IMG/VR virus record: IMGVR_UViG_2654587570_000002
Coordinates: 1-35,662 of that record
Strand: one strand, 5' to 3'
From: a virus
Taxonomy: Duplodnaviria; Heunggongvirae; Uroviricota; Caudoviricetes
Length of the DNA stretch: 35,662 nucleotides
The notes below the pieces were generated by a model. It was not told where the DNA came from. It saw nothing but the letters and a program-made list of their open reading frames with translations, and did no database searches. Shown one piece after another: positions 1 to 35,662 of the stretch; position 1 is the stretch's first letter, and each line of letters starts with the position of its first letter. The position numbers and the translations under genes were made by a program.

Positions 1-330
1 AGAATCAGATTAATGACGGCCCAGGCGGAAGCGCAGGAACTTAAAAACGAGCGCGAACGCGGCGAGGTGATTGATACAAAGTTTTGCATCTACGCGATTT
101 CAAAACTAGCGAGTCAGATTTCATCAATCATGGACAGCCTCCCGCTCACAATGCAAAGGCGCTTTCCCGATATAAGGCCGTATATGCTGGATGAACTAAA
201 AAGGGAAATAGCCAAAGCATGTAACGCATGTGCAAGACTTGACGAAAACCTGCCACAGATACTGGCTGATTACCTGATGGAAACTACCGGAAACGCGCCT
301 GAGAAGTTGCTACAGAACAAAGGCGAGTAA
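1..330 (+). CDS. Nu1-type terminase small subunit, C-terminal fragment (5' end lies outside window)
   Basis: Frame is open from base 1; translation ...AQAEAQELKNERERGEVIDTKFCIYAISKLASQISSIMDSLPLTMQRRFPD... resembles the C-terminal half of lambda gpNu1 as recalled; no adjacent large terminase gene follows. Confidence 0.6.
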   Translation, partial: RIRLMTAQAEAQELKNERERGEVIDTKFCIYAISKLASQISSIMDSLPLTMQRRFPDIRPYMLDELKREIAKACNACARLDENLPQILADYLMETTGNAPEKLLQNKGE

Positions 331-403
331 CCGCCGCCCCGTAACGGGCCATAATTCCAGGAAGGACCCGACGACACCAGGCTATCGGAACGATGAGGGC
401 ACA

Positions 404-685
404 ATGACTGAAGCCGAACTACTGGGATTAATCCGCCGCGTCGTCGGAATCAGCCAGCAGCATGACGAACAGGCCACACAGCCGGACAGCGTGACCGCTG
501 AAAATTATGTGCGTGTTGTTGCTGAGGTGATGCGCCGTGATGGTATTGAGCTTAACGGCGTGGATATGCGCAACATACGAACAAGAGTCCTTGAGTTGCT
601 GGCATACCGTCGCCGTTCTCAACAACGGAGGGAGAGCGCGAAAAATACTTACCAGTGGAAGAAGCCGGAACGGTTGCGGCGGTAG
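404..685 (+). CDS. hypothetical protein (93 aa), Arg-rich C-terminus
   Basis: ORF directly downstream of the Nu1-like fragment; no recognisable motif; not similar to a lambda gpA N-terminus. Confidence 0.3.
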   Translation: MTEAELLGLIRRVVGISQQHDEQATQPDSVTAENYVRVVAEVMRRDGIELNGVDMRNIRTRVLELLAYRRRSQQRRESAKNTYQWKKPERLRR

Positions 686-1092
686 ATTCCTGATATTCAG
701 GAAAACCACGAATCTGTGGGGTTTACTGGCGCGGTTACGGCGGTGACACGCACCGAGGCAGAACAATTACCGTAGGTTAAAGCGACAGTATTCACACCAA
801 AGGCAGAAATTAGCGGTTAACGTAACTGACTGATATTTTCGGGAACAGCCAACGGCTGAGGCCGGAGCTATAAAAATAGCTTTGGGTACAGTCCTCAGTT
901 TTGAGGGATGTTAACCAACTGAATAATAAGCAAACCTCAAAATTGAGTTTTGTATCTGCCTGAGTTATTTCTGTGCTAACTTGCTGATATTCCCGATAAC
1001 GTAAAATTGCGTTGGCTGGCAGAGTGCAAATTTGCACGATGGCCTAACCCATTGATTGTTTCGGAAACCTCAATTTGAGGAGGCCGGACAGC

Positions 1093-1127
1093 GTGACGGA
1101 GGGTGACAACCAGTGACACGCCGTGAC
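1093..1127. repeat. four direct GTGAC repeats at exact 10-bp phasing
   Basis: GTGAC begins at 1093, 1103, 1113 and 1123 (cGTGACggag gGTGACaacc aGTGACacgc cGTGACaaaa); one helical turn apart. Confidence 0.5.
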
Positions 1128-1797
1128 AAAAAGACGGTTTAACCATCCATTAAAAATCGACGTGATTTTGTGCTTTCCGTATGAGGTGGCCAGCGTCATT
1201 TTTTAGTGAGAAATTCTGGTCAGGGGCGTTGGCTGAATGGTTATTTTATCGTGCCCATGCACAGGGAGGGGGCGGGTAAAATCTCTGGAGGTGATGCCTG
1301 TCAGGACCGCCGCCTGACCCTTCCTCACATCGCCGCAGGTTCGAAAACTTTTTTTGTGTCAGGTGTGCACGGAATTGATAGGTAAAACCTATATTAAAAA
1401 ATCACGGAAGCCGCGCCATTGCTGGATCAGTCAAAAATTCCACATCTCACGGCAGGCAAAAAAAGCGAATTTTGGGCCAGTTGAGGATAAAAAAGGGCTC
1501 ACTAGTTTTGCACATCCTGGTATCGGGGTCGTCAGCCTCCCGCCAGTAACCAGGTAACTAATCACGCTGGTGGGCATGATGCCGATGCCGGGATCTCGGT
1601 ATCGGTTTATCTGTGATCATCCACCAGCTTGATGACAGATAACAGGGAGTCATAACGATTAAAATTGTATATTTTTGCAGCAAACATTTTTAGCTACACG
1701 TTAAGCTATACGATTTTGAGTTTAAATTTTTTGTATTCAATTAAATCAAATGGTTATATGCACGTTTTGAATACTCTCGTGCCAAAAATCCCTTAAG

Positions 1798-1826
1798 AAC
1801 CAGCCTATTATGGCTGGTTTTTTTAT
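1798..1826 (+). terminator. rho-independent terminator-like hairpin followed by T7 run
   Basis: aaccagcc-tatta-tggctggtt followed by ttttttt; no convincing protein gene upstream on the + strand. Confidence 0.45.
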
Positions 1827-1992
1827 GATTGTTTTTTATGCGGAGAAATACCGGGGAATAATTGGGGTAAAACACCTTTAGGCTATTCACTTAGCCTACC
1901 ACCATCAAAATCTTTCCGAATGTATCCATCTCTTTTTTCTTATGCAGCTAAAACGAAGTCTTGATACTGTTTATTTACACAGATAAGAATAA

Positions 1993-2012
1993 TACTGTCT
2001 ACAAACGCAGTA
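1993..2012. promoter_or_regulatory. LexA (SOS) box-like palindrome upstream of the dinI-like remnant
   Basis: TACTGTCTACAAACGCAGTA fits TACTG-N10-CAGTA; sits 14 bp upstream of the ATG at 2026. Confidence 0.4.
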
Positions 2013-2025
2013 CAAAAGAAGTGTT

Positions 2026-2273
2026 ATGCGTATTGAGATCTCCATAACCAAAGACAAAATGACCAAATGCCAAATGGCGCTGTGGACGCGTTAAAGGAAG
2101 AGTTAACCCAACACATTGGCAAGCGTTATGACGATGTGGAGATGATCGTAAAAGCCACCAGCAACGATAGTTTTTCAGTTAGACATACTGCAGATAAAGA
2201 TTGAGCTAAAACTTTCGTTCAGGAAACTCTGAATGATACCTGAGAGTCTACTGAAGAGTTGTTTGTTCACTAG
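2026..2273 (+). pseudogene. dinI-family gene remnant (frameshifts and in-frame stops)
   Basis: ATG at 2026 gives [11 protein letters not shown] (DinI N-terminus is MRIEVTIAKTS as recalled), then similarity continues in another frame ([22 protein letters not shown]...SVRHTADKD) and after a stop in a third frame (AKTFVQETLNDT-ESTEELFV, compare DinI ...ILQETWESADDWFV). Confidence 0.6.
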
Positions 2274-2628
2274 TTAGCACGTAGGAAATCATTCAATACT
2301 CGCACTATCGGAAGTTCACCAGCCAGTCGTAGCACGTCCTTGCAAACGACGTGCCTACAATTTCAATCACCTCTCACCATCAGTTCTATCAATAATAATT
2401 AAACAGCGCCTAGACAAAATAAATAACAACAAGTCAACAACCTCGACAGGATGCCGATGGGATGATGAAGAGATAAGAAAGAATAACCAGTAAAGCCCTA
2501 AAACGTCAGCGTTCAGACGCGTTTTTTACTTAACCGGTAACAAATACGTTGTATCATAGCAGAATAAAATGATTGTTCTAAATCAGATTAACTCCTCACT
2601 TTTGTACAATGTCGCTTACAGGTATACC

Positions 2629-4518
2629 ATGAAATCCGAGACGCTAACTGTCCAACAACTTTTTCAAGACCGCCGACAATACTGTGTTCCATTCTATCAA
2701 CGTGCCTATGTATGGACTCAGCAAGACCAATGGTCAGCTCTACTGGAGGATATCCTAGAGAAAGCACAATCCCGGCTCTCGGGTACAAAACCAACTCCCC
2801 ATTTCCTTGGTGCGGTTGTACTGGAACCTCAATCAAAAAAAGGATTATTAGGTGTAGATTCCATACATATTATTGATGGTCAGCAACGATTGACCACTCT
2901 TCAATATGTTCTGGCATCCATCCGATTAGCATTACGTGCTACGGATCTTTCCAGCTTAGAGGCTCTCATTTCGCCTTGCCTGAAAAACTCAAACGAAGAC
3001 ACAATGCGAAATAAAGAAGTAGAACGCTTCAAACTGTGGCCAACTTTTCGGGATCAAACTCATTTTATTCAAAGTTTTAATGTTGAAAATATTGACGATC
3101 TCCGGGACGTATTCTCTGATAGTTTCACGCAGCATGGTACGTTGCGTAAGCGTTTTAATCACCCGCCATCACTAGAAGCATTATGTTTTTTTACTAAAGC
3201 CTTTATAAAATGGATTAAAATAGAAAACCACTCACCACAAGAAAATGCTGTAGCTCTAATTGAGGCTGTCTTAACAGATCTGAAACTGGTAAGCATATTT
3301 CTCGAAGCTGAAGATGATGCCCAAATAATTTTTGAAACATTAAATGGGCGAGGGGCGGAACTTCATGCTACGGATCTTATTCGCAACTATATCTTTATGT
3401 GCGCAGAGCATGAAAATATTAATGCTATTGAATTATATGAAAATGAGTGGAAGAGCTTTGAAGATAAATACTGGTCGGAAAAACAACGCCGTGGACGTAT
3501 TAATAAACCACGCATGGAGTGGCTAGTACATGCGACATTGCAATCAGAAAGGCAGCGTGAAATTGATCTGTCTCGCCTTTACAATGAGTATCGTGATTAT
3601 GTAAGTAAGGACTTGTCTTCACAACGAGCAGATCTGCAAGTAAAGCGCCTCAAACAATATGCATTACAATATAAAGAATTGGTTGATGGTTTTGGCACAA
3701 CCCCCATCTCACACTTTGGATATCGCATCGCAGACTATGATGTGACGACACTTTATCCGCTTGCTTTGTTCATTTCGATAGCTAACATCGCTGATGATGA
3801 GAAAGCAGCCATGTATAATGATCTTGTCTCCTACGTAGTACGAAGAGCCGTATGTGGCCTGACGCCAAAGAATTACAACAATGTATTTATGAATGTATTG
3901 CGGCACTTGGCTAAAACGGAAATTTCCAGTGTTGAGTTACGTAATATCCTCAATAACTTAAATGGCGAAGCCTCACGTTGGCCTGGTGACTCAGAATTTC
4001 TCAACGCTTGCATCAATGCTCCACTTTATCCTGGCAGGCTCGACGCACCGAAAATGCGCTCAATGTTAACGGAACTTGAAAGAGAACTTTGTCGCCAAGT
4101 GAAGACCGAAAAGCCTGATGTTCCAAATCTTTCTAATCTCGATATCGATCATCTTATGCCCCAAAGTTGGTATTCCTGTTGGCCTCTCGAAAATGGTCGT
4201 ATGGTGACAAATTCAGATGCTACGGTATTGAACCAAATTGTTCTGTCTGGAACCGATCTTACCCCTGAACAGCTACTGGTAAGGAAACGGCAACAAGCGA
4301 TAGCTACTTTGGGAAATCTAACTTTGCTTAACCTTAGCGTAAACCGTTCTGTTCAGAATGCTGTATTTCTGAAAAAACGTGATGCTCTCATCGTCCACAC
4401 CAATCTACGACTGAACATTCCACTTATAGTTAAGGATAAATGGGATGAGGATGAAATCCTGGAGCGGGGTAAAAATTTGGGGGAAATTGCATTGAAAGTA
4501 TGGCCAAAACACGATTAA
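2629..4518 (+). CDS. GmrSD-like type IV restriction-type nuclease (N-terminal DUF262/ParB-like domain, C-terminal DUF1524 His-Me finger domain)
   Basis: N-terminal FYQRAYVW and IIDGQQRLTTLQ (DGQQR motif); C-terminal LDIDHLMPQSW (DxDH motif); roughly 40% GC against higher-GC tail genes; ORF track opens at 2569 but the ATG at 2629 (MKSETLTVQQLF) is the more typical family start. Confidence 0.8.
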   Translation: MKSETLTVQQLFQDRRQYCVPFYQRAYVWTQQDQWSALLEDILEKAQSRLSGTKPTPHFLGAVVLEPQSKKGLLGVDSIHIIDGQQRLTTLQYVLASIRLALRATDLSSLEALISPCLKNSNEDTMRNKEVERFKLWPTFRDQTHFIQSFNVENIDDLRDVFSDSFTQHGTLRKRFNHPPSLEALCFFTKAFIKWIKIENHSPQENAVALIEAVLTDLKLVSIFLEAEDDAQIIFETLNGRGAELHATDLIRNYIFMCAEHENINAIELYENEWKSFEDKYWSEKQRRGRINKPRMEWLVHATLQSERQREIDLSRLYNEYRDYVSKDLSSQRADLQVKRLKQYALQYKELVDGFGTTPISHFGYRIADYDVTTLYPLALFISIANIADDEKAAMYNDLVSYVVRRAVCGLTPKNYNNVFMNVLRHLAKTEISSVELRNILNNLNGEASRWPGDSEFLNACINAPLYPGRLDAPKMRSMLTELERELCRQVKTEKPDVPNLSNLDIDHLMPQSWYSCWPLENGRMVTNSDATVLNQIVLSGTDLTPEQLLVRKRQQAIATLGNLTLLNLSVNRSVQNAVFLKKRDALIVHTNLRLNIPLIVKDKWDEDEILERGKNLGEIALKVWPKHD

Positions 4519-4540
4519 TGCAATTAATAAAATGATTATA

Positions 4541-4564
4541 GCGGCCTTACCTTAGTAAGGCCGC
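4541..4564 (+). terminator. stem-loop just 3' of the GmrSD-like gene
   Basis: gcggcctta-ccttag-taaggccgc, a perfect 9-bp stem 23 bp after the stop; weak T-tract. Confidence 0.4.
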
Positions 4565-4613
4565 TACTCACTATTAAATACTTTAATTTGCATCAAGAAC
4601 AGCAATGTCAGCC

Positions 4614-4742
4614 CTAGGTCTCGGACTTTGTACCGCTTATCTTGTTTTCAAAAATCAGCTCGCATCCTGCACAGTTCAGCGCATTACGTTGTAGATCTGT
4701 GTTCTGGTCATTTGTTGATACGCGTACATAGCCAATAAGCAT
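4614..4742 (-). pseudogene. Gin/Pin/Hin-family serine invertase gene, N-terminal 41-codon remnant
   Basis: Minus-strand translation from ATG at 4742: MLIGYVRVSTNDQNTDLQRNALNCAGCELIFENKISGTKSET-stop; matches the invertase N-terminus (catalytic-Ser VRVST motif) as recalled, then similarity ends abruptly. Confidence 0.8.
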
Positions 4743-4768
4743 GGTAGATCCCCCTGACAAAAGCAGGA

Positions 4769-5182
4769 ATGATGCCATTTGCTCGTTATTTCTGCATTTT
4801 CATAAACGTTGGTTTGGGAGAAGCAGCAAAACGAGGGGTGGGGACAGGGGAAAATCAGATACCGGACATGACCTCTTTTGCCAGTGGTGATGGATGGATG
4901 AAATTACCCAACGGGAAAATCCTGCAATATGGTCGAGGTGAGGCTATGCCGAAATTATCGACGCAAACAATGAGGATTACATTTCCTATCCCTTTCCCTA
5001 AAAAAGCGGATATCGCCATTCTTACCCATTCTGGCGATGGCGGTGCGCCTTTTGGTGCAGGGCGTGGATTCGTTATGTCCGTAGAAGGCCCAACATTAAC
5101 CGGCTTTAATTCTGCTTACAGAACTGCATCAACCAGCGACAAGGTGTCAATGACTTACAGTTGGTGGGCTGTTGGTGAATAA
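4769..5182 (+). CDS. alternative tail-fibre C-terminal variable domain (silent cassette in present orientation)
   Basis: Shares VGLGE at the crossover site with the constant part and would be in frame with it after inversion; no independent start expected (the ATG at 4769 lies outside the crossover site). Confidence 0.6.
   Translation: MMPFARYFCIFINVGLGEAAKRGVGTGENQIPDMTSFASGDGWMKLPNGKILQYGRGEAMPKLSTQTMRITFPIPFPKKADIAILTHSGDGGAPFGAGRGFVMSVEGPTLTGFNSAYRTASTSDKVSMTYSWWAVGE
4797..4822. repeat. hix/gix-like crossover site (left end of invertible segment)
   Basis: TTTTCATAAACG-TT-GGTTTGGGAGAA; the last 14 bp are identical to the reverse complement of the site at 6717-6742. Confidence 0.65.
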
Positions 5183-5193
5183 TTTTATTCAGG

Positions 5194-5646
5194 ATGATTT
5201 ATATGAACGAATATGTTTATAGCGCAAGGCATAATGCTTTTTTCCCTGTGGATATGATTGATAAATATAAATCAGAGGGATGGGATTTATCAGATGCTAA
5301 GGAGGTGAGTCAAAATATTATCAGTGAATTTATGGCTGAACCGCCACAAGGAAAAATCCGTATTGCCGGAGGTGATGGGCTGCCCGCGTGGGCGGATATT
5401 CCTGCCCCTACGCATGAAGAACTTACTGAAATTACTGAATCAGAAAGACAGCTACTAATTAATCAGGCCAACGATTATATGAACAGTAAACAATGGCCTG
5501 GTAAAGCCGCTATTGGTCGTCTGAAAGGTGACGAACTGGCGCAATATAATTTGTGGCTGGATTATCTGGACGCACTGGAGCTGGTTGATACCTCCAGTGC
5601 TCCAGATATTGAATGGCCTACGCCTCCGGCAGTTCAGGCCAGATGA
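5194..5646 (+). CDS. tail fibre assembly protein (Tfa/U'-like), silent cassette
   Basis: C-terminal ...LVDTSSAPDIEWPTPP, the characteristic Tfa ending. Confidence 0.75.
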   Translation: MIYMNEYVYSARHNAFFPVDMIDKYKSEGWDLSDAKEVSQNIISEFMAEPPQGKIRIAGGDGLPAWADIPAPTHEELTEITESERQLLINQANDYMNSKQWPGKAAIGRLKGDELAQYNLWLDYLDALELVDTSSAPDIEWPTPPAVQAR

Positions 5647-6220
5647 CATCCGGCGCGGTGCTGGTATCTGTTGCCGTCACCGCGTCAGTGTAATCCAGCA
5701 CGGCGTTAAGTCGGGTGTTTTCTGCCTGCGTCAGCTTCCTCCCGGCCTGCAATTTCAGTTGAATCAGACTAATGGAAACCATTGCAGCATCAATCAGCGA
5801 CTGCCGCTGTGTTTCTGCCATGTCTACTGCTGCTCTATGCTGTGCCTCGGTATCCGTCACCCATTTCTCACCATCCCATTTATCGTATGGCGTTAACGGG
5901 GCGATAGTGGTTGTCTTTTCAGGGTAATCACCCGGAGCTGTGATTTCTTTTGATTCTCCTGTTTCGGTGCTATAGACGATTTCACCGCGATGGTCTGGCA
6001 CATATTCCCATGAGTTAAAATCTGCAGAACGGCAAATTGCATAACCAGCTTTATATGAGCCAGGAGCATCTAAACAGGAACATGCCGGGATACCGACACC
6101 CACAGCAAGATATTCGGTTGATGTGGAAATATATTCTCGTGTTTCACCATCATAATTATAAACGGTAATATCTCCCGCCTTTGTGGCGATGAGTTCCTTA
6201 TTTAATATAGCTTTATCCAT
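5618..6220 (-). CDS. tail fibre assembly protein (Tfa/U-like)
   Basis: Strong resemblance to lambda Tfa as recalled (EYVPDHRGEIVYSTETGE..., ...DTSTAPDVIWPELP). Confidence 0.8.
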   Translation of the reverse strand: MDKAILNKELIATKAGDITVYNYDGETREYISTSTEYLAVGVGIPACSCLDAPGSYKAGYAICRSADFNSWEYVPDHRGEIVYSTETGESKEITAPGDYPEKTTTIAPLTPYDKWDGEKWVTDTEAQHRAAVDMAETQRQSLIDAAMVSISLIQLKLQAGRKLTQAENTRLNAVLDYTDAVTATDTSTAPDVIWPELPEA

Positions 6221-6696
6221 CAGGCAGCCCTCACGATATAATTAAAGGCAATGTTACGGGGTCGATTTTCGTTTGCAGTTGGAACAATTCTTGAAGCATC
6301 AAGGCCAATCACTTTTGGGTAAACACCGCCCTCGGACCTTTCTGTCACCATACTTCTGACTAAGGAGAAATAACTATTGTTCGTTGAGGGGTTCAAAGGC
6401 ACCACTGCCCCCTTAAACGAGCCTACTGATTCCCATATTGAATAATTTTCGGTGTTTACAGTCTTGAACTCACCATAGATATTACGTATGGCATCGCCCT
6501 GAGCGGATAATATTGTTCTCCCCGCATCCGCACTACGCCCATCATCCCAGCCACGAATAAATTCACCGCGTAAATCAGGCAATTTATTTGTCGGGTAAGC
6601 CTTTGCCAGTTCCGGGTATTCTTCAGCAGAAAAAGCCGCACCATTGCATTTCAGCCAGCCTGTCGGCGGAGTGGCGGAAGGCCACGGAACAGGCAC
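6220..6696 (-). CDS. tail-fibre C-terminal variable domain with phage tail-collar motif; currently in the -1 frame relative to the constant N-terminal part
   Basis: [35 protein letters not shown]...LPDLRGEF fits the tail-collar domain pattern; track start is a GTG; frame differs from ORF 6651-7019. Confidence 0.7.
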
Positions 6697-7019
6697 ACCG
6701 CAGGTAATGCAGAGCCTTCTCCCAAACCAAGGTTTTCGAGAGCCGTTTTCACCGTGCCATCCGATTTGATATCACCAAACGGATTCTTGCGGCTTAACAG
6801 CAGAGCACGAAGCGCGGTAAGCAACTGGTCGTTTCGCCCCTTCTCCAGGCTGGCACCGGATGCCTCCACCACGCTGCAAAGCTCCTCCTGCAACATATCA
6901 AAGTAGTCATCATCCAGATCGGTGGCAGGTGTGCCGGTCTGGGGGTTACCACGGGTAAAACCGTTCTTACCCGCGCCGAACTTATCCTTCTGCGCGGTTT
7001 TCGTGTCTATACGATGCAT
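6651..7019 (-). CDS. tail fibre, constant N-terminal part (terminates 20 codons past the crossover site in this orientation)
   Basis: [46 protein letters not shown]... resembles Mu S / e14 Stf N-termini as recalled; ...LENLGLGE spans the crossover site. Confidence 0.7.
6717..6742. repeat. hix/gix-like crossover site (right end, inside the tail-fibre gene)
   Basis: + strand TTCTCCCAAACC-AA-GGTTTTCGAGAG; compare hixL TTCTTGAAAACC-AA-GGTTTTTGATAA as recalled. Confidence 0.65.
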
Positions 7020-7022
7020 GGA

Positions 7023-7607
7023 TTACTCCGGATATTTAAAAATTACGTAGGTATGCGACGGGCAGAGTTTGTTAAGCACACACTCGACAACGGTGTCGCC
7101 CCAGATACGCAGCGCGGAATCACAGGGATCGCCACATGTCATCCAGGTGGTGTTGGTGGTAGCTGGCATGTTGACCTGCCAGTAATACCGCCATTCCGGC
7201 GCATTCACCGCGTCAGTACAGGCCAATGAGCAGGTGAAGGTGCTTTTGTCGTATCGCGTGATGGTGGCAGCTGGTCTGCCCAGGGCAGCAAGCTGGGCAA
7301 GATAAAAATCCTCGTTGATGCCGCCCGCCAGGTTAACCTTCGCATCCAGCCGTTGCTGACGCTGGCGAAGGGTCTGTGTCCCTGTAGGAATACATTCATC
7401 CGGCAGGCCGCACAGACGCTCCCAGCGATTTATCAGTTCGGTGGTGGTGCGCGGATCCAGCTCCCGCATCAGGGCATCCGCACGCTGATGAACGCGGGTT
7501 AATGACGGTGCCGCACCGGCAATCGCCGGATCGCTGGCTGACCACGCCGGACCGGGCGGCAACAGTGCTGACAACAGACGGATGTAATCATCGTTTGTCA
7601 CGTCCAT
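7023..7607 (-). CDS. Mu gp48 / YmfQ-like tail protein (DUF2313-like)
   Basis: Position between baseplate J-like gene and tail fibre; sequence family recalled from e14 ymfQ. Confidence 0.65.
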
Positions 7608-8656
7608 GAAATCGCCCCCAGAACCGCCAGCTCATTTTTCGCAATGGTGATATTGTCCGCCGGTGCAAGCAACTGATGGCTGTATTCCCCGTTCGCACCG
7701 GAAATCGCTTCACTGATACGTGACACCTTCAGTTCTCCCTGCGGATAACCATCACGCAGCAGGAACGAACGCAACTCCGCGGTGATGGCAGCCCGTATTT
7801 CCGGTGTGTCCGGCGTCACACGGATATGAAAATCCACCGTATGTGCCACCGGCCTGAACACATACAAATCAGAGCCTGCCACCGGGGCCAGTGGCCCGAT
7901 ATGTTGTCTTGCCGCCGTTTCCGTTGATTCTTCCGGAATGGGATTAATCAGGTCACTGCTGGCAATCATCACACCGACAGTCCCCGTTCCCATCCAGTGT
8001 CGGTATGTCCATGCGCGGGTAATGCCAGGCACTTCTTTAGCCCAGACGACATAGTCCCCGTCAGCCCCGCCCTGCGGCGTCCAGTAATACCGCTCAATGA
8101 CGCGGGCGCGCCACGTTTCCAGCTCTTCAGTATCAAATCCGCCTGTCAGGGTGTCAGCCACACCGGAAGACGGCAGACCATTCACCGGCGTGACCAGGAT
8201 TAATGCCGTACCGTCGTCAGCGTTACCGACCGCACCTGCACTTGAGCAGGCGATCGGCACGCGCAGGACACCACCGGAGCTGATTGCATCGTCAGTTGTC
8301 GTGTACTGCACCAGGTCATCGCGCTGAATAACACTCCCGGCAGTCACCTTCAGGCCATCGCTGACACCTTCCCAGCGCATATACCCGCTGGCAACCGTGG
8401 CACCCTTGCGCGGACACCGTTTCATCGCAGCATGTCGCGCCAGCCAGGACTCATCGCACAGGTCAGGCAGCATATTCATTGCCAGATAATCGATGTAACC
8501 GTAGACCGTATGCAGCGCCGCCGCATACACCTTTGCCCGCACGTCTTCATCCATGCGCCGGAGCGTGTCGCTGACGTCCAGCCTGGCGAATAAATCGTTA
8601 CGGAGCATACTGATATTTTCTGCCAGCGTCGGGCGCTGAAATTCACTGTCCGCCAT
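7598..8656 (-). CDS. baseplate J-like protein (Mu gp47-like)
   Basis: Size 352 aa, synteny and sequence character of the baseplate J family. Confidence 0.75.
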
Positions 8657-9071
8657 GCGTTATCGCACTCCACAGATCATCAAAAGAAATCACTACTGGT
8701 CCATCACGACGCCAGAGGGTGATACTGTTACCCAGCTCATTAATCCCGGTGCGGTGGATATCCAGATCAATACGGGACACCACGCCGTCATCAATCATCC
8801 ATTGCAGGCATTCGCGGATATATCCCCTTACCGTCTGCACCAGCTGATTGGTCAGTTTGCTGCGCTGAAGCAGCCACAGTCGGGAGCCGTAACGGTCATT
8901 CTGTACCGCAGGCCAGGTATCCCCCCACCATCCCATCGGGACGTCGGCATTGTCATCAGGCTCCGCCCGCCGCCAGGTGAACAGGGAAATCACCACGGCG
9001 CGGGTCAGCGGATCCAGCGGTGCGCTGGCGCAGGTGCGTTTACCGTTCACCGTCAGCCACAGTTCCATCAT
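8643..9071 (-). CDS. Mu gp46-like baseplate protein
   Basis: 142 aa ORF in conserved position between gp45-like and J-like genes, translationally overlapped. Confidence 0.65.
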   Translation of the reverse strand: MMELWLTVNGKRTCASAPLDPLTRAVVISLFTWRRAEPDDNADVPMGWWGDTWPAVQNDRYGSRLWLLQRSKLTNQLVQTVRGYIRECLQWMIDDGVVSRIDLDIHRTGINELGNSITLWRRDGPVVISFDDLWSAITHGGQ

Positions 9072-9616
9072 GCCTCCATCGCTTTATCAGGTTTGTCGGT
9101 GTTACTGCCCTGACCGTTCTCCCTGTGACGATGCCCGTTATAGGCAAGCCGCATCGCTGACATGGTGGTGCCGCCGGAGTCGCACAGGTCTTTCACCTGT
9201 CCGGTCACTTCCAGATCCATTTCAAAACGTGCTTCAGGTGCATTGCGAAACGTGATCGTTTTCCCTGCACCGTCCACCACGATCCCCTCCCGGGTCAGCG
9301 TCACAGACTGCCCCTGATCGTCATAGACAGCCACCTCACCCGTCTGCAGCCCTTTCAGGCGGTAGCGCCGGTCCGACACCGTAACAACCACCGCATGAGA
9401 ACGGTCGCCATCCGGAAACAACACCACCGCTTCCGCACCGCTGTTTGCCCTTGCGGTAAAACCGTAGGGTTCAAGATGTTCAACCCCGGCTTTGGGTTCA
9501 CCGGCAATCAGGGACACATCCACGGTCTGACATTTCGTGGCGGCACTGATGCTTTTCACCACGGCCCGCCCAATCAGGCCGAGGAGTTGTCGCTGCATGG
9601 CTTCAATCGTCCTCAT
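9068..9616 (-). CDS. baseplate assembly protein V / spike (Mu gp45-like)
   Basis: Size and synteny; N-terminal MRTIEAMQRQLLGLIGRAVV... typical of gpV-like proteins as recalled. Confidence 0.65.
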   Translation of the reverse strand: MRTIEAMQRQLLGLIGRAVVKSISAATKCQTVDVSLIAGEPKAGVEHLEPYGFTARANSGAEAVVLFPDGDRSHAVVVTVSDRRYRLKGLQTGEVAVYDDQGQSVTLTREGIVVDGAGKTITFRNAPEARFEMDLEVTGQVKDLCDSGGTTMSAMRLAYNGHRHRENGQGSNTDKPDKAMEA

Positions 9617-10695
9617 CAGAACGGGTCCTCCTGTACTCTGGCTTTTTTCTTTTTCCGCGCGCCGGGGGCTTCGGGTTCAGGCAGATAAGCATCAGGTGGG
9701 CCGACACGGATTTCCGTCAGGGTGCCGTTCTGGTCCTGAGTAAACGTGACTTCCGAAACAAGCAGTTCAGTATTGTCGAAACCACAGACCGGATCGAAGA
9801 CAATCACCCGCTGGTTGGGCTGCCACAGCGTACCGTTACCCTGTCGCCAGCCCTGCACCACATAGGTGGTTTCATCCGTCCGCGCCGCCCGTTGTCGGGC
9901 TTCAAAGTCAGCACGTGCAATACAGCCTGCCCCCGTAGCCTGCCCTGTCTGCCTGATATACATCGGACGGTAACGGGCAATAAATGCGTCCTCTGTGCGG
10001 GCCCGCAGCGCGGTGGTGGTGGCCTCACCGAAATCATCGTCGTTTCCGGCACGCTGCCCCGCCACCTGGTAAACAGAAAACCGCTCCCGGATACTCTTCT
10101 CCGTATCGCAGGAAAGGATGTTTTCCCCGAGTACCAGCGCAGTATGTGCCCGCGTTGAGCCAATCCCGCCAATCACCAGCCTGCCGTGCGGGTCGTCATA
10201 AGCCAGTGCCTGCTGCTGACCGAGTATTTTGTTGATTACCTCAATCACCGTTTCACCATGATCAGGCTGGACATCAGTAATAACACCCGACGGCGCACCG
10301 TTGTTCACCACCTCAATGCCGAAAGGCGCAGCAAGCGCCTGCGCAATCTGTACCAGCGAGCGTCCGTTAAACTGTGTCGGTTCGGCTGCACAGTCAATCA
10401 GGTCAGCCGTCAGACTACGTCCGGCAATACCGGTGCTGACCGAACGGGCATCGTAACGAACGGGCGTCGCCTCCACCCAGCCGGTGATCACCAGCTCATC
10501 ACCAATCAGCACTTCCACTTTTGAACCGTTTTTAATGCGCGGCTGAAGCGTGGTGATACCCTCATCTCCCGGCCACTGGCGAGTGATCTCCACACTGAAA
10601 TCCCGCGCCAGCCGTTCAATACCGGCACCGATGCGCACCGATGTCCAGCCATTCCACTCCCGGCCATTTACCCGTAGTGTGACATTGTCGTTCAT
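9616..10695 (-). CDS. baseplate hub / late control D family protein (Mu gp44/P-like)
   Basis: 359 aa, synteny after the DNA circulation gene; C-terminal lysine run. Confidence 0.7.
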   Translation of the reverse strand: MNDNVTLRVNGREWNGWTSVRIGAGIERLARDFSVEITRQWPGDEGITTLQPRIKNGSKVEVLIGDELVITGWVEATPVRYDARSVSTGIAGRSLTADLIDCAAEPTQFNGRSLVQIAQALAAPFGIEVVNNGAPSGVITDVQPDHGETVIEVINKILGQQQALAYDDPHGRLVIGGIGSTRAHTALVLGENILSCDTEKSIRERFSVYQVAGQRAGNDDDFGEATTTALRARTEDAFIARYRPMYIRQTGQATGAGCIARADFEARQRAARTDETTYVVQGWRQGNGTLWQPNQRVIVFDPVCGFDNTELLVSEVTFTQDQNGTLTEIRVGPPDAYLPEPEAPGARKKKKARVQEDPF

Positions 10696-12020
10696 TGCAC
10701 TGGCACCTTCAGAGGGATCACCGGCACAAAGCCGGGATGCGTAATGGCATTACGCCGGATAATGTCCGCGTCACGCGCCGCGTTATCAAACCAGGTCGCC
10801 GCCAGCACCAGCGCGGGTAAAACCTCATCCGGTGTGCGCTGAATGATCCGTGCAGACTGTTCAAGGCGCGTGTTGATATCCGCATTCAGATCTGCTTTCA
10901 CCCGGCGCAGCGCCAGAAACAGCGCATCACTGGTTGTACGGGACAACTCCTTATCAATTGCCGTATTCAGTGTGTCGCGAATGTCAGTCAGTTCTTCCCA
11001 CGTCGGCAGGTCAACCGTGTTTTTCACCGCCGGTGCATTGTTCAGTGCCGGATGCGTGACGGAAGGCCAGCCAGTGCTCTGCGCAGGTGTTGTTGCCTGC
11101 TCCACTGCGGCATTCTGCATCACCGCGGAAGTTGTTGGCGCAGGCAATCGGGTGACGGCATACGCCGCTTCGCTGATTGCGGTCGTACGAAGGGTGCTGG
11201 CAACCACGTTACGCTGCTGCGTCGCCGTGGCGGTGGTTTTACTGTCCGTTTTCCAGACGCCGCGCGGTTGCAGATCGCTGCCGAGGCTGACACCGGAAAG
11301 CGTTTTGATCATGGTGACCAGGTCGCTGGCGTTACCATAAAGGCGTTTCCCGGTACGCCACATTTTCTGCACCTGCTCAACGAAATTTTTGCCTGACGAT
11401 GGCGGCGGCAGAAGTACCGAGATATCCCCCTGCAACAGCCTGGCGGCATCCGATACGGCAGAATCCACCACTTTCATCGCATCAGAAACATACCCAAGCA
11501 TTGTGCTGGCATTACCGACGACGTCGTTCTGCACAAAATCTGCCACGCCATCGATACTGAAACCACTGAAACTGTCACTGATGCAGTCATCCAGTGCAGA
11601 ACAGGATGACATCAGCGTCTGCGCCGTCGCCGCACCTGATGTGGGGTAAGAGAGTTCTCCCGCTTCGACAAACTTCAGGTCAAAGCGGACAATACGCCCT
11701 TCACTCTTCGATGTGCTGACCCGAACCTCCCCGTCAACACAGACTTTCAGCTCACCGTATGTCGGATGGACAAGCGTGCCGGGACCGGGTTTATTCAGCG
11801 CGTCAATCAGGCGATCGCGCTGGTCAAAGCAGTCATCTCCCACCACATAAGCCGTGATGGACGGGCGGAAAGTGATTTTCCCCAGGTCTTCGGCATAGGG
11901 TTTGTCGCGGTTCGGGTATTCGTGCGTTTCCACACGACGACCGGTTCCCGCACTTTCTTCTTCAACCTTAAACGGCACACCGCGAAATGACGCGTCCTGA
12001 AGTCTGTCTTTCCACGTCAT
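10692..12020 (-). CDS. DNA circulation protein (Mu gp43/N-like)
   Basis: Synteny after tape measure; start moved to the ATG at 12020 (MTWKDRLQ...) which has a GGAG 7 nt upstream. Confidence 0.7.
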   Translation of the reverse strand: MTWKDRLQDASFRGVPFKVEEESAGTGRRVETHEYPNRDKPYAEDLGKITFRPSITAYVVGDDCFDQRDRLIDALNKPGPGTLVHPTYGELKVCVDGEVRVSTSKSEGRIVRFDLKFVEAGELSYPTSGAATAQTLMSSCSALDDCISDSFSGFSIDGVADFVQNDVVGNASTMLGYVSDAMKVVDSAVSDAARLLQGDISVLLPPPSSGKNFVEQVQKMWRTGKRLYGNASDLVTMIKTLSGVSLGSDLQPRGVWKTDSKTTATATQQRNVVASTLRTTAISEAAYAVTRLPAPTTSAVMQNAAVEQATTPAQSTGWPSVTHPALNNAPAVKNTVDLPTWEELTDIRDTLNTAIDKELSRTTSDALFLALRRVKADLNADINTRLEQSARIIQRTPDEVLPALVLAATWFDNAARDADIIRRNAITHPGFVPVIPLKVPVQ

Positions 12021-12080
12021 ATAAACTCCGTACATAAAAAATCCCACCGGAGTGGGACTCATTAACAGATTAATTTTTCA

Positions 12081-13916
12081 TTACCTGCCAAAGCGCGTAT
12101 AGCCAACATCATGGCTGACATCAAAACCGCTGGATCGCGTTTCCATAACCCGCATACCCGGAGGCGAATTCACAAAAGAGACCTTGATCTCACCATCAAC
12201 TTTTGGCGCAGAAGCTTTGTTAATCATGAAGGGATTCGGGCCTGTGGCATCGGAGGCGTTGTTTGACTGAGCCGGATCTACCGCCGGATAAGGTGTGTAT
12301 CCCCGCGCCGGTATTCCCGTCCCATAAGCATCATAAGCACCCGCGCCCCACTGCGCAGAGTTAATGGCATCGACCGTGTCACCGGAACTGTCGGTAAACC
12401 ACTCAATAATTGGCTTCAGCTTGTCCCACATATTCTGAAACCACTTAACAACCGGTCCCCAGTTATTGATGACCATCCCCAGCGGCGACCAGGCAAAAAC
12501 TTTCTTCAGAAGTTCCCAGCCAGCCTCAAAATAAGGACCAATGGTTTCCCAGAGTTTCTTAAAATAAGGTCCGACAACATCCCAGTTAGTGATAATTAAT
12601 CCCGCAGCCAGGGCTATCGCCGTCGCAATCATGCCAATCGGCGTCATCGACATGATCCTGCTGACAATACTGATGGCACCGCCAACGCCCATCAATCCCA
12701 GTTTCAGAATCGCAAGACCGGCAGCAAGCCCGACGACGCCGCGAATAACCCGGGGATTTTCATCCGCAAACTTCGTGAATTTTTCCCCTAACTCCCCCAG
12801 CCATTGCGTGATATTTTTAGCGTCACCAGAAAATGCGCCGCCAATAGCTGCAAGACCGTTAGTTGCGGTCCCCGTCATTGCCTCCCACAGGTTGGACAGC
12901 GTACCAAGCTGTGCCTGAACACGTTTATTCAGGCTGGCCTGTTTATTCATCTTCTGCTGGATCTGATCGTAGCCATCCTTTCCTTTATCGATTAGTGCAT
13001 TGACCACCTGAAGGGTTTCGGCATCATCACCAAATATTGCCTTAAGTACACCTGTTCGCTTAACGTCGGTCAGTTTTCGCAGCTTTGCCAGTTGCCTGAA
13101 CATGTTATCAAGACCGCCAAAACTTCCTTTGCCGTCAGTAAAATCGAGCTGTACCCCGAGTTTCTGGCGGGCCATGACTTTATTGACGTCCCTGATTTTC
13201 TTAACGCTTAATCCGGACTGGATAACTTTTCGCAGGGCATTACCTGCCGACTCCCCGTTCATCCCCATCTGATCCATCATGACGCTGATGGGGGCAAGGC
13301 TCTGTGCAGCCTGAAGACCGTCCTTGTTCACCATCTTCAGAACAGAGCTGGTTTTAGTGAAGAAGGACAACATGTTGGTATCGTCAACGCCCAGATAAAA
13401 CGCCTTCTGGATAGTGTCGAACAGCCCCATCATGTCTTCTGACGCCGTTCCGGTAGCATCCTGCATCTTTGCGGCAAACTCAGCAGCCGCTTCCGGTGTT
13501 TTTTTCAGTTGTACCGCAAGATAAGCAGTCGCTTTCCCCACACCGCCAAGAATGTTTTCTGCCGGGATCCCCTGACGCACCAGCATCTGCATCATGTTCT
13601 GGAAATCAGCCGTTGTACCGGGTAGCTGGTTACCCAGACCAATAGCCAGTTTATTGATGTCCTGAAAGCTCTTTCCGACCTCACCGTTCGCATCCATCAT
13701 GGCAACTTTCAGCCCGGTGGCGGCGTTTTCCTGATCGGCATAAGATTTCAGGGAAAGCGTCAGACCCGCTGCCAGTCCGCCACCAAGCGCCAGCCCACCC
13801 TGTGACGCTTCTTCCGCCTGGCGTTTAAATCCCCGGATTTTCTTTTGCATTTTCGACAGCGCGGGAGAAAGCCTGTCGACACCGGTGATCAACGCCTTAA
13901 GCTCAAATTCAGCCAT
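12081..13916 (-). CDS. tail tape measure protein
   Basis: 611 aa, Ala/Gly/Gln-rich helical repeats, internal hydrophobic segment, position after the chaperone pair. Confidence 0.8.
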   Translation of the reverse strand: MAEFELKALITGVDRLSPALSKMQKKIRGFKRQAEEASQGGLALGGGLAAGLTLSLKSYADQENAATGLKVAMMDANGEVGKSFQDINKLAIGLGNQLPGTTADFQNMMQMLVRQGIPAENILGGVGKATAYLAVQLKKTPEAAAEFAAKMQDATGTASEDMMGLFDTIQKAFYLGVDDTNMLSFFTKTSSVLKMVNKDGLQAAQSLAPISVMMDQMGMNGESAGNALRKVIQSGLSVKKIRDVNKVMARQKLGVQLDFTDGKGSFGGLDNMFRQLAKLRKLTDVKRTGVLKAIFGDDAETLQVVNALIDKGKDGYDQIQQKMNKQASLNKRVQAQLGTLSNLWEAMTGTATNGLAAIGGAFSGDAKNITQWLGELGEKFTKFADENPRVIRGVVGLAAGLAILKLGLMGVGGAISIVSRIMSMTPIGMIATAIALAAGLIITNWDVVGPYFKKLWETIGPYFEAGWELLKKVFAWSPLGMVINNWGPVVKWFQNMWDKLKPIIEWFTDSSGDTVDAINSAQWGAGAYDAYGTGIPARGYTPYPAVDPAQSNNASDATGPNPFMINKASAPKVDGEIKVSFVNSPPGMRVMETRSSGFDVSHDVGYTRFGR

Positions 13917-14091
13917 GTGTGCGTTTCTCCTGCTCTATCCTGTTTGCCTGACTGACCAGCAAGGGAATTTCACTGATCGGCATATTCAGCAATTCGAAGG
14001 GATTAATGCGCCAGTAGCTGGCGCAGTCAAAGAAGCGATCAGTGAGGTATTCAGCCGTCAGGCCTGGAGGAAAAAACCGGCCACAAGCCAC
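13909..14091 (-). CDS. tail assembly chaperone frameshift extension (T-like part)
   Basis: -1 frame ORF overlapping the 3' end of the chaperone gene and the start of the tape measure gene; slippery T_TTT_TTC at 14070-14076. Confidence 0.5.
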   Translation of the reverse strand: MACGRFFPPGLTAEYLTDRFFDCASYWRINPFELLNMPISEIPLLVSQANRIEQEKRTHG

Positions 14092-14327
14092 GCCGCTGCA
14101 TTCAGGTCTGCCGGAGACATCTGGTCGACAGAGTTTTGCGGCACTTTCGCCAGCCGCACAATGTATTTCGATACCACATGCGCCAGAAGTCTGACGGACT
14201 CATCCTGATTCATCTGGTAGGGATACCCCAGCTCGCGGACATCTTTCCCGGTGGGCTCATCAAACTCCAGTACGGAGAGTGTCTCGCCATGAGCGGTAAT
14301 CGGTTTCTTTAACTCAAGCTCTTTCAT
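14058..14327 (-). CDS. tail assembly chaperone (Mu gp41-like, G-like part)
   Basis: 89 aa ORF between tail tube and tape measure genes, the conserved chaperone position. Confidence 0.65.
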   Translation of the reverse strand: MKELELKKPITAHGETLSVLEFDEPTGKDVRELGYPYQMNQDESVRLLAHVVSKYIVRLAKVPQNSVDQMSPADLNAAAWLVAGFFLQA

Positions 14328-14683
14328 TACTGGTAATCCCCTTCTTCACCGTGGAACTCAAGATCGACCGTGCCTTCTTCGGCATTATGGTTCGCTTCGC
14401 CGTGCAGCCAGGCAGACGACAGTACATAGACCTGACCGTTCGCCAGCTCGGCAGTGATGGTCATCTCATCAGACGAGGTGATTTTGCTCACCGGAAAATT
14501 CTTCGGCACCTTGAAGGTCCCTTTGACATAAGGCGCACGGTGAGTTTCCTTGCGGTCCACTGAACCGTCCAGGCCGATGATGTCATCATTGACCGTCCTG
14601 TTCATGGGCACCTCAATGCCGCCGGTCAGCGATAGCTGCTGACCGTCAATTTTGAAATAACAGGTTCCCCCGATACGGGCCAT
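14327..14683 (-). CDS. contractile tail tube protein (Mu gp40-like)
   Basis: 118 aa ORF immediately after the sheath gene with ATGA-type overlap. Confidence 0.7.
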   Translation of the reverse strand: MARIGGTCYFKIDGQQLSLTGGIEVPMNRTVNDDIIGLDGSVDRKETHRAPYVKGTFKVPKNFPVSKITSSDEMTITAELANGQVYVLSSAWLHGEANHNAEEGTVDLEFHGEEGDYQ

Positions 14684-16179
14684 TATGCAGACTCCTCTGA
14701 ATACTGAAGACGGAACTGATTAACCACGGCAAAGACACGCAGCTGGTTAACATAGTCAGGCGGGAACAGCGTGTTCAGGCGGTTCGGATCGCTGGCATCA
14801 CGCTCCACAACCAGGTACTGCTTAAACAGTTCGTAGTTTTCCACGATCCCCGCACGCTCAAGCTGACGGTAGGTTGCCAGCAGTTCCCCTTTGATCACCG
14901 CCGGGGTGACAATCGCCTGACCGGGACCAAAGCGGGTACCGTCACTGGCAAGCTTGTGACGCCCGTACTTACTGGTAATGACGGATTTCAGTTTGCGCAG
15001 TACATACGCGCTGGTATGCAGCGTCTCACTGTCGAGGTAACTGTTATCCGCAACCCCGTAAGCGTTTTTCCTGTACGTGGTGACATCACGCTGAATGCGT
15101 AGTACCCCGTTTTCGACATACGCCGTTGCCACGCCATGAGACAGCAGGGTCTGTTGTTCGGTCATCGTGAACCGTTTCCCCTTCGGCGCAGGCAGCATAC
15201 CCACCAGCTCACCGGTCTGCGTGGGACGTGCCGGATCGTTGCGGATAAACACCGCTGCGCGGGCGGTACGGCTTGCCGCCAGCTCGTCGGCAGGCGTCTG
15301 GGTCTCTTTTTCGTACCCCGCTAGGGTAATGTGCTGCTGGTTAAACTGGTCACCTGCGGTCACCAGTTCTGACAGCGTGCCGATCTTTGCCGTATACACA
15401 TGACCATACAGCTGACGCGCATAGCTCCAGCGACCGCTGGTATCGTTCATCTCGGTCACCAGCGTGTTAACGGAGGCCGTGTCGTTGAACGGCAGGCCGA
15501 TATAATCAAACGGCTCATCCGCCATTGCAGCCACCGCGCCGGTGAGAACAGGAGAGCCCGTTCCGGCGGTCCCCGTCGCCACGGCAATCTGTACGCCCGC
15601 AGGCAGCACTTCGCCCCCACCAAAGCCGTAGTAATTGAGGCTGACAGGAATTTCATTCCCGCAAAGCCCCTTATGACGCGCGGTCAGTGTGACCACGCCA
15701 GCCGAAGATGAGGCCGTAAACGGCAGGGCCGGAACGGCATTGATGGCATCCTGGATACTGCTGGCAATCGTCGTGACGTTATCGCCGTTAGTCACCGGTG
15801 CCTGCACGCGGGTACGTCCCACATAAACATTCACCGTGCCGGTTTCGGTTGCCGCCCCGGTCACCGTCAGCGTAACTGTTGCCGCCGCGCCCGTGGATTC
15901 AGGAACGGCAATTACATACAGTTCACCAAACGGGTCGGTCTGGCGATAAGCCTCGACCATACGCGCCAGCTGACTTCCCGCACCACAAATCTGGCGTGCA
16001 TAGTCTGCCGACGGCATCAGCACCAGACTGTTGGCAACAATCTCTGCACCGTTATTGGCATGACCAATCAGCAGCGATGCTCCGCTGTCCTGTGCAGTAT
16101 TCGCCGCCTGGTTATCCATTTCCGCATAAAACAGCGGAACCAGCGTATTCGACGGAATGGTGTTAAAGCTTATCGTCAT
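14683..16179 (-). CDS. contractile tail sheath protein (Mu gp39/L-like)
   Basis: 498 aa, Thr/Gly/Ala-rich beta-rich sequence typical of sheath proteins; synteny. Confidence 0.85.
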   Translation of the reverse strand: MTISFNTIPSNTLVPLFYAEMDNQAANTAQDSGASLLIGHANNGAEIVANSLVLMPSADYARQICGAGSQLARMVEAYRQTDPFGELYVIAVPESTGAAATVTLTVTGAATETGTVNVYVGRTRVQAPVTNGDNVTTIASSIQDAINAVPALPFTASSSAGVVTLTARHKGLCGNEIPVSLNYYGFGGGEVLPAGVQIAVATGTAGTGSPVLTGAVAAMADEPFDYIGLPFNDTASVNTLVTEMNDTSGRWSYARQLYGHVYTAKIGTLSELVTAGDQFNQQHITLAGYEKETQTPADELAASRTARAAVFIRNDPARPTQTGELVGMLPAPKGKRFTMTEQQTLLSHGVATAYVENGVLRIQRDVTTYRKNAYGVADNSYLDSETLHTSAYVLRKLKSVITSKYGRHKLASDGTRFGPGQAIVTPAVIKGELLATYRQLERAGIVENYELFKQYLVVERDASDPNRLNTLFPPDYVNQLRVFAVVNQFRLQYSEESA

Positions 16180-16333
16180 CGGTGTTCACCTTTTTATTCA
16201 CGCGCCGGATATCACCCGCTGCTTCACGGCGCAGCCAGTAGTTATTCTCGTCAACATTTCGCCCTTCGGCGGGCAAAAGGTCACCGCGGGCAGGGTCAGG
16301 CACTGACCGCCCTTTAACAGGTTTCACAAACAT
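16163..16333 (-). CDS. small hypothetical protein (56 aa), not in the supplied ORF track
   Basis: ATG at 16333, stop overlaps the sheath start codon; fills the only gap in the tail operon. Confidence 0.3.
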   Translation of the reverse strand: MFVKPVKGRSVPDPARGDLLPAEGRNVDENNYWLRREAAGDIRRVNKKVNTDDDKL

Positions 16334-16341
16334 GAAGATTC

Positions 16342-16902
16342 TCAGGAAGGAAGGGTTATTTCGGTGTGATGTTCGATATCGCCGTCAGGCCCGTTACCGG
16401 GATCGAGATAATCAACATCAATCGCCAGCGTTCGCAGTTCATCCAGACTGTTCAGGTCATCCTGCTGGCGGGTATCGTCTTCAGTCAGCTCGCTGATGAT
16501 CGAAAAATCGAACTGATAAATCAGCTCATGACGATTCAGATCCAGCAGCGTGCCGCCGTCATAGTTAATCGGATTACCGCACGCTTCCGGGTTCCAGCCC
16601 AGCAGGGCCTTAAAGAGCATCTGCCGGACATCGTCCACCACATCATACGAAGCAAACTGACCGCGCTCATCACGCCCGTTACTCAGTATGACAACCACGG
16701 AGAAGCCCTCTTTCAGCTCCTGCCAGTAGTCGGTCTGGCTTTTGTTTTCTCCCGGAGAATCATCCCCCGGTACCACATACGCCGCCGGGAGTCTCAGCTT
16801 TCCGACCTCCGGCAGATTTTTGAACTGTGCCGCGCCTGCAACCCGGTTTTCAAAATACGGACAGCGGGCACGCAGTGCAGCAATAACAGGCGTCAGTTTC
16901 AT
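16342..16902 (-). CDS. Mu-like virion/tail protein (DUF1834-like?)
   Basis: 186 aa acidic protein in the neck/tail-terminator position; family assignment tentative. Confidence 0.45.
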   Translation of the reverse strand: MKLTPVIAALRARCPYFENRVAGAAQFKNLPEVGKLRLPAAYVVPGDDSPGENKSQTDYWQELKEGFSVVVILSNGRDERGQFASYDVVDDVRQMLFKALLGWNPEACGNPINYDGGTLLDLNRHELIYQFDFSIISELTEDDTRQQDDLNSLDELRTLAIDVDYLDPGNGPDGDIEHHTEITLPS

Positions 16903-17405
16903 CTGTGTCGTCGCTCCGGCTTCAGTGATTTACGCAATTCCCGCGCCAGAAAATAGCGTGTCCAGCTGTGGTTCTTTTCAAGCGTTTCCACCATGAAGTT
17001 ATTACGTGGAGCCAGTCGCCAGCCTCTGCCACCGGATGCACCACGATGATGGCTGCGACGACGCTTTGCCCCTCTCTTCACGCCATAGAACAAAAAAGCC
17101 GGATAAAAATCACCGGTGATGCGGCGGTTTCCCTCACCATTACGCTGGTTAGGGGCTATACGTGCCATAAAACCAGGGCGATGTTTACTGGCTCTGGGTA
17201 CCATGTAACCAATCGAACGAGCCAGGCGTCCGGTCTGATAACCGGGGTTTTCACCCGGTGCCGACCGCGCACGGCGCATCACCAGCCGACGGGCATCACG
17301 CATATGACGCTGACCAATCGTGACAAACGCCCGCCGGACACGGGCGCGGTTAAAGCGCATCTCCGCGGGCTGCTGAAAATCAACGTGCAAAAAGGAAGTC
17401 GTCAT
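16899..17405 (-). CDS. tail completion / virion morphogenesis protein (HK97 gp10-like?)
   Basis: 168 aa Arg-rich protein in the neck module position. Confidence 0.45.
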   Translation of the reverse strand: MTTSFLHVDFQQPAEMRFNRARVRRAFVTIGQRHMRDARRLVMRRARSAPGENPGYQTGRLARSIGYMVPRASKHRPGFMARIAPNQRNGEGNRRITGDFYPAFLFYGVKRGAKRRRSHHRGASGGRGWRLAPRNNFMVETLEKNHSWTRYFLARELRKSLKPERRHR

Positions 17406-17790
17406 TGTTGCCTCCGTGACTCTGCCTACATTCGCCCAGCTCCGTACACTCCAGCAGCAGAAAGCGCCGCGCCCCGTTCAGATCGCGCTGACGTTTCACC
17501 CGGTACACACTGTCACCGCAGACCACCTCATAATCAGCGGTGATCCCCCGGCGGTAACGAATGGTGATGTAATGGGTGATGGCGTCCCCGGTCTGCGCGG
17601 TTTCCTGCCAGGTGGTGGCACTGGTCTGGATAACCTTCGCCCATGTCCGGAACGTAACCGGGTATTGAGGCTCCACGCCAAAGTTATCCGCGGGCATATC
17701 CACCCGCAGGCGGATCAGGACGCGTTTATTCAGTTCACCGGGGTCCGGCAGAATGTAGGTTGCGCTGGTCTGCGCCTGACGAATTTTCAT
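17380..17790 (-). CDS. head closure / head-tail adaptor protein
   Basis: C-terminal ...ITIRYRRGITADYEVVCGDSVYRVKRQRDLNGARRFLLLECTEL fits the head-closure family pattern. Confidence 0.55.
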   Translation of the reverse strand: MKIRQAQTSATYILPDPGELNKRVLIRLRVDMPADNFGVEPQYPVTFRTWAKVIQTSATTWQETAQTGDAITHYITIRYRRGITADYEVVCGDSVYRVKRQRDLNGARRFLLLECTELGECRQSHGGNNDDFLFAR

Positions 17791-18110
17791 TGCGGAAAGT
17801 ACCTGTACGGGCCGACAAGCCAGCCAAAACTCTGCGGCATGTCGAGTTTCTCCACTTCCGTAACCGACGAGCGGTTTTCGTAAAAATGGCTGATAAGCAT
17901 CAGCATCCCCAGACGAATATCATCCGGCAGGTGCAGCCCGTCCGGATCGCTGTCCGGAATGGTTTCATCCGGTGCATAGAGCTTCCGGTTCAGATACGTT
18001 TCCGTCCGCTTTTGTGCCGCACATGCCAGCAGTTGCAGATGGCGGTCATCAGTATCGAAATCCTCATCCAGCCGGAGTTGGGCTTTAATCTCTTCCATTG
18101 TCAGAAGCAT
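17787..18110 (-). CDS. gp6-like head-tail connector protein
   Basis: MEEIKAQLRLDEDFDTDD..LQLL..AA....E.YL.R.L pattern typical of the family. Confidence 0.6.
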   Translation of the reverse strand: MLLTMEEIKAQLRLDEDFDTDDRHLQLLACAAQKRTETYLNRKLYAPDETIPDSDPDGLHLPDDIRLGMLMLISHFYENRSSVTEVEKLDMPQSFGWLVGPYRYFPQ

Positions 18111-18112
18111 AC

Positions 18113-18313
18113 TCAGCCCTCTTTACTGGTCGTGGCTTTTTTCTCTTTTGCCGCTTTACTGCTTTTTGCACTGATTCCGCGCTCTGCTAACCCGGCCTGA
18201 AGTGCAATCTCCTGCACCCGGGCAGGAAGCGCCCCGTCGTCATACTCACCGGCCCGAATGACCTCAACACGCATACCGTCCGGTGACCATTTCAGATCTT
18301 GTTTCAGGATCAT
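18113..18313 (-). CDS. small hypothetical head-module protein (66 aa, Lys-rich tail)
   Basis: ORF directly downstream of the major capsid gene. Confidence 0.3.
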   Translation of the reverse strand: MILKQDLKWSPDGMRVEVIRAGEYDDGALPARVQEIALQAGLAERGISAKSSKAAKEKKATTSKEG

Positions 18314-18361
18314 GATTCTTCACCCGTCAGAACAGGGGCGCGGTTCCGCGCCCCTGAGTGA

Positions 18362-19567
18362 TTACGCCGCTGCAATCTTCAGCAGTTTGATGGCCTGCGA
18401 ATCGACCAGCATCCCGCCGGTGCGCTTGGTGGTATAAAAACCGACAAACGGTTTATTGGTGTACGGGTCACGCAGAATGCGGGTGCCGATACGGTCAACG
18501 ATGGTGTAACCCCGTTTGAAGTTACCAAATGCAATGGCTTTCGCATCAGCGGCGATATCCGGCATCTGTTCGTTTTCAGCGATACCGTAACCCGCCAGAG
18601 AGGACGGCTGCCCCAGTTCCAGCCCCGGACGCCACAGATAGTTACCCTCGGTGTCTTTCAGCAGACGGATGGCAAACAGGCTGTTGTTGTTCATCATGAA
18701 CTTCGCGCCAGTGCGGTGTGCCTTACGCAGCGTGTAAATCAGTTTGATAATGGCGTCTGCGGTCACCGCGGTCGCTTCGCCGGATACAATATGCTGAAGT
18801 TTGCCGAACGCCCGGACCTTGTCGGTTTCATCAGTGGATTCATACGCCAGGAACCCTTTCGGCTTCTTGGTACCATCGCCGGTGGTAAAGGCAATTTCTT
18901 CCTGTTCGGCAAATTCGGTTGCCAGCTCGCTGTTGATCCAGGCCTCCACGTTGAAAAAGGCATCATCCAGCATTTTCTGGGTGGCCTGCGGGTTACCGTA
19001 GATTTCCCCCATGAAAGGTTCAATCAGCCCCAGTCTGGAAGTGGCAGTCTGGGAGCGCGCGTCAGTCTCGCCAACCCATCCGGAAGCCGTGCCGCCCAGA
19101 TTCACAAGTTTTTTGTAGTCGGAACCGCCAACGGTGATCACCGTGGCTTCCTGGCGCATCACCACTTCATCTTTCAGCAAGGTCAGAATGTTGCGATCCA
19201 GCGCTTCCGGCACGGCATAGCCACCGTCTTCATCGGTGCCCACCTGTAATGCCTTGCGCTCCAGATCGCGCAGACCATCTTCACGGCCTTTACGCAGGAA
19301 GCCCACAAACGCTTCTTTATGCTCGGTGGCCAGTTTATTCTGCGCACCACCTGCCGGACGTTTCAGCTCAAGCAGCTCTTTTTCAAGGTCGCTTTTGAGA
19401 TTTTCCAGCTCGCTGAGTTTTCCGTTCAGGGTTTCCACCTGCCCGGCAAGTTTGCCTTTTTCCTGCTCAATCGCCTCCACGCGCTTGTCGTTCTTTGCTT
19501 TGAAGTCGTCAAACTTCTGCTGCAGCTCCTGCGCGACCTGTTCGACATCTTTAATATCTACCGCCAT
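18362..19567 (-). CDS. major capsid protein, HK97 fold, with N-terminal coiled-coil delta/scaffold domain
   Basis: 401 aa; N-terminal about 100 aa strongly coiled-coil (…LNGKLSELENLKSDLEKELLELK…), C-terminal capsid domain; follows the prohead protease. Confidence 0.85.
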   Translation of the reverse strand: MAVDIKDVEQVAQELQQKFDDFKAKNDKRVEAIEQEKGKLAGQVETLNGKLSELENLKSDLEKELLELKRPAGGAQNKLATEHKEAFVGFLRKGREDGLRDLERKALQVGTDEDGGYAVPEALDRNILTLLKDEVVMRQEATVITVGGSDYKKLVNLGGTASGWVGETDARSQTATSRLGLIEPFMGEIYGNPQATQKMLDDAFFNVEAWINSELATEFAEQEEIAFTTGDGTKKPKGFLAYESTDETDKVRAFGKLQHIVSGEATAVTADAIIKLIYTLRKAHRTGAKFMMNNNSLFAIRLLKDTEGNYLWRPGLELGQPSSLAGYGIAENEQMPDIAADAKAIAFGNFKRGYTIVDRIGTRILRDPYTNKPFVGFYTTKRTGGMLVDSQAIKLLKIAAA

Positions 19568-19581
19568 CGTATTTCTCCTGA

Positions 19582-20232
19582 TTAGAAGTTCAGATTTTTC
19601 AGTGCATTCAGTGCAGAGCTCACATCCTCAGCGTCGCGCAGGGACAGTGCGCTATAGCCCCCGGCCATGAATGCTTTGGCCTGGGTACGGGAGAGTCCGA
19701 CATCACGCAGGACTCTTTCGATTTTTTTCTGTTCGGGGATTTCCCCGCGGGCCAGCGCGTTCTTGACGTCGCTGATCCGTGCCTCGTCGTTAGACGGGAA
19801 CGTCACCAGACTGACTTCCCAGAGGTCGATTTCTTTCAGCAGAAAGGCTTCTTTCGTCCGGTCGTATTCCCAGTCCTTCAGGACGTACCCAATAGAAAGG
19901 CCGGTTAACGAACCGGCCTTCATGTGTGCATGTGCGCGTTTTGCCAGGGGATCATCATCAATGAGCAACCGCCCCCTGACGTAAAGCCCGACATCGTCTT
20001 CCTTCATTTCGGTGTAAACACCGATGGGCTCATCCATGCGGTGCTGCCAGAGCAGCGCAGGTAACGCTTTTCTGTCACTCCACGCCCGCAGGGAAGCAGC
20101 AAATGCCCCGGACATCACCACATCATCGTGGCTGTCCTTTACACCAAAGACGGAGCCATACCCTTCAAACTCACCGGAGTCACTGACAGATTTCAGACTC
20201 AGCGGTACATCAAGACGTTGTTTCGTCTGCAT
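19582..20232 (-). CDS. prohead protease (HK97 family)
   Basis: FEGYGSVFGVKDSHDDVVMSGAF motif; start chosen at the ATG at 20232 with GAAGGA RBS (track start 20268 has none). Confidence 0.8.
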   Translation of the reverse strand: MQTKQRLDVPLSLKSVSDSGEFEGYGSVFGVKDSHDDVVMSGAFAASLRAWSDRKALPALLWQHRMDEPIGVYTEMKEDDVGLYVRGRLLIDDDPLAKRAHAHMKAGSLTGLSIGYVLKDWEYDRTKEAFLLKEIDLWEVSLVTFPSNDEARISDVKNALARGEIPEQKKIERVLRDVGLSRTQAKAFMAGGYSALSLRDAEDVSSALNALKNLNF

Positions 20233-21451
20233 TGGCGTTATCCTTCTGCTTACCGGCTTTACTGCCATCGGAGGGTTTCGTGGTCATGTTCATCGGTGTG
20301 AGATAGACATCCCCACCGGGACGCGGATTCATATCTTCCAGGTCGCGGCAGTCATTGGGAGAGTAAATTCCCCAGTTAATCCCGGTGGCGTAGGCTTCAA
20401 AACGGGACTTCATATCCCCGCGCAGTAACGCCCCGGCGTTAAATTTGGCGTAATAAACGCCCTGCTTACTTTTTCGTACCAGTCCGGTGTTGATCCGCTG
20501 TTCGATGCGGGTCAGATACGGCACCAGTGAATAGTTGATAAATCCGAGCCCCAGTTCTTCGATATTGTTGAAGGTGGCGCGATCGGTGTTCTGCACCATG
20601 TGCAACGGTACCCGGAACAGACGACAGATTTCTTCAAGCTGAAACTTGCGGGTTTCCAGGAACTGGCTGTCCTCGGCGTTCAGCGCCATCGACTTCCAGT
20701 CCAGCCCCATCTCAAGGATCATCGGGCGGTGAGCATTGCCAAGCCCGGTGTGACGCTCCTCAAAATCTTTCTTCAGGCGCTCATAAGCCTGATCTGACAG
20801 CGTCTGCTCTGTACGCAACACACCCGACGTCACCGCACCATTGCTGAACAGTCTGGCCCCGTGCTCTTCAGTCGCTGCCGCCAGCGATATTGCCTCGCGG
20901 GCATAGGCGACGGGATTCAGCCCCACCAGTCCGTCCAGCGTCAGCGTGCGCACATGCCAGATATCCTCCTGGCTCAGCACATCCGTGGAGCCGTCCGGGA
21001 ATGTGACCTGATAGACCGGCTCCCAGCTACTGTTAAGCTTCGGTACCACACAACCGGGATCGACGGGCAGCAGTTCAGCCACTTCGCCAAATGCTTTCAC
21101 TTTGTAGGCGTAAAAGTTTCCCCTCAGGCACAGACAGGTGACCACCAGCTCCCAGAACTCCTGCGGCGTCATATAGCCATTGGGATGCGTGGAGATCAGC
21201 TTATGCAGACGTTCGCCGGTGGCTCTCTGTTTCAGGCTGCCGTTCAGGTGATACAGATTGCAGGGCAACATCCCGACCGACTCTGCCAGCACCCTGACGC
21301 AGGAAAAAACCGCCGTCAGTCGCATGGCCCGCTGGCTGCTGATCTGCTTTCCGGTATAGGTGTCATATGATAGCCCGATAGCCTCCGCCAGCTCTGCTGG
21401 CGTGGTCACCGGTGCGTCACTTTTTCGTTGAAATAATCCCGAAAAGAACAC
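20210..21451 (-). CDS. portal protein (HK97 family)
   Basis: 413 aa, position between large terminase and protease. Confidence 0.85.
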   Translation of the reverse strand: MFFSGLFQRKSDAPVTTPAELAEAIGLSYDTYTGKQISSQRAMRLTAVFSCVRVLAESVGMLPCNLYHLNGSLKQRATGERLHKLISTHPNGYMTPQEFWELVVTCLCLRGNFYAYKVKAFGEVAELLPVDPGCVVPKLNSSWEPVYQVTFPDGSTDVLSQEDIWHVRTLTLDGLVGLNPVAYAREAISLAAATEEHGARLFSNGAVTSGVLRTEQTLSDQAYERLKKDFEERHTGLGNAHRPMILEMGLDWKSMALNAEDSQFLETRKFQLEEICRLFRVPLHMVQNTDRATFNNIEELGLGFINYSLVPYLTRIEQRINTGLVRKSKQGVYYAKFNAGALLRGDMKSRFEAYATGINWGIYSPNDCRDLEDMNPRPGGDVYLTPMNMTTKPSDGSKAGKQKDNANADETTS

Positions 21452-21633
21452 TATTTACCTCCGCCGAAAGACGGCTGTGTACGGTCGAGATATCGCGCCA
21501 CCAGCCACGACCAGAACAGACACAACGCCCCGGCAACAACAAACCCCGCCGGGGGATAAATCAGCCAGGCACCATACGCCAGCAAAAGCGCCCCCAGCAC
21601 GCCCACCAGAGGCGCGAGAATCAGCATGATCAT
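21451..21633 (-). CDS. small membrane protein (60 aa)
   Basis: Almost entirely hydrophobic, two predicted TM helices; between large terminase and portal genes. Confidence 0.35.
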
Positions 21634-21644
21634 AATTACCTCAG

Positions 21645-23378
21645 TTAAAGCGAGCGGATCCCATAGGACTCAATGTGGTCAGACAGCGTGTCTTCTTTCT
21701 CGTACAGCATGGCTCTGCCAACCGCCATAATCAGCGCAACTGCACCATCGATTTTGTTTTCCGCCTGCTCTTTGACGGGCTTCACCACATCATCGTTACC
21801 CGGAATGGTTTTGCCGACCACGTTGCCGATACACCAGGTCATGATGGGATTGCCATCATGATGAAAGCGCCCCGATTCAATTGCCGCTTCCAGCTCTTTC
21901 ATCGGGTCGGACATGTTGGTGTAGTTCTGAATGATAGTGATGGGGTTCAGGTCTTCATCAGCAAGGTCATGTGACAACCCGGTCGCCCCGAAGGGGTCGA
22001 TGGGTGACTCACTGACCGGGCTGATTTTGTTCGCCGCTTTGGCCTCCTCGAGGATGTAGCGATAATCCACCTCCGCACCATCGGTAACGGTCAGAACGCC
22101 CATTTCCACCCATTTCTGAAAGCGTTCGGCTGTCCGGCGATCTTCATTTTTCTCGACGCTGTACACCGTGTCATACGGTACCCAGAAACGCGGGGCCACA
22201 CTGTAGTAATGCGTTTTACCGTCAATCTCGCGGGTATAAAGTCGCGCCATGCTGTTCATATCCAGCTTACGCGCCAGGTCAAAGGCCAGAATGCACGGCT
22301 GCCCCTCGAACTGCTCAAGGGTCAGTGATTTATCCTCGCAGCTCTGCCAGCTCACCAGGTTGAAATACGCCGAACGCGCCGACACCCAGATATTGAGGTG
22401 TTTTGTTTTAAAGACGTTTGCCAGACGGGCGTTATTTTTCGCACGCTGCTGCTGACTTAACAAAAATTCGCGATAAACCGACACGCCAATATTTGGATTG
22501 GCTTTTTCCAGCACCTGCGGGTCGGTCCAGTCGTCACCTTCATCAACGGTATAGATGATCCCGAACAGTTCATCGTTAGGCACCGAGCCGTTGAGCATCT
22601 CGATGACTTCCCGCCGTTTGTCGTAGCACGGCCCCTCAATGTTGTACCCGGCGGTAGTGATAGCCCACATCAGTGGCTGACGTCGCGCCCCCATCCCGGT
22701 AAGCATCGTGGTGTAAAGCGCATCTGTGGCGTGCTCGTGATATTCATCCACCACCGCACAGTGGGGTGATGAACCATCACCGGGGTTACCGATCAGCGGT
22801 TCAAAACGCGCACCATCCTCCGGACGGTTCATGTTTGAGGCGTTAACCTCAATCCCGAACGCTTCCGTCAGCATGGGTGTGCGTTTACACATCAGTCTTG
22901 CCGGACGAAAGACTTCCCATGCCTGTTTCTCCGTCGTGGCACCGGAATACACTTCCGCGCCGAACTCGTTATCACAGGCAAAACAATACAGGGCGACACC
23001 GGCAGAGATTGCCGATTTGCCGTTCTTACGGGGGATTTCGGTATACACCTCACGGAAGCGGCGCAGCCGGGAGCCTTTATTGACCCAGCCAAACGCGCAG
23101 CAGATCACAAAGAGCTGCCACGGCTCCAGCGTGATGGGCATCCTCTTAAATGCCCACTCACCCTTAGTGTGCGGCAACAGCTGAATAAATTTCGCGGCCC
23201 GTTCAGCCAGGTCCTTGTCGAAGCGGTAACGAAACGACTTACTTTTTTCCGCCATCAGGTCATCAAGATGGCGCTGGCAGGCCTGAATCACAAACTGGCA
23301 GGCCACAATCTTTCCGCGCACGACATCACGGGCATACTGATTGGCAGCATTTACGTTGGGGTAAGATTTCCGGCTCAT
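21645..23378 (-). CDS. terminase large subunit
   Basis: 577 aa; ATPase and nuclease regions typical of Terminase_1 family; overlaps small subunit stop. Confidence 0.9.
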
Positions 23379-23878
23379 GATTCGATGATTTTCAGAAACG
23401 GGTTAGTGGCTTTCTTCTGCCCCGCCAGGCCAATCAGACGCTGGCGGCTGCTGGGGTCGAGTCCGAGCATTGCCCCCGTACTGCTCATCTCGGACTCCTG
23501 TTCTTTTTTGGCGGTCAGCTCCGGATTTTTGACCCTGCCGCCCATTGCACCGGTGATGGTGTTGCCCTGTCTGGCAATATTTTTCACGGCACGTCGCCAG
23601 AACTCGTAGGCCACGCACCACCGCTCAAGCACCGCGAGGTCAGTCACGCACAGCAGGCCCTGACCGCAGAGTTCTTTAGTTGTCAGTTGCCACATGATCG
23701 TAGCGAGAGGGAGATCTTCTTCAGCGAACCACTCCGGTGGCTCAACACCTTTGATGGGCGTAAAAACAGGTTCATCTTTATTCAGGGCTCGCTTGCCGGG
23801 GTTTCCGGCCAGCGCCTTGCGCGCCGTTGGCTTGGGGCGACGCCCGGAACGCCCCGCCGTTCCAGCCATATGCGGCAC
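23375..23878 (-). CDS. terminase small subunit (P27 family)
   Basis: 167 aa, basic N-terminus ([21 protein letters not shown]...), directly upstream of the large subunit. Confidence 0.8.
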
Positions 23879-23918
23879 TCCTGGTTAAATTTCATTTTTC
23901 GCGGGTATAAAAAAACGA

Positions 23919-23967
23919 TGGGGCGGGCAGTCCGGAAGACGTCAGGTCACAGGGATTTGACCCGCCC
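23919..23967. repeat. GC-rich inverted repeat between HNH and small terminase genes (candidate cos/packaging site)
   Basis: GGGGCGGG at 23919-23926 and CCCGCCCC at 23960-23967 flanking a 33-bp spacer. Confidence 0.3.
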
Positions 23968-23994
23968 CTCCCCTCTGGCAGTGGGAACTGGTTC

Positions 23995-24345
23995 TTACTT
24001 CAGCCGTTCACGGGCCGTCTTCGCCTTATGACACAGCCAGCACAGACTCTGCAGATTACTGTCGGCATCAGAGCCGCCATGCGCTTTAGGAATGATGTGG
24101 TCAACGGTTTTCGCCTCACGCACCACACCAGCACGCAGACATAACTGACATAAACCTTTATCACGCTTCAGCACACGCGCGCGGATAACATCCCACTTCG
24201 AACCATAGCCGCGCTGGTGACGGGATTGTCCTGGCTTGTATTGTTTCCAGCCTTCGCTTTTGTGGCTTTCGCAGTAGCCTGACGGGTCAGTCGTGGTATT
24301 GCGGCAGCCGCGAACGCGGCAGGCTTTTGGGATTCTAGGGGGCAT
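23995..24345 (-). CDS. HNH endonuclease (terminase-associated)
   Basis: Cys-rich N-terminus and DHIIPKAHGGSDADSNLQSLCWLCH HNH motif; immediately upstream of small terminase. Confidence 0.85.
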   Translation of the reverse strand: MPPRIPKACRVRGCRNTTTDPSGYCESHKSEGWKQYKPGQSRHQRGYGSKWDVIRARVLKRDKGLCQLCLRAGVVREAKTVDHIIPKAHGGSDADSNLQSLCWLCHKAKTARERLK

Positions 24346-24395
24346 ATAAAAAATTTATAATAAGTAAAATAATAAAGAAAAATGCTCAAAGGCAA

Positions 24396-24950
24396 TTATC
24401 TTGACTCAAATACAAATCTAGAAGAGATGAGCTTATCAAGCATTTTCATAAGTAAATCCTTACTCTCACCACCATTTATATATTTATTAAAGTTAGACTC
24501 GAACTCATGCCAAACTTTTTCTAACTCAGTATTATCAAATAAGTGCTCTGTCGCAAACCATGAAGATTGGCAACAATCGAAAATACTCAAAAGCTCATCA
24601 AATCTTTTAACATTCTCTTCTCCCAACTCAATTTGCTGACTAATAAGATCTACATCTTTAAATAGCCATTTCGCAATAACTTGCTCTCGTTCATCATTGA
24701 GTTGCTCGGGGTCAATATTGACAGGCATAAATAATAGAGCTGTCTTTAATTTCTTTAATGCATTCCTAAAATCTATTTTTACTTTTGTTTTCTCTTGTTC
24801 CCTCCACGTAAATAATGCCTTGAACGCCAAAAACAAAGTAACAATAGTAGCTCCAGCACTCACCCAAGATGCAATCATTGCCCAACAAGCCCACTCAGCA
24901 GCAGCACGGTTTGCTACAAGTGTCTCATATGCAATATAATTTTCGTTCAT
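24396..24950 (-). CDS. hypothetical membrane-anchored protein (184 aa) encoded on an AT-rich moron
   Basis: Strong RBS (GAGGTAAAA-ATG), N-terminal hydrophobic helix (WACWAMIASWVSAGATIVTLFLAF), roughly 30% GC island, palindrome CTCACTATTAACAGTGAG just upstream of the RBS. Confidence 0.55.
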   Translation of the reverse strand: MNENYIAYETLVANRAAAEWACWAMIASWVSAGATIVTLFLAFKALFTWREQEKTKVKIDFRNALKKLKTALLFMPVNIDPEQLNDEREQVIAKWLFKDVDLISQQIELGEENVKRFDELLSIFDCCQSSWFATEHLFDNTELEKVWHEFESNFNKYINGGESKDLLMKMLDKLISSRFVFESR

Positions 24951-25027
24951 TTTTACCTCACTGTTAATAGTGAGAGTATTGTAACTAAAAGCATAATAAC
25001 TAGAACAGTCAAATAAAAATATTTCAC

Positions 25028-25306
25028 CTAATGAATATTATTATTCAAATGCAGATTGTACTTTTGCTCTCCTAACCTACGAAGATCAGACTTATCACGG
25101 TTACATAGCCCCAGTGCTGATAGCAGACTTACATTCAAACTAAGACTATCCCCATAAGTCAGAGGATTGGGTATAACTGGCTGTGGAGTTTCAGCGAGCA
25201 GGTTCGCCGGTAACGGTATCGTTGGAACCTGCACGTATACTGTCCGCGTACTTCCGCAACCGGTCAGCAGCGACATCAGGCACAGGGCGTGAAGCGCAAT
25301 CATCAT
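25028..25306 (-). CDS. Rz1-like o-spanin lipoprotein (overlapping Rz in another frame)
   Basis: MMIALHALCLMSLLTGC lipobox followed by Pro-rich sequence; embedded in and extending past the Rz gene. Confidence 0.5.
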   Translation of the reverse strand: MMIALHALCLMSLLTGCGSTRTVYVQVPTIPLPANLLAETPQPVIPNPLTYGDSLSLNVSLLSALGLCNRDKSDLRRLGEQKYNLHLNNNIH

Positions 25307-25583
25307 CCGCAACAGCCACTTTGATATCTTCCTGGGTTCTCTGTGACTCCAGTGCGATCTGCTGTTTTGCATGCTGGTTAGCCTCCAAAACTGTATTGAC
25401 GATTTGCATTGATTGCAGGACGTTATTGGTAATGGCAGTTGCTGATTCAGCATTTTGTAAAGCCTCATCAGCACGTTTCTTTTCGTACTGATATTTGCTG
25501 TAGTAGTAGTTGGCTGACCAGATGAAAGAACCAATGGCAGTAACGAAAAAAGCAGCGATAATCAGCTTATAACTCAACTTCAT
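25191..25583 (-). CDS. Rz-like i-spanin
   Basis: N-terminal TM helix then coiled-coil; follows the endolysin with overlap. Confidence 0.7.
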   Translation of the reverse strand: MKLSYKLIIAAFFVTAIGSFIWSANYYYSKYQYEKKRADEALQNAESATAITNNVLQSMQIVNTVLEANQHAKQQIALESQRTQEDIKVAVADDDCASRPVPDVAADRLRKYADSIRAGSNDTVTGEPAR

Positions 25584-26043
25584 TTACCACCCCACCAGCC
25601 TCTTTAAATCGGGCAATCAGGTCACCGATTTTATGTTCATACTGACCGTAACCTGCGCCCGGCAGTGAAGCCCAGATATTGCTGCAACGATCGATAGCCT
25701 GACGGATATCACCGCGATCAATCATCGGTAAAGCGCCACGCTCTTTAATCTGCTGCAATGCCACTGCGTCCTGGCTTTTGGGGGAGAAGTCTTTCAGACC
25801 AAGCTGTTTACGGTAAGCATCCCACCATCGGGAAAGAATCTGGTAGCGTCCAGCAGCCGTTGATTTAAGTTTTGGGTTTAGCGTGACAAGTTTGCGAGGG
25901 TGGTCGGAGTAATCAGTGAAGAGTTCACCACCGACAATAACGTCATAACCGTGGTTACATGTCGGTTGCCGTCCATTATCCGTTCCTTCTGACCATGCCA
26001 CCATATCGAGGAAAGCTTTACGCTGGGAATTTAGTACCTGCAT
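25567..26043 (-). CDS. R: endolysin, lambda R-type lytic transglycosylase
   Basis: NSQRKAFLDMVAWSEGTDNGRQPTCNHGYDVIVGGELFTDYSDHPRKLVTLNPKLKSTAAGRYQ... is near-identical in pattern to lambda gpR as recalled. Confidence 0.9.
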   Translation of the reverse strand: MQVLNSQRKAFLDMVAWSEGTDNGRQPTCNHGYDVIVGGELFTDYSDHPRKLVTLNPKLKSTAAGRYQILSRWWDAYRKQLGLKDFSPKSQDAVALQQIKERGALPMIDRGDIRQAIDRCSNIWASLPGAGYGQYEHKIGDLIARFKEAGGVVNEVEL

Positions 26044-26046
26044 AAA

Positions 26047-26382
26047 TTACTCCTTAGAGCCACCAAACTTGTTACCGATTACTCTCATTGCAGCCCCACG
26101 AATTGCATCGACCCCGATCAGCCCCACCCCACCACCAATGGCAACAGAAAGCGATTTAGGCCATCCGACATACTCAAGCGCGGATGCAAAGGTCAGCGTC
26201 AGAGCGCCACAGAGCAAAATTTCGAGTGTTTTTCGTTTCCAGCCGCCACCACCACCAAAATAGGCAATACGCAAACCAGCCATAACAATCGACATAATCA
26301 CTGCGCCCAGCGGCGTATCTCCACGCCACCAGCTCTGGAACAACTCCAGCCAGTCCGGCCAGGTATTTGGGTTATGAGGCAT
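26047..26382 (-). CDS. S: holin, lambda S family
   Basis: Three hydrophobic segments and C-terminal basic tail; pattern IAYFGGGGGWKRKT / GLIGVDAIRG resembles lambda S; start set at the ATG at 26382 (in-frame GTG and ATG upstream could give a longer form). Confidence 0.7.
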   Translation of the reverse strand: MPHNPNTWPDWLELFQSWWRGDTPLGAVIMSIVMAGLRIAYFGGGGGWKRKTLEILLCGALTLTFASALEYVGWPKSLSVAIGGGVGLIGVDAIRGAAMRVIGNKFGGSKE

Positions 26383-26459
26383 TTCGTCATCTCTCACCTC
26401 GCGATTATTTGCGGGTGCTGTGTTGGAAATAAAAAGGCCACGCAACGTGGCCACCAGAA

Positions 26460-27249
26460 TTATTTCCCCACCAGTTCACTTACCTCTTTCACTGTCTGGT
26501 TAAACCGATCTGACTCAAGCTCAACACCTAACGCCCGACGCCCCAGCTCCATTGCTGCTTTTATTGTGGAACCAGATCCCATAAAAAAATCAGCAACCAG
26601 ATCACCTGGTCGACTACTGGCATTGATTATTTGCCGGAGCATATCCGCCGGTTTCTCACACGGATGTTTACCCGGGTAGAACTGAACGGGTTTATGCGTC
26701 CAGACATCGGTATAAGGCACGGAGACTGATACGGAGAAATAGCGCCGGAGAGATTTAAACTCATCCAGCAATTCAGAATATTTGCGATTCAGTGAATCAT
26801 AAGATGCCACCAGCTGGTGGTGTGTCTGTTCCAGTTGTTGTTCCTGAAACTTCTCTGCCGCTATACGGGAAAACAGTGCCTGCAACTTCCGGTAGTCAGC
26901 CTCATTCGGCAACTGCCACTGACTGGCACCAAACCAGTGGGAAACCATGTTTTTCTTACCAGTGTTCACGCATCATGATCTCGATATCAGATGCCAGGCG
27001 ATGTCCACAGAACAGGTAAAGGCTTCCGGCAGGTTTCAGCACCCGCCAGAACTGAGCCAGACAGTGGTCCAGCCACTTAAGGTAATCTTCGTCCCCTTTC
27101 CACTGATTGTCCCAACCGTTGGGCTTCACTTTGAAGTACGGCGGATCGGTAACTATCAGGTCAATGGAATCATCAGGCAGGGACTGAATAAAATGCAGGC
27201 AATCAGCGTTGATTAAATCAACACTGTTTATTTTTACAGTATTTTTCAT
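26460..27249 (-). pseudogene. beta-class DNA methyltransferase (motif IV DPPY then motif I FxGxG), split into two ORFs by a frameshift
   Basis: ORF 26956-27249 has IDLIVTDPPYF; ORF 26460-26969 has DLVADFFMGSGSTIKAA; the two overlap by 14 nt in different frames. Confidence 0.65.
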
Positions 27250-27398
27250 GAATCAGTAAGCGTAACTCTGGTAGGCTCACTCTGCTTTTGCGCTAAAGCA
27301 GTGGGCCATGGTTCGCTTGTGACCAGTAAGCATGAGCGAATGGCTGGCAGGTGCTACCAACACCCACCAGCCGCCCATTTTCACAAATTAAAAGCCCT

Positions 27399-27617
27399 TC
27401 ATTGCTGAAGGCGTCTGTAACAGCCGAACTGGTAATCTGCCAGCCCCGCCATAACCAGCTGGGTCAGTATTAACTGACAGCGTTCGCGTGAAAGGTATGT
27501 GTTTTGTGCTATCTCCCCGACTGTTGCCGGTTCGACGCTTAATTCATTAAAAACAACTTTCGCCGTTTCTGTCATATCTAGCTGTTTTAGCATGTCTTTT
27601 TTCCTTCTGGTTAACAT
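27399..27617 (-). CDS. hypothetical small protein (72 aa), first gene of the late operon
   Basis: ORF immediately downstream of the tR'-like terminator; possible winged-helix character only. Confidence 0.35.
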   Translation of the reverse strand: MLTRRKKDMLKQLDMTETAKVVFNELSVEPATVGEIAQNTYLSRERCQLILTQLVMAGLADYQFGCYRRLQQ

Positions 27618-27712
27618 GACATACCAATAACTCTTGTCTAAAAAGCCAGCAAGATAAAAAGTCAGTATTCACGACCACCAGCGTGTTTACCGTACTGCCA
27701 ACATCAAGGCAC

Positions 27713-27735
27713 AAAAAAACCCGCTCAGCGGCGGG
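27713..27735 (-). terminator. rho-independent terminator downstream of the late promoter (tR'-like)
   Basis: Minus strand CCCGC-cgctga-GCGGG followed by TTTTTTT. Confidence 0.5.
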
Positions 27736-27783
27736 TTCTTAAATCTTATCAACGGTAGACATACAAAGCCCATCGTTGGGAAA

Positions 27784-27812
27784 ATCTTATCCATATTTTT
27801 TGAAAAATGCAA
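27784..27812 (-). promoter_or_regulatory. candidate late promoter (PR'-like) between Q and the terminator
   Basis: Minus strand TTGCAT-N17-TAAGAT about 65 nt upstream of the terminator; arrangement matches lambda PR'-6S-tR'. Confidence 0.35.
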
Positions 27813-27843
27813 GAATTATGTCGCCATCTTCGGCGAAAATCAT

Positions 27844-28596
27844 TTATCTCGTCACTTTTCTTAATTGCGTCTCAGCATATGCTTCTTCCTGCCAGCACTT
27901 TGTCACCAGTTTATCAATGACATCTGCATATCCTTTGTACCACTGATAATCCGTCAAATCTGGTACCAGTTTCTGTACATGACACCGCGCCAGTGTCGTT
28001 GGTAAACGGCTAAACCGGTTTCCATTGCAACGTCCACAAATCTTATAAACAGGCGTGCCATGAAGCCGGGTCCTTTTTTCATCCAGGACAATACCTTTAC
28101 CCTTACACCCTCTGCACGCTGTGCTGACTTCTCCCTTACCATGGCAATGCTGACACAGTTCCTTTACCCACTCTTCCTTGATAACAGATTCCCCGCTTCT
28201 GGAGTGTTTCACCACTTCGCGCAATACATTATGAAATCCAGTACCAGCACAATGCTCACAGCGAGCCTTACTTGCCGCAGACCTGGAATAATCAGCAAAG
28301 GCAAAATTCACAAGGTAAGGAATGATCTGTAGCCGGGTTTCTTCACTCAATTTGTTCAATGTCGGGTTATCCAGTGCCATCGCGTAATTGAGCAGACCTT
28401 CAATCGCAAACTGAGGATCCTGAACACCAACTTTTGCCAGGAATAAGGCAAACCCAAGCGGTGCTTTCGACTGCACCATCCCCTGCGCAGCCATTACATC
28501 CGTAATTGTTAAACCACCAGAGCCTGTCGCCGGTGCGTCATCGCTCAATTTTGGAGATTTTGGGGAGTAATATTTCGGTAAGGCTTCAAGGTTCAT
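27844..28596 (-). CDS. Q: late antiterminator Q-like protein (zinc-binding)
   Basis: CEHCAGTG...CQHCHGKG...CRGCKGKG...CGRCNG Cys clusters; start set at the ATG at 28596 (GGAGAA RBS); position just upstream of late promoter and lysis genes. Confidence 0.7.
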   Translation of the reverse strand: MNLEALPKYYSPKSPKLSDDAPATGSGGLTITDVMAAQGMVQSKAPLGFALFLAKVGVQDPQFAIEGLLNYAMALDNPTLNKLSEETRLQIIPYLVNFAFADYSRSAASKARCEHCAGTGFHNVLREVVKHSRSGESVIKEEWVKELCQHCHGKGEVSTACRGCKGKGIVLDEKRTRLHGTPVYKICGRCNGNRFSRLPTTLARCHVQKLVPDLTDYQWYKGYADVIDKLVTKCWQEEAYAETQLRKVTR

Positions 28597-28609
28597 GCTC
28601 GTTCTCCAC

Positions 28610-29605
28610 TTACGCCAGCACGCCAATTGCCAGCGCGCGATCGATAAAACGAAATATCAGCTCCAGCTGGGAGCCATACTTCTCTTCAAATGCCACGGTA
28701 TCCGCATGCAGCTCGTCGTGATGCTTTCTGCACAAAGGCAACACAAAGAGGTCATGCGCTTTTGTACCCATCCCGCCCTGACCGTGGCCTATCAGGTGGT
28801 GGGGATCATCAGCAGGCTTTCCACAACATGCACACGGCTGCGTCTTAACCCAGCGCGTGTACTTTTCGTTAACCCAGCGGCGACGTTTTGGGCGTAACAT
28901 AAAAGACTCCGGCGACTCCGGATCCACTTTCAGCGCCAGCACCTTTTTCGCTTTATCCTGGATGATGCTGGTGGCAGGAACCGAAGGCACAAGGTCACTT
29001 TCCCGGGTGACAGACGGCACAACAGGCTTCGGTAATCTCAGTGCCTTACGGGCTGCACTTTCCGGTAAGGCATCCGCCAGGTCATTACGAACCAGCCACC
29101 AGCACAGTTCCGGCATTGTCACAACGTGACTATCATCAAAACCGAGATCCCGACGCACGACAGACAACACCCAGCGGGCACAGTTATCCGTTGCCATTGA
29201 TTCCAGCCGTTCCGTGAACTGATCGCGCAGCTGGTTATCGCAGTGCCAGCACAGACGGATTGCGCCCGGCGCGTGTCGCATTGTGGTCATGTTCTCGCTG
29301 TGCCAGTCGGAATGAGGCCACTGGCAGCCTTTTTCACGAAGTAACCAGCTTTCAAGACATTCCACTCCACCAGCACGACGGATCACTGCCTCATTGCGGA
29401 ACACGGCCCGAACGGCAGGATCATCCGCCAGCGGTTGTGATGCCGCCGGAACGGCACCACTGGCGAAAGATGAATAACGTTCCGGCTCAGGCTCCAGCAG
29501 GACACGCCCCTGCATAAACAAGGGCATCAGCTCTGAACCTGGTCTGAACAATACGATCCCCATACGCGGGGCAATTTCAGGGGTCAGTAGTGCTCTCACG
29601 GTCAC
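28610..29605 (-). CDS. DUF968-like phage protein with C-terminal Cys/His (HNH-like) motif
   Basis: C-terminal CACCGKPADDPHHLIGHG...LPLCRKHHDELH. Confidence 0.5.
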   Translation of the reverse strand: MTVRALLTPEIAPRMGIVLFRPGSELMPLFMQGRVLLEPEPERYSSFASGAVPAASQPLADDPAVRAVFRNEAVIRRAGGVECLESWLLREKGCQWPHSDWHSENMTTMRHAPGAIRLCWHCDNQLRDQFTERLESMATDNCARWVLSVVRRDLGFDDSHVVTMPELCWWLVRNDLADALPESAARKALRLPKPVVPSVTRESDLVPSVPATSIIQDKAKKVLALKVDPESPESFMLRPKRRRWVNEKYTRWVKTQPCACCGKPADDPHHLIGHGQGGMGTKAHDLFVLPLCRKHHDELHADTVAFEEKYGSQLELIFRFIDRALAIGVLA

Positions 29606-29606
29606 C

Positions 29607-30416
29607 TCAATGAACGGTATCGAGCAGCTTTAACAGCTCAGGGAATCGGGATTCGAAGAAATGCGGCTGCGTCTCGCGCGGATTTGCGGGACTGGTGATG
29701 TTCTTGCCGAACATGCAGCCTTTCGCCGTCAGCGACCAGAATTTTTTGATGTTGTTAATCGCAGTGCGGCTGTATCGTTCACGTTGTTCAACGATCCCCA
29801 GCTTCGCCATCTGGTGATATGCCTGATTAGCTGTCAGGCGGATACCATACTGCTTCAGCAGTGCACTCAATGACAGCGTGGGGCGGCTTGAGCCATCAGG
29901 CGCGTCAGCAGGAGCATCAATGGCATAGCGCGGTGCCAGATTCGGTAAGCCAACAGCCTCCTGGAGTTTCTGACAGGCACCAAGCACTGAAGAGTTAGAC
30001 AGGTTTAACTCCCGGCGCATAAAGTCCAGCAGGATCACGCCAGCCTGCATCTTGTCAGCAGCCTGTCCGGATAATTTTTCCGGTGCGCTGGTTACCATAT
30101 CGAAAGTACGGATCACCTTCAGATGGAATGACGGGCTGATCCACATTGCATAGGCATACACCAGTTCCTTGCAGACATACGTTCCCCGTTCATTTCCCCC
30201 ATGAATCACACTCACCGGGTCAACACCCAAATTCTGGGTGTTGGTCAATTCATGAACAAGCTCAACAGTTTGTTGGCTGGAAAGAAACTTTCCCGGCTCC
30301 TTGGTTCTGGCATTTGCACCAGATGCTACTGCTGCGCGATGCAGATCGTTCAGGCTGTAACGCCCATAAGCATCACGACGAACTTCAATACCATCAATGA
30401 CCATCAGATTATTCAT
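29607..30416 (-). CDS. KilA-N domain protein (antirepressor-like)
   Basis: N-terminal ...GTYVCKELVYAYAMWISPSFHLKVIRTF typical of KilA-N. Confidence 0.7.
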   Translation of the reverse strand: MNNLMVIDGIEVRRDAYGRYSLNDLHRAAVASGANARTKEPGKFLSSQQTVELVHELTNTQNLGVDPVSVIHGGNERGTYVCKELVYAYAMWISPSFHLKVIRTFDMVTSAPEKLSGQAADKMQAGVILLDFMRRELNLSNSSVLGACQKLQEAVGLPNLAPRYAIDAPADAPDGSSRPTLSLSALLKQYGIRLTANQAYHQMAKLGIVEQRERYSRTAINNIKKFWSLTAKGCMFGKNITSPANPRETQPHFFESRFPELLKLLDTVH

Positions 30417-30435
30417 ACTTCGTTTCTCCTCTTAA

Positions 30436-30825
30436 TCAGGCGGCTGCACCCGCCGTTTTCTCGTACTTACTGATAGTGATCTCGACCTTCCCTTCCGGGA
30501 TAACCGGTCCCCACTCCACCAGCATTCTTTTCACCTGACTGTCGTCTTCCCACACACCCGCGTGGGTCAGGGCGTCAAACAGCGCCTTGTTATAGTTGTC
30601 CAGATCGCGGATCCGGTTATCCGGAGGAAACAACACGATCTCCACTGAAGCAGGTGCCGACGTTGGTTTCGGCAGACGACGTAACTGCTCAACTATTGCT
30701 GCGCACGCCGCGCTCTGGAATTTTCGCCCCGCCGCGCTTATCAGGCTCTTACCAGCAAACGCCCCTTTGTTGGGGTGTCGCCAGTACGTGTTCACGCTGG
30801 GCGGGAAAGGCAAGATCAGCTTCAT
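30436..30825 (-). CDS. rusA: RusA-family Holliday junction resolvase
   Basis: MKLILPFPPSVNTYWRH...DLDNYNKALFDALTHAGVWEDDSQV matches the RusA signature. Confidence 0.85.
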   Translation of the reverse strand: MKLILPFPPSVNTYWRHPNKGAFAGKSLISAAGRKFQSAACAAIVEQLRRLPKPTSAPASVEIVLFPPDNRIRDLDNYNKALFDALTHAGVWEDDSQVKRMLVEWGPVIPEGKVEITISKYEKTAGAAA

Positions 30826-31148
30826 ACTTTCAGGCCTCTCTCATGTAACCAGTGGGCTGCACGCAGCCTGGCGTTTTCCTCACCGGCAAGCAATGCGCGG
30901 ATAATCCCGACCGCCTCGCTGTCGTCGTCCTTCACCGCGGTATGAAGCGTTATCCCCCGGGCCACGCCACGCTTTATCGTGATGACGCCTTTTTTCTCCA
31001 GTGCACGAAGATGCTCTACCGCTGCATTCACTGAACGGTATCCCAGCATGGTTGCCACCTCCTGATTGGTTGGCGGAAAGCCACGCTCTTTCTGGTAAGA
31101 AATCAGCATATCCAGCACCTGCTGCTGGCATTGAGTTAACGTCGTCAT
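30822..31148 (-). CDS. LexA DNA-binding-domain homologue lacking the S24 peptidase domain
   Basis: LTQCQQQVLDMLISYQKERGFPPTNQEVATMLGYRSVNAAVEHLRALEKKGVITIKRGVARGITL aligns with the LexA N-terminal domain ([65 protein letters not shown]) as recalled; only 108 aa. Confidence 0.65.
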   Translation of the reverse strand: MTTLTQCQQQVLDMLISYQKERGFPPTNQEVATMLGYRSVNAAVEHLRALEKKGVITIKRGVARGITLHTAVKDDDSEAVGIIRALLAGEENARLRAAHWLHERGLKV

Positions 31149-31798
31149 GCCGCCATCTCCCTGACCAGTTTTTCCGCCTGCTGGCGAACCTGCACCAGAA
31201 AGGCTTCACCACATGCCTCAAGTTCATCGCGCCCGATGTAGCTGATTGCCGGTCCCTTCCAGGTCTTGTCGAAAACAGCAATAGCACCAGCGAAGAAAGC
31301 GCCTGTCGGCACCTGCTTCTCATCCTTCGGGATAAACCAGGCAGGCAGTTCAAAACCAATACGCCCGCGAATAAAAGCAATATGGTCCGCATCTTCCGGC
31401 CACCACACTTCGCTGGTGGCAGCTTTGATCAGGAAAACATAGCGCCCGCCCTTATCACGCATGGCACTGGCATGTTTCATGATGTAACGCATGCCGGTGA
31501 TGTATTGCCCCTCATGCTGACTGGCGCGGCTGTATGGGGGATTACCAAAGGCAGCACCTTTAAGCTCCGCAAGACGTTCTGACCAGTCATGCGCCAGCGC
31601 GTTATCTTCCGCCGTGTAATACGCGGCACATTTGGCGTTATCACCGTCAGTAAACAGATCCAGAACAAACGGGCCAAACAGGGTGTTAATTCCCCAGAAA
31701 ATGTTGTCCGGCGTGCGCCACTGATCGCCCACTTCCTTCAGTTCATGGGCTGGTTTGTTCCGCAGTTCCACCAGCGCCTGGCAATATTTATTACTCAT
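31145..31798 (-). CDS. phage-type N6-adenine DNA methyltransferase (Dam-like, NPPY)
   Basis: AAFGNPPYS motif; start set at the ATG at 31798 which overlaps the upstream stop as TAATG. Confidence 0.8.
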   Translation of the reverse strand: MSNKYCQALVELRNKPAHELKEVGDQWRTPDNIFWGINTLFGPFVLDLFTDGDNAKCAAYYTAEDNALAHDWSERLAELKGAAFGNPPYSRASQHEGQYITGMRYIMKHASAMRDKGGRYVFLIKAATSEVWWPEDADHIAFIRGRIGFELPAWFIPKDEKQVPTGAFFAGAIAVFDKTWKGPAISYIGRDELEACGEAFLVQVRQQAEKLVREMAA

Positions 31799-32292
31799 TA
31801 AGCCCCCACGTAATTCCCTGACAGATACCACTCTTCACCCGATGCAGCGCGCTTGCTGCTTTTCCGTAAGCACCGCTCACGACGCGCCAGAAAATTGTTT
31901 CGTTCTGGCTGGGAGTGGCTTTCACGGAATGCCGCCATCCACACGGTTGCAGCACGACGGTATAAGCCCCTGGACTCCAGTTCTTCAGCCTGGCGGGTCA
32001 GGCACAAAATCACCCGTGGATCGTTAGTGCCGACATAGAAATTGCGCACAGGTCTGGTTTCACGAACTGGTTGTGGTTCCGGATCCTGCGCTCTCTCAGT
32101 CAGGCGCGGGAAATGTCTGTGTGTATCTCCTTCACAACGGTGAGCCACACGCCCACTCTGACGTAACTTGCTTGCTGACTGCAGAACGCGCTGCCGTGAG
32201 TAACCTGCAAAAGCATCCGCAATGTCTCCGGAAGTACAGCCCGGATGGGCTTCAATGAATTTCTGAACGTCATTCAAAAGACTCATGCTCAC
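31798..32292 (-). CDS. PerC-like transcriptional regulator (tentative)
   Basis: LTRQAEELESRGLYRRAATVWMAAF resembles the PerC-family core as recalled. Confidence 0.4.
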   Translation of the reverse strand: MSMSLLNDVQKFIEAHPGCTSGDIADAFAGYSRQRVLQSASKLRQSGRVAHRCEGDTHRHFPRLTERAQDPEPQPVRETRPVRNFYVGTNDPRVILCLTRQAEELESRGLYRRAATVWMAAFRESHSQPERNNFLARRERCLRKSSKRAASGEEWYLSGNYVGA

Positions 32293-33230
32293 CCCCTGAA
32301 TCCTGCCGGGATCTGGCTGTAGTCCACATTGTCGTAACTGGCTTTGAAGTACGGGTCTTCGCGTTTTTCTGTGTACGTGCTGACGGACGGCGATAAGCGC
32401 AGGGAAAGCTCATCCCATTTTTCCCGCAGCTTCGACGGGCTGAGCACGTTACGGCACCAGAACGGATCGCGGCTGACGCGGCTGTACATCTCGCAGATTT
32501 GTTTGTGAGTACGACCATCCTGCACACACATCAGGCGAATTTCGTTTGCCCAGGCTGTCCAGTTCGGTTCTTTGGGACGAACCACCTCGCCGTCACATTC
32601 GGCAGCCTGCTCGTACAGGGCGATGATTTTTTTCCAGAGCCACTGTGCGCAGGTCAAATCATCCTGCGTCCCCCACTGGCGCTTTTTAGGGCTGAATACA
32701 ACCGCATCAGGATGGCGAGTTAAAAAATCCTGTTCAGCCGTCTGCGTGTCCGGTTGCGAAGCGTCCGGACGAGAAGGTTTTTTATCTGACGGATCATGTT
32801 TTGATTTTACTGACGGATCCCCGCCAGATTCTGACGGGTGAAAACCCGCTTTTTTGCCTGATTTCGACGCATCAAATTTTGACGGGTCAGATTTTGATGC
32901 GTCAGATTTTGACGGGTCAGAATCTGACAGTTGAGAAAATGCCGCTGCCTGAAGCTTCGCAACGTTAAGCTGATAAACATTCGACGCATTGCGGTTACCC
33001 TGGCGACGCGCCTTACGCGTTAACCAGCCTTCTGCTTCCAGCCGTGCGATAGCCGTTCTGACGGTACTCATCCCCGCGCCAATCTGACGGGCAATGGTTT
33101 CAATTGATGGCCAGCACACACCTTCGTCATTACTGAAATCAGCCAGGCGGGCCATAATTGCCACGCTGGATAATTTCATGCCTGATGCAGCGCAACCATC
33201 CCATACATAGCCGGTTAATTTAGTGCTCAT
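32289..33230 (-). CDS. replication initiation protein (O-like), contains origin iterons
   Basis: N-terminal HTH-like domain; internal repetitive SDSDPSKSDASKSDPSKFDASKS linker encoded by DNA iterons. Confidence 0.6.
   Translation of the reverse strand: MSTKLTGYVWDGCAASGMKLSSVAIMARLADFSNDEGVCWPSIETIARQIGAGMSTVRTAIARLEAEGWLTRKARRQGNRNASNVYQLNVAKLQAAAFSQLSDSDPSKSDASKSDPSKFDASKSGKKAGFHPSESGGDPSVKSKHDPSDKKPSRPDASQPDTQTAEQDFLTRHPDAVVFSPKKRQWGTQDDLTCAQWLWKKIIALYEQAAECDGEVVRPKEPNWTAWANEIRLMCVQDGRTHKQICEMYSRVSRDPFWCRNVLSPSKLREKWDELSLRLSPSVSTYTEKREDPYFKASYDNVDYSQIPAGFRG
32784..32931. repeat. iteron array (candidate replication origin) inside the replication gene
   Basis: TGACGG(G/A)T at 32786, 32810, 32831, 32879, 32909 plus repeated GATTTTGA. 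Confidence 0.5.
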
Positions 33231-33239
33231 GACCGACCT

Positions 33240-33578
33240 CTATTTCCCTGAATTTACGACGAAACTGTTCGAGCGGGCTGAAGCACTCATGCTCATAGCC
33301 TTCGCGGAGGTAGATAACACGTTGTGTTTCCGACTCCCAACGAATGACTCTGACGGGCACTCCGTAGTGATCTTTGAACCAGCGGTTAACTTGTCGCAAA
33401 GGACTGTCTCCTTCTGCCGGTTGAAATCACCCACAGCCCACTCTGCAAAGCTGTGGGTTACAATTTCCCTGTCACCTGGTACATTCACTGCATAGCAATA
33501 TTCCACCTTCGCTTTTCCACCCGGAACAGGAAGCGCAATCAGTTGCGAGCGACGGTAGTGTGTTGTTAAACTGTTCAT
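33240..33578 (-). CDS. hypothetical early protein (112 aa)
   Basis: ATGA start/stop overlap with upstream gene suggests translational coupling; no motif recognised. Confidence 0.3.
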
Positions 33579-34144
33579 GCGTTAGTTTCTCCACAACCAG
33601 AAGCAATCGACGCCACGACGCCCGGAGCTGCACACTCGCGGGCGTCATTACTTTCTGAAATGCAAAAAATTTTGTAGACAAGTGCTGCATGCTCCTGCAG
33701 CTTCGAAATTGAGAGATACAGCTCGTCGTTAATTGCTGTCTTCTCATGCGGTTCCACTACACCGTCTTCGATTGCTGAACGAATCTGTTTTGAATAACTG
33801 CCGATCTGTTCAATGACTTCCAGCAGACGCTGGTTAATATCGGCGTTGTCCACATCCTCGACGTCAGGAAGAGACACAAAGACGCCATTTGCAGACTGCG
33901 CCACAGCATCAGCAATGAAGTGAGTGCCACCAGCACGCTGTAAAACCATTGCCCATCCCAGCGGGAAAATCTGATCGCCATCTGCACGAAGGCGGTTGAA
34001 TAAAGCGTTTTCTGTTACATCGAGCCAGTCAGCCGCTTCAGCGTAACCACCCGGCAACGCCGCGATAGTTTTTCTGACAGCTTTCACGTACCACTCAGGC
34101 TGTTTTTCTATTTTCCAGTGATGCTTACCCACAATTAGCCTCAT
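33575..34144 (-). CDS. hypothetical early regulator (possibly CII/CP76-like)
   Basis: 189 aa, position directly after cro-like gene; weak resemblance to phage CII-type HTH proteins. Confidence 0.3.
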
Positions 34145-34175
34145 CGTTCTGTGGTTAAAAAATGAAAGTGTTCTG

Positions 34176-34376
34176 CTAATCTTTCGGATAGATATCCGGT
34201 CTTAAGTCAGATTTCGTAATTGCACCTGACGTGCATTGCTCAAGTTTTTTAGCCAGCACAAAACTGGCTTTTTTATAGCCATTGAAAACCAGCCGTAAGT
34301 AGCCAGGTGTTGAGCCAACTTTTCCGGCCAACTCGCCCTGCTGTTCTTTGGTTAAAGAGTCCCAATACGCTTTCAT
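34176..34376 (-). CDS. Cro-like HTH regulator (66 aa)
   Basis: MKAYWDSLTKEQQGELAGKVGSTPGYLRLVFNGYKK...; GGAGG RBS 10 nt upstream; divergent from the CI-like gene (track ORF starts further upstream). Confidence 0.6.
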   Translation of the reverse strand: MKAYWDSLTKEQQGELAGKVGSTPGYLRLVFNGYKKASFVLAKKLEQCTSGAITKSDLRPDIYPKD

Positions 34377-34381
34377 ACAAT

Positions 34382-34451
34382 ATGTACCTCCGGTGTACAT
34401 ATTACATGATTGAAATGAACCTTCAAGATACTTGTACCTTAACGGTACAAG
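34382..34451. promoter_or_regulatory. immunity-region operators and divergent promoters
   Basis: Dyads ATGTAC-N7-GTACAT (34382-34400) and CTTGTACC-N5-GGTACAAG (34431-34451); minus-strand TTGAAG-N16-TAATAT upstream of cro-like; TTTAAT 6 nt before the CI-like ATG. Confidence 0.5.
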
Positions 34452-34466
34452 GGTTTTAATTTCGTT

Positions 34467-35141
34467 ATGAAAACAATCCATGACATCCGGCGGTCTAACG
34501 CCAGAAAACTGAGAGATGGTGTTGGCGGGAATTCTTCCTTTGCCACTATGATTGATCGCGAGCCAACCCAGACCAGCAGGTTTATGGGAGATGGTGCTAC
34601 TAAAAATATCGGTGACAGCATGGCACGACACATCGAAAAATGTTTCGACCTGCCTGTCGGATGGCTCGATCAAGAACACCAGACAACGAACATCACAAAA
34701 AAACCTGATGTTTCAATCACTAATAAACAAATCACATTAGTCCCTGTCATATCATGGGTACAGGCCGGAGCATGGAAAGAAGTTGGATATTCTGAGGTTG
34801 ATTTGAGCACAGCAGAAACGTATCCCTGCCCTGTACCCTGTGGGGAAATGACTTATATCTTGCGGGTGATAGGTGATTCAATGATTGATGAGTACCGCCC
34901 GGGAGACATGATTTTTGTCGATCCTGAAGTACCTGCCTGCCACGGTGACGACGTTATTGCATTGATGCACGATACAGGTGAAACCACCTTCAAAAGGTTG
35001 ATAGAAGATGGGACACAGCGTTATCTCAAAGCGTTAAACCCAAACTGGCCTGAGCCTTACATTAAGATCAACGGTAATTGCTCTATAATTGGTACAGTGA
35101 TTTTCTCAGGAAAACCAAGAAGATACAAAATCAAAGCCTAA
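34467..35141 (+). CDS. CI-like repressor (HTH plus S24 LexA-like autopeptidase domain)
   Basis: C-terminal LRVIGDSMIDEYRPGDMIFVD...TTFKRL (Ser/Lys dyad context); N-terminal HTH. Confidence 0.85.
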   Translation: MKTIHDIRRSNARKLRDGVGGNSSFATMIDREPTQTSRFMGDGATKNIGDSMARHIEKCFDLPVGWLDQEHQTTNITKKPDVSITNKQITLVPVISWVQAGAWKEVGYSEVDLSTAETYPCPVPCGEMTYILRVIGDSMIDEYRPGDMIFVDPEVPACHGDDVIALMHDTGETTFKRLIEDGTQRYLKALNPNWPEPYIKINGNCSIIGTVIFSGKPRRYKIKA

Positions 35142-35153
35142 TCAATGTTTATG

Positions 35154-35177
35154 AACCTGCTTCGGCAGGTTTTTTTA
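35154..35177 (+). terminator. rho-independent terminator after the CI-like gene
   Basis: AACCTGC-ttcg-GCAGGTT followed by TTTTTT. Confidence 0.55.
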
Positions 35178-35180
35178 TAC

Positions 35181-35213
35181 TTGACAATGTACCTTTGAGA
35201 TACATAATGTACC
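35181..35213 (+). promoter_or_regulatory. strong sigma70-like promoter with operator-like dyad (PL-like)
   Basis: TTGACA-N16-CATAAT; overlapped by ATGTAC-N7-ATACAT and a further ATGTACC, the same half-site as the cro/cI operators. Confidence 0.45.
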
Positions 35214-35334
35214 CAAGCGAAACAACGAACAGGCAGGACGCCCACGAAGTAGCCGCCTGGGGCATATGAAGTCCAGGATGATTCGTTGAGTCATGTTGTG
35301 CCACTAGGCACTCATGTTAAAGCAGGTGTATGAA

Positions 35335-35658
35335 ATGAAAGTCCAGATTTTAAACAATAACTGTGAAGTCGTTTGGTCATACGACATAGCCGCCCCTGTA
35401 GATCAGAGCGGCGATAGCTGGACCAATGAGAAACATCAGATTATGGCTGGAGTTGTGTTCTCTTTACGCCGTGCTTTGGAACAGGCTGAAGTATTTCCAT
35501 CAGACCCTGAATGGAAATGGCCTTTTTCTATTTGCCCAAATTCGGAGAACACATTTCAGAAAATTGGTCAGAAAGTCGGTAATGACTCCAACTTATTGAT
35601 AGTGTTTTATGTTCAGATAATGCCCGATGACTTTGTCATGCAGCTCCACCGATTTTGA
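35335..35658 (+). CDS. hypothetical protein, first gene downstream of the PL-like promoter
   Basis: ORF 35314-35658 in track; ATG at 35335 (MKVQILNNN...) preferred; not Arg-rich so not an obvious N-type antiterminator. Confidence 0.4.
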   Translation: MKVQILNNNCEVVWSYDIAAPVDQSGDSWTNEKHQIMAGVVFSLRRALEQAEVFPSDPEWKWPFSICPNSENTFQKIGQKVGNDSNLLIVFYVQIMPDDFVMQLHRF

Positions 35659-35662
35659 GAAC

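What the first reader, a model, noticed from the sequence alone, without database searches (positions are those of the whole stretch)
26460..27249. Frameshifted beta-class methyltransferase in the late operon, in a prophage that also carries a Dam-like methylase and a type IV-like nuclease
DPPY (motif IV) and FxGxG (motif I, FFMGSGST) lie in two overlapping ORFs that are out of frame around 26956-26969, so the enzyme is split. A second, intact phage-type N6-adenine methylase sits at 31145-31798. Self-methylation by a prophage that also carries a modification-dependent nuclease candidate (2629-4518) raises a compatibility question: either the nuclease targets a different modification, or inactivation of one methylase was selected.
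Basis: partly seen in the sequence, partly recalled or inferred. Interest (0 to 1): 0.45.

Follow-up and report, generated by a model that had tools for sequence, protein, structure and literature searches.

The report
Deletion-killed M.EcoGII-type phage adenine methylase
The "frameshifted" methylase is a dead copy of a well-known prophage enzyme family (M.EcoGII, which methylates every adenine), broken by a 263-base internal deletion seen only in this one E. coli isolate, so the finding is ordinary gene decay and not a conflict with the neighbouring nuclease.

Summary
The two out-of-frame ORFs are real (26956-27249 with DPPY; 26460-26969 with FFMGSGST, minus strand). The lesion is not a small frameshift. 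A 263-bp internal deletion (junction at 26963-26965, 1 bp of microhomology) removes codons 96-183 of a 350-codon gene. Both flanks are 100% identical to an intact allele in E. coli LD27-1.

The intact gene belongs to the M.EcoGII family. It is about 80% identical, essentially gap-free, to M.EcoGII, the characterised non-specific N6-adenine methyltransferase of E. coli prophages. That enzyme is silent in lysogens and harmful when expressed constitutively. Here the gene sits, with a conserved 64-aa partner ORF, downstream of Q, a pR'-like promoter and tR', and upstream of the holin.

The deletion removes the end of the catalytic Rossmann half, the dimer interface, the linker and the start of the DNA-binding domain. 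The gene is therefore dead. The allele was found only on this contig (JHTB01000045.1) plus one other contig not shown.

The "type IV-like nuclease" matches Eco94GmrSD, which cuts hydroxymethyl- and glucosyl-hydroxymethyl-cytosine DNA. At least four complete genomes carry it together with an intact methylase in one prophage. Selection through incompatibility is not supported.

The parts
26956..27249 (-). N-terminal remnant of the methyltransferase gene. Residues 1-95 are identical to the intact 350-aa allele (motif IV DPPY at 35-38), followed by out-of-frame His-Trp-stop.
26460..26969 (-). C-terminal remnant ORF. Its residues 3-169 are identical to residues 184-350 of the intact allele (motif I FFMGSGST). 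True homology starts at the junction, about 26963.
26963..26965 (.). Deletion junction: 263 bp are missing relative to LD27-1, SfV orf48 and mEp460 gp53. One shared C (26964) is the only microhomology.
27399..27593 (-). Conserved 64-aa partner ORF (weak winged-helix matches; phrog_331, function unknown). It precedes the methylase in SfV (orf47), mEp460, LD27-1 and YF-1, and in Stx phage 1720a-02 (95% identical).
27702..27737 (-). tR'-like intrinsic terminator, identical in sequence to the terminator annotated in phage SfV.
27784..27812 (-). pR'-like promoter candidate, TTGCAT-17 nt-TAAGAT, just downstream of Q. This is an inference from sequence; it falls below the scan threshold.
   Evidence: read by eye; not reported
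27844..28596 (-). Late antiterminator Q (PF03589).
26436..26452 (-). Stem-loop (7 pairs, 6 G-C) followed by a T-run downstream (TTTTTATTTC, to about 26426). It forms a terminator-like site between the methylase remnant and the holin, and corresponds to the second terminator annotated in SfV.
26047..26382 (-). Holin S (PF05106), the first lysis gene.
31145..31798 (-). Intact early-region phage N6-adenine methyltransferase (PF05869, TIGR01712).
2629..4518 (+). Eco94GmrSD-type single-chain type IV restriction enzyme, 629 aa, with D507, H508, C517, N522, N528 and N535 in place.

Best explanation
The locus is a pseudogene of an M.EcoGII-family beta-class N6-adenine DNA methyltransferase. In intact relatives the 350-aa enzyme is encoded with a small upstream ORF in the cargo slot between Q/pR'/tR' and the holin. 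It would therefore be made only when Q antiterminates late transcription. Its presumed role is to methylate adenines in replicating phage DNA without sequence preference, so that progeny escape restriction in the next host. In this isolate a single illegitimate deletion of 263 bp (1 bp of microhomology) removed codons 96-183 and shifted the frame. That takes out the last strands of the N-terminal Rossmann half, the whole dimer interface (97-110, 116-140), the interdomain linker and the first helices of the helix-turn-helix DNA-binding domain (160-237). Neither remnant can be an active enzyme. The rest of the prophage's late region is collinear with that of a relative carrying an intact gene. 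The loss is most simply a recent, private, neutral or mildly beneficial decay event. Shown: the deletion, its endpoints, its rarity, the family assignment by sequence and the genomic context. Inferred: late-only expression, non-specific activity of the ancestral allele, and the absence of selection.
For: Deletion: alignments with SfV orf48, mEp460 gp53 and LD27-1 show 263 extra bases in all three, and the LD27-1 flanks are 100% identical. The N remnant equals residues 1-95 and the C remnant equals residues 184-350. The missing part is ancestral. The intact protein matches PF01555 end to end. Its residues up to 114-151 align with the solved beta-class enzymes 8urk/9c3u and M.RsrI, including NHIIWAKP. 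Family: the intact allele is 80% identical without gaps to the phage 1720a-02 methylase, which the M.EcoGII paper names as very similar to M.EcoGII (PMC5778455). It shares 280 of 350 residues with the M.EcoGII sequence and 306 with the active ancestor Anc291, both printed in the PMC11551740 supplement. Domain boundaries and the dimer interface come from PMC11551740. Context: Q, tR' identical to SfV's, the small ORF, the methylase, a terminator and the holin. Rarity: the junction string has 0 hits in IMG/VR, GTDB representative genomes and JGI metagenomes. All junction hits at 100% and 99.3% identity in 5426 complete E. coli genomes are two-piece, meaning intact. The exact 97-aa and 169-aa products are on record only for this contig plus one other contig that was not shown; the sources listed are NCBI and Logan. 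93 of 95 phage records have a full-length copy. The structural, lysis and late-regulatory regions are collinear with the LD27-1 prophage for about 27 kb. The 263 bp is the only large gap inside a gene; a short divergent stretch lies near 30201-30340.
Against: Raw reads could not be inspected, so an assembly error is not formally excluded. Non-specific activity of this particular allele lineage (80% identical to M.EcoGII) has not been measured. The M.EcoGII sequence used was machine-read from a PDF and contains a few reading errors, so identities are approximate. Nothing here distinguishes neutral loss from selected loss.
Confidence: 0.88

Rival explanations
1. Loss of the methylase was selected because its product conflicts with the GmrSD-type modification-dependent nuclease carried by the same prophage.
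For: Both genes are in one prophage, and GmrSD-family enzymes do attack modified DNA.
Against: The window nuclease has the length (629 aa) and all six mutagenised residues (D507, H508, C517, N522, N528, N535) of Eco94GmrSD. It also has the same position directly after the tail-fibre genes of an SfII/SfV-like prophage. Eco94GmrSD cuts glc-5hmC and 5hmC DNA and has poor activity on Dam+ Dcm+ lambda DNA. YF-1, CFSAN064036, SW071618 and 14EC001 have this nuclease gene plus an intact 350-aa methylase in one prophage. Five more records span both loci. BrxU, another GmrSD-family enzyme, works alongside an N6-adenine methylase within a BREX island.
Confidence: 0.03
2. Loss was selected for another reason. 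Leaky expression of an enzyme that methylates every adenine is harmful to the lysogen, or is incompatible with an m6A-dependent host system such as Mrr.
For: Constitutive expression of M.EcoGII was deleterious to E. coli, and the gene is silent in its native lysogen (PMC5778455). Mrr restricts some N6mA DNA (PMC4437046 introduction).
Against: About 1000 of 5426 complete E. coli genomes keep a full-length copy, and 93 of 95 phage records do too. The gene lies behind tR', so it should be off in the lysogen. The deletion is private to one isolate. The host genome is not in the window, so the presence of Mrr is unknown.
Confidence: 0.07
3. The deletion is an assembly artefact of a draft short-read assembly, and the real gene is intact.
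For: The window is a whole 35.7-kb contig of a draft assembly. This prophage family is repeated within genomes, which breaks and sometimes garbles assemblies.
Against: There is no repeat at the endpoints that could collapse: only 1 bp is shared, and the nearest 7-mer repeat is offset by 30 bp. Both flanks are otherwise perfect. The same two products are recorded on a second contig, with NCBI and Logan listed as sources. The identity of that second contig was not shown.
Confidence: 0.04
4. The gene is a naturally split or programmed-frameshift enzyme whose two products still assemble into an active methylase.
For: PHROGs holds two half-length families for this protein, phrog_6025 for residues 1-204 and phrog_6952 for residues 170-349. 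Vibrio phage VP585 has the gene annotated as two proteins.
Against: Those halves together cover the whole protein. Here 88 residues are absent, including a conserved catalytic-domain segment and the conserved dimer interface. No other record shares this split point. No slippery-site logic applies to a 263-bp gap.
Confidence: 0.01

Closest known systems
M.EcoGII (GenBank EGT69837.1) and M.EcoGI of E. coli O104:H4 C227-11, non-specific beta-class N6-adenine methyltransferases (PMC5778455; PMC11551740)
   Same: The ancestral allele is the same length (350 vs 349 aa). It has the same motif order (DPPY, helix-turn-helix recognition domain, FxGxG) and is about 80% identical and collinear. It is prophage-borne. 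A family member named in the M.EcoGII paper, phage 1720a-02, has the gene in the same Q-proximal late slot with the same small upstream ORF.
   Different: The window copy lacks residues 96-183 and is frameshifted, so it cannot be active. The activity of this allele lineage (SfV orf48, cdtI and mEp460 type) has not been measured. The genomic slot of M.EcoGII itself in C227-11 was not checked here.
SfV orf48, mEp460 gp53, phage cdtI methylase and E. coli WP_061811782 (LD27-1)
   Same: 96-100% nucleotide identity on both sides of the deletion, with the same flanking genes: Q, tR', 64-aa ORF, terminator, holin.
   Different: All of these are intact 1053-bp genes. The window has 790 bp.
Eco94GmrSD (WP_000834395), single-chain type IV restriction enzyme (PMC4437046). 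It is relevant to the neighbouring gene the finding invokes.
   Same: 629 aa, with DUF262 and DUF1524 domains and D507-H508-N522 plus C517, N528 and N535 at identical positions. It is located directly after the tail-fibre genes of an SfII/SfV-like prophage.
   Different: Substrate preference is inferred from the orthologue.
Mom/Com module of phage Mu and other late-expressed phage anti-restriction DNA modification genes
   Same: These are late-expressed, toxic if deregulated, give broad protection of progeny DNA, and have a small upstream ORF. One Aeromonas phage homologue of this methylase is annotated next to a Com-like regulator.
   Different: The chemistry and the protein family are different. 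No regulatory role of the 64-aa ORF has been shown.

Membership tests
Beta-class N6-adenine/N4-cytosine DNA methyltransferases (Pfam PF01555) | Motif IV (D/S-PP-Y/F) lies N-terminal, the recognition domain is central, and motif I (FxGxG) is C-terminal. | tested here: met
   DPPY is in the 97-aa remnant and FFMGSGST is in the 169-aa remnant, matching PF01555 positions 1-67 and 132-220.
Beta-class N6-adenine/N4-cytosine DNA methyltransferases (Pfam PF01555) | A complete catalytic fold in one reading frame. | tested here: not met
   Profile positions 68-131 are absent. Residues 96-183 are deleted and the two halves are in different frames.
M.EcoGII family (non-specific adenine methyltransferase) | Full-length collinear similarity to M.EcoGII (349 aa). 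| tested here: met
   This holds for the ancestral intact allele, LD27-1, whose flanks are identical to the window: 280 of 350 residues identical to M.EcoGII, 306 to Anc291, and 80% without gaps to the phage 1720a-02 enzyme. The window copy retains 262 of 350 residues.
M.EcoGII family (non-specific adenine methyltransferase) | Conserved dimer interface (residues 97-110 and 116-140) and four-helix recognition domain (160-237). | tested here: not met
   The deletion of residues 96-183 removes the whole interface and the first 24 residues of the recognition domain (boundaries from PMC11551740).
M.EcoGII family (non-specific adenine methyltransferase) | Methylation of adenine in any sequence context. 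| not testable with these tools
   This needs enzyme assays or methylome data. The activity is published for M.EcoGII, M.EcoGI and reconstructed ancestors.
M.EcoGII family (non-specific adenine methyltransferase) | Prophage-borne and not expressed in the lysogen. | tested here: inconclusive
   The location downstream of Q, a pR'-like promoter and tR' is shown. Expression was not measured.
GmrSD type IV restriction enzymes (Eco94GmrSD type), for the neighbouring gene | DUF262 NTPase/DNA-binding domain plus DUF1524 His-Me finger domain with the D507-H508-N522 catalytic residues. | tested here: met
   GmrSD_N E 4e-34 and GmrSD_C E 4e-20. Residue positions were checked.
GmrSD type IV restriction enzymes (Eco94GmrSD type), for the neighbouring gene | Cleavage dependent on 5hmC or glc-5hmC, not on m6A. 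| not testable with these tools
   Published for Eco94GmrSD, with poor activity on Dam+ Dcm+ lambda DNA.
Programmed frameshift or naturally split gene | The same split point recurs in homologues, and the two products together contain the whole protein. | tested here: not met
   No other record has this junction, and 88 residues are missing.

The most novel reading that the evidence does not exclude
The deletion was fixed because, in this particular host, even leaky or induction-time activity of an all-adenine methyltransferase was costly. One example would be a host m6A-dependent nuclease such as Mrr. That would make it a host-driven disarming of a prophage counter-defence gene.
Probability: 0.08. 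Interest if true: 0.3.

Novelty: already known. Interest (0 to 1): 0.12.

Why it matters
It matters little biologically. It is one private pseudogene in a gene family that is intact in roughly a thousand complete E. coli genomes and in almost all related phages. The practical value lies in annotation. The locus should be labelled [quoted passage not shown] rather than "frameshifted methylase". The nuclease should be labelled an Eco94GmrSD-type enzyme. No methylase-nuclease conflict needs explaining. If the prophage is still inducible, its virions should lack the blanket m6A protection that relatives enjoy. That gives a natural negative control for testing what this methylase contributes to host range.

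Tried and rejected
1. I first recalled M.EcoGIX as the prophage non-specific methylase. The literature shows M.EcoGIX is plasmid-borne and single-strand specific, so that lead was dropped. The right relative, M.EcoGII, was found through papers on O111 and O104 methylomes.

2. A search for SfV orf48 literature returned an unrelated ORF48 of Pseudomonas phage B3.

3. Stx2c phages matched only the first 337 bases of the query, ending exactly at the junction. This briefly suggested a recombination breakpoint. Those phages in fact carry a full-length 352-aa gene whose distal part is too divergent for megablast.

4. Two half-length PHROG families suggested natural splitting. Only Vibrio phage VP585 shows a split, at a different place and without loss of residues.

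5. Repeat-mediated deletion was rejected, because only 1 bp is shared at the endpoints.

6. Exact-junction scans of IMG/VR, GTDB representatives and JGI metagenomes found nothing.

7. No paper mentions the assembly accession.

8. The supplement of the M.EcoGII paper is not held. The sequence was taken from the SUPREM paper's supplement instead, which has machine-reading errors.

9. I did not run structure prediction or the large protein-database searches, because published domain boundaries and close homologues already answered the question.

Full report
**What is in the sequence**

On the minus strand there are two overlapping ORFs in different frames. ORF 26956-27249 encodes 97 aa and contains DPPY. 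ORF 26460-26969 encodes 169 aa and contains FFMGSGST. Both match Pfam PF01555 (N6_N4_Mtase). The first covers profile positions 1-67 and the second covers positions 132-220, so positions 68-131 are matched by nothing. The other two genes named in the finding are also real. Coordinates 31145-31798 (-) hold an intact 217-aa phage N6-adenine methyltransferase (PF05869; TIGR01712 at 255 bits against a cutoff of 97). Coordinates 2629-4518 (+) hold a GmrSD-family protein with both GmrSD domains and a full-length match to PADLOC's type IV model.

**The lesion is a deletion, not a frameshift**

Megablast against phage genomes returned the locus in two pieces spanning 1163 bases for a 901-base query. 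Alignment with SfV orf48, mEp460 gp53 and the E. coli LD27-1 gene (all 1053 bp, 350 aa) shows that the window lacks 263 consecutive bases.

- The LD27-1 allele is 100% identical to the window on both sides of the gap.
- The window N-remnant equals residues 1-95 plus His-Trp-stop. Residues 3-169 of the C-remnant equal residues 184-350.
- The endpoints share a single C. The nearest short repeat, a 7-mer, is 30 bp out of register, so the deletion is an illegitimate event and not repeat-mediated.
- The missing stretch is ancestral and not an insertion in the relatives. The intact protein matches PF01555 end to end. Its residues up to 114-151, including NHIIWAKP, align with the solved beta-class enzymes 8urk/9c3u and M.RsrI.

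**How rare the allele is**

- The junction string has no exact match in IMG/VR, in the GTDB species representatives or in JGI metagenome contigs.
- In 5426 complete E. coli genomes, every junction hit at 100% and at 99.3% identity is a two-piece match spanning 414 bases, meaning an intact gene.
- About 998 genomes carry both halves.
- In the 15-billion-protein collection, the exact 97-aa and 169-aa products are recorded on two contigs. One is JHTB01000045.1 of GCA_001266275.1, which is 35,662 bp long and therefore is the window itself. The other was not shown. The listed sources are NCBI and Logan.
- Among phage records, 93 of 95 with a homologue have it full length. Of the 60 records listed in the table, all but one phage (Vibrio phage VP585, listed under two accessions) have it in one piece.

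**What the gene was**

The intact allele is 80% identical, without gaps, to the 352-aa methylase of Stx phage 1720a-02. The paper describing M.EcoGII names that phage enzyme as very similar to M.EcoGII. It describes a very large family of prophage-borne beta-class enzymes in E. coli (PMC5778455).

The M.EcoGII sequence printed in the supplement of PMC11551740 is machine-read and has a few obvious reading errors. Against it, the intact allele shares 280 of 350 residues. It shares 306 with the reconstructed, experimentally active ancestor Anc291.

M.EcoGII and M.EcoGI methylate adenine in any context. They are not expressed in the lysogen, and M.EcoGII is deleterious when expressed constitutively. 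The reconstructed ancestors retain DNA and RNA methylation, and the variants tested by nanopore RNA sequencing (M.EcoGII, Anc291, SUPREM) showed no discernible sequence motif. The same paper gives the architecture:

- a Rossmann catalytic domain of residues 1-134 plus 260-349;
- a four-helix recognition domain with a helix-turn-helix at residues 160-237;
- a flexible linker between them;
- a fully conserved dimer interface at residues 97-110 and 116-140, with the dimer thought to be needed for activity.

Deleting residues 96-183 therefore removes the end of the catalytic half, the whole interface, the linker and the start of the recognition domain. I conclude the window copy is dead. That the ancestral allele was non-specific is an inference from family membership, not a measurement.

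**Context**

The window is part of an SfV/e14-like myovirus prophage. The gene order on the minus strand is as follows.

- Q sits at 27844-28596 (PF03589).
- A TTGCAT-17-TAAGAT promoter-like site sits at 27784-27812. I read this by eye; it is below the scan threshold.
- A terminator at 27702-27737 is identical to the one annotated in SfV.
- A 64-aa ORF at 27399-27593 has only weak winged-helix matches and belongs to phrog_331.
- The methylase remnants follow.
- A G+C-rich stem-loop at 26436-26452 is followed by a T-run.
- The holin, endolysin and Rz genes come last.

The 64-aa ORF travels with the methylase in SfV, mEp460, LD27-1 and YF-1. In phage 1720a-02 it is 95% identical. The methylase cassette is thus a late, Q-dependent cargo module. 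In Stx phages the same module sits directly upstream of stx2.

The window is collinear with the LD27-1 prophage for about 27 kb. The 263-bp gap is the only sizeable break inside a gene. One 20-kb alignment block has a single gap opening. The prophage is therefore not in general decay.

**The compatibility question**

The window nuclease is 629 aa and carries D507, H508, C517, N522, N528 and N535 at exactly the positions mutagenised in Eco94GmrSD. Eco94GmrSD is described as lying immediately downstream of the tail-fibre genes of an SfII-like prophage, which is the arrangement seen here. It cuts glc-5hmC and 5hmC DNA with ATP stimulation and has poor activity on Dam+ Dcm+ lambda DNA. Another family member, BrxU, operates within a BREX island whose PglX enzyme makes N6-methyladenine.

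Co-occurrence is direct evidence:

- E. coli YF-1 has the GmrSD gene, the Dam-like gene and an intact 350-aa methylase in one prophage.
- A 24.7-kb query spanning both loci found nine records that cover both ends.
- For four of them the methylase is verified intact by the +263 span: YF-1, CFSAN064036 and SW071618, and 14EC001.

Other GmrSD-bearing relatives simply carry different cargo in the Q-holin slot. SFE8, c1-17 and ES8 carry Kiwa, and ATCC 11775 carries a small hypothetical gene. There is no sign that the nuclease and the methylase exclude each other.

**Rivals**

- Selected loss because of GmrSD is contradicted by the evidence above.
- Selected loss because a blanket adenine methylase is costly, or clashes with host Mrr, cannot be excluded from a 35-kb contig. 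However, the allele is private and full-length copies are very common.
- An assembly artefact is unlikely. There is no repeat to collapse, and a second contig carries the same products. Reads were not available, though.
- A functional split enzyme is excluded by the missing 88 residues.

**Verdict**

This is a recent, isolate-specific deletion pseudogene of a well-characterised prophage methyltransferase family. It is ordinary and already explained by known biology.

Noticed in passing
window 4614-4778 (-), 4804-4823 and 6716-6735: There is a truncated Pin/Hin-type serine invertase. Only the first 41 residues remain (MLIGYVRVSTNDQ...), and it sits between the GmrSD gene and the tail-fibre genes. 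20-nt inverted repeats (95% complementary, AAACC..GGTTT core) flank a roughly 1.9-kb segment holding two opposed pairs of fibre tip and assembly chaperone. The host-range switch appears locked unless an invertase acts in trans. The same remnant is annotated in YF-1, ATCC 11775 and SFE8.
   Followed up: partly
window 26383-27843; loci L004, L009, L011, L012, L013: The interval between Q and the holin is a swappable cargo slot in this prophage family. It holds the M.EcoGII-type methylase plus the 64-aa ORF in the window, LD27-1, SfV and YF-1, and YF-1 has an added nucleoid-associated-protein gene pair. It holds Kiwa KwaA/KwaB in SFE8, c1-17 and ES8, and a small hypothetical gene in ATCC 11775. 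In Stx phages the methylase is followed by stx2.
   Followed up: partly
window 27399-27593 (-): A 64-aa ORF with weak winged-helix matches (TrmB and DprA_WH, both below cutoff; phrog_331, unknown function) always accompanies the methylase. It is 95% identical in Stx phage 1720a-02, even though the methylases are only 80% identical. It may be a regulator of the module. One Aeromonas phage homologue of the methylase is annotated next to a Com-like regulator.
   Followed up: partly
window 2285-4518 versus L010 1981-4783: The cargo slot beyond the tail-fibre genes holds the GmrSD gene here. In the closest relative by methylase flanks (LD27-1), it holds gtrA, gtrB and a glycosyltransferase for O-antigen modification. 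From my own knowledge, K-12 e14 has mcrA at the equivalent place.
   Followed up: partly
window 1-1826: The contig starts inside a different element. ORF 13-330 is the C-terminal part of a Nu1-type small terminase (Pfam positions 91-162 of 164). Bases 1-1826 match 'terminase small subunit | hypothetical protein' regions of other E. coli at 99.5% identity. None of the complete genomes joins this flank to the GmrSD end.
   Followed up: partly
PHROGs phrog_6025 and phrog_6952; Vibrio phage VP585 (NC_027981.1 39779-40778): The phage protein-family library contains separate N-half and C-half families for this methylase. VP585 has the gene annotated as two proteins (gp53 and gp54). Split copies therefore exist elsewhere, but at a different point and without loss of sequence.
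   Followed up: partly
L013 5389-7182 (E. coli ES8): In a related prophage the Q antiterminator gene is interrupted by an IS150. This is an independent example of late-region inactivation in this prophage family.
   Followed up: no

Follow-up and report, generated by a model that had tools for sequence, protein, structure and literature searches.

A conserved structured leader RNA behind the early-left promoter of an SfV/SfII-like prophage with e14-type immunity

How does a prophage that has no N-type antiterminator carry transcription from its early-left promoter to the distal genes of the operon? The question is raised by the right-hand end of a 35,662-nt stretch of viral DNA (IMG/VR record IMGVR_UViG_2654587570_000002; the whole stretch is referred to as the window), where a promoter overlapped by operators follows the cI gene and a leader of 120 nt separates this promoter from the first gene, orf33. 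For the N-less phages and prophages SfV, SfII, ST64B, ZF40, mEp237 and e14, we found no explanation in the literature of how early-left transcription reaches xis and int. Comparison with related loci indicates that the 120-nt leader is not plain spacer and holds a conserved structured RNA, which had passed unremarked in an earlier note on this DNA. Below we describe the control region and its interrupted first gene, outline the structure and spread of the leader RNA, and weigh what this RNA might do.

The early-left control region and its interrupted operon

The last 1.5 kb of the window are 98% identical at the DNA level to the immunity region of Shigella phage SfV, and the remainder corresponds to an SfII/SfI/SfV-like myovirus prophage. 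The immunity genes are arranged in the order CII-like (33575-34144, minus strand), cro-like (34176-34379, minus strand) and cI (34467-35141, plus strand). The cI gene codes for a repressor of 224 amino acids with a LexA-like S24 peptidase (Pfam Peptidase_S24, 1.5e-26; phrog_4, transcriptional repressor), and its counterparts are annotated as cI in the SfV record and as ymfK/cohE in e14. An assignment of the region as the early-left control region (PL/OL) of an SfV/SfII-like prophage with the immunity of the E. coli prophage e14 is strongly supported.

The cI transcript ends at an intrinsic terminator on the plus strand (35153-35178), which comprises an 8-bp stem with a UUCG loop (GAACCTGC-TTCG-GCAGGTTT, 35153-35172) and a subsequent T-run; the terminator was called by a terminator scan, and the SfV record lists it as putative and rho-independent. 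The promoter PL (35181-35208, plus strand) starts 40 nt past the cI stop codon, is directed away from cI and consists of the -35 hexamer TTGACA (35181-35186), a 16-nt spacer and the -10 hexamer CATAAT (35203-35208). PL matches the consensus at 11 of 12 positions and represents the top promoter-like site of the region; its transcription start is predicted at around 35215-35216. The promoter together with its operators is identical in e14 of E. coli K-12 and near-identical in SfV, and in both cases it heads an operon that ends in xis and int. The public records of SfV and e14 carry no annotation of PL, OL or a leader RNA.

The operators of this immunity type follow the pattern TGTAC-N7-GTACA, which occurs in perfect form at 34383-34399 and 34433-34449, between cro and cI. 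Within PL, the operator OL1 (ATGTACC-TTTGA-GATACAT, 35187-35205) lies between the -35 and -10 hexamers, and its core (35188-35204) deviates from the pattern by one mismatch. In relatives of the same immunity OL1 is a perfect palindrome, e.g., ATGTACC-N5-GGTACAT in loci L047, L085 and L114. A weaker predicted operator, OL2 (ATGTACC-CAAGC-GAAACAA, 35207-35225), spans the predicted start site; its 17-mer core (35208-35224) is a weak match with two mismatches. At up to one mismatch the motif is found four times in the window, compared to 0.56 expected occurrences, and none of 100 shuffles reached four. Moreover, the half-site ATGTACC is present in only three plus-strand copies in the 35.6-kb window, all of them at operators.

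The terminator, the TTGACA-N16-CATAAT promoter and the ATGTAC-N7-ATACAT repeat that the earlier note had read from this DNA are all present, as is the further ATGTACC that it had likened to the half-sites of the cro/cI operators, an exact copy (35207-35213) that opens the weaker 17-mer. With these features in place, the promoter-operator reading is sound. The position equivalent to PL/OL that the note had proposed is likewise strongly supported, since the promoter directly follows the cI terminator, faces away from cI and carries OR-type operators. The arrangement thus resembles the PL-OL-nutL-N segment of phage lambda, where a promoter facing away from cI is also overlapped by OR-type operators and a cis-acting leader element precedes the first gene; as in lambda, the early-left operon of complete relatives ends in xis and int. 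In contrast to lambda, two operators rather than three are recognisable, boxA/boxB and an N-like first gene are missing, and repressor and operators are of the e14/SfV specificity. CI bound at OL1 and OL2 should block RNA polymerase at the promoter, and the LexA-like repressor should cleave itself in the SOS response and thereby free PL. The late SOS induction of the e14 genes ymfJ and intE in K-12 (PMC11002266) is what a CI-like repressor would lead one to expect.

The first gene behind the leader is a truncated homologue of SfV orf33 (35335-35577, plus strand; phrog_3195, function unknown), of which the first 80 full codons out of 91 remain. Its start at 35335, as given in the earlier note, is backed by the Shine-Dalgarno sequence AGGTG (35324-35328) located 6 nt upstream, and by the homologues, which form 26 clusters of exclusively hypothetical proteins from E. 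coli and Salmonella and all begin with MKVQIL. The same note had found the ORF neither N-like nor endowed with a recognised motif, and homology searches agree: there is no match to Pfam, and the SfV orf33 protein matches the profile of phrog_3195 (3.8e-65), a family listed with unknown function. Homologues at 56-62% identity retain a set of invariant residues, and therefore, orf33 is considered a real gene. An AlphaFold2 prediction based on seven sequences (pLDDT 46.5) was too poor to use.

Up to position 35577/35578 the orf33 DNA is 98% identical to SfV; the encoded protein is 96% identical across the first 90% of the query, beyond which the sequence departs and its residues are encoded by IS1. 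The end of this insertion element occupies 35578-35662 (minus strand) and comprises the exact terminal inverted repeat GGTAATGACTCCAACTTATTGATAGTG, present in one copy in the window, and the 3' end of insB. The 85 nt that are visible are 100% identical to IS1 in P1, RCS47 and others, and with them the window and the contig end. In the ORF at 35314/35335-35658, 80 codons of orf33 are fused to sequence translated from IS1, and its stop codon (35658) lies inside IS1. The chimeric protein is also found in the protein database, and every contig that carries it ends at the same point; since these contigs all end in IS1, the window is a complete contig that broke within the insertion element. The minus strand at 35528-35577 retains the 3' remnant (the last 16 codons and the stop) of a convergent ORF of 81 amino acids (phrog_3311, unknown), as mapped by alignment to SfV. 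In SfV the full ORF (locus coordinates 4389-4634, minus strand; phrog_3311 at 1.2e-55) overlaps the end of orf33, and thus, IS1 cut both genes.

The evidence does not support the expectation of the earlier note that the operon continues beyond the window: IS1 interrupts the first gene at 35578, before any xis or int gene, and the operon is not visible to its end. IS1 thereby separates PL from whatever lay downstream in this prophage. The terminator and the leader element closely resemble those of e14 and SfV, and a convergent pair of small ORFs follows the leader in all three, but only in the window is this cassette cut by IS1. In e14 the slot is filled by ymfJ/ymfI, an unrelated convergent pair without protein similarity to orf33 and the 81-amino acid ORF. 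Accordingly, orf33 is replaceable cargo rather than a fixed first gene.

A structured RNA at the head of the early-left transcript

The conserved element of the leader spans 64 nt (35224-35287, plus strand) and is recognised by a covariance model at 94.6 bits (E = 9e-27). It is predicted to fold into one long hairpin with two helices. The outer helix, P1, is formed by AACGAA (35224-35229) and TTCGTT (35282-35287); five of its six pairs are changed on both sides among the sequences compared, with variants including AGCGAA/TTCGCT, CCACC/GGTGG, GTCATC/GATGAC and ATCGAA/TTCGAT. The inner hairpin, P2 (35256-35277), consists of CCTGG (35256-35260), the 12-nt loop GGCATATGAAGT (35261-35272) and CCAGG (35273-35277); all five pairs are changed on both sides, and 94-98% of the cells are paired. 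The loop has the consensus GGCRYAYGAANN, of which e14 carries the variant UACGUACGAAGA.

Between the 5' strands of P1 and P2 runs a near-invariant internal strand of 25 nt, AGGCAGGACGCCCACGAAGTAGCCG (35231-35255), the last two bases of which may extend P2. Its consensus is AGGCAGGACGCCCACGNAGUAGCYG, and among 233 distinct sequences its positions are 95-100% conserved, a value that is in part forced by the search patterns, while position 35247 varies freely. On the 3' side, P2 is followed by ATGA (35278-35281), which is at least 98% conserved although it lies outside all constraints of the search patterns, and then by the 3' strand of P1.

Compensatory changes were already visible when the leaders of five phages retrieved by BLAST were aligned, and covariation was subsequently found in two independent samples. 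In 90 distinct sequences, 94.9% of the cells are paired and 10 of 11 pairs are changed on both sides; the covariation score amounts to 0.668 versus 0.170, none of 500 shuffles reaches the observed value, and slid controls yield 17-46% pairing. In a second, independent set, made up of 95 distinct sequences drawn from species-representative genomes, 92.2% of the cells are paired and the score is 0.745 versus 0.197; this alignment was fitted to the covariance model and hence favours the structure. RNAalifold recovers P1 and P2 unaided and adds the pairs C35254-G35280 and G35255-U35279, with A35278 bulged. A mutual-information scan of the conserved strand, internally and against the P2 loop, revealed no Watson-Crick-like covariation. 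A GGC/GCC mini-hairpin within this strand was considered and rejected, as variants such as GACAGGAAACCC break the pairing without compensation. The fold of the single leader sequence is no more stable than that of shuffles (z = -0.72), and the fold predicted in this way conflicts with the P2 helix supported by covariation. Taken together, the comparative evidence strongly supports an RNA structure composed of P1 and P2.

The element is widespread. A BLAST search with the leader retrieved a stretch of approximately 65 nt (35221-35285), at 83-100% identity, from temperate phages of Escherichia, Shigella, Salmonella, Citrobacter, Klebsiella, Yersinia, Pantoea, Pectobacterium and Providencia; the matched records leave the element without annotation, apart from a few in which nothing but a “hypothetical protein” call overlaps it. 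The 23-mer GGCAGGACGCCCACGAAGTAGCC (35232-35254) occurs in at least 120 IMG/VR contigs, and the exact 23-mer plus a pattern that excludes it together detect the element in at least 240. A combined pattern hits 110 places in species-representative genomes, all but two in Enterobacterales; the two exceptions are records labelled Pseudomonas. The enterobacterial genera include Kosakonia, Kluyvera, Leclercia, Enterobacter, Klebsiella, Citrobacter and Yersinia, as well as Serratia, Xenorhabdus, Photorhabdus, Sodalis, Erwinia and Mixta. Finally, among 5426 complete E. coli genomes, 1864 match a 55-nt query, and K-12 with its e14 copy is one of them.

The genomic position of the element is remarkably uniform, and in the loci examined it is always found at the head of the early-left operon. 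Upstream of it, in 95 distinct contexts, lies a TTGAC-type promoter flanked by inverted repeats, which belong to at least 12 operator types and thus reflect different immunities. Where the promoter scores at least 9 out of 12, the -10 hexamer ends 12-15 nt before P1 in 39 of 52 contexts. A cI-like gene on the same strand ends about 116 nt upstream of the element in 88 of 125 loci; in mEp237 five genes lie between the repressor and the promoter, yet the promoter still abuts the element. As to the strand, 169 of the 233 sequences have C at position 35254 and the other 64 have U, opposite a fixed G, and such a wobble is possible only on the plus strand; furthermore, G-U pairs outnumber A-C pairs by about two to one at the level of haplotypes. 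The wobble evidence is modest, and the plus strand is favoured. The fixed promoter spacing and the strand evidence jointly argue that the element forms the 5' part of the PL transcript. The covariance model finds one copy only in the window, with no counterpart after PR. Locus L074 has a second copy in the same orientation, in shortened form.

Searches for known RNAs yielded no counterpart. Rfam 15 gives no plus-strand match over 35224-35287 at E values up to 5, no match over the element in five related loci, and no family at the gathering score anywhere in the window. HK022-type put RNA was rejected, as neither HK022 nor HK639 contains a match to the model of the element at E values up to 10, and, reciprocally, a model built from HK022 putL and putR and HK639 putL finds only those three sites. 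A lambda-type nut site was rejected as well, since the leader (35209-35334) contains neither boxA (CGCTCTT, nor even GCTCTT) nor a boxB-type hairpin; its only covarying hairpin is P2, with a loop of 12 nt compared to 5 nt in boxB. Resemblances to RfaH ops, hammerhead and k-turn motifs, judged by eye, were rejected because defining bases are lacking. No description emerged from the literature, which was searched for the sequence string as well as for put-like RNAs and SfV, e14 or ST64B antitermination, although an earlier one may exist. The leader RNA family is apparently undescribed.

Candidate functions of the leader RNA

What follows the promoter-leader module differs widely from locus to locus. 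Among 229 non-redundant downstream contexts the first ORF is highly variable, the distance from the element to the downstream gene has a median of 173 nt (10th-90th percentile, 26-748 nt), and an Arg-rich, N-like ORF is found within 2 kb in only three. In SfV, ST64B and e14, 400-630 nt of untranslated or antisense RNA lie between the element and the next early genes. Such RNA is a good substrate for Rho-dependent termination. Only 40 of 234 loci have a strong intrinsic terminator on the plus strand in the 3 kb that follow the element; enrichment of such terminators is therefore unusable as support, and if the RNA suppresses termination, its targets would be mostly Rho-dependent. Within 5 kb, no protein family is common to all loci; most of them encode a CII-like CP76 protein together with a cro-like protein, both from DNA-binding families.

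We propose that the leader is a cis-acting antitermination RNA that keeps RNA polymerase elongating, analogous but unrelated to put of HK022. This reading, to which we assign a probability of roughly 0.45, rests on three lines of reasoning: the element occupies the position of putL in N-less phages, and the transcript must cross several hundred nucleotides of untranslated or antisense RNA. Third, the unpaired bases stay the same from one host genus to the next although the phage genes around them vary, an indication of a conserved partner in the host, for instance RNA polymerase, Rho or a Nus factor. The scarcity of strong intrinsic terminators downstream and the lack of a copy after PR count against it. 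According to the proposed mechanism, a transcript starting at about 35215 would fold from approximately +9 onwards into P1, the 25-nt strand, P2 with its 12-nt loop and AUGA. The folded RNA would then act in cis, either on RNA polymerase during elongation or by opposing Rho, and transcription might thereby traverse the variable, partly antisense and untranslated cargo to reach the distal early-left genes (xis, int and others). The RNA would thus replace the N/nut system that is absent from these phages, and work like HK022 put.

To our knowledge, RNA-only processive antitermination in phages is known essentially from put of HK022 and HK639. The similarities to HK022 putL and putR and to HK639 putL are conspicuous: in each case a structured RNA of about 65-75 nt is situated just after an early promoter of an N-less lambdoid phage, the helices covary, unpaired nucleotides are conserved, and no dedicated protein gene adjoins. 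The single left copy seen here has a parallel in HK639, where put is annotated only on the left operon (PMC9378689), in contrast to HK022 with its further copy after PR. The architecture is nevertheless different, as put consists of two side-by-side stem-loops, whereas the element is a single long hairpin with a 25-nt conserved internal strand. Homology is not detectable between the two, and only short strings such as CGAAC and GGAUGA are common to both. The broader claim that the element founds a new class of antiterminator RNA, directed at RNA polymerase or against Rho, unrelated to put and used by N-less prophages throughout Enterobacterales, is put forward more tentatively than the cis-acting role as such.

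Instead of acting by itself, the leader RNA might be a nut-like binding site for a dedicated protein, supplied either by the host, as an RNA-binding factor, or by the phage, as an antiterminator whose gene lies elsewhere in the genome, and without this partner the RNA would have no effect on the polymerase. Protein-binding RNAs do typically present conserved loops and single strands between covarying helices, the position matches that of lambda nutL, and the CP76 and cro-like proteins accompany most loci. Yet neither boxA nor a boxB-type hairpin is present, N-like ORFs are as rare as stated above, and no protein family is shared by all loci. Moreover, boxB changes from phage to phage together with the cognate N protein, whereas the core of the element is constant across phage types and host genera. 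We regard such a binding site as unlikely, and hold about the same view of the notion that the element serves another role in cis that has nothing to do with termination: it might protect the 5' end from RNases, mark a processing site, exert translational or ligand-sensing control over the first cargo gene, or give rise to a small trans-acting RNA. Its location at the very 5' end of the transcript and its compact, aptamer-like fold with conserved unpaired bases would fit one or the other of these roles, and sub-threshold matches to an STnc100-like sRNA occur further down the leader in SfV, ST64B and e14. However, the variable downstream gene and distance render a fixed translational or riboswitch platform unlikely, and no terminator, conserved alternative pairing or other conserved expression platform was found after P1. 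A mere stabiliser would not need 25 invariant nucleotides, and the core of the element has no complementary stretch of at least 10 nt in the window.

Two further explanations are far less probable than those just discussed. One of them places the selected structure on the minus strand, where it would stop or insulate antisense transcription that runs from convergent cargo toward PL and cI. A weak terminator-like hairpin is called on that strand (35245-35229), convergent ORFs are common downstream, minus-strand terminators outnumber plus-strand ones (95 versus 41), and some helix variants, including the common P2 haplotype CCGGC/ACCGG, read as A-C on the plus and as G-U on the minus strand. Against this idea stand the overall excess of G-U over A-C pairs and the C/U alternation at 35254, both of which favour the plus strand, as well as the constant 12-15 nt to the plus-strand -10 hexamer, which would have no obvious meaning for a minus-strand terminator; also, CCACC-type variants have no minus-strand U-run after the structure. 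The other explanation views PL as the private promoter of the cargo gene orf33 in an ordinary accessory cassette, with the true early-left promoter further downstream. It draws on the fact that orf33 and its convergent partner form a replaceable cassette, exchanged for ymfJ/ymfI in e14, and on a putative terminator annotated after this cassette in the SfV record. However, in ST64B and ZF40, which lack the cassette, the same module directly heads the early-left genes, no other plus-strand promoter-like site is found between the cassette and orf32 in SfV, the operators match those of OR, and in e14 intE is induced together with ymfJ (PMC11002266).

Whatever its function, the leader element constitutes a well-supported and abundant family of structured RNAs that current annotation has missed. 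If it is an antitermination RNA in cis, as we favour, such an antiterminator would reside in prophages of about a third of the sequenced E. coli genomes, including e14 of K-12. A second, unrelated and far more widespread leader RNA at the putL position would render the question of N-less early-left transcription directly testable, and K-12 already carries a copy of the element in e14 under an SOS-inducible promoter. Given this function, the element might also provide a compact part for synthetic read-through control that depends on host factors only, and a marker to locate PL in prophage annotation. In the genome analysed here, the IS1 insertion has left the early-left operon cut off from its own promoter.

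Right-hand end of the contig

The window comprises the entire 35,662-bp contig, the last 85 nt of which (35578-35662) belong to a copy of IS1, where the contig stops. The insertion point lies where the 3' ends of orf33, the first ORF after the PL promoter, and the convergent 81-aa ORF overlap, and the early-left operon past IS1 is not visible. Between cro and cI, the two perfect OR sites flank a third operator-like 17-mer (34416-34432), a poor match with three mismatches, which adjoins the right-hand site without a gap. It may represent a weak middle operator or else a chance match.

Matches to Rfam families in related phages

Downstream of the cargo cassette, the PL transcript includes a long GC-rich non-coding stretch, in which matches to the Rfam family STnc100 fall in Shigella phage SfV (L001, 4722-4937, plus strand; 39.5 bits), ST64B (L002, 1855-1973, plus strand; 35.1 bits) and the E. 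coli K-12 prophage e14 (L126, 3257-3478, plus strand; 29.2 bits), all below the gathering score of 47. In e14 this region overlaps the annotated ORF ymfH. SfV also harbours a C4 antisense RNA and isrK (L001, 1897-2085, minus strand; 82 bits and 64 bits), both inside the “immunity region” gene orf37, a position occupied by another module in the window. No Rfam family reaches its gathering score anywhere in the window.

Host range and variants of the leader element

Two of the 110 listed genome matches of the leader element, the conserved structured RNA in the 5' part of the PL transcript, are labelled Pseudomonas (L285 and L297: P. lundensis I31 and one metagenome-assembled genome), and all others are from Enterobacterales. 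The Pseudomonas matches could reflect real transfer, contamination or mis-binning.

In L074 (977-1039, minus strand; also L137 and L237), the full copy is followed on the same strand, at a distance of approximately 600 nt, by a second, shortened copy (45.8 bits). The shortened copy retains helix P1, AGUAGCUG, hairpin P2 and AUGA, lacks AGGCAGGACGCCCACG and is preceded by an inverted repeat (TTTAAATAA...TTATTTAAA). A single IMG/VR contig (L149) contains a 5'-truncated element directly after a promoter; beginning at GAGTAGCCG, it has neither the 5' strand of P1 nor the greater part of the conserved strand, and is probably a decayed copy. Within the structural gene region of the window, the leader model gives a weak hit (19279-19337, plus strand; 14.5 bits, E 0.09), which is probably noise.
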